A stretch of DNA of 64,000 bases from contig OZ024741.1 in the NCBI GenBank assembly GCA_964016885.1, forward strand, positions 223,882,001-223,946,000, read 5' to 3'. This DNA is from Eledone cirrhosa. Its lineage: Eukaryota. This document shows, piece by piece, positions 1 to 64,000 of the stretch. A program made the position numbers and the translations under genes. The notes beneath the pieces were generated by a model. It made no database searches. It worked only from the letters and a program-made list of their open reading frames with translations, and was not told the origin of the DNA. The stretch's first letter is position 1; every line of letters begins with the position of its first letter.

Positions 1-1449
1 TCACGTACCTAGGTCAGTTAAATCAGACGATAAACACATACATGCACACACACACAACTAGTTAGTCAGACATAGCGAGTTCGGTGTTTCTAGCAACTGA
101 CGAGTTGCGTATCAAAACGGTTCAACTATGTAAGGTAGGCGGCTTCTCTCTACAACGTCTGCTGTCTCCCAATTAGATATTTAACATCCAAAAACTCTAC
201 AGAAACGACTACCAACCGTTATTATAATTTTTACTTTCTTGACTCATTGATTTCCTATTTATTATTTAACCCCCACTTCACCCACACATACCATAAATCG
301 TAATGAAAACATTAAGCAAATAAAGCTGCCCTTAACAATATCTTTTCTTTTTTTTGCTTCCTTTGCTTCGTGTATTTTTAAGAAAGGTAGCATTGCTTTT
401 TCTCTAATCAACCAGTAGTAATGTTTCAATCAAATATACAACTTTTATTTTTCGGGCACACTTCTCAATAAAATGCGATGCAGTACATCATTTTCCAACA
501 ACACCTAACATAAACACACACACACACACACACACACAGACCTCGACCTTTCTAATAGATATTATATAGTTTCTTCCTGTTTCAGTCGAAATCAAGTCAA
601 ATTCTATTCTAAAACCCCTATTACTGTTGCTGGTACTCTATTGCAGTCCACAAAAGGACTTTAAAACATAACACACAAGTGCATATGTTTGACAATGTGT
701 TTATAAATATAATTTTATTTTAGATTACATCTACAGGACCAGTACTGTTTCATTCTATTGTAAAATCATATGTACCTGTAACTCCTGGTTGAGCCATAGG
801 AGTGCTGAAGTGACATACAGCTTGTCTTGGGTATTTTCTTTTAAAACCTCACAGAGCGCATCACCTCTCCTGGTTGGGAACATAGCTGATTTCTTCAAGA
901 GTGAGAAAAAAATATAGAGGAAGAATTGACCCAATACTGAACTTATAATTCACCTCAAAAGGATGAAAAGCAAAGTTGACCTTGGCAGGATTGAACTCTA
1001 CAAGCACAAACTTGTTTGAGACACCCACACAGAGCAAGGAAACCATTCTGCATGCAATCATTTACTGGCTATGGTGAAAAAGGTTTTTCTTTTTTGGTGG
1101 AATCAACTGAAAGAATTAGAAAAATCAAGTCTGGTTCATGTGGCCAACTGCTAGCATGTGCCTATAAGCCAGGGATTAATAAAATATGTACCAATCAAAT
1201 ATTGGTTCTATAGAATTGACTTTGCCCCCCCCCCCCCCATCAAAATTGCTGGCCTTGTGCCTAAATTAGGAACCAACGTAGAAACAATTATTACTGTCAT
1301 TGCTGAAGGTGATGGAAATTGGAAATGGCAAAATTGGTAGAGAATGAGGCAAAGTACCATGGGGTACTAGTTGTTTCTTTACATTCTGAGTTCAAATCCT
1401 ACTGAAGCTAACTTTACCTTTCATTGTTCTTATTGTCAATGATGGTTGA

Positions 1450-1674
1450 GGACGGTAGATTGGCAGTATCGGTAGAGCGTCAAACACTTCACTTTGCGGA
1501 ATAGAGTTACGGCTCTTTACGTTCTGAGTTTTAATACCGCTGAGGTTAGCTTTGCCTTTCACCCTTACGGGGTTGATAAAATAAAGTACCAGTAATGCAC
1601 TGGTGTCGATTTAATAGACTTTCTCCGCTCCCCCAAATTGCTAGCCTTGTGCCTAAATCAGAAACCATTATTAT
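1450..1674 (+). mobile_element. tRNA-headed SINE with Deu/Nin-like core (SINE-B)
   Basis: Box A-like TGGCAGTATCGG, degenerate box B, core GCCTTTCACCCTTACGGGGTTGATAAAATAAAGTACCAG, tail GCCTTGTGCCTAAA..GAAACCATTATT. Degenerate pieces also at ~920-1010, 1240-1430 and 2040-2110. Confidence 0.75.
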
Positions 1675-3528
1675 CAATGAGGGTTTGCACTGTTAATATG
1701 ATGATTGCTGCTGACTTTAGACTGGCAGAACTTCTCTGAGTACGTGTGTAGTGCACAGCAGAGCAGACTTTTGTAGGAGAGCAATTTTGATATTATTTAT
1801 TTTGAGAACAGTACCTTAACATAAGTATGAGCAGCCAGTTAGAGGTGAGAACATTCTGGCTGGATATGACCGGTTTAAATACTAAAGAGTTAAGGTCTAT
1901 TTGCTTATGATATCCTCTCAGTTTTAATGGTATCAGCCCAAAGCTCCTATGATAACTCAAATTATTTTGATGTTAGGTTTTGTGGAACCCATTCATACAA
2001 TTTCGATCTTCAAGTTAGTATATTTCATCATTATCTTTTTGCCTTTCATCTTTACGGGGTCGATAAAATAAAGTACCAATTGCTGGCCTTGTGCCTAAAG
2101 TAGAAATTATTATCTTTTAAGAAATTATTTTTAGCTTAACACTTATAGCTTTTAAAAATGGTAATTAGCAGCAAGATCTGCTTTTGTGTGGTTGTCCGGT
2201 ATACAGCAGGTGTGAAGTTTCATTCCTATAGGAGTTTCTTTACACTTTTTTCCACATACAAGAGTACTTTACCAGTCTTATTCGACTGCTATTTATAATT
2301 ATCTACATTGCAGTAGTTTAAAGAAAAAAAAAAAGAAGCTTATTTTCATTTTTCCTCAATATTCTTTACACAGTTTAACATAAAATTTCTAAAAAAAATT
2401 ATAATTAGAAGCCAGATACAGTTTGTTGAAATGGTTAAACACAGATATATGGTTTGATTCCCACAGGAGTCTCTGTCCACTTTTTTCCATCTCCAGAAGT
2501 ATTTTATTTGTCTTATTCAACTACTTATAGTTATCTGCATTGTGGCAACGTCTTGAAAAAGCAAACATATTTTCAAATTATTGTAGTTGTTGTTGTTGTT
2601 GTAGTTCATAATCCAATTCTCCAGAGAAAAGCTCTTCTGATGATTCTCCAATGTTTTACCTGGTTTCTTCTATTACTTCTTCATCAAACATCTTCCACCA
2701 CCACCACCACCCACTCAACTCATAAAGTATTGATTCCATTCTTTCCTCAACAATTCCACCATCCCACTCCACTTCTAACAAATTCCCTACTTTAAGATTC
2801 GATGTGTGCAACCCTTAAATTTCAGATTATCTTATCTCATTCACTGATATTATTTTATTACAGTTAATTAATGCAAAGTGGTCCCACAATAATTTAATAA
2901 ATTCAATCTTATTGACATACTACTACTACTACTACTAACAATAACAACAACAACCATAGTAATAATAATACTTTTGTATTTGTTGTTGTTATTGTTATTG
3001 TTGTTTCAGTTTTCTGCCATTAGAAAAAATAAAACATTTTGTAATTTGTATTTTTTCATCACACACCCATTTATGTGTATACACACACATATACATTTCT
3101 TTTTCATTATTTCCACTTTTCTCTTCTCTATTTTTTTATATATTTGCCTCTCTTTCTCCCAGTTTTTTTAATCTTATTCAGTTTCTATCACCCCATCTAT
3201 CTCTATCTCTCACTAATATTTTCTCTATCTCTTTCTCATCCCCCATGCTCTCAGTGTGTCTTTCATTCCACCCCCACCCCCACACAATTTCCATGTTTCT
3301 CCATCACCAGTTCATTCTTCCATGTCCTCTCTCTTTGTGTATATATGTTCACACATATATTTGTGTGTGCATTCATTCATCATTATTTTTATGTCGACTC
3401 TTTCACGGCATAGGTTGGATAAAAGGCAGTTTTTTGCAGCTTAGATGCCCTTCCTGCTCTTTTAGGCAATATATGAGTGTGTTTGTCCAATTCTTGCTAG
3501 CAAGGAACATTAAATGATGATGAGGATT

Positions 3529-3874
3529 ATCATCATCATCATCATCATCATTTTACGTCCACTTTTTCCCTGCTTGCAAGGGTGGGACGGGAACTGATTC
3601 TGGCTTGATTTCTACAGCTGGATGCCCTTCCTAACACCAACCTCATTTACAGTGAGTGCTGGGTGTTTTTTTGCCGTGGCACCCCCACGACCACTTTGCA
3701 GTGGAATGATAGGGACCCCAGTCTCTATCATCTCATTCCTACAGCTGAGTAAACTGGAGCAATGTGAAATAAAGTGTCTTGCTCAAGGAAACAACACATC
3801 ACCTGGTCTGAGAATTGAACTCACAACCTTTCGATTGCAAGGCCAATGCTCTAACCACTAAGCCATGTGCCTCC
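3529..3874 (-). mobile_element. tRNA-head/CORE-like SINE with RTE-derived tail (SINE-A)
   Basis: Reverse complement reads GGAGGCACATGGCTTAGTGG (box A), GAGTTCAATTC (box B), CCTTGAGCAAGACACTT (CORE-like), GGAAGGGCATCCAG module and a (GAT)n tail. Confidence 0.85.
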
Positions 3875-4228
3875 ATTATATATATTATAAATTCAAACAA
3901 TCATATACATTCCTCCCCATTTTTAGAAGCCTCAGTTGCTGGCCAGCAAATACTATTTCCCCCTTTTTACCACCAAGATGTTCAAGCTCATCTTGTGGTG
4001 CTAGAAAAGGAAAGTGGTAAAGATTATAATCTTTACCACTTTCCTTTCCACCTTACTGTCTCTTGGGAGGCGAACATTGGGCTAAGGTTCCAGGTCAGAT
4101 CATCTAGCTAGCTGGCCTTTAGCCACTCTCTGGTTCTTCTCTACTGCCTTAGTGTCCACTTTGTTACTCTAATTGTCCACCAGTTGTCTCTCGTTTCATA
4201 AAATATTTATATGATGCTAAATTGATAC

Positions 4229-4447
4229 TTAACCCTTTAACATTTAAACCAGCCGTATCCCGGCCAGAATTCTCTCACCTTTTTCTGTTCAAACTGGCTG
4301 TAACTGGTCACTCATACTGATGTTAAAGTATTGTTCTCAAAATAAATAACATAGATTTGCTATTACGTGAGATAATTATGTGAGGTAAAGCCTTTACTCT
4401 GAAACTACAATAGTAAATATAGAATAATGTGAATGCTAAAGGGTTAA
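4229..4447 (+). mobile_element. piggyBac-like MITE (TTAA TSD, CCCTTTA..TAAAGGG TIRs)
   Basis: TTAA-CCCTTTAACATT ... AATGCTAAAGGG-TTAA; at least 6 related copies in the window. Confidence 0.8.
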
Positions 4448-4595
4448 TTCCCATTTAATTATCAACATTCTGTTTGTTACAAATACCAAAACTGATGAAA
4501 TCACAAACGAAGAATCCTACATTAATAACTGGATCCAAGTAAGAGTGCTCAAACATGTGAACCACCGGTAACTCAACATTACACAAAAAACAACT

Positions 4596-5505
4596 ATCAT
4601 CATCATCACCATTTGACATCCATTTTTCACGTTAGCATGTGTTAGACGGGTTATCCCATTTGAGGCAAGTCAAGTCAGATGACTGTCTTGCTCATACAGA
4701 ACTGTTTCTGGCTTGGTTTTTATGGCTGGATGCCCTTCCTAATGGCAAGCACATTTACAGTGTGGGCTGGGTTCTTTTTATCATGACACTTATGCTTTTT
4801 GTTATGACACCCAAATGACCATTTTACAGTGTGGACTGGGGAAGGGGGTTTAAAGCCATGGGAAAAGGGTGGGGTGATCAGAATATGGGAGATGTATGGA
4901 AGGGGGAGGGAGGATAGTGGTTAAATGGTGCAAACTAGATATATGCTTTAATCTGTGATCATGGGAAGGCGGGTCTTCTATATTACTGCATAACACCAAA
5001 GATCTAGATCCTGTGTCATTGCCTTTGAGAAGTGCAATTGTGCAAGGTCAGTTTTTATCACTTCATCTCAGGCGTTCCTAAGTCTTCCTACTCCATAACT
5101 TCCATCAATTTTGATTGCCCTGCACCTTTTTATACAGTTGTCATCTTTCATACACATCACATGTCCACACCAACGTAATCTCCTCTCCTGCACACAGCAT
5201 TTGATTCTGCTTATGCTCAGTTTCTCTCTCAGTTCATTTATGCTTTACACTTCATGTATATTGCTATTACACATCCATCGAAGCATGCAAGCTTCATTTC
5301 TTTCCAATCTTTGCAGATCCTCTGCACACAGTGCCCAGGTTTCACTTCCATGCAACATTGCTGTTCATATACATGCATCATACAATCTGCCCTTGATTTT
5401 GAGGGAAAAATCTTTTGTAGCAAGCAGTGGTAGTAGCTCCCTGAACTTTCCCTATCCTGTTCTTATTGTGGCTACTATACTTTCGGAACACCCTCCTCCA
5501 CTGAT
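4596..5505 (-). mobile_element. Old 5'-truncated RTE LINE fragment with 3' UTR
   Basis: Reverse strand matches the RTE C-terminus (GGCSESIVA..., CCVQERRLRW) with frameshifts, the shared UTR module and a (GAT)n tail. Confidence 0.8.
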
Positions 5506-6034
5506 TGTTTTACTTACTACTGCTAACTTGTACAGCCGTTTGGTCAACTTGCAGCAAACTATCTTCATCCCATTCATTCTCCTCATTTAGTAGTCTTTCA
5601 TAGTGGCACGTCCATGCTACCTTCTTTTCAGCATCAGACTGTATATACCCATGTAAAAGTCAAATTTATTTACCATTTTTTAAAGTTAAATTTAAGGGAT
5701 CAACTATTACATGGATACTACTTTTGAGGGGCTTGAAATTCAAGCTAGAATCCAAACTACCGTATCAGTAGCAGAAGCCTAAATAATCTCTAAATGAATA
5801 AAAACAAAAACAATGAATTACAGTAATATTACCGATTCTATGTATCAAAACACACATCCTAGTAAATAAAATACATAGACAAGGCTGCAGAGCTCTTATA
5901 AATATTCATCAAACTTAACAGACTGGCTTAATGCAATCAATTTATATCTCATAATTACTCTATATTACCTACCATGGGTAATATATCTACCAGTATGCCA
6001 CTACTTACTGTAATACTGTGTACATAGCCGTGTA

Positions 6035-6280
6035 GGTGTCACTGCAAAAAGCACCCAGTCCAAACTGTAAAGTGGTTATGTAGGTGTCACAATAAAAAGC
6101 ACCCAGCACTCACTGTAAATAAGGTTGGCGATAGGAAGGGCATCCAGCTGTAGAAACCATGCCAAAATAAGTTGTGTATGAGCAAGACATGGTCACCTGA
6201 CCTAGCATTGCCCACAACAGGACAACTCGTCTAGCCCGTGCTAGTGTGGAAAAATGGACGTAAAATGGTGAGGATGATGG
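6035..6280 (+). mobile_element. Headless RTE/SINE 3' tail fragment
   Basis: Duplicated GTAGGTGTCAC..AAAAAGCACCCAG unit, GGAAGGGCATCCAGCTGTAGAAA, TGGACGTAAAATGGTGAGGATGATG. Confidence 0.65.
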
Positions 6281-6431
6281 CCGATACCTGCTCAGTGTTT
6301 TTCACAATAAAACTCTCCAATCACATTATTTTCATATTTGTGGTTAAAGTCACACTCTTCAAAGGTGTGTTATGGTACATTATATTAGTGTTATATTTTT
6401 ATTTATAACTAATTCAGTCCAACTTAAGGCT

Positions 6432-6657
6432 TTAGCCCTTTAGCATTTATTTACTATTATATTTTATATTATTTACTATTATATTTTCACAGTAAATGCT
6501 TTATCTCACATAATATCGAATCTATAAGATTTTGATATTATTTATTTTCAGAACAATAACTTAACATAAGTATGAGCGGCTGGTTACAGCTAGTTTGAAC
6601 AGAAAGAGGTGAGAGAATTCTGGCCGGATAGTGCCAGTTTAAATGGTAAAGGGTTAA
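6432..6657 (-). mobile_element. piggyBac-like MITE
   Basis: Reverse-oriented copy of the 4229-4447 family; CCCTTTAGCATTT ... AAATGGTAAAGGG-TTAA. Confidence 0.75.
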
Positions 6658-6961
6658 ATAGCAAAATTGATAAAAGAAGTAGAAACACAACACCACTCTC
6701 CACCATTAACAATCATGATGATTTCTACGTACAGAATGTTACTTTGACCCAAATGTTGACCTGTTATCTGGGAAATACCAGGGTCAACTTTTATACAGGA
6801 TCTATAGAAATTTCCAGATTTTTGGCCGAAAATAGGTACTTGACTTTCGCATGAGATTGACTATTACTAGAGTATATACAGTACCTTCCATATACTGTAC
6901 CGATTGTGTTGTTATTTCTGTTTACCTTTTACATATATATATTTGTATATGATGATGATGA

Positions 6962-7190
<229 letters not shown>

Positions 7191-7195
7191 TAGTG

Positions 7196-7413
7196 AAGGC
7201 GTATGGCTGAGTGGTTAGAGAATTGTATTCGCAATCGTAAGGTTGTGAGTTCGATTCCTGGACCAGGCGATGCGTTATGTCCTTGAGCAAGACACTTTAT
7301 TTCACGTTGCTCCTTCTACCTGGAGTTGCGACCGATAGATAGTATTAGCAATTGGAAAGACCAACGGAAACATTGTTCCCTCGGTCCGATTTGACAACAA
7401 AGTCGATCGTTCC
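7196..7413 (+). mobile_element. tRNA-head/CORE-like SINE with a different 3' tail
   Basis: GAAGGCGTATGGCTGAGTGG, GAGTTCGATTCC, GTCCTTGAGCAAGACACTTTATTTCAC, followed by an unrelated tail. Confidence 0.7.
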
Positions 7414-7493
7414 TATATATATGTATATATGTATATGTATATATGTATATATATATATGTATATATATATATATGTATATGTATATATATATG

Positions 7494-7540
<47 letters not shown>

Positions 7541-7886
7541 GGTGGCACATGGCTTAGTGGTTAGAGCATTGGCCTTGCAATCGAAAGGTTATGAGTTCAA
7601 TTCTCAAATCGGGTGATGTGTTGTTTCCTTGAGCAAGACACTTTATTTCACATTGCTCCAGTTTACTCAGCTGTAGAATTGAGATGATAGGACTGGGGTC
7701 CATATCATTCCACTGTAAAGTGGTCGTGTAGGCGCCACAGAAAAAAAGCATCCAGCACTCACTGTAAATGAGGTTGGTGTTAGGAAGGGCATCCAGCTGT
7801 AGAAATCAAGCCAGAATCAGTTCCCGTCCCACCCTTGCAAGCAGGGAAAAGCAGACGTAAAATGATGATGATGATGATGATGATGA
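7541..7886 (+). mobile_element. SINE-A
   Basis: Box A/B, CORE-like segment, RTE-type tail and (ATG)n; flanked by (TA)n. Confidence 0.85.
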
Positions 7887-8023
7887 TATATAAATATATA
7901 CATACATATATACATATTTATATATATATATATATATACAAAAATATATATATATATTTGTGTATATATATATATAAATATGTATATATGTATGTATATA
8001 TTTATATATATATATATATGTGT

Positions 8024-8371
8024 CATCATCATCATTTCATCATTTCATTTTACGTCCACTTTTTCCCTGCTTGCAAGGGTGGGACGGGAACTGATTCTGG
8101 CTTGATTTCTACAGCTGGATGCCCTTCCTAACACCAACCTCATTTACAGTGAGTGCTGGGCGCTTTTTTGCCGTGGCACCTCCACGACCAATTTGCAGTG
8201 GAATGATAGGGACCCCAGTCCCTATCATCTTATTTCTACAGCTGAGTAAACTGGAGCAATGTGAAATAAAGTGTCTTGCTCAAGGAAACAACACATCACC
8301 CGGTCTGAGAATTGAACTAACAACCTTTTGATTGCAAGGCCAATGCTCTAACCACTAAGACATGTGCCTCC
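8024..8371 (-). mobile_element. SINE-A
   Basis: Near-identical to 3529-3874; lies tail-to-tail with 7541-7886. Confidence 0.85.
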
Positions 8372-8395
8372 ATACACACACACACACACACACAC

Positions 8396-8428
<33 letters not shown>

Positions 8429-8429
<1 letters not shown>

Positions 8430-11296
8430 CATCATCAGGTTTAGCGTCCGTGTTCCACGCTTGCATGGGTTTGGACGGGGGTTTTCCCACTTGAGGCAAG
8501 AGTGGTTGTCTTGCTCGCATAGGACTGTCTGGCGGGTTTTCTACAGTTGGATGCCCTTCCTAACACCAACCACATTTACAGTGTGGGGCTGGGAGGTTTT
8601 TACCGTGTTGCCTACACGGCCACATTACAGCGTGGACTGTCTGGCGGGTTTTCTACAGCTGGATGCCCTTCCTAACACCAACCACATTTACAGTGTGGGG
8701 CTGGGAGGTTTTTACCGTGTTGCCTACACGGCCACATTTACAGCGTGGACTGTGTGTTTTTTGTCGTGACACCTACACGATCTCATTTGTTTCGGCCTGG
8801 ATGTTGTGGGACCAACATAACTTTACATTGAAAGGGGCGGTGTGGAGGTGGTGGGACGGGGGTGTGTTTTGATAGAGGTGCCTACTGACTGTAGTAGGTT
8901 TTTACTTTGTATTTAGGTAAGGCGGGTCTTCTCTATTACTGTGTACCGCCAAAGGTCTCGGTCCAGTGACATTGTCTTGGAGAGGTGTAAGCGTGTGAGG
9001 TCGGAATTTATCAGCTCGTCCCATGTTTTTCTGGGTCTGCCTACTCCGTGGCTACCGTCTATCTTTATTGCCCTGCACTTTGTTATACAGCTGTCGTCTT
9101 TCATGCGCATCACGTGACCGTACCAACGTAGCCTTCTCTCGAGTAAACAACATCTGATCCCTCTTATTTCTAATTTTTTTCTTAGTTCGTTTATGCTTTG
9201 CCGTTCACGTATATTACTATTGCACATCCAGCGGAGCATGCAAGCTTCGTTCCTCTCTAGTCTGCGTATATCCTCTGCACACAATGCCCAGGTCTCACTG
9301 CCATGCAGCATTGCTGTTCGTATGCAGGCATCGTATAACCTGCCTTTCATTTTTAGGGAGAACCCTCTAGCGGCTAATAGTGGTATAAGCTCTCTGAACT
9401 TTTTCCATCCAGTTCTGACTCTAGCTACTGTACTTTCAGAGCACCCTCCCCCACTGCTGATTTTGTCACCCAGATAACGGAAGCTGTCCACTATTTCTAT
9501 AGAACCCTCTGCGCAGTTGAAGGAGCTAGTATTTTGTGGGCACTTGCTGCTACTTATTGCACCAGAGCACCGGCCACATGTAAAATCTATGTTCTTAGTT
9601 AGCTTACCTGTGATCCCACTACATCTTTTATGCACCCATACTTTGCATTTGGGACATAAAATGGAGTTTCTACCTACGCCTTTCCTACACACTGAGCATG
9701 GCCATTTCCCCGATGGGACCGCCGCCTTATTTTCTTTCCTACAAACTAGAACTTTAGTCTTAGCCAGGTTAATTTTAAGGCCTTTTGATTCTAGGCCGTG
9801 CTTCCACGTTTGGAATTTCTTCTCTAGTTCGGTCATTGATTCAGCTATGAGCGTTAGATCATCTGCGTATAGGAGTTCCCATGGGCAGCCGGTCTTGAAC
9901 TCCTCTGTTATAGCCTGAAGGGCAATAATAAATAGTAGGGGGCTAAGTACAGAGCCCTGATGGACACCAACTTTTACGCTAAACTCTTCACTATATTCGT
10001 TGTTAATTCTAACCTTACTGACTGTTTCTTTATACATGGCTTGTATAGCTCTCACAAGCCATTCGTCAACACCTAGTTTTCTAAGAGACCACCAGATAAT
10101 GGAACGGGGGACTCTGTCGAAGGCTTTCTCCAAGTCGACAAAAGCTAAGTATAGGGGTTTACTTTTAGCTAGGTACTTCTCCTGTAGTTGTCGTACAATG
10201 AAAAGAGCGTCTGTGGTACTTTTGCCTGACACAAACCCGAACTGCATTTCATCTAGATCAATTCTCTCTCTGATTAGTTGCGCTATTACTTTTTCCGTGA
10301 CCTTCATGACCTGGTCGATTAATTTAATGCCTCTATAGTTACTCCTATCTAGGGCATCTCCTTTTCCCTTATAGCAGTTAACGATGATGCTGCTACGCCA
10401 TTCCTTCGGAACAACCCCATTCTGTACGACTTGGTTAACTATCCGGGTGACCATGGTGTGTCCCACCGAACCAGATGCCTTCAGCATCTCAGCAACTATT
10501 TCCGAAGGCCCAGCCGCCTTACCCGTCTTCATATCTTTGATTGCCTTACTTATTATACTACCTTCAACTAACACTGCTGGTCCCTCTATTGGATCGATCT
10601 GGGGGAGACTGTCTTTCTCCCATTTGTTCTCCTCATTTAGAAGCCTTTCGTAGTGACACTTCCAAGCTACCTTCTTATCAGCGTCGGTGATGGCAAGTAT
10701 GCCATCATCGTTAAGTACACACTTCTCCCCGACAATATCACGGTTTTCCTTGACACATTGCCTGGCAATCCTGAACACCTCACGTTTTTTGGTCCTCACG
10801 TTGTAGAACATGCTTGAACTTTCTTTCCTCTGCTTCCCTTCTTGCGAAGTACACTTGTCTCCTAGCTTCCCTCCTGGCCACTTGATAGTCTTCTCTACTT
10901 CCCCCATCCCGCCATACTTTCCAAGCCTGCTTTTTGGCCTTAATTGACTCCTCCACCTTACTGTTCCACCACCATGTTACTCTCCTCCTACCTACAGGCC
11001 TGCTCCAGCCACAGACTTCGTCTGCCGCCGTCAGCAGGTTTGCTCTCAGGAATTCCCACTGTTCCTCTATATTATACGACTCTAATTGCTCTTCCTTACT
11101 GTCGAAAGCGTCAAGTAATTTGCTTTGAAATTTATTTCTGGCTATGGGGTCCTTTAGCTTCCATATTTTTCTCCTGAGGATAGTCCTCTTTCGCTGTCTA
11201 GTACGTCTCGTCCTGACTATGAGGTCGCTAATTATCAGTCTATGTTGGGAGGTGAATTCTTCATGGGGGTGGGATTTAGTGTTAACAACAGACACT
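8429..11296 (-). mobile_element. RTE LINE, 5'-truncated, one frameshift near 10785
   Basis: ORFs 10780-11295 and 8913-10907 carry QFGF, FVDLEKAFD, GVHQGSVLSP, YADD and the PHD-type finger; 3' UTR and (GAT)n tail present. Confidence 0.95.
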
Positions 11297-11321
11297 TATA
11301 TATATATATATATATATATAT

Positions 11322-12018
11322 TGTGTAATAGTAATATACGTGAACGGCAAAGCATAAACGAACTAAGGAAAAAATTAGAAATAAGAGGGATCAGATGTTG
11401 TTTACTCGAGAGAAGGCTACGTTGGTATAGTCACGTGATGCGCATGAAAGACGATAGCTGTATAACAAAGTGCAGGGCAATAAAGATAGACGGTAGCCAC
11501 GGAGTAGGCAGACCCAGAAAAACCTGGGACGAGCTGATAAATTCCGACCTCACACACTTACACCTCTCCAAGACAATGTCACTGGACCGAGACCTTTGGC
11601 GGTACTCAGTAATAGAGAAGACCCGCCTTACCTAAATACAAAGTAAAACCTACTACAGTCAATAGGCATCTCTAACAAAATACACCCCACCCCCACCCCA
11701 TCCACACCGCCCCTTTCAATGTAAAGTTATGTTGGTGCCACAACATCCAGGCCGAAACAAATGAGATCGTGTAGGTGTCACGACAAAAAACACACAGTCC
11801 ACGCTGTAATGTGGCCGTGTAGGCAACACGGTAAAAACCTCCAGCCCCACACTGTAAATGTGGTTGGTGTTAGGAAGGGCATCCAGCCGTAGAAAACCCA
11901 CCAGACAGTCCTATGCGAGCAAGACAATCACTCTTGCCTCAAGTGGGAAAACCCCCGTCCAAACCCATGCAAGCGTGGAACATGGACGTTAAACGTTGAT
12001 GATGATGATGATGATGAT
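11322..12018 (+). mobile_element. RTE LINE 3' fragment
   Basis: CNSNIRERQSINELRKKLEIRG...IEKTRLT*, full 3' UTR, (GAT)n. Confidence 0.93.
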
Positions 12019-12096
12019 GTATGTATATATGTACATATATATATAGAATAAGGAAAAGCGAAGTAGTTTCAGATGTTCAAGTCCTTTAATAATAAT

Positions 12097-12274
12097 TGTT
12101 TCTACTTTAGGCACAAGGCCAGCAATTACCCAGTGCATTGCTGGTACTTTATTTTATCGACCCCGTAAGGATGAAAGGCAAAGTCAACCTCGGCGGGATT
12201 TGAACTCAGATCGTAAAGGGACGTAACTATGCTGGAAGGCATGGCGTCCGACCCTCTACCGATACTGCCAATCC
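12097..12274 (-). mobile_element. SINE-B inserted in the terminal repeat, AATAAT target duplication
   Basis: The empty site TTTAATAATAATGCTG is visible in the sister repeat near 13564-13579. Confidence 0.85.
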
Positions 12275-12280
12275 AATAAT

Positions 12281-12354
12281 GCTGTGATATATATTTCAAT
12301 GACGACACTGGCCACACTGTTCTGTGTGCGAGTGTCGTGACATCATCAGACAGC
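12281..12354 (-). ncRNA. Type I hammerhead ribozyme motif
   Basis: GCTGT-CTGATGA-[stem II ACGACACT/AGTGTCGT]-GAAA-TATATA-TC-ACAGC; 5-bp stem I, palindromic stem III, AUC triplet. Confidence 0.7.
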
Positions 12355-13828
12355 TTGTTACATAATAAGGTTATGTTTCCGAGGCAATCCAAACTGAATC
12401 GACATGGGAACGGATGAAGTTCGTGCTTTTGGGTTTTTCATCCGTTCCCCTGTGAGTACCAATTCACCCCCACCAGTCTGCGCAAGTGCATGTCCGAAGG
12501 AAGTTGACCATTAGCCACCGCAGATTTTAACGAAATTCGCTGTCAGTTCACCCTCTCGGCCAAAACAATGGCCCACCTATGCCCTACGAAAGTTTACTGC
12601 TACCCATCACTACTGTGGCAGTCAGCCGAAAGCCAGAGGGGATGGGAGGGTGTTAGTTTTTATAGGTCATAATACTACCTTTCACTAAGCGTTGACAGCA
12701 AGACTGACCATCAACTCATAAGGGAAAATTAACTTAATTCTTACCATGGTTTTACATTGTAAGTTAAGATTTGGAAATAAAAATAAAAAATAAAAATCCT
12801 AAATCAAATATCAGAGATTATAAATTAAACAACTAAAAATTAAAAAATTCTAAATTCAAAAATTTTTCAAGTGATAATTCGGATTGAGTAAAAATATACA
12901 TTGAAGTGAGTAAATAATATGGAGAGAGATGTTTAAGTAATAAGTTCTGAGAGGGATTCTAGTGTCACAGTTACTCTATCCACATATTGAACGACAGTGC
13001 CGTACATTATAACGGAGGGCAGACTACAGGGTTCAAGGCATTAGTCAATCTGTTACACGGTCATAATTTCCATCACATGGAACAAAATAAAAAAAAAACA
13101 GACATAAAGTACACAAAAGAAAAGAAAAGAACAGAACCAATAGTGAATAAATGCAAAAACACAGAGTACATATATGCAAAATGATTCATATGATTGTCCA
13201 TCTGTCCATGTATAGATTGAATTGAGGGGGCTTCTGTTCAAATGCGATTTGGTGCAGGAAAATAGGGGTTTATCTTATTTTTTGTTTCCGTGTATTTATC
13301 CTGCCGAAAGTTACTATTACGCCCGTCCAGTGTCAGGGGTTTTCATCCCCATGGTAGAGGGAATTTCCGGGGTAGCTCTTGGTTGGTTCCTCTCCTCTCC
13401 ACCATATCGGTTACATCATAGAGTGCTCAACTAATCGGAGCTAAATTATTAGGGTTAACATTGATGCAATTCAATTCAAGCACTCAACGTACTTTTTCCA
13501 CATAGGAGTGACGGAGTAAATATCGAATAAGGAAAAGCGAAGTAGTTTCAGATGTTCAAGTCCTTTAATAATAATGCTGTGATATATATTTCAATGACGA
13601 CACTGGCCGTACTGTTCTGTGTGCAAGTGTTGTGTCATCATGCCAGTGTTGTCATTGAAATATATATCACAGCATTATTATTAAAGGATTTGAACATCTG
13701 AAACTACTTCGCTTTTCCTTATTCGATATTTACTCCGTCACTCTTATGTGGAAAAAGTACGTTGAGTGCTTGAATTGAATTGCATCAATGTTAACCCTAA
13801 TAATACATATATATATATATATATAAAT

Positions 13829-14440
13829 ATATACGTGAACGACAAAGCATAAATGAATTGAGAGAGAGACTGAGCATAAGAGGAATCAAATGCTGTGTGC
13901 AGGAGAGGCGGTTGCGCTGGTATGGACATGTGATGCGTATGAAGGATGACAGCTGCATAAAAAGGTGCAGAGCACTAGAAGTTGATGGAAACCGCGGAGT
14001 GGGGAGACCCAAGATGACCTGGGATGAGGTGATAAAAGCCGACCTTACCCAATTACACCTCTCAAAGTCAATGACACACGACCGTGACTTCTGGCGTCAC
14101 GCAGTAATACAGAGTACCCGACCTCCCATGGGTACATGCTGAAGCATATAGACAATATGCCCCCACACCCTCCAACGCAAGGTGGTCGTGGAGGTGCCAC
14201 GGCAAAAAAGCACCCAGCCCACACTGTAAAGTGGACGTGTAGGCGCCACGAAAAAGCACCCAGCACTCACTGTATATGAGGTTGGTGTTAGGAAGGGCAT
14301 CCAGCTGTAGAAATCAAGCCAGATCAGTTCCTGTATGAGCAAGGCATGGTCAGCCGACCAGACACTGCCCACAGCAGGACAACCCGTCTAACCCATGCTA
14401 GCATGGAAGAGCGGACGTAAAACAGTGATGATGATGATGA
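13829..14440 (+). mobile_element. RTE LINE sister subfamily 3' fragment (likely donor of the SINE-A tail)
   Basis: ERLSIRGIKCCVQERRLRWYGHVMRM...; its 3' UTR from ~14180 matches the SINE-A 3' half. Confidence 0.88.
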
Positions 14441-14730
14441 TACATTCATATATACATATTTATATGTATGTATATATGTACATATATATATATATATAAA
14501 TATATACATTCATATATACATATTTATATATATGTATATATGTACATATATATATATAAATAAATACATACATTTATATATATATATATATTTCTGTATA
14601 TATATATATAAATATGTATATATGTATGTATATATTTATATATATATATGTATATATGTACATATATATATATATTATATACATATAAACATATATATAT
14701 AGATATAGATATAGATACATAAATATACAT

Positions 14731-14762
<32 letters not shown>

Positions 14763-14774
14763 GCACTTATGTAT

Positions 14775-14987
14775 GGCTATTGGATAAAGGGGTGCCAGGA
14801 GTTGAAGTGGAAGAGGAAAACCAAGGAAGAGATAGACAGAAGTGGTGAAAGCTGATCTCATAGTGATGAATCACACAAAGGGGATATGAAAGGAAAAACA
14901 CAAAAAATGGTGAGATGCAGCTCTAAAGAGGACCCACCCAGCCCATGCAAACATGGAAAAATGTACTTACAATGGTAATGTTAATGT

Positions 14988-14990
<3 letters not shown>
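14775..14990 (+). mobile_element. Degenerate RTE 3' end
   Basis: GRGKPRK-like coding remnant and CCCATGCAAACATGGAAAA tail. Confidence 0.55.
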
Positions 14991-15022
<32 letters not shown>

Positions 15023-15216
15023 TATTGTTATACTTGGGGAGGGTCATATTGTTATAATATTGCCAGAAATAATAACAGAACACACCCATTGTTTGATTTT
15101 GGTTGGTTTTCGCTCCTGTATTTTTTATATCTCCATAGTTAATTTATTTGGCAATCAATGTTTATCATTGATTGACCAACGATTAAAAATACAGATATAT
15201 ATATATATATATAGTC

Positions 15217-15260
15217 TATCAAAGTTCTTTTGTCACACATCTGTGACATCATCAGTGGTA
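15217..15260 (-). ncRNA. Decayed minimal hammerhead (G12>A) in a repeat shared with 19060-19400
   Basis: TACCA-CTGATGA-T-GTCACA-GATG-TGTGAC-aAAA-GAAC-TT-TGATA. Confidence 0.55.
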
Positions 15261-15550
15261 CTATTATGTTTCATTAACATTAACATCAACTTTATAAATA
15301 TATATATATATAATCATCTAACATCTGCTTTCCAGCTAGAAGGAGCTGGTTGGGTCGACAGCAGACCAGTTTGGTATTTAAAGCAGACATGCAAACTACA
15401 CCATGGGCCGGGAGCCTGCAATTCTTTATTAGGGCCAAGTTTGAGTCCTGTTTTCGGATGCTAGTCCTTCATCAGAAGATACAGGAAAGTGACAAGAGGA
15501 AGAAACATAAAAGAATTGGGGGAGAAAAAGCGTGTTCCTAAGCCATTTAA

Positions 15551-16430
15551 ATCATCATCATCATCATCATCAACGTTTAACGTCCGTGTTCCACGCTTGC
15601 ATGGGTTTGGACGGGGGTAGTCCCACTTGAGGCAAGAGTGATTGTCTTGCTCGCATAGGACTGTCTGGCAGGTTTTCTACAGTTGGATGCCCTTCCTAAC
15701 ACCAACCACATTTACAGTGTGGGTCTGGGAGGTTTTTACCGTGTTGCCTACACGGCCACATTACAGCGTGGACTGTGTGTTTTTTTGTCGTGACACCTAC
15801 ACGTTCTCATTTGTTTCGGCCTCGATGGCGCGGCACCAACATAACTTTACATAGAACGGGGTGGTGTGGATCGGGTGGGGGTGGGGGTGGTGGGACGGGG
15901 TGTATTTTGTTAGAGATGCCTACTGGCTGGAGTAGGTTTTACTATATATTTAGGTAAGGCGGGTCTTCTCTGTTACTGAGTACCGCCAAAGGTCTCGGTC
16001 CAGTGACATTGTCTTGGAGAGGTGTAAGTGTGTGATGTCGGAGTTTATCAGCTCGTCCCAGGTTTTTCTAGGTCTGCCTATTCCGTGACTACCGTCTATC
16101 TTTATTGCCCTGCACTTTGTTATACAGCTATCGACTTTCATGCGCATCACGTGTCCATACCAACGTAGCCTTCTCTCGAGTAAACAACATCTGATCCCTC
16201 TTATCTCTAATTTATTCCTTAGTTCGTTTATGCTTTGCCGTTCACGTATATTACTGTTACACATCCAGCGGAGCATGCAAGCTTCGTTCCTCTCTAGTCT
16301 GCGTATATCCTCTGCACACAATGCCCAGGTCTCACTGCCATGCAGCATTGCTGTTCGTATGCAGGCATCGTACAACCTGCCTTTCATTTTTAGTGAGAAC
16401 CCTTTAGCAGCTAATAGTGGTATAAGCTCT
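15551..16430 (-). mobile_element. RTE LINE 3' fragment, young subfamily
   Basis: ORF 15950-16387; nearly identical to 29931-30810. Confidence 0.93.
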
Positions 16431-16524
16431 AAATATATATATAAATAGATAGATCATTTTACAGAGTGTACTGAATGCATTTTATTGTATGACTAGCTCT
16501 TGGAGGATTGTAATGTTTTTGACA

Positions 16525-16850
16525 CATCATCATCCAGTGGCCTCAGCTGAAATCGAGTCAACTATTGATCTCCACGTGGGTCTGTCGTTCATTGCCATTG
16601 CCAAGTCCTGGATTTTAATACCAGAACCTCTGGCGATGACATCAGGATAGGAGTGCTTGCACCCCCTGTTATTAGTGACTGCTGTAGCTTCCAGAGGACT
16701 TGTGGGGACACAGCCTCAGAGGTGGCATGATGGCAGTGGCCAGCAAATCTTACTCTCCTATTACATACAACAACAGATATGCATGGGAGGCCAGCATATA
16801 TTTCTTTCAAAGTCAGATGTTGCCAGCTTATGTTCTGAATAGGTGCCATC
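16525..16850 (-). mobile_element. 3' fragment of a different RTE-clade LINE
   Basis: QNISWQHLTLKEIYAGLP..RRVRFAGHCHH..LW and ..AMNDRPTWRSIV; short (GAT)n tail. Confidence 0.65.
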
Positions 16851-17537
16851 AAGGCACCTTTGTTGTTTTTGACACACTTGATGGGTCCTCTCAACCATTT
16901 GTTTGGCTGGGACCAACACCAACCACATTACAGAGTGTAGGGGGTAGTATTATTGTATCAGCAGCACTAGAGAAGTTGTGGGTCGTTGACTCAACTGAAG
17001 AGCACTCTTAACCTTAGGAGTGGGGGTGTCTTGTCTGAAATGAGCCATATTTTTGTGGGGGAGGAATAGAATGGGAGAAGGATGATAGGCATGAATGACA
17101 TGAGTAAGTGACATTAGGTGGGAGGGGAGATGACAACTATGATGTCATAGGTAGATGATACATATGATGGGTTTTAAAAGAGTGAAAAAGAATGTCATGG
17201 CTGTAGGACAAGTGTGTGTCAAATGTGATGGGATTTAATAGGATAATGTGAGAGAGGTGTAGAAGATGGATGTGATCTCCCTGAGGGAGAGGGCACAATA
17301 ACAGGGAGAATAGTTACTAAAAAGCTATGACTGTTGTATTGGGATTTAAATAGGTGGGAGTGGTGGGGGCACAGTGCCAGAAAGACTAGTTACTAAGGAG
17401 TTACAGTGGAGGGAAGTATATGTGTGGGTCAGGTCACATTCATATTTTAATACTTGATAGGCCAGTCTTGTCCAGTGTGGCATGTCACCAATCGGCGCAA
17501 CCCATTACCCTCTCTGTTATCAGGTTCAACTTCCTAT

Positions 17538-17571
<34 letters not shown>

Positions 17572-17693
17572 CATTATGATTGTAGTGTTTGTGGTGCAAG
17601 CAGTAATGGTGTAGCAGTGTTGGCGATTGTGGTGCCTAGGACCTGAGGTCAACTATACTTTTCTTATTTTCTTTCTATCTATGGTTGAAATAT

Positions 17694-17769
<76 letters not shown>

Positions 17770-17778
17770 ATATATATA

Positions 17779-19011
17779 TCATCATCATCATCATCATCTT
17801 TGTTTAATGTCCATCTTCCACGCTACCATGGGTTAGACGGGAGTTATCCCACTTGAGGCAAGGTTGGTCAGGTGACCGTGTCTCGCTCATATAGGACTAT
17901 CTGGTTTTCTACGGCTGGATGCCCTTCCTAACACCAACCACATTTACAGTGTGGACTGGGAACTTTTTACCGTGTTACCTACACGGCCACATTACAGCAT
18001 AGACTGTGTTTTTTTTGTCGTGACACCTACACGATCTCAATCTCGATCTCATTTATTTGGACTGGATGTTGTGGCACCAACTTTACAGAGAGAGGGTGGT
18101 GACATTGGTCGGAATTTATCAGATTGTCACAAGTTTTTCTGGGTCTACCTACTCTGTAACTACCTACACTTTTTTATACAGCTGTCATCTTTCATGCGCA
18201 TCACGTGGCCGCCCCAACGTAATCTTCTCTCAAGTAAACAGCATCTGATCCCTCTTATTCCTAATTTCTCTCTTAGTTCATTTATGCTTTGCCGTTCATG
18301 TATTGCACATCCAACGGAGCATGCATGCTTCGTTCCTTTCCAGTCTGTGCAGGTCCTCTGCATGCAATGCTGTCTCACTGCCCTGTAGCATTGCTACTTA
18401 TTGCACCAGAGCATCGGCCACATATAAAGTCTACGTTCTTAGATAGTTTACCTGTGATCCCACTACATCTTTTATGTACCCATAATTTGCATTTGGGACA
18501 TAACATGGAATTTCTGCCTACACCTTTCCTACACACTGAGCATGGCCATTTCCCTAGAACTTTAGTCTTAGACAAGTTAACTTTAAGGCCTTTTGATTCT
18601 AGGCTGTGCTTCCATGTTTGGAATTTCTTCTCTAGTTCAGCCATAGATTCAGCTATGAGCGTTAGATCATCTGTGTATAGGAATTCCCATGGGCAGCCGG
18701 TCTTAAACTCCTCTGTTATAGCCAGAAGGGCAATAATAAATAGGAGGGGGCTAAGGACAGAGCCTTGATGAGCACCAACTTTTACACTAAATTCTTCACA
18801 ATATTCATTGTTAATTCTAACCTTACTGACTGTTTCTTTATACATAGCTTGTGTAGCTCTCACAAGCCATTCATGTACACCTAGTTTTCTAAGAGCCCAC
18901 CAGATAATGGAGCAGCGGACTCTGTCAAAGGCTTTCTCCAGGTCTACAAAAGCTAAGTAGAGGGTTTACTTTTAGCTAGGTACTTTTCCTGTAATTGTCG
19001 TACAAGGAAAA
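17779..19011 (-). mobile_element. RTE LINE copy with multiple internal deletions
   Basis: ORF 18375-18863 (GAHQGSVLSP, YTDD, PHD finger), 3' UTR, (GAT)n. Confidence 0.88.
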
Positions 19012-19088
19012 TAAACAAATAAATAAATATATAAACAGACTAAATAAAGATGGCGTAGAAAATACAATGTAACGGGAGGAAACAATAG

Positions 19089-19132
19089 CACCACTGACAA
19101 TGTTGCAGATGTGCAACGAAAGATTTATGATA
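19089..19132 (+). ncRNA. Decayed minimal hammerhead (G8>A)
   Basis: CACCA-CTGACaA-T-GTTGCA-GATG-TGCAAC-GAAA-GATT-TA-TGATA. Confidence 0.55.
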
Positions 19133-19457
19133 AACTATATATATGTGTTTGTATCTATATTGTATCTGTATTATTTTTGACCGTCGGTCAGTCAATGGCA
19201 ACATCGAGGACCGAATAAATTAGATTACCGATATAAAAGACACAGAAGCGAAAAGCGAAAACCAACCAAACAATGAGTGTGTTCTGTTATTAATTCTGGC
19301 AATATTACACAAATATGACCCTCCCCAAGTATAACAATATTTGTTTCGACACACGATTTCATATAAAAAACCTCGCAAAACTAATTCATCGCCGTTATAT
19401 ATGTATGTATATATATATATATGTATGTATATGTATATATATGTATGTATATGTATG

Positions 19458-19522
<65 letters not shown>

Positions 19523-19565
19523 TTGTATATATATATATATACAAGGGCAAATATATATATATATA

Positions 19566-20022
19566 CAAGGGCAAAGGAGCTCTTAAGAGTCAATTGCCAT
19601 CCAAAATCACCGGGAGAGATGACCCCTTAGCCTTTGTTAAGGCAGAATTCTAGGAGAAGGAAAACTCTGATATAACACCTGCAACCCTGATGGTATCCAA
19701 TGATGTTGACTTGTTCTTCTTTTTGGTAAATATCATCTTGGTTAAGAGAGTGGGACTGGCTTTGTGCAGTGCCTTTGCTCACTATAAAAGCTTCACGGCA
19801 CAGGCATTGCTTTATATCTGGAGATCTCTCCGCACTTGTCGTCACATGGTACCATGGGCCCAGCACTATGTGTCAATAATTGTCACAAGTGTAGTGTTTG
19901 TACCAGAGTTTTCAAGTCGCTGGCTGGACTAAAAAGTCACACTCGTTCAGCGCATCGGTAGGGGTTCTCCTACATGGATATAAAGTAGTGGCCGTACTTG
20001 AAAACGAGTTGGCAGCCACCAT
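19566..20022 (+). mobile_element. Bipartite non-autonomous RTE derivative, 5'-truncated copy
   Basis: Matches 20355-20810. Confidence 0.7.
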
Positions 20023-20077
20023 GTGTGTATATATATATATATATGTATGTTTGTATATATATATATATATATATGTT

Positions 20078-20124
<47 letters not shown>

Positions 20125-20200
20125 ATATATATATATATATGTGTATGTATATATATATGTATGTTTGTATATATATATATACATACACATATATATATAT

Positions 20201-20810
20201 GTCAGGTCACCAGTTGGTGCTACTGGTAACATGTATCCCAGTACAACCTGTCCCATGGTCGGGTCGTTGGCGACTAAACTGGCAACCCCACCAAGATTTC
20301 TTGGTGAGGAGGGTGACTTTGGACATCCTGCAGGACTAAAAACAAAACCTGTCAAAGGGCAAAGGAGCTCTTAAGAGTCAATGACCATTCAAAATCACTG
20401 GGAGAGATGACCCCTTAGCCTTTGTCAAGGCAGAATTCTAGGAGAAGGAAAACTCTGATATAACACCTGCAACCATGATGGTATCCAATGATGTTGACTT
20501 GTTCTTCTTTTTGGTAAATATCATCTTGGTTAAGAGACTGGGACTGGCTTTGTGCAGTGCCTTTGCTCACTATAAAAGTTTCACGGCACAGGCATTGCTT
20601 TATATCTGGAGATCTCTCTGCACTTGTCGTCACATGGTACCATGGGCCCAGCACTATGTGCCAATAATTGCCACAAGTGTAGTGTTTGTGCCAGAGTTTT
20701 CAAGTTGCTGGCTGGACTAAAAAGTCACACTCGTTCAGCGCATCGGTAGGGGTTCTCCTACATGGATATAAAGTAGTGGCCGTACTCGAAAACGAGTTGG
20801 CAGCCACCAT
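20201..20810 (+). mobile_element. Bipartite non-autonomous RTE derivative (~610 bp)
   Basis: RTE 5'UTR-like motif GGAGAAGGAAAACTCTGA and a C-terminal C2H2 remnant [21 protein letters not shown]; three close copies. Confidence 0.7.
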
Positions 20811-20853
20811 ATATATATATATGTATGTTTGTATATATATATATATATGTTTG

Positions 20854-20886
<33 letters not shown>

Positions 20887-20980
20887 ATATATATATATAT
20901 ATATGTGTATGTATATATATATGTATGTTTGTATATATATATATATATATGTATGTATATATATATATATATATATATAT

Positions 20981-21312
20981 GGCGGCACATGGCTTAGTGG
21001 TTAGAGCATTGGCCTTGCAATTGAAAGGTTGTGAGTTCAATTCTCAGACCGGGTGATGTGTTGTTTCCTTGAGCAAGACACTTTATTTCACATTGCTCCA
21101 GTTTACTCAGCTGTAGAAATGAGATGATAGGGACTGGGGTTCATATCATTCCACTGCAAAGTGGTCGTGGAGGTGCCACGGCAAAAACCACCCAGCACTC
21201 ACTGTAAATGAGGTTGGTGTTAGGAAGGGCATCCAGCTGTAGAAATCAAGCCAGAACCAGTTCCCGTCCCACCCTTGCAAGCAGGGAAAAGTGGACGTAA
21301 AATGATGATGAT
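20981..21312 (+). mobile_element. SINE-A
   Basis: Box A/B, CORE-like segment, RTE tail. Confidence 0.85.
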
Positions 21313-21350
21313 ATATATATATGTGTATGTATATATATATATATATATGC

Positions 21351-21395
<45 letters not shown>

Positions 21396-21530
21396 TATAT
21401 ATATATATATATGTTTGTATGTATATATATAATATATATATATATATATATGTTTGTATGTATATATATATATATATATATATGTATTTGTATATATATG
21501 TATATGTATATATGTATATGTATATATGTG

Positions 21531-21575
<45 letters not shown>

Positions 21576-21726
21576 CTATAAATATATATGTATATGTGTA
21601 TATATATATATATGTATATGTATATATGTGTATATTTATATGTGTATGTGTATATATGTATATGTATATATATATATATGTATATGTGTATATATATATG
21701 TATATGTGTATATATATATATGTATA

Positions 21727-21763
<37 letters not shown>

Positions 21764-22070
21764 GTATATGTGTATATATATATGTATATGTGTGTATGTA
21801 TATGTGTATATATATATCTGTATATGTGTGTGTGTATATGTATATATATATGTATATGTATATGTGTATATATATATATGTACATGTGTGTGTGTATATA
21901 TGTATATGTATATATATATGTATGTATGTGTATATATATATATGTATATGTGTATATATATATGTATATGTGTGTGTGTATATGTATATATATATATATA
22001 TATGTATTTGTGTGTGTGTATATATGTATATGTATATATATGTATATGTGTGTATATATATGTGTATATG

Positions 22071-22110
<40 letters not shown>

Positions 22111-22113
22111 TAT
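21312..22113. repeat. ~800-bp compound (TA)/(TG) microsatellite
   Basis: Read directly from the sequence. Confidence 0.95.
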
Positions 22114-22374
22114 ACTAAGGATAGTATTCAATTGACTCTCCCTTGTGTATAGTTAAAGAGAAAGCCAGTATTTCCCCAGTAAATCTGTTCTGTTCAGAAA
22201 CATTACTCAGTGTATTACTAACAAGACAAAGATCGGCCATGTTAGAAAATAGCAACTTTTACTGTCTGTCACAAGCAAACCAAGATAAAATTTGTTCAAT
22301 TTCACATGTGTAAGCATCTTAAGTCTGAAGTAGACAGACGCACATTGTGTTTTATTCAATACCTCGATTCTCAG

Positions 22375-22630
22375 TTCCGCCAAAACAGTTTGGGAAGAGA
22401 AACATCAGCAGCAGCTTGAGTTTAGATGACAGAATATAATCAATAGTTCACAATAGAAATAATATTATTTCTTCTGTCTGACCAATCGTATTAGAGCAAT
22501 TCTACTTCAATCAACCAATGAACATTAGAAATAGATTGCCCCTTATCAATCATGTCTAGCTTGTTTGTTCAACTGACCAATCACCTCCTGCTTATCTCGT
22601 GGTTTGTAGCTGTAACTGACTGACCAATCA
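22375..22630. promoter_or_regulatory. Candidate promoter: phased CCAAT (NF-Y) cluster plus E2F-like site
   Basis: CCAAT at 22482, 22515, 22577 and 22624, TCAAT variant at 22546; TTCCGCCAAAA at 22375. Confidence 0.35.
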
Positions 22631-23007
22631 TATCTTTTCTTTTACAGCTAACTGGCAATTCTAAGTGTCTTGTGAATTTAATTTAGCATGTTGTGAGATG
22701 TGGCTAAAAGGGTTGGCATCAGCAAGGGCATCTGGCTGTAAAGCATTGTCTCAAAACATCTCTTCCAAATTATGCAAGCATGGAAAAGTGGATGTAAAAA
22801 TGCTGATGATGATGGTGATGATGACCAACTGTGTCTAACTCTTAAAATTAACTGGACAGTTACATATATCATCATCGTTTTTACATCCACTTTTACCATA
22901 TATATATGTTTAATATATATATATATATATAAAAGTAGCGAAACAAACGGTTATTAAAAAATTTTCTAAATAAATTAAAAAATGATTAAATAATCACCTG
23001 TTCAGAT

Positions 23008-23088
23008 GCTGTTACCGACGGTTTCATCATTCCGAAAGATTGGAAATCCAACGAATTTCCAATGGAAAGAAATGAATCTTCAGACAGC
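23008..23088 (-). ncRNA. Type I hammerhead ribozyme motif
   Basis: GCTGT-CTGAAGA-T-TCATT..ATTGGAAAT/ATTTCCAAT..AATGA-T-GAAA-CCGTCGG-TA-ACAGC; GUA triplet. Confidence 0.8.
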
Positions 23089-23218
23089 CCCATTTCCACG
23101 CTATAAGGTATAGCAAGTAAATATTCTGCTCCCTGCCCAACGCATGCGGTCAAGCCTTTAAAGTGACACACACGCAAATCAGGTCGCTGACATTGTACCT
23201 GTTGAAGTATCCATCCAC

Positions 23219-23271
<53 letters not shown>

Positions 23272-23683
23272 ATATTTGCGTTTTGTGCTCATAATTTGGC
23301 ATTAATAATATACTTGTTGGATTGGATGCCCTTCCTATCACCAGCACCACTTTACAACATGAACTGGGTGCTTTTATTTATGCTACCAGCACTAGAGAGG
23401 TTGTCTTACTGGACTCACCACCGCATACTTTATCATGGTTTTCAATGGCTGAATGCCACTTCCATCACCTCCATTTTACAGCAAGGGAGACCATGAAAAA
23501 CATGGGTGGAGGTGGTGAGAGCTGATCTCAGATCGCTGAAGCTCACAGAGGAGATGACGAAGGACTTTGACAAATGCTGAGAGGGCCCGTCCCACCCTTG
23601 CAAGCAGGAAAAAGTGGACGTAAAATGATGATGAAATGATGATGATGATGATAATGATATGTATTATATATATTATATTAACA

Positions 23684-23848
23684 ACAAAAAGCACCCAGTA
23701 CTCACTGTAAATGAGGTTGGTGTTAGGAAGTGCATCCAGCTGTAGAAACCAAGCCAAAATCACCTGACCTAGCATTGCCCACAAGACAACTCATCTAACT
23801 CTAATCCATGCTAGCATGGAAAAATGGACGTAAAACGGTGATGATGAT
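23684..23848 (+). mobile_element. Headless RTE/SINE tail
   Basis: AAAAAGCACCCAG..GGTGTTAGGAAG..CATGCTAGCATGGAAAAATGGACGTAAAACGGTGATGATG. Confidence 0.7.
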
Positions 23849-24746
23849 ACAGTACCAGGAAAAACTAAGCAGGAAGATGTGGACAAAAGAAGAATTTATT
23901 GTGTGTTCTATCTTTAACATATATTTCTGTACAATTACATAACAGTCTACATCCGCTGACTACATTATATATTGTTCATTCATATGCATTATCTGTATGG
24001 AATAACACTTCATCAGAAAGAAAATTAACAGGGAAAAATGCAGTTCTCCACAAAGCCAGCTATGATGAACAAATAATATTTAATCCTAATACACCAAATA
24101 GGCGATGAAATTGTTACTCTACCAGGAATAAAACATCAAGTATGCACCAATAGAGACATACAAATTATGAGAACTGCTCTAGCCAAAAAATCTGGGATTT
24201 AAAATAGGATGATATAGATTAGACACTTTCTTAGTCAGTGTTAAGATTCGCCCACCCAGACCAAAATTAAAGATGCTCCTGTAATCTTTGTGTCATGGAA
24301 GTTTTGGAGATTATCACTGTATCAGATCTGTTGAACTCACGACATGAAAGAATCTTCAACTGCCAACATAAGGCATTAAAAACTTTTGCTAAGTATCACT
24401 CTGATTAGCATAGGATTGGATCTTGTATCTCTGTATCCATTCTACTTTAATTATTTACCCCTTACACCACATTCCTTCTCACCACCTTTATTCGTCTTGG
24501 CGTCTCTTTGTCTCCTCTGTTGTTGGTTTCTGTTGAGATAAATCTAATATTTTGCCTCTCAGTTTAATTTATAGCCTTTGAACAAATCTTTGAACAAAAT
24601 CTTACCATTTCTGATAATTTCAATGTTCTCTTTTCTCTTCCCCACTCCTATATTATATGATTACAATAGGTTCCCTGATCAGCCATAGTCCTCTATTTGA
24701 AAACTAAGATATATCTTGACAAGTCCCACAGTGGTGTAGGAGTGGT

Positions 24747-24784
<38 letters not shown>

Positions 24785-25012
24785 TGATCAGCTCAAGGTT
24801 TGATCTGAATTGATCTAGCCTGACTCTGAAATCAAAAGCTTGTTGGACTTCTGTTATGGTAATACATAATAAATTGTCCTTTTTATTATTATTATTACAC
24901 TCTGGTGAACCTCTGGAAATTACACATTGAGTACTCACTCTGGTGAACCTACAGTAACTGGATGTTACAATCCCTAAATATATATGTGTCTGTATATGTA
25001 TTTATGTGTGTG

Positions 25013-25631
25013 TCATCATCATCATCATCATCATCGTTTAACGTCCATGTTCCACGCTTGCAGGTTTTACTTTGTATTTAGGTAAGGCGGGTCTTCTCTA
25101 TTACTGAGTACCGCCAAAGGTCTCGGTCCAGTGACATTGTCTTGGAGAGGTGTAAATGTGTGAGGTCGGAATTTATCAGCTCGTCTCAGGTTTTTCTGGG
25201 TCTGCCTACTCCGTGGCTACCGTCTATCTTTATTGCCCTGCACTTTGCTATACAGCTGTCGTCTTTCATGCGCATCACGTGACCATACCAACGTAGCCTT
25301 CTCTCGAGTAAACAACATCTGATCCCTCTTATTTCTAATTTTTTCCTTAGTTCGTTTATGCTTTGCCGTTCACGTATATTACTATTACACATCCAGCGGA
25401 GCATGCAAGCTTCGTTCCTCTCTAGTCTGCGTATATCCTCTGCACACAATGCCCAGGTCTCACTGCCATGCAACATTGCTGTTCGTATGCAGGCATCATA
25501 CAACCTGCCTTTCATTTTTAGGGAGAACCCTTTAGCGGCTAATAGTGGTATAAGCTCTCTGAACTTTTTCCATCCAGTTCTGACTCTAGCTACTGTACTT
25601 TCAGAGCACCCTCCCCCACTGCTGATTTTGT
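25013..25631 (-). mobile_element. RTE 3' fragment with most of the 3' UTR deleted
   Basis: KISSGGGCSES...GVGRPRKT; UTR junction near 25061. Confidence 0.9.
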
Positions 25632-25671
25632 GTGTATGTATATATGTGTGTGTGTATATATAGGTGTAGTT

Positions 25672-25807
25672 GTCTCTGTGGCCTAGTGGTAGGTACAAGA
25701 GACTGTGGAGATCCTGGCCTTGGGTTCAAACCTGGTACATGTAACCTACCCGTCTAACCCATGCTAGCGTGGAAGATGGACGTTAAACGAAGATGATGAT
25801 GATGATG
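25672..25807 (+). mobile_element. Mini-SINE: tRNA-like head fused directly to the RTE terminal tail
   Basis: TGGCCTAGTGG box A, GGTTCAAACC box B, then CCCGTCTAACCCATGCTAGCGTGGAAGATGGACGTTAAACG(GAT)n. Confidence 0.65.
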
Positions 25808-25955
25808 AACATATAAATGTGTGTATATATATATATACATACACACACATAATGTTAAACAATGAAAGAATAAGAAAAACAAGGAGGAGTACTTAATTAA
25901 TCCATTGTTTTACAATTGTTGATAGAAGTTATGTAACTCCATACCATACCATGTA

Positions 25956-26505
25956 TATTGGGTTGGCCAAAAAGTCTCTTTGGTTTTTGTGAACAGTAAA
26001 ATTCAAGCACTCCAATAAGTTTCTAACTTCAGTCTGTACTTTGTGCATGTGCACTTGACACTTGATTGTGTATATAGGTAGATAGATAGATCCCTGACAC
26101 TTCATTGTAGCTCAATGCAAGCTTGCGACGAGACAGGTTGTACTTTGTGGGCTTGGGATCACCTTGAAAATAGAGAACCAAAACGAATATTATCAATACC
26201 TCATGCTTTTTTTTATTTTATAAAAGGCAAGAAAGCAGTGGAAACCTGCAGAGAGATATGTGCTATGTACAGAGAGGATGTTGTTACGGAACGTATGTAT
26301 CAGAAGTTGTTTCCAAGATTTGGATCAGGAAATTTTTCGGTTCAAGATGCACCTCATTCTGGCCTGCCAACAGTGACATAATGAACAACTTAGTTGACAC
26401 TAACCCTCTTCACATAACCAGAATTATAGCAGATATCAAGTATCCAAATTGAGGGTTGAAAACCATCTACATCAACTTGGTTACGTCAGCAGGCTCGATG
26501 TTTGA
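25956..26505 (+). mobile_element. Decayed mariner (left TIR plus N-terminal transposase remnant)
   Basis: TA-TTGGGTTGGCCAAAAAG TIR; FYFIKGKKAVETCREICAMY..RFGSGNFSVQDAPHSGLP; ENHLHQLGYVSRLDV. Confidence 0.8.
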
Positions 26506-27536
26506 ACCCAGTTTCTCTGACAAGACATGGCTCAACCTAAGGTTATGGTAAATAACACTTGCCCAAGATGCCGTGCAGTAGGATCAAACTTAAGGCTTAA
26601 TGATTGGGAAGCAAACATCTTAACTATCTGGCCATGCTGCGTCCACAATCAGGGAGTAAGGGCAGTGCCTATGCCCTTTTACAGTGTCTTTGAGGCTGGT
26701 AGAAGGAAGAGAAGAAGATATTCTCAAACCAGATATCTGACTCAAACATTTCCAACAGAATGGATTACACTAGAGGCACCCAAGGACTCTGTGGCGATGT
26801 TAAGCCGGACAATGATTGAAGTCTATTACCCAAGTAGGCAACAGTGAGATTTGAACTCATAACTCAAGAAGCCAGAACAAACACTGCAAAGAATCTTGTC
26901 TAACACTCTAATGATTCTGACAATCTAGCGCCTTTGTTATCTGTACTTTATGTTATCTGCTCTGAAAGAATGAAACGCAAAATTGACCTTGGTGGGATTT
27001 GAACTTAAAGCGCAGAGAACCGGAACAAATACTACAAGACATTTTCTCCTCCACCCTAACAAGTCTTCCAATTCGCTGCCTTTAGCAATCTGCCAAAACT
27101 GCAGATTTTCAGCTAATTAAAAGAATTTAAAAAAATAGCTTCAGATTCTGTGCTAATTAAAAAAATATATCATAAATATGGCAAACTTATTTCCTGAAGT
27201 TTCTGCCATGATAACCTGAGGCTTTTTTATACTCTCCTTCTTCTTCCTCTTCACCTCCTCTTCACCTCTACCTTTATCTTCCCCTTCATCTCCTCATTAT
27301 ATTAAACTTATTTCCAATGATATCAGTGACATGTGATGTAACTATAATAATAATAATGATTTCTATTATAATAATAATAATAACTATAATAATAATAATA
27401 TCAATAATGGTGCTGCTTGCTGCTATTGCCACCACTACTACTACTATCACCACCACCACCACTACCACCACTACTACTACTATCATCACCACCACCAAAC
27501 CCATCCCCACCACACCACTACTACTATCACCACCAA

Positions 27537-27722
27537 TAATAATAATTGTTTCTATTTTTTGGCACAAGGCCAGCAATAAGCCCAGTACATTACTGGTACT
27601 TTATTTTATCGACCCCGTAAGGATAAAAGGCAAAGTTAACCTCGACGGGATTTGAACTCAGACTGTAAAGGGACGTAACTATGCTGGAAAGCATGGCGCC
27701 CGACCCTCTACCGATACTGCCA
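27537..27722 (-). mobile_element. SINE-B
   Basis: Matches 12097-12274 and 56961-57150. Confidence 0.8.
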
Positions 27723-27812
27723 AAAAACAGTAAACAGAGACAGTGGGAATTTATACATGTATAAGCAGAAAAAAAATCCAAGTACATACACACACATACC
27801 TACATGTACACA

Positions 27813-27858
<46 letters not shown>

Positions 27859-27863
27859 CACAC

Positions 27864-28470
27864 ATGGTGGCTGCCAACTCGTTTTCAAGTACGGCCACTA
27901 CTTTATATCCATGTAGGAGAACCCCTACCGATGCGCTGAACGAGTGACTTTTTAGTCCAGCCAGCGACTTGAAAACTCTGGCACAAACACTACACTTGTG
28001 ACAATTATTGACACATAGTGCTGGGCCCATGGTACCATGTGACGACAAGTGCAGAGAGATCTCCAGATATAAAGCAATGCCTGTGCCGTGAAGCTGTTAT
28101 AGTGAGCAAAGGCACTGCACAAAGCCAGTCCCACTCTCTTAACCAAGATGATATTTACCAAAAAGAAGAACAAGTCAACATCATTGGATACCATCAGGGT
28201 TGCAGGTGTTATATCAGAGTTTTCCTTCTCCTAGAATTCTGCCTTGACAAAGGCTAAGGGGTCATCTCTCCCGGTGATTTTGGATGGCCATTGACTCTTA
28301 AGAGCTCCTTTGCCCTTTGACAGGTTTTGTTTTTAGTCCTGCAGGATGTCCAAAGTCACCCTCCTCACCAAAAAACCTTGGTGGGGTTGCCAGTTTAGTC
28401 ACCAACGACCCGACCATGGGACAGGTTGTACTGGATACATGTTACCAGTAGCACCAACTGGTGACCTGAC
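27864..28470 (-). mobile_element. Bipartite non-autonomous RTE derivative, full copy
   Basis: Same termini as 20201-20810. Confidence 0.7.
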
Positions 28471-29649
28471 ACACATACATACATACATACATGCATACAC
28501 ACACATATGCATACGTTGGTCAATGCAACTAACCTTTTGATGGAAGTATGTGTGGAGTCTTATATATGTTAATTTATGTGAGATCAATCTCAGATACACT
28601 ATATATATAAGATGTGGTCTCTAGAAATATATAAAGTTATGTGGATGTGGTCTCTGCAAACCATAGGAAAGGCAACCTTTCTAGAAGAGCAGTAACTCCA
28701 AATATATAGAGTTATATGAGGTGGACGTGGTCTCTGCAACCCATAGGAAACCTGTCTAGAGGGGCAGTCGTTCTGAAGACATAAGATTGCACTGGATAAA
28801 GGTAGACTCTATAAGTTGTATTGAAGGCAACCCATGTAGGAGAGCAATGACTCTGAGTAAAAGTTGATACTGGGTAGACAGGACTCTTAAGTCCTGACAC
28901 ACAACCTATCTAGTGCTTATGGTATAATAAAATGTACCCAGATAATGCTGTAATGGTGACAAGACGGGCATTCAGCCAGAAAAACCAAGCAAAAGAACCA
29001 TGAAGCATGAAGACTAGAGAGCCATAGCTCTAAATATGTGACACTGTTACTTAGTTAGCATTAAACCATGTATATCAATGTGGAAAATTTTGGATATATA
29101 TGTGTGGTGGTGGTGGTGGTAGTGTGTGTGTGTGTGTGGGGGGGGGGGGGGCATCGTAATTATTTTATATCCATTTTACCATGCTGAATGAGTTGTGTAT
29201 GTGTATACCTATACATTGTGGATGTGTATTATGCATGATATTTTTTGTAATTGTATATAATATATGTATATGTACATGTGTGTATATCATAGTGTCAATG
29301 ATATGATAAATTGCGCCCAGTTCACTCTGTAATGTGGTTGGCCGTGGGAAGGGAATCCAGCTGTTGGAACCAATCCCAAAATGGAGTGTATGAACAAGAT
29401 ATGGTTCCTTGACCAGTCCAGTGCTGGACCATGATAACCTATGTCAGCATGGAAAAGGGTCATAAAATGTTGATAATGATGATGATATAGCATCATCACC
29501 ATCACCATATATATACTATACATATCTATACATGCCTATAACATGTGCTTGCATTATAATTTTGTGTGTATATTTATATATATATACCCTTGCAAGCAGG
29601 GAAAAGCAGATGTAAAATGATGATGATGATGATATATTTATATATATAT

Positions 29650-29727
<78 letters not shown>

Positions 29728-29821
29728 GTTTATTACATAATTATATATATATATATATGTATGTATGGATGTATATATATATATATATATATATGTGTAT
29801 GAATGTATGTATATATGTATA

Positions 29822-29852
<31 letters not shown>

Positions 29853-29930
29853 CATCATCATCATCATCTTCGTTTAACGTCCATTATCCACGCTAGCATA
29901 CATATTTAGTTAGGCATCCATAGAAATATA

Positions 29931-32900
29931 TCATCATCATCATCATCATCAACGTTTAACGTCCGTGTTCCACGCTTGCATGGGTTTGGACGGGGGTAGT
30001 CCCACTTGAGGCAAGAGTGATTGTCTTGCTCGCATAGGACTGTCTGGCAGGTTTTCTACAGTTGGATGCCCTTCCTAACACCAACCACATTTACAGTGTG
30101 GGTCTGGGAGGTTTTTACCGTGTTGCCTACACGGCCACATTACAGCGTGGACTGTGTGTTTTTTGTCGTGACACCTACACGATCTCATTTGTTTCGGCCT
30201 CGATGGCGCGGCACCAACGTAACTTTACATAGAACGGGGTGGTGTGGATCGGGTGGGGGTGGGGGTGGTGGGACGGGGTGTATTTTGTTAGAGATGCCTA
30301 CTGGCTGGAGTAGGTTTTACTATATATTTAGGTAAGGCGGGTCTTCTCTGTTACTGAGTACCGCCAAAGGTCTCGGTCCAGTGACATTGTCTTGGAGAGG
30401 TGTAAGTGTGTGATGTCGGAGTTTATCAGCTCGTCCCAGGTTTTTCTAGGTCTGCCTATTCCGTGACTACCGTCTATCTTTATTGCCCTGCACTTTGTTA
30501 TACAGCTATCGACTTTCATGCGCATCACGTGTCCATACCAACGTAGCCTTCTCTCGAGTAAACAACATCTGATCCCTCTTATCTCTAATTTTTTCCTTAG
30601 TTCGTTTATGCTTTGCCGTTCACGTATATTACTGTTACACATCCAGCGGAGCATGCAAGCTTCGTTCCTCTCTAGTCTGCGTATATCCTCTGCACACAAT
30701 GCCCAGGTCTCACTGCCATGCAGCATTGCTGTTCGTATGCAGGCATCGTACAACCTGCCTTTCATTTTTAGTGAGAACCCTTTAGCAGCTAATAGTGGTA
30801 TAAGCTCTCTGAACTTTTTCCAACCAGTTCTGACTCTAGCTACAGTACTTTCAGAGCACCCTCCCCCACTGCTGATTTTATCGCCCAGGTAACGGAAGCT
30901 GTCCACTATTTCTATAGAACCCTCTGCGCAATTGAAAGAGCTAGTATTTTGTGGGCACTTGCTGCTACTTATTGCACCAGAGCACCGGCCACATGTAAAA
31001 TCTATGTTCTTAGTTAGCTTACCTGTGATCCCACTACATCTTTTATGCACCCATACTTTGCATTTAGGACATAAAATGGAGTTTCTACCTACGCCTTTCC
31101 TACACACCGAGCACGACCATTTCCCAGAAGGGACCGCCGCCTTGTTTTCTTTCCTACAAACTAGTACTTTGGTCTTAGCCAGGTTAATTTTAAGTCCTTT
31201 TGACTCTAGGCCGTGCTTCCATGTTTGGAATTTCTTCTCTAGCTCGGCCATTGATTCCGCTATGAGTGTCAGGTCGTCTGCGTATAGGAGTTCCCATGGG
31301 CAGCCTGTCTTGAACTCCTCTGTTATAGCCTGAAGGGCAATAATAAATAGTAGTGGACTGAGAACAGAGCCCTGATGGACGCCAACTTTTACGCTAAACT
31401 CTTCACTATATTCGTTGTTAATTCTAACCTTGCTGACTGTTTCTTTATACATGGCTTGTATAGCCCTCACAAGCCATTCGTCAACGCCTAGTTTTCTAAG
31501 AGCCCACCAGATAATGGAGCGGGGGACTCTGTCGAAGGCTTTCTCCAAGTCGACAAAAGCTAAGTAGAGGGGTTTACCTTTAGCTAGGTACTTCTCCTGT
31601 AGTTGTCGTACTATGAAAAGAGCGTCTGTGGTACTTTTGCCTGACACAAACCCGAACTGCATTTCATCTAGGTCAATTCTCTCTCTGATTAGTTGCGCTA
31701 TTACTCTTTCCGTGACCTTCATGACCTGGTCGATTAATTTAATGCCTCTATAGTTACTCCTATCTAGGGCGTCTCCTTTACCCTTATAACAGTTAACGAT
31801 GATGCTGCTATGCCAGTCCTTCGGAACAACCCCATTCTGTACGACTTGGTTAACTATGCGGGTGACCATGGTGTGTCCCACCGTGCCAGATGCCTTCAGC
31901 ATCTCAGCAACTATTTCCGAAGGCCCAGCCGCCTTACCAGTCTTCATATCCTTGATTGCCTTACTTATTATACTCCCCTCGACTAACACTGCTGGTCCCT
32001 CTATTGGGTCGATATGGGGGAGACTGCCTTTCTCCCAATTATTCTCCTCATTTAGAAGCCTTTCATAGTGACACTTCCAAGCTACCTTCTTATCAGCGTC
32101 GGTGATGGCAAGTGTGCCATCGTCGTTTAGTACACACTTCTCCCCGACAATATCACGGTTTTCCTTGACGCATTGCCTAGCAATCCTGAACACCTCACGT
32201 TTTTGGTCATCGCGTTGTAGAACATGCTTGAACTTTCTTTCCTCAGCTTCCCTTCTTGCTAAGTACACTTGTCTCCTAGCTTCCCTCCTGGCCACTTGAT
32301 AGTCCTCTCTACTTCCCCCATCCCGCCATACTTTCCAAGCCTGCTTTTTGGCCTTAATTGACCCCTCCACCTTACTGTTCCACCACCATGTTACTCTCCT
32401 CCTGCCTACAGGCCTGCTCCAGCCACAGACCTCGTCTGTCGCCAACAGCAGGTTTGCTTTCAGAAATTCCCACTCTCCCTCTATATTGTCCGACTCTAAA
32501 TGTTCTTCCTTACTGTCGAAAGCATCAAGTAATATGCTTTGAAATTTATTCCTGGCTGTGGGGTCCTTTAGCTTCCATATTTTCCTCCTGAGGATAGTCC
32601 TCTTCTGTTGTCGAGTACGTCTCGTCCTGACTATGAGGTCGCTAATTATCAGTCTATGTTGGGAGGTGCATTCTTCATGGGGGAGGGATTTAGTGTTAAC
32701 AACAGACACTCTGTCACGTCTTCTGGTAAGGATATAATCTACCTGGCTTGTGTGTTCCCCGGATCTATAGGTGATCAGGTGATTGTCACGTTTTTTGAAG
32801 TTAGTGTTACAGATAGTTAGGTTATTTGCATCACAGAATTCCAGGATTCTGGAGCCTTCCTCATTTCTAGTACCAAACCCATAGCCTCCATGGATTTCGT

Positions 32901-33252
32901 CGTAGCCGTCACAATGTTGTCCAACGTGACCATTTAGGTCGCCTGCGATAATTATATAGTCACTGTCGGATATTTGGGAGGTAGTTAGCATCAGTGTCTC
33001 ATAGAATCTGTCTTTTATAGTGCCGGGCAGTCCGGATTGGGGTGCGTACGCAGATATTACTGTCACCGTAGTTCTATTGAGGACAAGTCGTATTTTAATT
33101 ATTCTGTCGTTCACTCTATTTACGTCTATTATCTTATCTGCCCACTTTTCTGCTACCATGATTCCTACTCCACCCAGCCCATCGTCGTTTCCCACCCAGA
33201 AAAGCTTATAACAACGTTTTTTACCCTCAATGAACCTAGCAGACCCACCCCT
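29931..33252 (-). mobile_element. RTE LINE, young, 5'-truncated within the endonuclease
   Basis: Uninterrupted ORF, 3' UTR and (GAT)n tail. Confidence 0.96.
30328..33252 (-). CDS. RTE ORF: AP endonuclease + reverse transcriptase + PHD-type zinc finger (N-terminus missing)
   Basis: SAYAPQ, GDLNGHVG, VDYIL, SQHR (APE); QFGF, DLEKAFD, GVHQGSVLSP, YADD, FRYLG (RT). The MCLH start of the 978-aa ORF comes from the adjacent SINE. Confidence 0.9.
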   Translation of the reverse strand, partial: RGGSARFIEGKKRCYKLFWVGNDDGLGGVGIMVAEKWADKIIDVNRVNDRIIKIRLVLNRTTVTVISAYAPQSGLPGTIKDRFYETLMLTTSQISDSDYIIIAGDLNGHVGQHCDGYDEIHGGYGFGTRNEEGSRILEFCDANNLTICNTNFKKRDNHLITYRSGEHTSQVDYILTRRRDRVSVVNTKSLPHEECTSQHRLIISDLIVRTRRTRQQKRTILRRKIWKLKDPTARNKFQSILLDAFDSKEEHLESDNIEGEWEFLKANLLLATDEVCGWSRPVGRRRVTWWWNSKVEGSIKAKKQAWKVWRDGGSREDYQVARREARRQVYLARREAEERKFKHVLQRDDQKREVFRIARQCVKENRDIVGEKCVLNDDGTLAITDADKKVAWKCHYERLLNEENNWEKGSLPHIDPIEGPAVLVEGSIISKAIKDMKTGKAAGPSEIVAEMLKASGTVGHTMVTRIVNQVVQNGVVPKDWHSSIIVNCYKGKGDALDRSNYRGIKLIDQVMKVTERVIAQLIRERIDLDEMQFGFVSGKSTTDALFIVRQLQEKYLAKGKPLYLAFVDLEKAFDRVPRSIIWWALRKLGVDEWLVRAIQAMYKETVSKVRINNEYSEEFSVKVGVHQGSVLSPLLFIIALQAITEEFKTGCPWELLYADDLTLIAESMAELEKKFQTWKHGLESKGLKINLAKTKVLVCRKENKAAVPSGKWSCSVCRKGVGRNSILCPKCKVWVHKRCSGITGKLTKNIDFTCGRCSGAISSSKCPQNTSSFNCAEGSIEIVDSFRYLGDKISSGGGCSESTVARVRTGWKKFRELIPLLAAKGFSLKMKGRLYDACIRTAMLHGSETWALCAEDIRRLERNEACMLRWMCNSNIRERQSINELRKKLEIRGIRCCLLERRLRWYGHVMRMKVDSCITKCRAIKIDGSHGIGRPRKTWDELINSDITHLHLSKTMSLDRDLWRYSVTEKTRLT

Positions 33253-33571
33253 GTGGAGGCACATGGCTTAGTGGTTAGAGCATTGGCCTTGCAATCGAAA
33301 GGTTGTGAGTTCAATTCTTGGACCGGGTGATGTGTTGTTTCCTTGAGTAAGACACTTTATTTCACATTGCTCCAGTTTACTCAGCTGTAGAAATGAGATG
33401 ATAGGGACTGTGGTCCATATCATTCCACTGCACAGTGGTCGTGGAGGTGCCATGGCAAAAAAGCACCCAGCACTCACTGTAAATGAGGTTGGTGTTAGGA
33501 AGGGCATCCAGCTGTAGAAATCAAGCCAGAATCAGTTCCCGTCCCACCCTTGCAAGCAGGGAAAAGCGGAC
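33253..33571 (+). mobile_element. SINE-A, head-to-head with the RTE
   Basis: GGAGGCACATGGCTTAGTGG...; tail clipped before (GAT)n. Confidence 0.85.
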
Positions 33572-33597
33572 TCATTACATGTATACTATTACACATG

Positions 33598-33646
<49 letters not shown>

Positions 33647-33727
33647 CATCATCATCATCATCATCATCACCGTTTTACGTCCGTTCTTCCACGCTAGCAT
33701 GGGTTAGACGGTATATATGTATATATG

Positions 33728-33781
<54 letters not shown>

Positions 33782-33808
33782 GGAGCTGCGGCGCTGCAAA
33801 TGGGTTAC

Positions 33809-34021
<213 letters not shown>

Positions 34022-35051
34022 CATATATATATATACATATATTTATACATACATATATATATACACACACACATTACATGTATACTATTGCATATACATA
34101 TATATATACATATATATATTACATGCATACTATAGTATTACATATATATATTTATATACATTACATGCGTACAATACAATTACATATATATCATATATGG
34201 CACCATGCAAAAATGAATGTTAAATGATGTGTGTATGTGTATATATATATGTATGTGTTTGTTAGTGTGTGTATATTTGAGTGTGGAGAGATAGAGAAGG
34301 AGAGCATAAGTTTGCGTGCGTGCATGAGTGTGTGCGCGAGTGTGTATTAGCAACAAAGCAGTAAGTTATGACCCTGTCCTGATTGTTTCAATAATGAGGT
34401 TTTATTACCATTCTATAGTGCCATCTCTTCAGACATAGGAATGATAGTTGAAGAACAAAGATTAAACATTCTCGCTCTATCCTTCAGGGAGCATAGCTGA
34501 TTGCTCCATCACTGCTACTGCCATAGCTAGCAAGCCAATCAACATTCTCCAGCAAAACATTTATTGGTTTCAGCATACAAACAACAAGAAAACTAGCTTG
34601 ATTCACCAGTTTCTGAGATCAGCAATTCAGAAATAGCAGATCAAAATTTCTTTGACACTCAAACTTGCAAAAACTCATTCTTGTTATCTAATTACACTCT
34701 AGTGGCCCTCGTTTCTTTCTTCCTATTTTTCTTTCTTTCCTTCTTTTTCCTTCTTTTTCCTTCTTTTTCTTTCTTTCTTTCTTTTTCTTTCTTTCCTTCC
34801 CTTTCTTCTTGTTTTTGTTTTCGTTGTGGATGTTTATTCTCTCTTTTCTTTTTTTTTGTTCCCCCTTTCCCCTTTTTTTCTCTCCTCCAAAACAATCTTC
34901 TCTTCTATGTTTTCATTTCTAATGAGGAACTAGCATCCAAAACAGTAAGATTTTTTTATTACTACTTTTATCACTTTATTAAACTGTTATATGGTTATTA
35001 TAATGTGTTTTTCTTTGGCACTGTTCTTCGTTCTTTTTACTTGTGTGTGTG

Positions 35052-37009
35052 TATGAAGACAGGCAAGGGGGCTGGGCCTTCGGAAATAGTTGCTGAAATG
35101 CTGAAAGCATCTGGAACGGTGGGACACACTATGGTCACCCGGATAGTAAACCAAGTCATACAGAATGAGGTCGTTCCGAAGGACTGGCGTAGCAGCATCA
35201 TCATTAACTGCTACAAGGGTAAAGGAGATGCCCTAGATAGGGGAAACTATAGAGGCATTAAATTAATTGACCAGATCATGAAGGTCACAGAAAAAGTAAT
35301 AGCGCAACTAATCAGAGAGCGAATTGATCTAGATGAAATGCAGTTTGGGTTTGTGTCAGGTAAAGTACCACAGACGCTCTTTTCATTGTACGACAACTAC
35401 AGGAGAAGTACCTAGCTAAAAGTAAAACCCTATACTTAGCTTTTGTTGACTTGGAGAAAGCCTTTGACAGAGTCCCACGCCCCATTATCTGGTGGGCTCT
35501 TAGAAAACTAGGGGTTGATGAAGGGCTTGTGAGAGCTATACAAGCCATGTATAAATAAACAGTCAGCAAGGTTAGAATTAACAACGAATATAGTGAAGAG
35601 TTTAGCGTAAAAGTTGATGTTCATCAGGGCTCCGTTCTTAGCCCCCTACTATTTATTATTGCCCTTCAGGCTATAACAGAGGAGTTCAAGACTGGTTGCA
35701 CATGGGAACTCCTATACGCAGATGATCTAACGCTCATAGCTGAATCAATGGCTGAACTAGAGAAGAAATTCCAAACATGGAAACATGGCCTAGAATCAAA
35801 AGGCCTTAAAATTAACCTGTCTAAGACTAAAGTTCTAGTTTGTAGGAAGGAAAATAGGGCACCGGTCCCATCTGGGAAATAGCCATGCTCAGTGTGTAGG
35901 AAAGGAGTAGGCAGAAACTCCACTACAAGATGTAGTGGGATCACAGGTAAGCTAACTAAGAATATAGATTTTATATGTGGCCGGTGCTCAGGTGCAATAA
36001 GTAGCAGCAAGTGCCCACAGAATACTAGCTCATTCCATTGCACAGATGGTTCTATAGAAATAGTGGACACCTTCCGTTACCTGGGTGACAAAATCAGCAG
36101 TGGTGGAGGGTGCTCTGAAAGTACAGTAGCTAAAGTCAGAACAGGATGGAAAAAGTTCAGAGAGCTTATACCACTATTGGCCGCTAAAGGTTTCTCTCTA
36201 AAAATGAAAGGCAGGCTGTATGATGCCTGCATACGAACAGCAATGTTGCATGACAGTGAGACATGGGCCTTGTGTGCAGAGGATATACGCAGACTGGAGA
36301 GGAACGAAGCTTGCATGCTCCGCTGGATGTGTAATAGTAATATACATGAACGGCAAAGCATAAATGAACTAAGGGAGAAATTAGGAATAAGGGGGATCAG
36401 ATGTTCTTTACTCGAGAGAAGACTACGTTGGTATGGTCACGTGATGCGTATGAAAGACGACAGCTGTATAAAAAAGTGCAGGGCGATAAAAATAGACGGT
36501 AGCCACGGAGTAGGCACACCCAGAAAAACCTGGGACGACTTGATAAATTCCGACCTCACACACTTACACCTTTTAAGACAATGTCACTGGACCGAGATCT
36601 TTGGCGCTACACAGTAATACAGAAGACCTGCCTTGCCTAAGTACAAAGCGAAACCTACAGTCAGTAGGCACCTCTTAACAAAAATACACCCCCGTTTCCA
36701 CTACCCCTACCCCATCCACACCACTCCTTTCAATGTAAAGTTATGTTGGTACCACAACATCCAGTCCGAAATAAATGAGGTCGTGTAGGTGTCACGACAA
36801 AAAAGCACACAGTCCACGCTGTAATGTGGCCGTGTAGGTAACACGGTAAAAACCTCCCAGTACACACTGTAAACGTGGTTGGTGTTAGGAAGGGCATCCA
36901 GCCGTAGAAAACCAGCCAGACAGTCCTATGCGAGCAAGACAACCAATCTTACCTCAAGTGGGAAAATTCTCGTCCAAACCCATGCAAGTGTGGAAGATGG
37001 ACGTTAAAC

Positions 37010-37040
<31 letters not shown>
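35052..37040 (+). mobile_element. RTE LINE, 5'-truncated, with stops and frameshifts
   Basis: MKTGKGAGPSE..., YADD, in-frame stops, deletion in the PHD finger, 3' UTR, (GAT)n. Confidence 0.93.
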
Positions 37041-37628
37041 CATTGCCTTAAACAAATGCATGTGCTGGATGGTTTGGAGATTGAGGTGGTCGATGACTTC
37101 TTGTATTTTGGCAGTTTTATGAACACTGAGCATGATGTGGACACCAGGATAGGAAAGGCATGGGGACTCTCAAATCCCTATCAAAGGCATGGGTGTCTCT
37201 GATCAAGAAAACCACAAAAACGAGGCTACTCAAAGCATCGATTGAGTCCTTTCTCCTCTACAGATGTGAGTCATGGACACTCACAAAGAGGATTAATGGC
37301 ACATTCGCCCAGATGCTGAGAAAGGTCCAGAAACACATGTAGCAAAGAAATCACTCTACAGTTCACACCTTCACCTTTCTGACATTATAAAGTGTAGGAG
37401 GCTTGCATTAGCCGGACATGTGAAACATCACAATGAACCTGTTGGCGGAGTCCTTTTCTGGAAACCTGATGCATACAGACAAGTTGGGAGACCAACCTCA
37501 ATCATGAAGGATGTTCTTGAAGATGACACTGGGTTGGTGGCAGGGGAAGTTCAGACAGCAATGCTAGACAGTGTGAGCTGGAGGAGGAACTCCATCATAG
37601 CACCAGTAACAGATGTATAGAAGAAGAT
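37041..37628 (+). mobile_element. 3' fragment of another RTE-clade LINE
   Basis: IEVVDDFLYFGS..DVDTRIGKAW..ESFLLYRCESWTLTK..RRLALAGH..VLFWKP; short GAA tail. Confidence 0.75.
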
Positions 37629-39077
37629 ATATATATATATATAAATAAAGTCTTAACATTTTGTATGCTATTCCTTGCTGGTGTGGGTTGAGGTAATGTT
37701 TTACAGCTAAATAGCCTTCTTTACACACACCCTTTTAGCTGCCTCTTACGACATGCAGGTTTGCAGTATATCTTTTCTAAAAACTGAGATGCATGTGAGT
37801 GTTATATGTATGCATGTGCAGTATCTTTGGCAAATGTCTTTAACCATAGACTCGGGTGGACTGAAGACTTGTGAGTGAAATCCAGTAAACGGAAACTGTG
37901 TAGATGCTCATCAGATGGACAGTATATGTAATTTAAGTGTGTAGCCATGTCACACTGATTCCAGTTCCAAATTATGTTAAGTCTGGTGTAATACCAAATT
38001 ATGTTAAGTCTTTGTATGCTGATATAATGAGTAGATCATTCAGTTGATCTAACAAGTAGGCACTCGTATACCATTCTCAACATGTAAGTCTACCTCCTTT
38101 GTGATGGTCATCTTTATGATAAACAATCATCCAGTATACTTCTGTAAAGTGGTTGGTGATAGGAAAAGCATCCGGCCATAGAAAACCTGCCAAACAAAAG
38201 ATCAGGATGACTCTTCAGCTATGTTAAAGACATGATGACTTCCCTAGTATTGGTACCATGATAAATTGCACTTGGTACAACATAGGATTGTATGTCTTTA
38301 ATCTTTTGTTTGGCAGGCTTTCTATAGCTGGATGCCCTTCCTATCACCAATCACTTTACAAAGTGAATGATTATAATGATAAGTAAAACTAAAAAATATA
38401 ACTGTCACTGGCAATTGAGTATGACTTAGTATCATCATGTATCATGATTTCTCTAATAGTTTTATGTGTTTCTGTAGTATCATGTAGACAGAGAGGGACC
38501 TGAAACTCTCTCACCTTTGATCCAGCAGAACATCCATGATGTGAGAGAGAGAGAGGTCTGCATTAGCATTGAAATAACGGTACTTTATACTTTATTCATC
38601 AAATTTGAAAGGATGAAAGACAAAGGAGACCTGAGTGGGAGTTGAACTCAAAATGCAGAAAGCTGAACTGGAACAGATATTGCAACTCATTTTATCAAAT
38701 GTTCTAACAAGTCTGTCAATCATCCAACTTTATATATGAGGGAGAACATGTCTATAGTCTGAAATAACAGATCAGAATTTCTCTGACACTCAAACTTGCA
38801 AAAAAATAAAATAATTCTTGTCATTCTTCATTCCTGACTGACACTCTTGTAGTTTTTGTTTTGTTTTTATTTTTGTTTATTTGTTGTTATTGTTGTTGTT
38901 TGTTGTTGTTGTTTGTTGTTGTTGTTGTTTTTAGGAATACAAATGAATGCTGCATGCCAGATCTGAACATAGTTGATGGTTAGAGTGGCAAGAGTAGACC
39001 ACAGAAGGAGACTTGGGAAATAGTGGGAGAGAGAAATGAGATCTTGAAAAAATATATATATGCTGAGTACTCACAGC

Positions 39078-39111
<34 letters not shown>

Positions 39112-39262
39112 GTAGCAGTTGCAGTAGGAACAGCAACAATGGAAAAAGACAACACAGGAGGATCAAGACAAGACTGGGGATTTACTACATTTGTTAAACT
39201 ATCCAGTGTTGGCACAGGGTGGGGAAGTGGGGAGGTGGAACATATATATATATATATATATA

Positions 39263-39530
39263 TTGATGATGATGATGATGGTGGCGGCGGCAGTGGTGGT
39301 GGTGGTGGTGGTGATGATGGTGATGACGATTGGGGGGGGAGGGGGTATTATTATGATGATGATGATGGTGGTGGTGGTGGGGTGATGATGGTGGTGGTGG
39401 TGGTGGGGTGATGATTATTATTATGACGATGATGATGGTGGTGGTGGTGGTGGTGGTGGTGGTGGTGGTGGTGGTGGTGGTGATGAGGAGGAGGAGGACA
39501 GCAATGATAATGTTGAGTAGTATGAGGAGG
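39263..39530. repeat. (GAT)/(GGT)/(GAG) trinucleotide low-complexity tract
   Basis: Read directly from the sequence. Confidence 0.85.
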
Positions 39531-39762
39531 ATAAGGAAGAGGATAAAAGTGTTCATAAGTATGACATTTCTCATATATAAGATAGAAAGATCAGCAGAAG
39601 TTGTGATGTTCATACTTTCCCCAAGTGTCTCAGCCAAAGTAAAATAAACGTAATAGGAAGCTTTTAAATGACAATATATAGGAAGGCATTTTTGTTGTTC
39701 TTGTTATTATTGTTGTTGTCGTTATTGTTGTCGTTGTTGTTGTTGTTATTGTTGTTACTATT

Positions 39763-39986
39763 AGGGCAGTGGATTGGCAGTATCGGTAGAGAGTCGAACA
39801 CCATGCTTTGCAGCATAGAGTTACAGCCCTTTTACGATCTGAGTTCAAATCCCGCCGAGGTTTGCTTTGCCTTTCATCCTTACGGGGTCGATAGAATAAA
39901 GTACCAGTAATGTACTGGGGTTGATTTAATCGACTTTTTCCCTCTCCCCAAATTACTGGCCTTGTGCCTAAAGTAGAAACCATTAT
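39763..39986 (+). mobile_element. SINE-B embedded in a (TTG/TTA)n tract
   Basis: GGATTGGCAGTATCGG, GAGTTCAAATCC, Deu/Nin-like core. Confidence 0.8.
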
Positions 39987-40512
39987 TGTTGTCACTATTG
40001 TTGTTATTGCTGACATTGTTGTTGTTGTTATTGTTGTTGTCATTTTTGTTAGTGTTGTTTTTATTGTTGTCATTGTTGTTGTTATTGTTTTTATTGTTAT
40101 TCTTGTTATTATTGCAGTTATTGTAGTTGCCATTGTTGTTGTTGTCTTTATTGTTATTCTTATTATTATTGTTGTTATTCTAGTTGCCATTGTTGTTGTT
40201 GTCTTTATTGTTATTGTTATTATTATTGTTGTTATTCTAGTTGTCATTGTTGTTGTTGTTGGTTTTGTCATCATGCCACTATGTTTTTTGCCAAAGACCT
40301 ACTGACCATTCATACAATGGACATATTGATTAAATAGCAATTTTAATAAGTGTACCAGAAACTTACCTACTTTAGCTGGTCACCGATATGGAGTATATTT
40401 GTTCTCTGTTATCATTTTACAGATGGTTGATAATTCTTTATTGAATTGGAGCCAGCTTAATATTGATGCTGTTTAGAAAGATCATTCTAGAAGGACAGCT
40501 TTCATTACTATA

Positions 40513-40516
<4 letters not shown>

Positions 40517-40588
<72 letters not shown>
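40517..40588. repeat. (CT)n microsatellite
   Basis: Read directly from the sequence. Confidence 0.95.
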
Positions 40589-40589
<1 letters not shown>

Positions 40590-41139
40590 CCTGTTAATTG
40601 ATCCCCTGTGATGGCTTCATTACACCGCAACAACAAATAATTGCACTGATAGTTTCTGATTAGATCCAGGACGTGAGGGAGGAAACCACTTTGTCTACCT
40701 GTGCAATCATCTGACAACAGAAAGCTTACACAATCAAAGCTGTAATTTTCATATTAATGTAGTATCTTCCCTGAAGGAAGCTCAAAAGCTCTGGTGCTTG
40801 AAGTTTAATTGCAAGATATCATTGCACAACAAAGGGAAATGTACCTCATAGTAAACTAACCAATCTTTTCTTTTACCTTTCTCTGTCCCCCTTTTTCTCT
40901 CTCTCTCTCATTCACTTATCAGTCTCATGACAATTGAAAAGGCCCTTGCACATTCAAACTACCCATGCCTATTATAATTTTTTTTAAAAGGTAATATTTT
41001 AAGGTTGAGAAACTATTAGATAATAACTTATTATTACATGACAATCTTTAGATTATCTCCATTATCCAGAATTTAATGGATATAGTCAGGATTGATTCAT
41101 TGCTTTGGATTCAATTGGATTGGTTATAGAGAATCACAA

Positions 41140-41990
41140 ATGTTATTCAGAATCATAGTTGTTATGAAGATTCAGAGCCTCTTATACAGAGCTGTTATAC
41201 AGAATCAAGGCTATTACACAGAAACAGGGAGTGTTATACAGAATCAGGGCTATTATACAAGTTCAGGGCCTGTTATACAGGCTCTTCAGAATCAGGGTTG
41301 TTAAACAGAATTAGAACTGTTATATAGTATCAGGGCTGCTATACAGAATCAAGGCTGTTACACAGAATCAGGGCTGTTATACAGAATCGGAGCTGTTATA
41401 CAGAATCAGGGCTGTTATATAGAATCGGGGCTGTTATTCAGTTTCAGGGCTGTTATACAGAATTGGAGCTGTTATACAGAATTAGAGCTATTATACAGTT
41501 TCAGGGATGTTATACAGATTCAAAGCTGTTATTCAGAACTCAGAAGCACAATTCAAGATTGAGCTGTTATTTTCAGGATGTTCAGCTATTTAAAATCCAT
41601 TCCGTTATTCAATATCTATTCTGTTTTCAATATCTATTCTGTTATTCAGTATCCATTTTGTTTTCAATAGCTACTCTGTTATTCAGTATCTATTCTGTTT
41701 TCAATATCTATTCTGTTTTCAATAGCTACTCTGTTATTCAGTATCTATTCTGTTTTCAATATCTATTCTGTTATTCAGTACCTATTCTGTTTTCAATATC
41801 TATTCTGTTATTCAGTATCTAGTCTGTTTTCAATATCTATTCTGTTATTCAGTATCTATTCTGTTATTCAGTATCTAGTCTGTTTTCAATATCTATTCTG
41901 TTATTCAGTATCCTGTCTGTTCAAGATCTAATCTGTTTTTTTTAAAAAGATCTATTGATCAATGTCAGATCTTATCTGTTATTTAGAATC
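41140..41990. repeat. 18-19 bp minisatellite with two unit types
   Basis: CAGAATCAGGGCTGTTATA units, then TATTCTGTTATTCAGTATC / TATTCTGTTTTCAATATC units. Confidence 0.85.
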
Positions 41991-43232
41991 AGATACAATC
42001 AGTATCATCATCATCATCATCATCAACATCATCATCAGTTTTAACATCTGTTCTTCTTGCCAGCAAGGTTTGGATGGGTCATCACAGACCAAGTAAGTAC
42101 TCAAACAGAGCTACATATTTCTCAGGTGGACAAGGGACCCACAAAAAAATTATCTATCCTGTTATTCACAGTCCTGTCTGGTCTGATTTTTTTTTTAAGA
42201 TTCTTCAATCATTGTCATATCTGTTCTATTATTTGTGATACAATCTATTGTCTGAAATCTATTATTAATCCTAATCTGATTTATATTACAGTAAATGTTA
42301 CTTGTTATACTACATCAGACCTATTATTCACAGTTATATCTCTTCTTTAGGATTTAAAACTGTTTGATAATCTTTTACCAAAACCAACTCTAAATTTACA
42401 GAAAACATCCTTCTAAAGATTTTCTTTTTTACCAGAACTTAACTACGCCAGGTTGATAAAGAACTGGTGAACTAACCAAAGGGCTATCAGTTTACATCCT
42501 ACCTGGAACAGTTAACTCTCATTAGTTCTGTTATCTTAGCTGTAGATAGGTAGCATGAGAAAGTACAGTTCTAAATTGAAAGCAGTGGGAACTTTTTATA
42601 ATTTGTGAGTGTTTTGTAATCTTTCAGCACTAGGTTAAACTGTCCTCTTGAGTTTAGCTTAGCAAAAGAAACACTGTGTCATATTGCTTTGTATTAAACA
42701 AAATTGTTTAACTCTTTCATTACTATATTTTAATGAAAGAAAGACTCAGCTTGTAATTTTCAAATCATTTTAGAAATAGTAAAGAATTTCGAGGGATTTA
42801 ATCATATAACTAATTTTCTCATTGTTAAGCTGGTGTTTAGAGCATAACTTAATGATTCTGATATAAAATTATGTTGGGAGGCTTTTAGAGTACATACAGT
42901 ATTATAGAACCAGGGTCAGTTTTAGCTGGTTTGGTATCAAAAAGGCTAATATACACCTAAGATGGATTAGAAGATAATCAAAGATCAAAATAATTAAAGA
43001 TACTTAATTAAACTGGCTCAGCTGTTATGAGATTAAAATAATGAACTACTGACCATAATCATCACTGTTTAACATCCATTTTTCCATGCTGGCATGGGTT
43101 AGATGAGTTATCCTGTTGTGAGCAATGCTAGGTCAGATGACTATGTCATGCTCATACAGAACCGATTTTGGCTTGGTCTTATAAATTTATATCTGATGAT
43201 TATTACTTAACAAGATATTTAACTTTGCTTGC

Positions 43233-43487
43233 TTAACCCTTTAGTATTTACATTATATTTATTATTATATTTTCATGGCTTTACCTCACATAATTATCTC
43301 ATATAATATTGAATATATGAGATGTTGATATTATTTATTTTCAGAACTATACCTTAACATCAGTATCTATGAAATTTTGATAACTATACCTTAACATCAG
43401 TATGAGTGGCTGGTTACAGCTGGTTTGAACAGAAAGAGGTGAGCAAATTCTGGCTGGATATGACTGGTTTAAATGCTAAAGTATTAA
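43233..43487 (-). mobile_element. piggyBac-like MITE with internal duplication
   Basis: TTAACCCTTTAGTATTT start; AACTATACCTTAACATCAGTAT occurs twice. Confidence 0.75.
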
Positions 43488-43610
43488 ATTAGACTGACTA
43501 AATAAAAATAATGGTCTCTTCTCTCTACTTCATGATGTGTGACTTATAGTAAAAAAGACACCAAGCTTTGAAAACAATTATTCAACAAATAAACCATTAT
43601 GACTAAGTAA

Positions 43611-43790
43611 GCTCACTGTAAATGAGGTTGGTGTTAGGAAGGGCATCCAGCTGTAGAAATCAAGCCAGAATCAGTTCCCGTATGAGCAAGACAAGGTCAG
43701 CCAACTGGACACTGCCCACAACAAGACAACCCGTCTAACCCATGCTAGCGTGGAAGAACGGACGTAAAACAGTGATGATGATGATGATGA
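43611..43790 (+). mobile_element. Headless RTE/SINE tail
   Basis: Matches 14265-14440. Confidence 0.75.
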
Positions 43791-44079
43791 AGCATTGAAA
43801 AGTGGCTGTAACATGGTAAAAATATATTATTCACATAAAACAGAGGAGGGGAACTCTTTTGGTACTGTTGGAGGATTTGCAATTGTATAAGACCCTGTGG
43901 AGGTTCAGTTGTGATAAGAAGATAAAGACACATAAACCTCAGTCAGTTTCATCAATGAGTATTCTTGCTGTTCAATCAGCTGAGTATTCCACAGTCATAT
44001 GTACCCTGAGGAATATTTATCATGACACAGTGTTTAACAAGACTGGCTCTTTGACTTACAAGTACAGTTCATCTGATGG

Positions 44080-44242
44080 ACTTCCAAACAGTTTCCATCT
44101 ACGCAGTTTCACTCACAAGGCTTGGATTGACCTGAGGCTATGGTGAACAAAGACACTTGCTCAAGATACCATACAGAGAGACTGAACCAAAACATCACAA
44201 TTGCGACACAAACTTCGTACCCACTCATCTATGCTTGCACCA
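44080..44242 (-). mobile_element. Degenerate third tRNA/CORE-like SINE family
   Basis: AGACACTTGCTCAAG and CTCACAAGGCTT motifs; relatives near 26530-26640 and 37820-37915. Confidence 0.45.
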
Positions 44243-44479
44243 AAGAATGAAGAAAAAGTAATGAATCTTTAATTATAGAACTTCATATTTAAATTACTGT
44301 TTTCGTTTTAAGGTTTAGACATTTTTAAAATGAGTTTTTAAGAAATGCCATTAGCAAGTGAAATGTCATTAGCATGATTATAGAGTGTTGGGCAGTTTAA
44401 GGCAGTTTGGTATTACAAGAGTTCAGAATATATAATACCTCCTCTGAGATTTGATTTTATCATGACATTAACACTAGTA

Positions 44480-44739
44480 AGGTCGTGGAGGTGCCACGGC
44501 AAAAAAGCACCCAGCCCACACTGTAAAGTGGACGTGTAGGCGCCATGAAAAAGCACCCAGCACTCACTGTAAATGAGGTTGGTGTTAGGAAGGGCATCCA
44601 GCTGTAGAAATCAAGCCAAATCAGTTCCTGTATGAGCAAGGCATGGTCAGCCGACCAGACACTGCCCACAACAGGACAACCCGTCTAACCCATTCTAGCA
44701 TGGAAGAACGGACGTAAAACGGTGATGATGATGATGATG
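44480..44739 (+). mobile_element. Headless RTE sister-family 3' UTR
   Basis: Near-identical to 14183-14440. Confidence 0.8.
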
Positions 44740-45145
44740 AGGTTGTCATGTCTTTGACACAGTTGAAGAGTTTTTCTGACCTTTTGTTTGGCAGGTTTTC
44801 TATGGCTGAAAGCCTTTCCTATCACCAACCACAGAGTGTACTGAGTGCATTTACTGTGTATATCACCCACACTAGGGAGGTTGGCTGAAGAGTCCTCCTG
44901 GTCCTTTGTTTGGCAGGTTTTCAACTACTGGATGCCCTTTCTATCATTTATCATCTAAACAACTAGCACTAGGGAAGTTGTCATGTCTTTGACACAGCTG
45001 AAAAGCCCTCCCAGTCCTTTCTTTGACAGGTTTTCTATGGCTTGATGCCCTTTTTATCATCAACCACTTTACAGAGTGTACTAGATGACTTTATCATGTA
45101 GATCACTACCACTAGGGAGGTTGTCATGTTTATAGCACAACTGTA
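44740..45145 (-). repeat. Tandem degenerate ~110-140 bp copies of the GGAAGGGCATCCAG UTR module
   Basis: GGTTGTCATGTCTTTGACACAG and GGCAGGTTTTCTATGGCTG repeat about 3 times; similar sequence at 58560-58870. Confidence 0.55.
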
Positions 45146-45394
45146 AGGTTTGAACTTTTTACTCAGAATTCTAGCATGTTACATGTAGTAGCTGGCCCAC
45201 CAAACCACTGACCCCCCCCCCCCCCTAATACCTGTCTGGGATAATCTTCTTCTACTGTTAGTTCTCAGCTATTATCTTAACAAGTCTTCATTGAAATGAC
45301 ATTCCAAATTTCAAGATTGTAATGATTACTACAACTCCATTAACTAGAACAATTGTTCAGCTTTGTTTTGAGATCCTGATTCATATACACGACC

Positions 45395-48300
45395 ATGCAT
45401 ATACATACTCATACATATACATACTCATACATATACATACTCATACATATACATACTCATACATATACATACTCATCCATATACATACTCATACATATAC
45501 ATACTCATACATATACATACTCATACATATACATACTCATACATATACATACTCATACATATACATACTCATACATATACATACTTATACATATACATAC
45601 TCATAGATATACATACTCATAGATATACATACTCATACATATACATACTCATACATATACATACTCATACATATACATACTCATCCATATACATACTCAT
45701 GCATATACATACTCATACATATACATACTCATGCATATACATACTCATAGATATACGTACTCATGCATATACATACTCATGCATATACATACTTATGCAT
45801 ATACATACTCATACATATACATACTCATAGATATACATACTCATACATATACATACTCATACATATACATACTCATACATATACATACTCATACATATAC
45901 ATACTCATACATATACATACTCATACATATACATACTCATGCATATACATACTCATAGATATACATACTTATACATATACATACTCATACATATACATAC
46001 TCATACATATACATACTCATCCATATACATACTCATACATATACATACTCATAGATATACATACTCATGCATATACATACTCATACATATACATACTCAT
46101 AGATATTCATACTCATACATATACATACTCATACATATACATACTCAGATATACATACTCATACATATACATACTCATACATATACATACTCATACATAT
46201 ACATACTCATACATATACATACTCATAGATATACATACTCATACATATACATACTCATAGATATACATACTCATACATATACATACTCATACATATACAT
46301 ACTCATAGATATACGTACTCATGCATATACATACTCATGCATATACATACTCATACATATACATACTCAGATATACATACTCATACATATACATACTCAT
46401 AGATATACGTACTCATGCATATACATACTCATACATATACATACTCAGATATACATACTCATACATATACATACTCATAGATATACATACTCATACATAT
46501 ACGTACTCATACATACACATACTCATACATATACATACTCATAGATAAACATACTCATAGATATACATACTCATACATATACATACTCATCCATATACAT
46601 ACTCATACATATACATACTCATACATATACATACTCATACATATACATACTCATGCATATACATACTCATACATATACATACTCATAGATAAACATACTC
46701 ATAGATATACATACTCATACATATACATACTCATACATATACATACTCATAGATATACATACTCATGCATATACATACTCATAGATATACATACTCATAC
46801 ATATACATACTCATGCATATACATACTCATAGATATACATAATCATAGATATACATACTCATAGATATACATACTCATACATATACATACTCATACATAT
46901 ACATACTCATACATATACATACTCATACATATACATACTCATACATATACATACTCATGCATATACATACTCATACATATACATACTCATAGATATACAT
47001 ACTCATGCATATACATACTCATACATATACATACTCATGCATATACATACTCATCCATATACATACTCATACATATACATACTCATGCATATACATACTC
47101 ATACATATACATACTCATACATATACATACTCATAGATATACATACTCATACATATACATACTCATACATATACATACTTATACATATACATATACATAC
47201 TCATACATATACATACTCATACATATACATACTCATACATATACATACTCATCCATATACATACTCATACATATACATACTCATACATATACATACTCAT
47301 ACATATACATACTCATACATATACATACTCATACATATACATACTCATACATATACATACTCATACATATACATACTCATACATATACATACTCATACAT
47401 ATACATATACATACTCATACATACTCATACATATACATACTCATACATATACATACTCATACATATACATATACATACTCATACATACTCATAGATATAC
47501 ATACTTATACATATACATACTCATACATATACATACTCATACATACACATACTCATGCATATACATACTCATAGATATACATACTCATAGATATACATAC
47601 TCATACATATACATACTCATAGATATACATACTCATACATATACATACTCATACATATACATACTCATACATATACATACTCATACATACACATATACAT
47701 ACTCATAGATATACATACTCATACATATACATACTCATACATATACATATACATACTCATAGATATACATAATCATACATATACATACTCATACATATAC
47801 ATACTCATACATATACATAATCATACATATACATACTCATAGATATACGTACTCATGCATATACATACTCATAGATATACATACTCATACATATACATAC
47901 TCATACATACACATACTCATACATATACATAATCATACATATACATACTCATAGATATACATACTCATACATATACATACTCATACATATACATACTCAT
48001 ACATATACATACTCATACATACACATACTCATACATATACATACTCATAGATATACATACTCATACATATACATACTCATACATATACATACTCATACAT
48101 ATACATACTCATGCATATACATACTCATAGATATACATACTTATACATATACATACTCATACATATACATACTCATACATATACATACTCATCCATATAC
48201 ATACTCATACATATACATACTCATAGATATACATACTCATGCATATACATACTCATACATATACATACTCATAGATATTCATACTCATACATATACATAC

Positions 48301-50615
48301 TCATACATATACATACTCAGATATACATACTCATACATATACATACTCATACATATACATACTCATACATATACATACTCATACATATACATACTCATAG
48401 ATATACATACTCATACATATACATACTCATAGATATACATACTCATACATATACATACTCATACATATACATACTCATAGATATACGTACTCATGCATAT
48501 ACATACTCATGCATATACATACTCATACATATACATACTCAGATATACATACTCATACATATACATACTCATAGATATACGTACTCATGCATATACATAC
48601 TCATACATATACATACTCAGATATACATACTCATACATATACATACTCATAGATATACATACTCATACATATACGTACTCATACATACACATACTCATAC
48701 ATATACATACTCATAGATAAACATACTCATAGATATACATACTCATACATATACATACTCATCCATATACATACTCATACATATACATACTCATACATAT
48801 ACATACTCATACATATACATACTCATGCATATACATACTCATACATATACATACTCATAGATAAACATACTCATAGATATACATACTCATACATATACAT
48901 ACTCATACATATACATACTCATAGATATACATACTCATGCATATACATACTCATAGATATACATACTCATACATATACATACTCATGCATATACATACTC
49001 ATAGATATACATAATCATAGATATACATACTCATAGATATACATACTCATACATATACATACTCATACATATACATACTCATACATATACATACTCATAC
49101 ATATACATACTCATACATATACATACTCATGCATATACATACTCATACATATACATACTCATAGATATACATACTCATGCATATACATACTCATACATAT
49201 ACATACTCATGCATATACATACTCATCCATATACATACTCATACATATACATACTCATGCATATACATACTCATACATATACATACTCATACATATACAT
49301 ACTCATAGATATACATACTCATACATATACATACTCATACATATACATACTTATACATATACATATACATACTCATACATATACATACTCATACATATAC
49401 ATACTCATACATATACATACTCATCCATATACATACTCATACATATACATACTCATACATATACATACTCATACATATACATACTCATACATATACATAC
49501 TCATACATATACATACTCATACATATACATACTCATACATATACATACTCATACATATACATACTCATACATATACATATACATACTCATACATACTCAT
49601 ACATATACATACTCATACATATACATACTCATACATATACATATACATACTCATACATACTCATAGATATACATACTTATACATATACATACTCATACAT
49701 ATACATACTCATACATACACATACTCATGCATATACATACTCATAGATATACATACTCATAGATATACATACTCATACATATACATACTCATAGATATAC
49801 ATACTCATACATATACATACTCATACATATACATACTCATACATATACATACTCATACATACACATATACATACTCATAGATATACATACTCATACATAT
49901 ACATACTCATACATATACATATACATACTCATAGATATACATAATCATACATATACATACTCATACATATACATACTCATACATATACATAATCATACAT
50001 ATACATACTCATAGATATACGTACTCATGCATATACATACTCATAGATATACATACTCATACATATACATACTCATACATACACATACTCATACATATAC
50101 ATAATCATACATATACATACTCATAGATATACATACTCATACATATACATACTCATACATATACATACTCATACATATACATACTCATACATACACATAC
50201 TCATACATATACATACTCATAGATATACATACTCATACATATACATACTCATAGATATACGTACTCATACATATACATACTCATGCATATACATACTCAT
50301 ACATATACATACTCATAGATATACATACTCATAGATATACGTACTCATACATATACATACTCATACATATACATAATCATACATATACATACTCATAGAT
50401 ATATGTACTCATGCATATACATACTCATAGATATACATACTCATACATATACATACTCATACATACACATACTCATACATATACATACTCATAGATAAAC
50501 ATACTCATAGATATACATACTCATACATATACATACTCATACATATACATACTCATACATATACATATACATACTCATACATATACATACTTATACATAT
50601 ACATACTCATACATA
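45395..50615. repeat. 16-bp satellite (CATATACATACTCATA)n, ~5.2 kb, with a 2172-bp higher-order duplication
   Basis: Read directly; identical translated blocks at 45939/48111 and 47037/49209. Confidence 0.95.
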
Positions 50616-51054
50616 CGCACAGATACACACACATATAAATGCGCACAGAGACACATGGGCAAACATGCAAATATGCACACACAAAAACACACACACAAAC
50701 ACATGTACACATACATGCACAAGCACACATACGCAGACACAATTTGGGAGATGAACACTGCAGGAGGCCCTGATATATGTGAGTGTATGGATGTGTGTGC
50801 TTGGGTCTGTGTTGTTTATGTCCTGTAACTTAGTGATTTGGCAAAAAAAAAGTACTGTGGTTGATATGATTGACAAAAACTGTTCAAGATAGCACCGCAA
50901 TATTGCCCCAAGCCTTATTACCGAAACTAATAAAAAGTAATTAAAAAAAGTCTAAGAGCTGGAACTGAAGTAAACTACTTACAATAGAAATATTCCACTT
51001 TGGAATGGAAAGAGTCTACTTTCACAATTATTCATCAGATTAATCAAAGGTTTG

Positions 51055-51068
51055 GTTACCATGGCAAC
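51055..51068. promoter_or_regulatory. RFX X-box consensus
   Basis: GTTACCATGGCAAC in non-repeat sequence. Confidence 0.35.
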
Positions 51069-51532
51069 AAGTAGAACAATAATTACAACAATACAAACAT
51101 GGAATTTTGTAATGGAGACAACTCAACCCCCGCCACAGTGAAATTTAATCATAGTAAACAGCCACCACAATTGTAAACTAACATTTAACCTTCTCATTAT
51201 CATATTTCTAATAAAATACACTGTCGAAGATTTTCACACAATTTTGAAAATAATCAAGTATTTGGAACATAACTTAACAAAGGTTCTTACATAAAGGTTT
51301 TAGAAAACTATAAACACTTTAATTCTTTCATTTCTAAATTTCCAACGAAATACACTGTGTATAATTTTCACATGATTTTGAAAATAATTGAATTTTTTAG
51401 GAATTTAGTAAAATAATTAACTTTCTCACTATGAAACTAGTATTAAAAAAATAACAGTAACTATGTTTCTATTCAAGTAAGCATTACCACTATTGGGGGG
51501 TCAATCAAGGAAACCTAACCACCTTTCCCACT

Positions 51533-52040
51533 TTAACCCCTTAACATTTAAAACGGTCGTATCCAGCCAGAATTCGCTCACCTCTTTCTGTTCAAATCAG
51601 CTGTAACTGGCTGCTCATACTTATGTTAAGGTATTGTTCTCAAAATAAATAATATCAAAATCTTGTAGATTTAATATCTAGGGCAGGTAAAATTCCCGAG
51701 ATCCATGGACGAGTTCTCTCCAACAGTCTCTGTCCCTCATCATCGCTGCCATGTCCTGCGTCTCCAAGAGACTAGTGTCTGTCCTTAGGGCATCAACATA
51801 TATCAACCTCGGTCTCCTTCTTCTAGTGTGTCCATGCAGGGGCTCCCACAGGAGCACTGAGTGCAATGTCAACTCTGGATGTCAGTGAGCATGTCCAGTT
51901 GACCTCAGTCTCCTCTGTGCTATTTTCAAGCTGACTTCAGCTCGAAAGATTCAACATTATGTGAGATATTTTGTGAGGTAAAACCTTTACCATGAAAATA
52001 TAATAGTATATATAGAGTAATATAAATGCTAAAGGGTTAA
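51533..52040 (+). mobile_element. piggyBac-like MITE interrupted by a LINE fragment
   Basis: Both TIRs with TTAA; insertion at 51678-51946. Confidence 0.75.
51678..51946 (-). mobile_element. RTE-clade LINE 3' fragment with ~11-bp TSD
   Basis: VLLWEPLHGHTRRRRPRLIYVDALRTD..MRDRDCWR; TSD AGATTTAATAT / AGATTCAACAT. Confidence 0.75.
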
Positions 52041-52237
52041 ACTGGCCATATCGCTCCAGAATTCTCTCACCTCTTTCTGTTCAAACTGGCTGTAACTGGC
52101 TGCTCATACTGATGTTAAGGTATTGTTATCAAAATAAATAATATCAAAATCTCGTAGATTCAATATTATGTGAGACAAAGTGTTTACCATGAAACTACAA
52201 TAGTAAATATAGAGTAATGTAAATGCTAAAGGGTTAA
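52037..52237 (+). mobile_element. piggyBac-like MITE, abutting second copy lacking the left TIR
   Basis: Right TIR AAATGCTAAAGGG-TTAA. Confidence 0.75.
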
Positions 52238-52319
52238 TTAGGAACTTGATGACAGATATAAATAGGAGAATCTCAGGCAAGGAGAATTTTGATAGAGCAG
52301 ATCCTACTATACTAAATTA

Positions 52320-52990
52320 CGTCCTATCAACCACAGAGAAACATCTATTTGATAGATATATATACTCATTTGCACTTAGTATTATTCTGAAATAGACATA
52401 TTAATTTACATATAATTAGTGCTTGTGTTTCCCTGTGTAGGATGTACATGACTTCTGATGGGGTTCCAATTAGATTTGAATATCAATTAAAGGTGTTTAG
52501 CATTTTTTAAATTTACAGGTAAATACATGTTTTATGGCATGTTTGCATGAATACATATTAGATATGTTGTGCATATATTTATATGCGTTGTGGTAGTCAT
52601 GGTTACACACTGTATTTATGCAGATGAAACTTTATCATACACTTCAGCTGCTATCTTACTTCTTAATATAAACCTTAATTAATTAGCAACATGAAGCCTA
52701 ATTATATGTAAATTAGTACGTCCATTTCAGAATAATATTAAGAGCAAATAAGTATATGTACCGATAAAATATATGTTTGTTTGTGGTTGATTGGATGATG
52801 TACACACCTTCTGATGAGAGTCCAATTAGATCCAAAAATTAATTAAAGGTGTTTATAAAGTTTTCAATTTACAAGGAAATTCGTATTTTCTGGCATATTT
52901 GCACGCCTACATATTATATGTTGTGTATATATTTATACAAGGTGGTGCAGTCTCAGTTACACATATTGTATTCATACAGATATAACTTTA
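52320..52990 (+). mobile_element. Old retrozyme/Penelope-like module: 356-bp period direct repeat with two decayed hammerheads and an inverted 5' segment
   Basis: 52441-52635 is similar to 52797-52990; 52320-52430 is the reverse complement of ~52688-52797. Confidence 0.6.
52804..52852 (+). ncRNA. Decayed minimal hammerhead (G12>A)
   Basis: ACACCTT-CTGATGA-GAGTC-CAATTA-GATCC-aAAA-ATTAAT-TA-AAGGTGT; 7-bp stem I. Confidence 0.65.
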
Positions 52991-53169
52991 ATATATATAT
53001 ATATATATGGAGGTGCTCCAGCATGGCCTCAGCCTGTTGGCTGGAACACATAATAGAAGAAGAGAGTAATATATATATATATATATATACGTATTAGAGA
53101 TAGTTGGGGCCCAACGGCTAAGCCCTTGTTATTTCAACAGCTAATTCCAGACATATATATATATATATA

Positions 53170-53587
53170 TCATCATCATCATCACCGTTTTACGTCCGTT
53201 CTTCCATGCTAGCATGGGTTAGACGGGTTGTCCTGTTGTGGGCAGTGTCCAGTCGGCTGACCTTGTCTTGCTCATATGGGAAGTGATTCTGGCTTCCTAA
53301 CACCAACCTCATTTACTGTAAGTGCGGGGTGCTATTTTCCATGGCGCCTACACGTCCAGTTTACAGTGTGGGCTGGGTGCTTTTTTGCCATAGCACCTCC
53401 ACGACCACTTTGCAGTGGAATGATAGGGACCCCAGTCCTATCATCTTATTTCTACAGCTGAGTAAACTGGAGCAATGTGAAATAAAGTGTCTTGCTCAAG
53501 GAAACAACACATCACCCGGTCCGAGAATTGAACTCACAACCTTTCGATTGCAAGCCCAATGCTCTAACCACTAAGCCATGCGCCTTC
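53170..53587 (-). mobile_element. SINE-A long variant with near-complete RTE tail
   Basis: GAAGGCGCATGGCTTAGTGG head; tail retains segments deleted in the short SINE-A copies. Confidence 0.85.
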
Positions 53588-54570
53588 ACTAATATATATA
53601 TATATTAAATTCAAAGGGGTATATATATATATAATTAGACATAGTCACACATACATATATAAGTTTGGCTACCTTTCACAGTGTGGCTCAATGAAGAATT
53701 AATTAAGCAAATAATCATTAATCAGAGCTATATATAAAATTGCAAGTTTGAAGAACTCAACCAGCCTACTTGCCGACAGGCACCAATCACAAATTTTCTG
53801 CCTTGACCGCTGGCCACGTGATGGTTCTTAGCCATTTTGAATTCATTTCTGGCGGGGATCATGGTAGAAAACTTAGTCCAGACTGGGGTGTCTCCTGATG
53901 AGTTCCAAGCCTCATGGATAGATCCAAGATTGGGTATGTCCAAAAAATGGAATGTAACTATTGGTAAAGTTTATGTGCATTTTTTCTTCAAACTTCTAGT
54001 TAATTATTTGTCTAGTCAATTTCTACAGGCTAAAAGAAATAAGTATATGGCTGTACATCGCGGAAGATATCTGTACCGTTGTCTATTATCTCTTCATAGT
54101 TACATTTTAAACTTGTAGCCTCGTTTAAATGATTTTTTATGTGGTTGATTTACTAGGGAGCGGAAATACTGTATATATTTTATCTAATAGTTCTTCAAAC
54201 TTGCAATTTTATATATATATATATATATATATTATCGCGATTTTCTTGCCATGGGACTTGGAGACTAGAGCCGAATGCTACCATTCTATTATACAGCGAT
54301 GTGAGACTGCTTTTTCTAATAACCAATTTTTCACTATCTTATTAATTTGTGTTTGAAACATGTTGGCTGAGAGCTTATGATGGGAGCAGAAATATTTGAT
54401 TTCTAATCTCCTGCCATCACGTAAATTTATAAATCGGTGGCCGGTCGGAGGACAGCATTGTATCAGATCCCACTTGCTAATCACTTTACTGTGTTGACCA
54501 TCACAAGCAGTCATAGCCGGCATGGATTGGAATCGAATTCTGTCGATCGATTGGTTATTGATTAGGCGAT

Positions 54571-54698
54571 ACCCGCTGATGAAGCCATATGTGCCGATTA
54601 TTATGAAGCCATATGTGCCATTGTTGCATAATATATGTGAACAAAGGGTGCAGTGCACCCTACTGCTGCATTAAGTGTGGCAGAAACTCGAGTCTGAG
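54571..54698 (+). ncRNA. Type I hammerhead motif with long stem II
   Basis: CCCG-CTGATGA-A-GCCATA...TGTGGC-A-GAAA-CTCGAG-TC-TGAG; palindromic stem III, GUC triplet; stem I imperfect. Confidence 0.6.
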
Positions 54699-54844
54699 AA
54701 CTACTATAGGTACCCGTTTATGTGTGTGGTATTGAAGCGAATAACTATGTGTATACTCTGGGAGTGTATCATACATTACCTATTGAGTATGCTGAGACGC
54801 AACCGGTCCTAGCATTGATACCTGTGCTGGGTCCATCAACTTCT

Positions 54845-54878
<34 letters not shown>

Positions 54879-54935
54879 TTATATAATATATTCTGAAGGC
54901 GCGTGGTTTAGTGGTTAGAGAGTTGGATTCACAAC

Positions 54936-55063
54936 TATTAAGGCTAAACAGTGAGTGTTGTTACACTGGAGTTTCGCCTGTTTATCACAGGGTCATCAGG
55001 TGCTGATCCTTTGATAAACAGACGAAACTCCAAAGTAACAAGACTCACTGTTTAGCCTTAATA
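54936..55063. repeat. ~60-bp arm palindrome containing partial hammerheads
   Basis: TATTAAGGCTAAACAGTGAGT.. / ..ACTCACTGTTTAGCCTTAATA; minus strand CTGATGA-C-CCTG..CAGG-C-GAAA-CTCCAGTG-TA. Confidence 0.8.
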
Positions 55064-55262
55064 AAATGAATATTAAAACTCTACTTCAGTATTGAGAACT
55101 CTTTTCTCTCAGCCATCAACCACATACGGATATAATATTGTATATATACATATATATATATATATGAAACATTAAGACCCTCTTCCTGCTATATCAAGCA
55201 TTAACCTAATATATCCCTTCCATATACTGTACCGATTGTGTTGTTATTTTTGTTCACCTTTT

Positions 55263-55305
<43 letters not shown>

Positions 55306-55412
55306 ATTCGTACATCTACCAACATATGTGTACAGATGTACACTCAGGCTAACAAATATATAAGTTATGTCTTAGTCCCTATGTGGTTCTATGCAGGGGA
55401 ATGCAGAACAAT

Positions 55413-55539
55413 TATATGAAAGACGTGAAATAAGAAAATTTTAAAAATTAAAAATCAACTTTCTTACTTGGAGTGAAAATTTTAGTAAGTAAGTTGATTT
55501 TTAATTTTTAAAATTTTCTTATTTTACGTCTTTCATATA
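55413..55539. repeat. AT-rich inverted repeat (~55-bp arms)
   Basis: TATATGAAAGACGTGAAATAAGAAAATTTTAAAAATTAAAAATCAACTT and its reverse complement. Confidence 0.85.
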
Positions 55540-55807
55540 TATATATATATATGATATATATGTTTAGTAAATAACCATTTTTGAAAGCCCAGCTATATTA
55601 TACACACACATATATGTATATAGATATATATATATAATATAGCTGCGCTTTCAAACATTTTTATTTACTGAATATACCGTATATCTTCAGATATACAAAA
55701 TTCACATACACGTATGTATGCTGAAGCTAAATTTTAATATATATATATTCTTTTTATTGGCAATATTGGCAACATGACCATACATACATACATACATACA
55801 TATATAC

Positions 55808-55880
<73 letters not shown>

Positions 55881-55884
55881 AACA

Positions 55885-57310
55885 CAAGGAGCATTCAAAA
55901 AGTTTGTGGAAAATGTTTTTTATAGGAACACTATGCAAATATTTTGTTACTTGTTAGCAGTAACTTAAACGTGTACAGTCTTGTTCTAACCTGTATGATT
56001 CAGAAGTAATTTAAAGCAATAAACAGAAATTTATGCCATTTTAAAAACAACCACCCTTAAAGCAACATGTGTTCTGTCAAAAATGTAGCAAGAACCAACA
56101 TCAAATTTATGGTAAAACTTGGTTGGAAGAAAAATGACATTATTGAAACTTTGAGAAATGTTTATGGAGATACTTCCTTAAAAAAACAGCAATTTATAAA
56201 TGGATAACTTGTTTCAAAGAAGGACAAGATGATGTTCAAGATGATGAATGAACTGGCAAGCCACCAACATTAGTTTGGGAAGAAAAAATTGATGCTGTTT
56301 GAGATTTAATTGATGGAGACCAACGATTAACAGCAGAAAAAATATCTCACACTCTAGACAACTCAGTTGGTTTGAATCACACAATTTAAGGTGATAAATT
56401 AAAGCTGAGTAAACTTTCTGTCTGCATGGTGCCAAGACTGTTGCACACGGATCAACAACAAACAAAAGCAGACCTTTCTTTAGAAATTCTAAACAAATGG
56501 GATCAACATCCAGAAGGCTTTCTGAAGCAAATTGAGACTGGAGATGAAACGTAGTTTTACCAATAGTTCGGTCAAAGCAATGGTTATGCAAAGATGGAAA
56601 TGGTTCAGTCAAAGTAAGAGTGAACCATTCAGGAGGAAAGTTTATGGCAACAGTTTTTTTAGGATGCTGAGGGCATTTTGTGAATTAAGTTCTTAGAGGG
56701 AAGAAAAATTGTATCATCTGCTTATTATGAAAAGGTTTTGTGCAAATTAGCCAGAAATTTAGCAGAAAAGCGTCCTGGAAAACTTCATCAGATAATGCCT
56801 CTGTCCATTCCTCTTGTCAAACAATGGGATTCTTGCAGGAATTTCGGCAGGAAATTATTAGCGATCCACAATCCTGATTTAACACCTGATTTTTTCTTAT
56901 TTTCTAAACAAATTCTTTTGAAAAAGGTACCTAATTTGAGACCATTAATGATGTAAAAAAGGGCGGTGGAATGGCAGTATCGGTAGAGGGTCGGACGCCA
57001 TGCTTTGAAGCATAGAGTTACCTCCCTGTATGATCTGAGTTCAAATCCCGCCGAGGTTAACTTTGCCTTTCATCCTTACGGGGTCGATAAAATAAAGTAC
57101 CAGTAATGCACTGGGTAATTGCTGGCCTTGTGCCAAAAGTAGAAACAATTAATGATGTAAAAATTATTTGTTTGTCATGGTCAAATTCTCAGGACCTTCC
57201 ATTCTATCAGGACGATATCATTGCTTACAAAAGTGTTTTGATGTTGAGGCCTATGTGGAAAATTCAAGCTTTTATATAAAATACTTTTCATTTCATTCCA
57301 TTTTTTCAAA
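55885..57310 (+). mobile_element. Decayed Hsmar2-like (irritans subfamily) mariner
   Basis: Left TIR ..TTCAAAAAGTTTGTGGAAAATG; MCSVKNVARTNIKFMVKLGWKK from 56067, EILNKWDQHPE..TGDET, LAEKRPGKLHQ, PDL.PDFFLF, LQKC..AYVE; many stops and frameshifts. Confidence 0.85.
56961..57150 (+). mobile_element. SINE-B inserted in the mariner with 16-bp TSD
   Basis: ATTAATGATGTAAAAA at 56944-56959 and 57148-57163. Confidence 0.88.
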
Positions 57311-58004
57311 CACACACACACATATGTATGTACTCATGTTTGTATGTTGTTTATTTTATGTTACTGACAAAAGTGAGTTGTATCTCTAATTCAAAGAACC
57401 AATCTTGTTACACATTGTGTCATCTCGCTAAATCTCCCTGAGAACTGTGTTAAGGGTGCACATGTCTGGGGAATGCTCAGCCACTTACATGTTAATTTTA
57501 TGAGCAGGTAGTTCCACTGATTGAATCAACTGGAACTCTTATCATCAAAAAACAAATACTAAAGGGTTAAAGTCTACCGAGTAACAGATGTTCCTTTTCA
57601 TTGTTGACATCAGAAATGCAGTGAACCAGTGATTGACCTGTTGAAAACTTATAAATAATCAAATAAGTGCATTAGCTTTGTGATCAATTATAGTATCCAG
57701 TTAGCTGGTATACACTAACACTACACACTGTTGTTTTTTACAGAGCTGGAGCTAGATTGAGGATAAATGAGAAAATGTTATAACAGTGGAAAATGTAATC
57801 CTATCTGAATCATAAAGATCTGTGGGAGTGATTACTCAACTTTTTCCTACAGTAGTAGCATCATTTCACTTCTACTTTTCCATGCTAGCACTGGTAGAAT
57901 GGGACTTTGTCTGGTAATGTTGTGTAGCTGGAGGCCTTTCTGATGCTAACCCTTTTAGTCAAAAGGAATATTTACTCAATAAAACTTACAAATCTCAGTG
58001 GCTG

Positions 58005-59260
58005 GGATCTGTGGAAGTGGCAGACTCAAGAAGAATGGTAATAGGATGAGGTAATGAAGACCAACCTTAAGAATCTGAACTTGACAACAGAGATGACAAA
58101 GGACTGTGAGAATTGGTGACATGCTGTACTGGATAAGACCCAGCTACCAACATAAAATGTAATCTGGCCCATGCCCCACATCATTCCATAATAACTGCCT
58201 TCACCAAGAGCACTCCCTAATAGCCATCCCTTATCATCACTGTATACCCCTCACCCCATCCACTATCATTCCTTAGCTATTCTCACCATTGCTACACCCC
58301 ACCTCTAAAGTCCCCAGTAACTATTCCCTCTAACCCTGTGCACCCCCCCCCCCCTGCTATCAACCACCTCATCCACGCCCCCACCACTAGCTATTCTCAG
58401 CACTACATTCCCCCTTAAGAATCCTGACACATCTGTGACTATCCCCTTCTCCTCACAACATCAGCTATACATGCATAACATCACACTTATCTTCCTTCTC
58501 TCTTCCCTACTCCCTCAGAGTAGAGAGAGCTCTTGTTATAATAATAACAGGCAACCTCTATAGTGCAAGGCCATGATAATTTACCCAGTACATTCTGTAA
58601 GGGGTTGATGATAGGAAGGGCACCCCACTGTAGAAACCATGCCAGAAAGGGTTGAGAAGACCCTTTAGTTGTGTTGACGGTATAACAACCTCTTTTGTGT
58701 TGGTAATCTGTATGATAAACACATCTAGTGGATGGTGTAAAGTGGTTGGTGATAGGAAGAACATCCAGCCATAGAAAGCTTGCTAAACAAAAGTTGGGTG
58801 GACTATTCAGTTGTGTCAAAGACATGATGGTCTCCTTAGTGGTAGTGCCATGATAAAACACACTCTACAGAATGCAGGATCATATGTCAGGGAGATGCGA
58901 GCCCCTGGTTCATTTGAGGAGTCACTAACCCTTCTTGAGTATTGACTCAGTCTGTGAAGACCCATCCAACCTTTGCTAGCTGGGAAAACGGTTCTTAAAT
59001 TTGATGATGATGTACCCTATAAGGTGATCATACTGGTGCCACAATATAAATCACTCACTCCGCCCTGTAGGGTGATAGTGCTAGTGCTGGAGTCATGATA
59101 AAATGTTCCAAGTTCATGCTGTAAAGAGGTTGGTATTAGGAGGTTCATCTAGCTGTAGAAAACCAAGCCAAAAGTGAAGCATATGAGCAGTTTAACCTCA
59201 GTATGTGACTTCACATCTAACCCATACAAGCATGGACAACAGACATTAAATGTTGATCAT
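58005..59260 (+). mobile_element. Old RTE 3' end with C-rich, module-repeated 3' UTR (may be composite)
   Basis: GSVEV..EVMKTNLKNLNLTTEMTKDCENW*HAVLDKT remnant, then repeated GGAAGGGCA-type modules. Confidence 0.5.
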
Positions 59261-59354
59261 GGAGATAATTATATATATATATATGTGTATGTGTATGTAT
59301 ATCCTGGGTTCTTTCCTTTATCTTTTCTATGGAAATATATAACACATAAAATAT

Positions 59355-62275
59355 ATCATCATCATCATCATCATCTTCCCCGTTTAACGTCCACTTTCCA
59401 CGCTAGCATGGGTTAGATGGGAGTTGTCCCACTTGAAGCAAGCTTGGTCAGGTGACCATGTCTCGCTCATATAGGACTATCTGGCAGGTTTTCTACGGCT
59501 GGATGCCCTTCCTAACACCAACCACATTTACAGTGTGGAACTGGGAACTTTTTACCGTGCTACCTACACGGCCACATTACAGCGTGTACTGTGTTTTTTT
59601 CTCGTGACACCTACACGATCTCAATCTCATTTATCTCATTTATTTGGACTGAATGATGTGGTACCAACTTAACAGAGAGAGGGTGGTGATAGTGGGAGTG
59701 GGAGGATGGAGTAGGGGTAGTGGATTGGGGTGTATATTTGGTTAAGAGGTGCCTACTGACTGTAGGTTTCGCTTTGTACATAGGCAAGGCAGGTCTTCTG
59801 TATTACTGCGTAGCGCCAAAGATCTCGGTCCAGTGACATTGTCTTAGAGAGGTGCAAGTGTGTAAGGTCGGAATTTATCAGATCGTCCCAGGTTTTTCTG
59901 GGTCTACCTACTCCATAACAACCATCAATTTTGATCGCCCTGCACTTTTTTATACAGCTGTCGTCTTTCATGCGCATCACGTGAACATACCAACGTAGTC
60001 TTCTCTCAAGTAAATAGCATCTGATCCCTCTTATTCCTAATTTCTCACTTAGTTCATTTATGCTTTGCCGTTCACGTATATTACTATTACACATCCAACG
60101 GAGCATGCATGCTTCGTTCCTTTCCAGTCTATGCAGGTCCTCTGCATGTAATGCCCATGTCTCACTGCCATGTAGCATTGCTGTTCGTATACAAGCATCA
60201 TACAATCTGCCTTTCATTTTTAGAGAGAAACCTTTTGTGGCCAACAGCGGTATAAGCCCTCTGAACTTTTTCCATCCCTTCTGACTCTAGCTACTGTACT
60301 TTCAGAGCACCCTCCACCACTGCTGATTTTGTCACCCAGGTAACGGAAAGTGTCTACTATTTCTATAGAACCATCTGGGCAATAGAAGGAGCTAGTATCC
60401 TGTGGGCACTTGCTACTTATTGCACCTGAGCATCGGCCACATATAAAGTTTACGTTCTTAGTTAGCTTACCTGTGATCCCACTACATCTTTTATGTACCC
60501 ATACTTTGCATTTGGGACATAAAATTGAATTTCTGCCTACTCCTTTCCTACACACTGAGCATGGCCATTTCCCTGAGGGTACCTGTACTTTATTTTCCTT
60601 TCTACAAACTAGAACTTTAGTCTTAGACAAGTTAACTTTAAGGCCTTTTGATTCTAGGCCATGCTTCCATGTTTGGAATTTCTTCTCTAGTTCAGCCATA
60701 GATTCAGCTATGAGCATTAGATCATCTGCGTATAGGAGTTCCCATGGGCAGCCGGTCTTGAACTCCTCTGTTATAGCCTGAAGGGCAATAATAAATAAGA
60801 GGGGGCTAAGGACAGAGCCTTGGTGAACACCAACTTTTACACTAAATTCTTCACAATATTCTTTGTTAATTCTAATCTTACTGACTGTTTCATTATACAT
60901 AGCTTGTATAGCTCTCACAAGCCATTTATCTACACCTAGTTTTCTAAGAGCCCACCAGATAATGGAGCGGAGGACTCTGTCAAAAGCTTTCTCCAGGTCT
61001 ACAAAAGCTAAGTAGAGGGGTTTACTTTTAGTTAGGTACTTCTCTTGTAGTTGTCGTACAAGGAAAAGAGCATCTGTGGTACTTTTACCTGACACAAACC
61101 CAAACTGCATTTCATCTAGATCAATTCGCTCTCTGTTTAGTTGCGCTTTAACTCTTTCCGTGACCTTCATGACCTGGTCAACTAACTTAATGCCTCTATA
61201 GTTTCCCCTATCTAGAGCATCCCCTTTACCCTTGTAGCAGTTAATGATGATGCTGCTACGCCAGTCTTTCGGTATGACCCCATTCTGTATTACTTGGTTA
61301 ACTATATGGGTGACCATAGTGTGTCCCACCATACCAGATGCCTTCAACATCTCAGCAACTATCTCCGAAGGCCCAGCTGCTTTGCCTGTCTTCATATCTT
61401 TGATTGCCTTACTTATTATACTACCTTTAACTTGCACCACTGGTCCTTCTATTGGATCGATTTGGGGCAGACTATCTTTTTCCCATTTATTCTCCTCATT
61501 TAATAGTCTCTCGTAGTGACACTTCCAGGCTCTCTTCTTATCAGTATCAGTGGGGGCAAGTACACCGTTATAATTACGGACACACTTCTCCCCGACAATA
61601 TCATGGTTTTCCTTGACACATTGTCTAGCAATCCTGAACACCTCACGTTTTTGGTCCTCACGTTGCAGAACATGCTTGAATTTTCTATCCTCTGCTTCCC
61701 TTTTTGCAAGGTACACTTGTCTCCTAGCTTCTCTCCTGGCCACTTGATAGTGCTCTCTACTTCCCCCATCCTGCCATTCTTTCCAAGCCTGCTTTTTGGC
61801 CTTGATTGTCTCTTCCACCTTACTGTTCCACCACCAAGTTACTCTCCTCCTGCCAATAGGTCTGCTCCAGCCACAGATTTCATCCGTTGCTTTCAGCAGG
61901 TTCACTTTCAAGAATTGCCACTGTTCCTCTATATTGCACGTCTTTAATTGTTCTTCCTTATTGTCAAAGCCATCAAGTAATAAGCTTTTAAATTTGTCAC
62001 AGGCTATGGGGTCCTTCAACTTCCATATTCTTCTCCTCAAGGTAGGCCTCCTCTGTCATCGAGTACGTCTATTCCTGACTATGAGGTCACTAACTACTAG
62101 GCTATGTTGGGAGGTGCATTCTTCATGGGGGAGGGATTTAGTGTTTACAACAGACATTTTGTCACGTCTTCTAGTAAGGATATAATCTATCTGGCTGGCG
62201 TGTTCTACTGATCTATAGGTGATCAAGTGGTTTTCACGTTTTTTGAAGTTTGTGTTACAGATAGTTAGGCTATTT
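59355..62275 (-). mobile_element. RTE LINE, 5'-truncated, frameshift near 60280
   Basis: ORFs 60220-62040 and 59753-60244; YADD, PHD finger, 3' UTR, (GAT)n. Confidence 0.95.
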
Positions 62276-62385
62276 TATATATATATATTTATATATACAC
62301 ACACACACACTTATATACAATAGCAGTTGTACCCGGAGTTGCCTGCATGCCAGTTATGTAGAAAAAGTTTTGTTTCTTTATTAAC

Positions 62386-62605
62386 TTAACCCTTTAGCAT
62401 TTAAACCGGCCATATCCAGCCAGAATTCTTTCACCTCTTTCTGTCTGTAACCGGCGTCTAATACTGTTGTTAAGGTATTGTTCTTAAAATAAATAACATC
62501 AAAATCTCATAGCTTCAATATTATGTGAGATAATTATGTAAGATAAAGCCTTTACTGCAAAAATACAATAGTAAATATAGAATAATGTAAATGCTAAAGG
62601 GTTAA
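62386..62605 (+). mobile_element. piggyBac-like MITE, perfect TIRs
   Basis: TTAA-CCCTTTAGCATTTA ... TAAATGCTAAAGGG-TTAA. Confidence 0.85.
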
Positions 62606-63000
62606 CTGATTTAACATATAGAAATAGACATCTGATCACATGGATTGGAGATTATATTCATTAATTTCAGGGGTTATGAGTTGATGATGTAGCCTAGAAA
62701 TAACAGGTAATTCTCTCTCAAATCACATCCTACTGTGTTTTCAAAAATAGAAGGACATATTGAATAATGTAGTCTGGGATAAATTATGAATAAACATGAT
62801 GGCGATAACAGGAATGTCTTAGATCATAGGTTTGCAGGATCAGAGCTAAACAATAATTTCAAGGATTAGAAGAATGGAAGATGCAATGTTCATAACTTGT
62901 CCATTGCATTAACTCTTAACGTCCTGTACCACATGAAATCACATTAGCAAGACATTCTTGAAAAGTGCAAAGGAGCACTATGACTGCATTACATTAAATA

Positions 63001-63202
63001 TTAACCCTTTAACATTTAAACCGACGTATCTGGTCAGAATTCTCTCACCTCTTTCTGTTCAAACCAGCCATACCCAGCAGCTCATACTTATATTAACGTA
63101 TTGTTCTCAAAATAAATAATATCAAAATCTCATAGATTCGATATTATGTGAAATAAAGCCTTTACCGTGAAAATATAATAGTAAATATAGAGTAAGGATT
63201 AA
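63001..63202 (+). mobile_element. piggyBac-like MITE, right TIR damaged
   Basis: Left TIR and body match the family. Confidence 0.75.
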
Positions 63203-64000
63203 ATATTAAAGTCCTCACTTTAATACTGCCAATTTTCACAACAATCTGTCCATTATTAAAGTTTCTATAAACATAGGAATTAACAAACTTGTTTTTAGAT
63301 ATCTTCTGCTGAATTATGACAGGATATAAAGAGTTTATAGAATAACTGAAATAATTCTAACAGGGAATTGAAAATATGTTGCAGATTCTGTTTTCTAGAA
63401 CTCACCATCTATGCAATGAAATTTACTACTATCTTCTTTCTATCTACTAAATTAAATACAATTTTTTTTTTAAAAGGGTGACAGAGAAAAACATATGAAG
63501 GGCTACAGTTAAATTGCTGACCTGAATATCTAAATAAGGTTGATTGCTAATATTCACCAAAAGTGTCATGAAAATGCAAACAACTGTGGCATTTAAAGTT
63601 ACAGATTTTTACTTTTTGATGTTTTTTCACCTGATCAATCATTCTGCAAGTCTTATTTTGTCAAGACCACAACTGCTGTTTTCAATGAAAAGTGGTTCAA
63701 AAAAGAAGGGAAATAAAAAGGTCAGAATTTTCATTGGTCATGACTCAATTCAACATAATCTGATTGGCTGAATTTGACAATTTTATTTTATTTATCTATA
63801 TTTTTGTGCTTTATTTTATAAATTCAAAAATTTCATTTGAATATTATTTGTTTGTTTTTGTTTTTTTAAATATATTTTTCTGAAATACTTTTATGGAATC
63901 AGTGATGAATAGTTTGCTTCTGTGTTTAGTTTTCTTAATTTCAAATTGGTTTTATGTCATAGAAGATTTTGGTGTGGCAGCTTATTTTTTATTTTTATCT

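What the first reader, a model, noticed from the sequence alone, without database searches (positions are those of the whole stretch)
23008..23088. Best hammerhead candidate, in a ~290-bp TA-flanked module
Seen: perfect stem I, CUGAAGA, a two-part stem II (5-7 bp plus 9-11 bp), GAAA, a quasi-palindromic stem III ACCG-T-CGGT and a GUA site. The module (~22931-23222) retains CpGs, suggesting it is young. It shares the GCTGT/ACAGC stem I with the 12281 HHR while stems II and III differ entirely, so structure is conserved without sequence.
Basis: partly seen in the sequence, partly recalled or inferred. Interest (0 to 1): 0.75.

Follow-up and report, generated by a model that had tools for sequence, protein, structure and literature searches.

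The report
Hammerhead retrozyme fragment with Penelope footprint
This is a broken-off, two-armed copy of a 457-base non-coding repeat, found hundreds of times in TA microsatellites of this animal genome, that carries a conserved hammerhead fold predicted to cut its own RNA and whose insertion pattern likely records copying by a Penelope-type jumping-gene enzyme.

Summary
The type I hammerhead is real: minus strand 23088-23008, the only strict hit in the window, 0 of 200 shuffles. The '290-bp module' is not the unit. It is a 264-bp arm plus a 36-bp inverted arm of a 457-bp non-coding tandem monomer (464 exact-prefix copies; 708 in the wider clade; arrays up to about 28 units). In 28 copies chosen by a flank motif, the catalytic core is 97% conserved against 78-82% in the flanks, and four stem II pairs covary. 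Copies end at two fixed sites (A, B; 105 nt apart) in (TA)n. Inverted insertions pair one A with one B in 21 of 22 cases (sister subfamilies 15 of 17). An intact RT-GIY-YIG Penelope-like element here shows the same footprint but shares no sequence. Best reading: a non-LTR retrozyme, likely copied from an RNA circle by Penelope-type machinery. Cleavage, circles and expression are untested, and the predicted minimum-energy fold is not the active one. This lone copy cannot make a circle. The scan noted the same footprint before in other families, here and in other genomes.

The parts
23008..23088 (-). Type I hammerhead ribozyme motif (stem I 23088-23084/23012-23008; CUGAAGA 23083-23077; stem II 23076-23026; GAAA 23025-23022; stem III 23022-23014; GUA site, predicted cut between 23013 and 23012)
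   Evidence: letter for letter the commonest form among the loci fetched
22927..23190 (-). Main arm: monomer positions 280-457 and 1-86 (numbered from the predicted cut), 5'-truncated, ending at fixed site A in (TA)n
   Evidence: 4 differences in 264
23190..23225 (+). Inverted arm: monomer positions 156-191, ending at fixed site B in (TA)n; joined to the main arm with 1 nt of overlap
22899..22931 (.). Left TA-rich microsatellite (target; the boundary with the element is ambiguous by a few bases)
23222..23268 (.). Right (TA)n microsatellite (target)
12281..12354 (-). Comparison only: type I hammerhead of a second, unrelated non-coding family (unit about 1.3 kb) with the same stem I and the same two-armed A/B layout (element about 12046-13802)

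Best explanation
This is a truncated, two-armed genomic copy of a 457-bp non-coding tandem repeat with a conserved type I hammerhead fold (a non-LTR retrozyme), whose tandem transcripts are predicted to self-cleave into unit-length RNA that likely circularises and is likely copied back into TA microsatellites by a Penelope-like element's enzyme. Shown: the motif, the unit, the arrays, core conservation, stem II covariation, two fixed ends, TA flanks, A/B pairing of inverted arms, variants shared by a whole array, and an intact Penelope-like element with the same footprint. Inferred: (1) an array is transcribed and each hammerhead cuts after GUA, perhaps as a dimer through the palindromic stem III or with protein help; (2) a host ligase closes the 457-nt monomer; (3) the enzyme nicks both strands of a (TA)n tract and starts reverse transcription inside the RNA, 86 nt (A) on one strand and 191 nt (B) on the other downstream of the cut; (4) each cDNA runs round the circle for a variable distance and the two are joined head to head. 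Here the arms ran 264 and 36 nt. With one hammerhead and no whole unit, this copy cannot itself make a circle.
For: Unit 457 bp, 100% matched repeats in L013; longest open frame 69 codons. 464 matches to a 25-nt prefix of this subfamily, 708 to the clade's hammerhead pattern, 768 to a flank motif; controls 0. Core 299/308, stem I 256/280, stem III 180/196 against 1284/1652 and 1721/2100 in the flanks, in 28 of 30 flank-chosen copies that run through; core whole in 22 of 28. Subfamily b by flank: majority letter equals this family at 28 of 28 core/stem I/stem III places, 229 of 316 elsewhere. 4 stem II pairs change on both sides; 0 of 500 shuffles reach the covariation score. 38 distinct complete insertions: all 58 three-prime outer ends at A or B although the unit has 6 TATA sites; 20 of 20 inverted ones pair A with B; with two longer arrays 21 of 22 (p about 5e-6 at even odds). 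Sister subfamilies 15 of 17 scorable (duplicates merged by hand). All 25 whole units scored in both arms of the C1:156.4-Mb array share two variants seen in none of the other arrays scored; all 10 at C2:226.7 Mb share one. A 775-aa RT plus GIY-YIG element (at least 150 close copies) has its own type I hammerhead motif, TA flanks, two ends 44 nt apart and A/B pairing in 4 of 4 long loci that hold both arms. PMC11167929 shows in vitro that a Penelope-like enzyme nicks both strands of AT-rich DNA and starts at two internal sites that bound the tail. The monomer folds better than 100 of 100 shuffles, z -5.2.
Against: No cleavage, circle or transcript was observed. The minimum-energy fold of the isolated motif buries the core; the active fold is 4.9 kcal/mol higher alone, 5.0 in the module and 8.4 in a tandem stretch, and stem III is barely populated. 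RNAalifold picks another hairpin over the lower stem II. Rfam hammerhead models do not match. No sequence is shared with the one Penelope-like family I examined, so the partner is unidentified. Li et al. saw cleavage in only 1 of 9 predicted retrozymes. The flank motif was derived from copies first found by their core, so the conservation test is not wholly independent; covariation cells are related sequences from 5 subfamilies, not independent events. Exceptions to A/B: one A/A (L024-L025, mirrored flanks), one B/B (L087), one ambiguous (L150); 7 of 24 sister insertions could not be scored. Some variants recur in scattered units of an array (194T>G in 5 of 25), which one perfect circle does not explain without recurrent error or later conversion.
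Confidence: 0.78

Rival explanations
1. Same element and same enzyme, but the template is a linear multimeric transcript that escapes cleavage; circles are not needed and the hammerhead has some other role or cuts slowly.
For: The active fold is disfavoured in tandem context. In PMC11167929 hammerhead mutants insert normally and uncut RNA is the main substrate in vitro. Scattered recurrent variants within arrays.
Against: An array of about 28 units (about 13 kb) would need a transcript that survives that many cut sites. Array-private variants sit in every unit of both arms, which a homogeneous source array could also give, so this is not decisive. Arms cross the predicted cut site freely.
Confidence: 0.13
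2. An inert satellite: the end of an extinct Penelope-like element that spread by DNA-level duplication, with a hammerhead look-alike that no longer works.
For: No Rfam match; misfolding in silico; Li et al. favour local expansion by unequal crossover for such arrays and found 8 of 9 tested elements inactive.
Against: Dispersed insertions with exact, strand-coupled ends in (TA)n are not made by unequal crossover. The core stays fixed while the flanks drift to about 72% and stem II covaries.
Confidence: 0.05
3. The element is a SINE-like passenger of the LINEs that fill the window, with inversions made by ordinary twin priming at TATA microhomologies.
For: Intact-looking endonuclease-RT LINE frames are common in the window; both fixed ends finish in TATA.
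Against: No similarity between the unit and any other part of the window, LINE tails included; no A plus B box pair; only 2 of 6 TATA sites are used and always one of each; the footprint matches the Penelope-like element instead.
Confidence: 0.04

Closest known systems
Metazoan non-LTR retrozymes (Cervera and de la Pena 2020, PMC7229834, parts 2-4 of 6 read; Li, Clavereau and Pollet 2026, 10.64898/2026.07.22.740005, parts 1-3 of 5 read)
   Same: Non-coding tandem unit of a few hundred bp, GC under 50% (35%), one type I hammerhead per unit, dispersed monomers to multimers, a self-paired predicted fold, Penelope-like elements in the same genome. The U.U at the base of stem II recalls axolotl HHR_Amex2, the palindromic stem III recalls the dimer-acting amphibian motifs, and the lack of an obvious loop 1-loop 2 contact recalls the mussel motif.
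   Different: 457 bp is at the upper end of the 150-450 bp range of the 2020 paper (Li et al. report up to 972). Stem II is 51 nt with an internal loop and a second helix. The parts I read do not describe (TA)n targeting, two fixed internal ends or head-to-head arms for retrozymes. Circles and cleavage were shown there and are not shown here.
Penelope-like elements with C-terminal GIY-YIG endonuclease (Craig et al. 2021, PMC8557442, 12 passages read; Frangieh et al. 2024, PMC11167929, parts 1-3 of 4 read)
   Same: Partial tandems, an inverted 5'-truncated arm, a tail on one end only, microsatellite bias, a type I hammerhead near the 3' end, two internal start sites for reverse transcription.
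   Different: No protein is encoded. The tail is 105 nt, not 30-40. No sequence similarity to the one local family tested. Frangieh et al. saw no difference in start site between the two strands in vitro, whereas the genomic copies here pair one A with one B.

Membership tests
Type I hammerhead ribozyme | Core CUGANGA, GAAA and NUH around three helices, stem I open | tested here: met
   0 of 200 shuffles strict
Type I hammerhead ribozyme | Core conserved and helices covarying across diverged copies | tested here: met
   covariation only in the lower stem II; stems I and III are invariant and so silent on pairing
Type I hammerhead ribozyme | Match to an Rfam hammerhead model | tested here: not met
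   the 51-nt stem II may be why (inference)
Type I hammerhead ribozyme | Active fold is thermodynamically favoured | tested here: inconclusive
   4.9-8.4 kcal/mol above the minimum; the stem III palindrome dimerises at -11.3 kcal/mol in isolation
Type I hammerhead ribozyme | Self-cleavage leaving 2',3'-cyclic phosphate and 5'-OH | not testable with these tools
   needs the bench
Non-LTR retrozyme | Non-coding tandem unit of a few hundred bp with a type I hammerhead in at least two consecutive units | tested here: met
   family; the window copy itself holds one hammerhead and less than one unit
Non-LTR retrozyme | Dispersed multi-copy family without LTRs | tested here: met
   PBS and PPT were not searched for separately
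Non-LTR retrozyme | Expressed as linear and circular unit-length RNA | not testable with these tools
   no RNA holder listed; only contigs could be laid
Non-LTR retrozyme | Penelope-like elements present in the same genome | tested here: met
Autonomous Penelope-like element | RT plus GIY-YIG reading frame | tested here: not met
   longest frame 69 codons; no tblastn hit of the local protein to the unit
Penelope-like element (footprint) | Inverted truncated arm, tail on one end only, microsatellite target | tested here: met
Penelope-like element (pLTR derivative) | Sequence similarity to the pLTR of a coding element | tested here: inconclusive
   none to the one family tested; other families glimpsed in flanks were not followed
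tRNA-derived SINE | Internal A and B boxes and a LINE-like 3' tail | tested here: not met

The most novel reading that the evidence does not exclude
The strict A/B pairing is the genomic record of a dimeric Penelope-type enzyme that grips one ribozyme-made RNA circle at two fixed sites and copies it onto both nicked strands at once, rolling round the circle in each arm. The hammerhead would supply the circle and a structured stretch 3' of the cut, not shared sequence, would recruit the enzyme. This 457-nt unit and the intact local element would then be a ready in vitro pair for the open question of how animal retrozymes are mobilised.
Probability: 0.4. Interest if true: 0.72.

Novelty: new member of a known kind. 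Interest (0 to 1): 0.48.

Why it matters
Animal retrozymes were proposed to move as RNA circles with the help of Penelope-like elements, on grounds of co-occurrence and, in frogs, sequence similarity. This family gives insertion-level evidence: fixed internal start sites, strand-coupled A/B ends and array-wide shared variants, beside an intact candidate enzyme with the same footprint. It names the exact RNA, sites and target for a bench test. The hammerhead itself is an ordinary type I motif, and this copy is a dead end.

Tried and rejected
Rfam: no hammerhead family; the miRNA hits are TA repeats far below their gathering scores. Expression: no RNA holder listed among 6 runs, no evidence either way. 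Contigs of 4 runs of unrecorded kind were laid: two runs hold a contig that reads round the 457-bp unit, which a tandem array in DNA gives as well as a circle, so I drew nothing on circles from it. Partner search: only one Penelope-like family was followed; no similarity. Pol III promoter: one A-box-like word on the opposite strand, no B box. Array periodicity as a sign of multimeric circles: one array has a variant in units 2 and 5 and another in two units 3 apart, but the longest shows no period; not claimed. One search returned nothing (bad alignment setting) and was rerun. The generic pattern excludes this family because its stem II spacer is 51 nt. In one search overlapping loci were counted twice; I merged them by place and dropped L192 (diverged pieces) and the edge-cut records; of these, L024-L025 and L188-L189 were scored by hand, and L111 (right end outside the stretch) was not scored. 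Literature searches listed no paper on this family or on A/B pairing in retrozymes; the library lacks most subscription journals, and I did not open the supplements of PMC7229834 or PMC8557442, nor could I see those of the preprint, which may hold related sequences. A sequence look-up in earlier findings gave nothing for this family.

Full report
Observation. A descriptor scan found it as the only hit in the window; 200 dinucleotide shuffles gave no strict hit. That descriptor missed the weaker 12281 motif. The predicted cut is between 23013 and 23012. Rfam has no matching hammerhead model.

The real unit. Searching the genome (3.0 Gb, 1796 contigs) with the module gave 220 matches from the 39 candidates scored, most at 98% and spaced 457 bp apart. 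The unit is 457 bp, 35% GC, with no frame over 69 codons. The window copy is two arms: 264 bp of the unit on the minus strand and 36 bp on the plus strand, between TA tracts. It differs from a reference unit at 5 of 300 letters, none in the ribozyme, and keeps its CpGs. A 25-nt prefix of this subfamily has 464 exact matches, the clade's hammerhead pattern 708 and a flank motif 768, each with 0 in the reversed control. Five subfamilies range from about 70% to over 99% identity to the unit.

Is the fold under selection? In 30 copies picked by a motif about 60-80 nt upstream of the hammerhead, 28 run through it. The core is identical at 299 of 308 letters, stems I and III at about 91%, and the flanks at 78% and 82%; 22 of 28 cores are whole. 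For subfamily b picked by its flank, the majority letter equals this family's at 28 of 28 core, stem I and stem III places and at 229 of 316 others. Both seeds came from copies first found by their core, so the test is not fully independent. Across 24 sequences, 4 pairs of the lower stem II change on both sides and no shuffle of 500 reaches the covariation score; these are related sequences, not independent events. In run X1 the listed differences include the paired change at both sides of one stem II pair and none in core, stem I or stem III. Against this, the predicted minimum-energy fold buries the core, the active fold lies 4.9-8.4 kcal/mol higher, and RNAalifold chooses another hairpin. 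The stem III palindrome pairs well between two molecules, as in the dimer-acting amphibian motifs described in PMC7229834.

Insertion footprint. Of 38 distinct complete insertions, every 3' outer end lies at one of two sites, 86 (A) or about 191 (B) nt downstream of the predicted cut, nearly always running into (TA)n; 5' ends are scattered. The unit has 6 TATA sites and only these two are used. Twenty insertions are inverted and all 20 pair one A with one B. Two longer arrays add one A/B and one A/A with mirrored flanks: 21 of 22, p about 5e-6 at even odds. In loci not used before, mostly sister subfamilies, 24 distinct inverted insertions gave 15 A/B, 1 B/B, 1 ambiguous and 7 unscorable (merged by hand). 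The window copy is A/B. In the longest array, about 28 units in two arms, all 25 whole units scored carry two variants seen in none of the other arrays scored; all 10 units of another share one. This fits repeated copying of one template, though a homogeneous source array could give the same.

The likely enzyme. The genome holds a young Penelope-like family with intact 775-aa frames carrying RT and C-terminal GIY-YIG domains. Its linker reads CX4CxxC, the motif that PMC8557442 ties to Neptune elements and microsatellite bias; I did not place it on a tree. It has its own type I hammerhead motif, ends in (TA)n at two sites 44 nt apart, and pairs them A/B in 4 of 4 long loci that hold both arms. 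It shares no sequence with the unit, so it is a candidate, not the identified partner. PMC8557442 describes the inverted arm and one-sided 30-40 bp tail for such elements (passages). PMC11167929 shows that a purified one nicks both strands of AT-rich DNA and starts reverse transcription at two internal sites bounding the tail, that hammerhead mutants still insert, and that the start site does not differ by strand. The window's LINEs share nothing with the unit.

The 12281 motif belongs to a second non-coding family with a unit of about 1.3 kb, a 78-nt tail and the same layout; its window copy runs from an A end near 12046 to a B end near 13802. Outside stem I and the core the two hammerheads are unrelated. 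A generic pattern with this stem I has 3053 further matches.

Known or new. This fits the animal non-LTR retrozymes of PMC7229834 (parts 2-4 read) and of the 2026 preprint (parts 1-3 read), which propose Penelope-like elements as the mobiliser. My five searches (listings) showed no paper on this family or on the A/B pairing. Earlier notes of this scan describe the same footprint in other families of this and other genomes; I had measured it before reading them, and none matches this sequence. That the host resembles a cephalopod is my recollection, not a result. Verdict: a real, conserved type I hammerhead motif in a dead-end copy of a new member of a known kind, with a footprint that makes the mobilisation model directly testable. 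Cleavage, expression and circles remain unshown.

Noticed in passing
window 12046-13802: A second hammerhead family with a unit of about 1.3 kb, two arms, A end at left and B end at right; the hairpin at 13553-13696 that Rfam scores weakly as a miRNA is its inverted junction.
   Followed up: partly
window about 12098-12280: A roughly 185-bp SINE-like repeat sits just 3' of the 12281 hammerhead's cut site with a short duplicated AAT stretch; a similar insert lies near the same place in L035, L039 and L040, suggesting a preferred site.
   Followed up: partly
L183:2362-4689 and its 3' end: Young intact Penelope-like element, 775 aa, with its own short type I hammerhead motif (palindromic stem III) and two TA-flanked ends; 29,588 first-look candidates.
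   Followed up: partly
L024-L025 (G000:C3, 54.56 Mb): The one A/A inverted insertion; its two TA flanks are mirror images of each other, so it may have formed by a different route.
   Followed up: no
unit positions 1-86 (window 23012-22927, minus): The stretch between the predicted cut and site A is better conserved than the 5' flank across subfamilies and folds into a long hairpin; a candidate binding site for the enzyme.
   Followed up: no
window 8913-10976, 30328-33267, 60220-62055 (minus): Long LINE frames with RT and a PHD-like finger; the 979-aa one also has an endonuclease domain.
   Followed up: no
window 45373-50650: A 5-kb low-complexity tandem array with strong strand skew and a block repeated 2172 bp apart.
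   Followed up: no
window 7550-7607, 53521-53578, 3808-3865: Weak tRNA matches in Rfam, probably tRNA-derived SINE heads.
   Followed up: no
L003, L004, L023, L045, L092, L105 flanks: Pieces of several other Penelope-like families lie in the same TA tracts as the retrozyme copies; any of them could be the partner.
   Followed up: no
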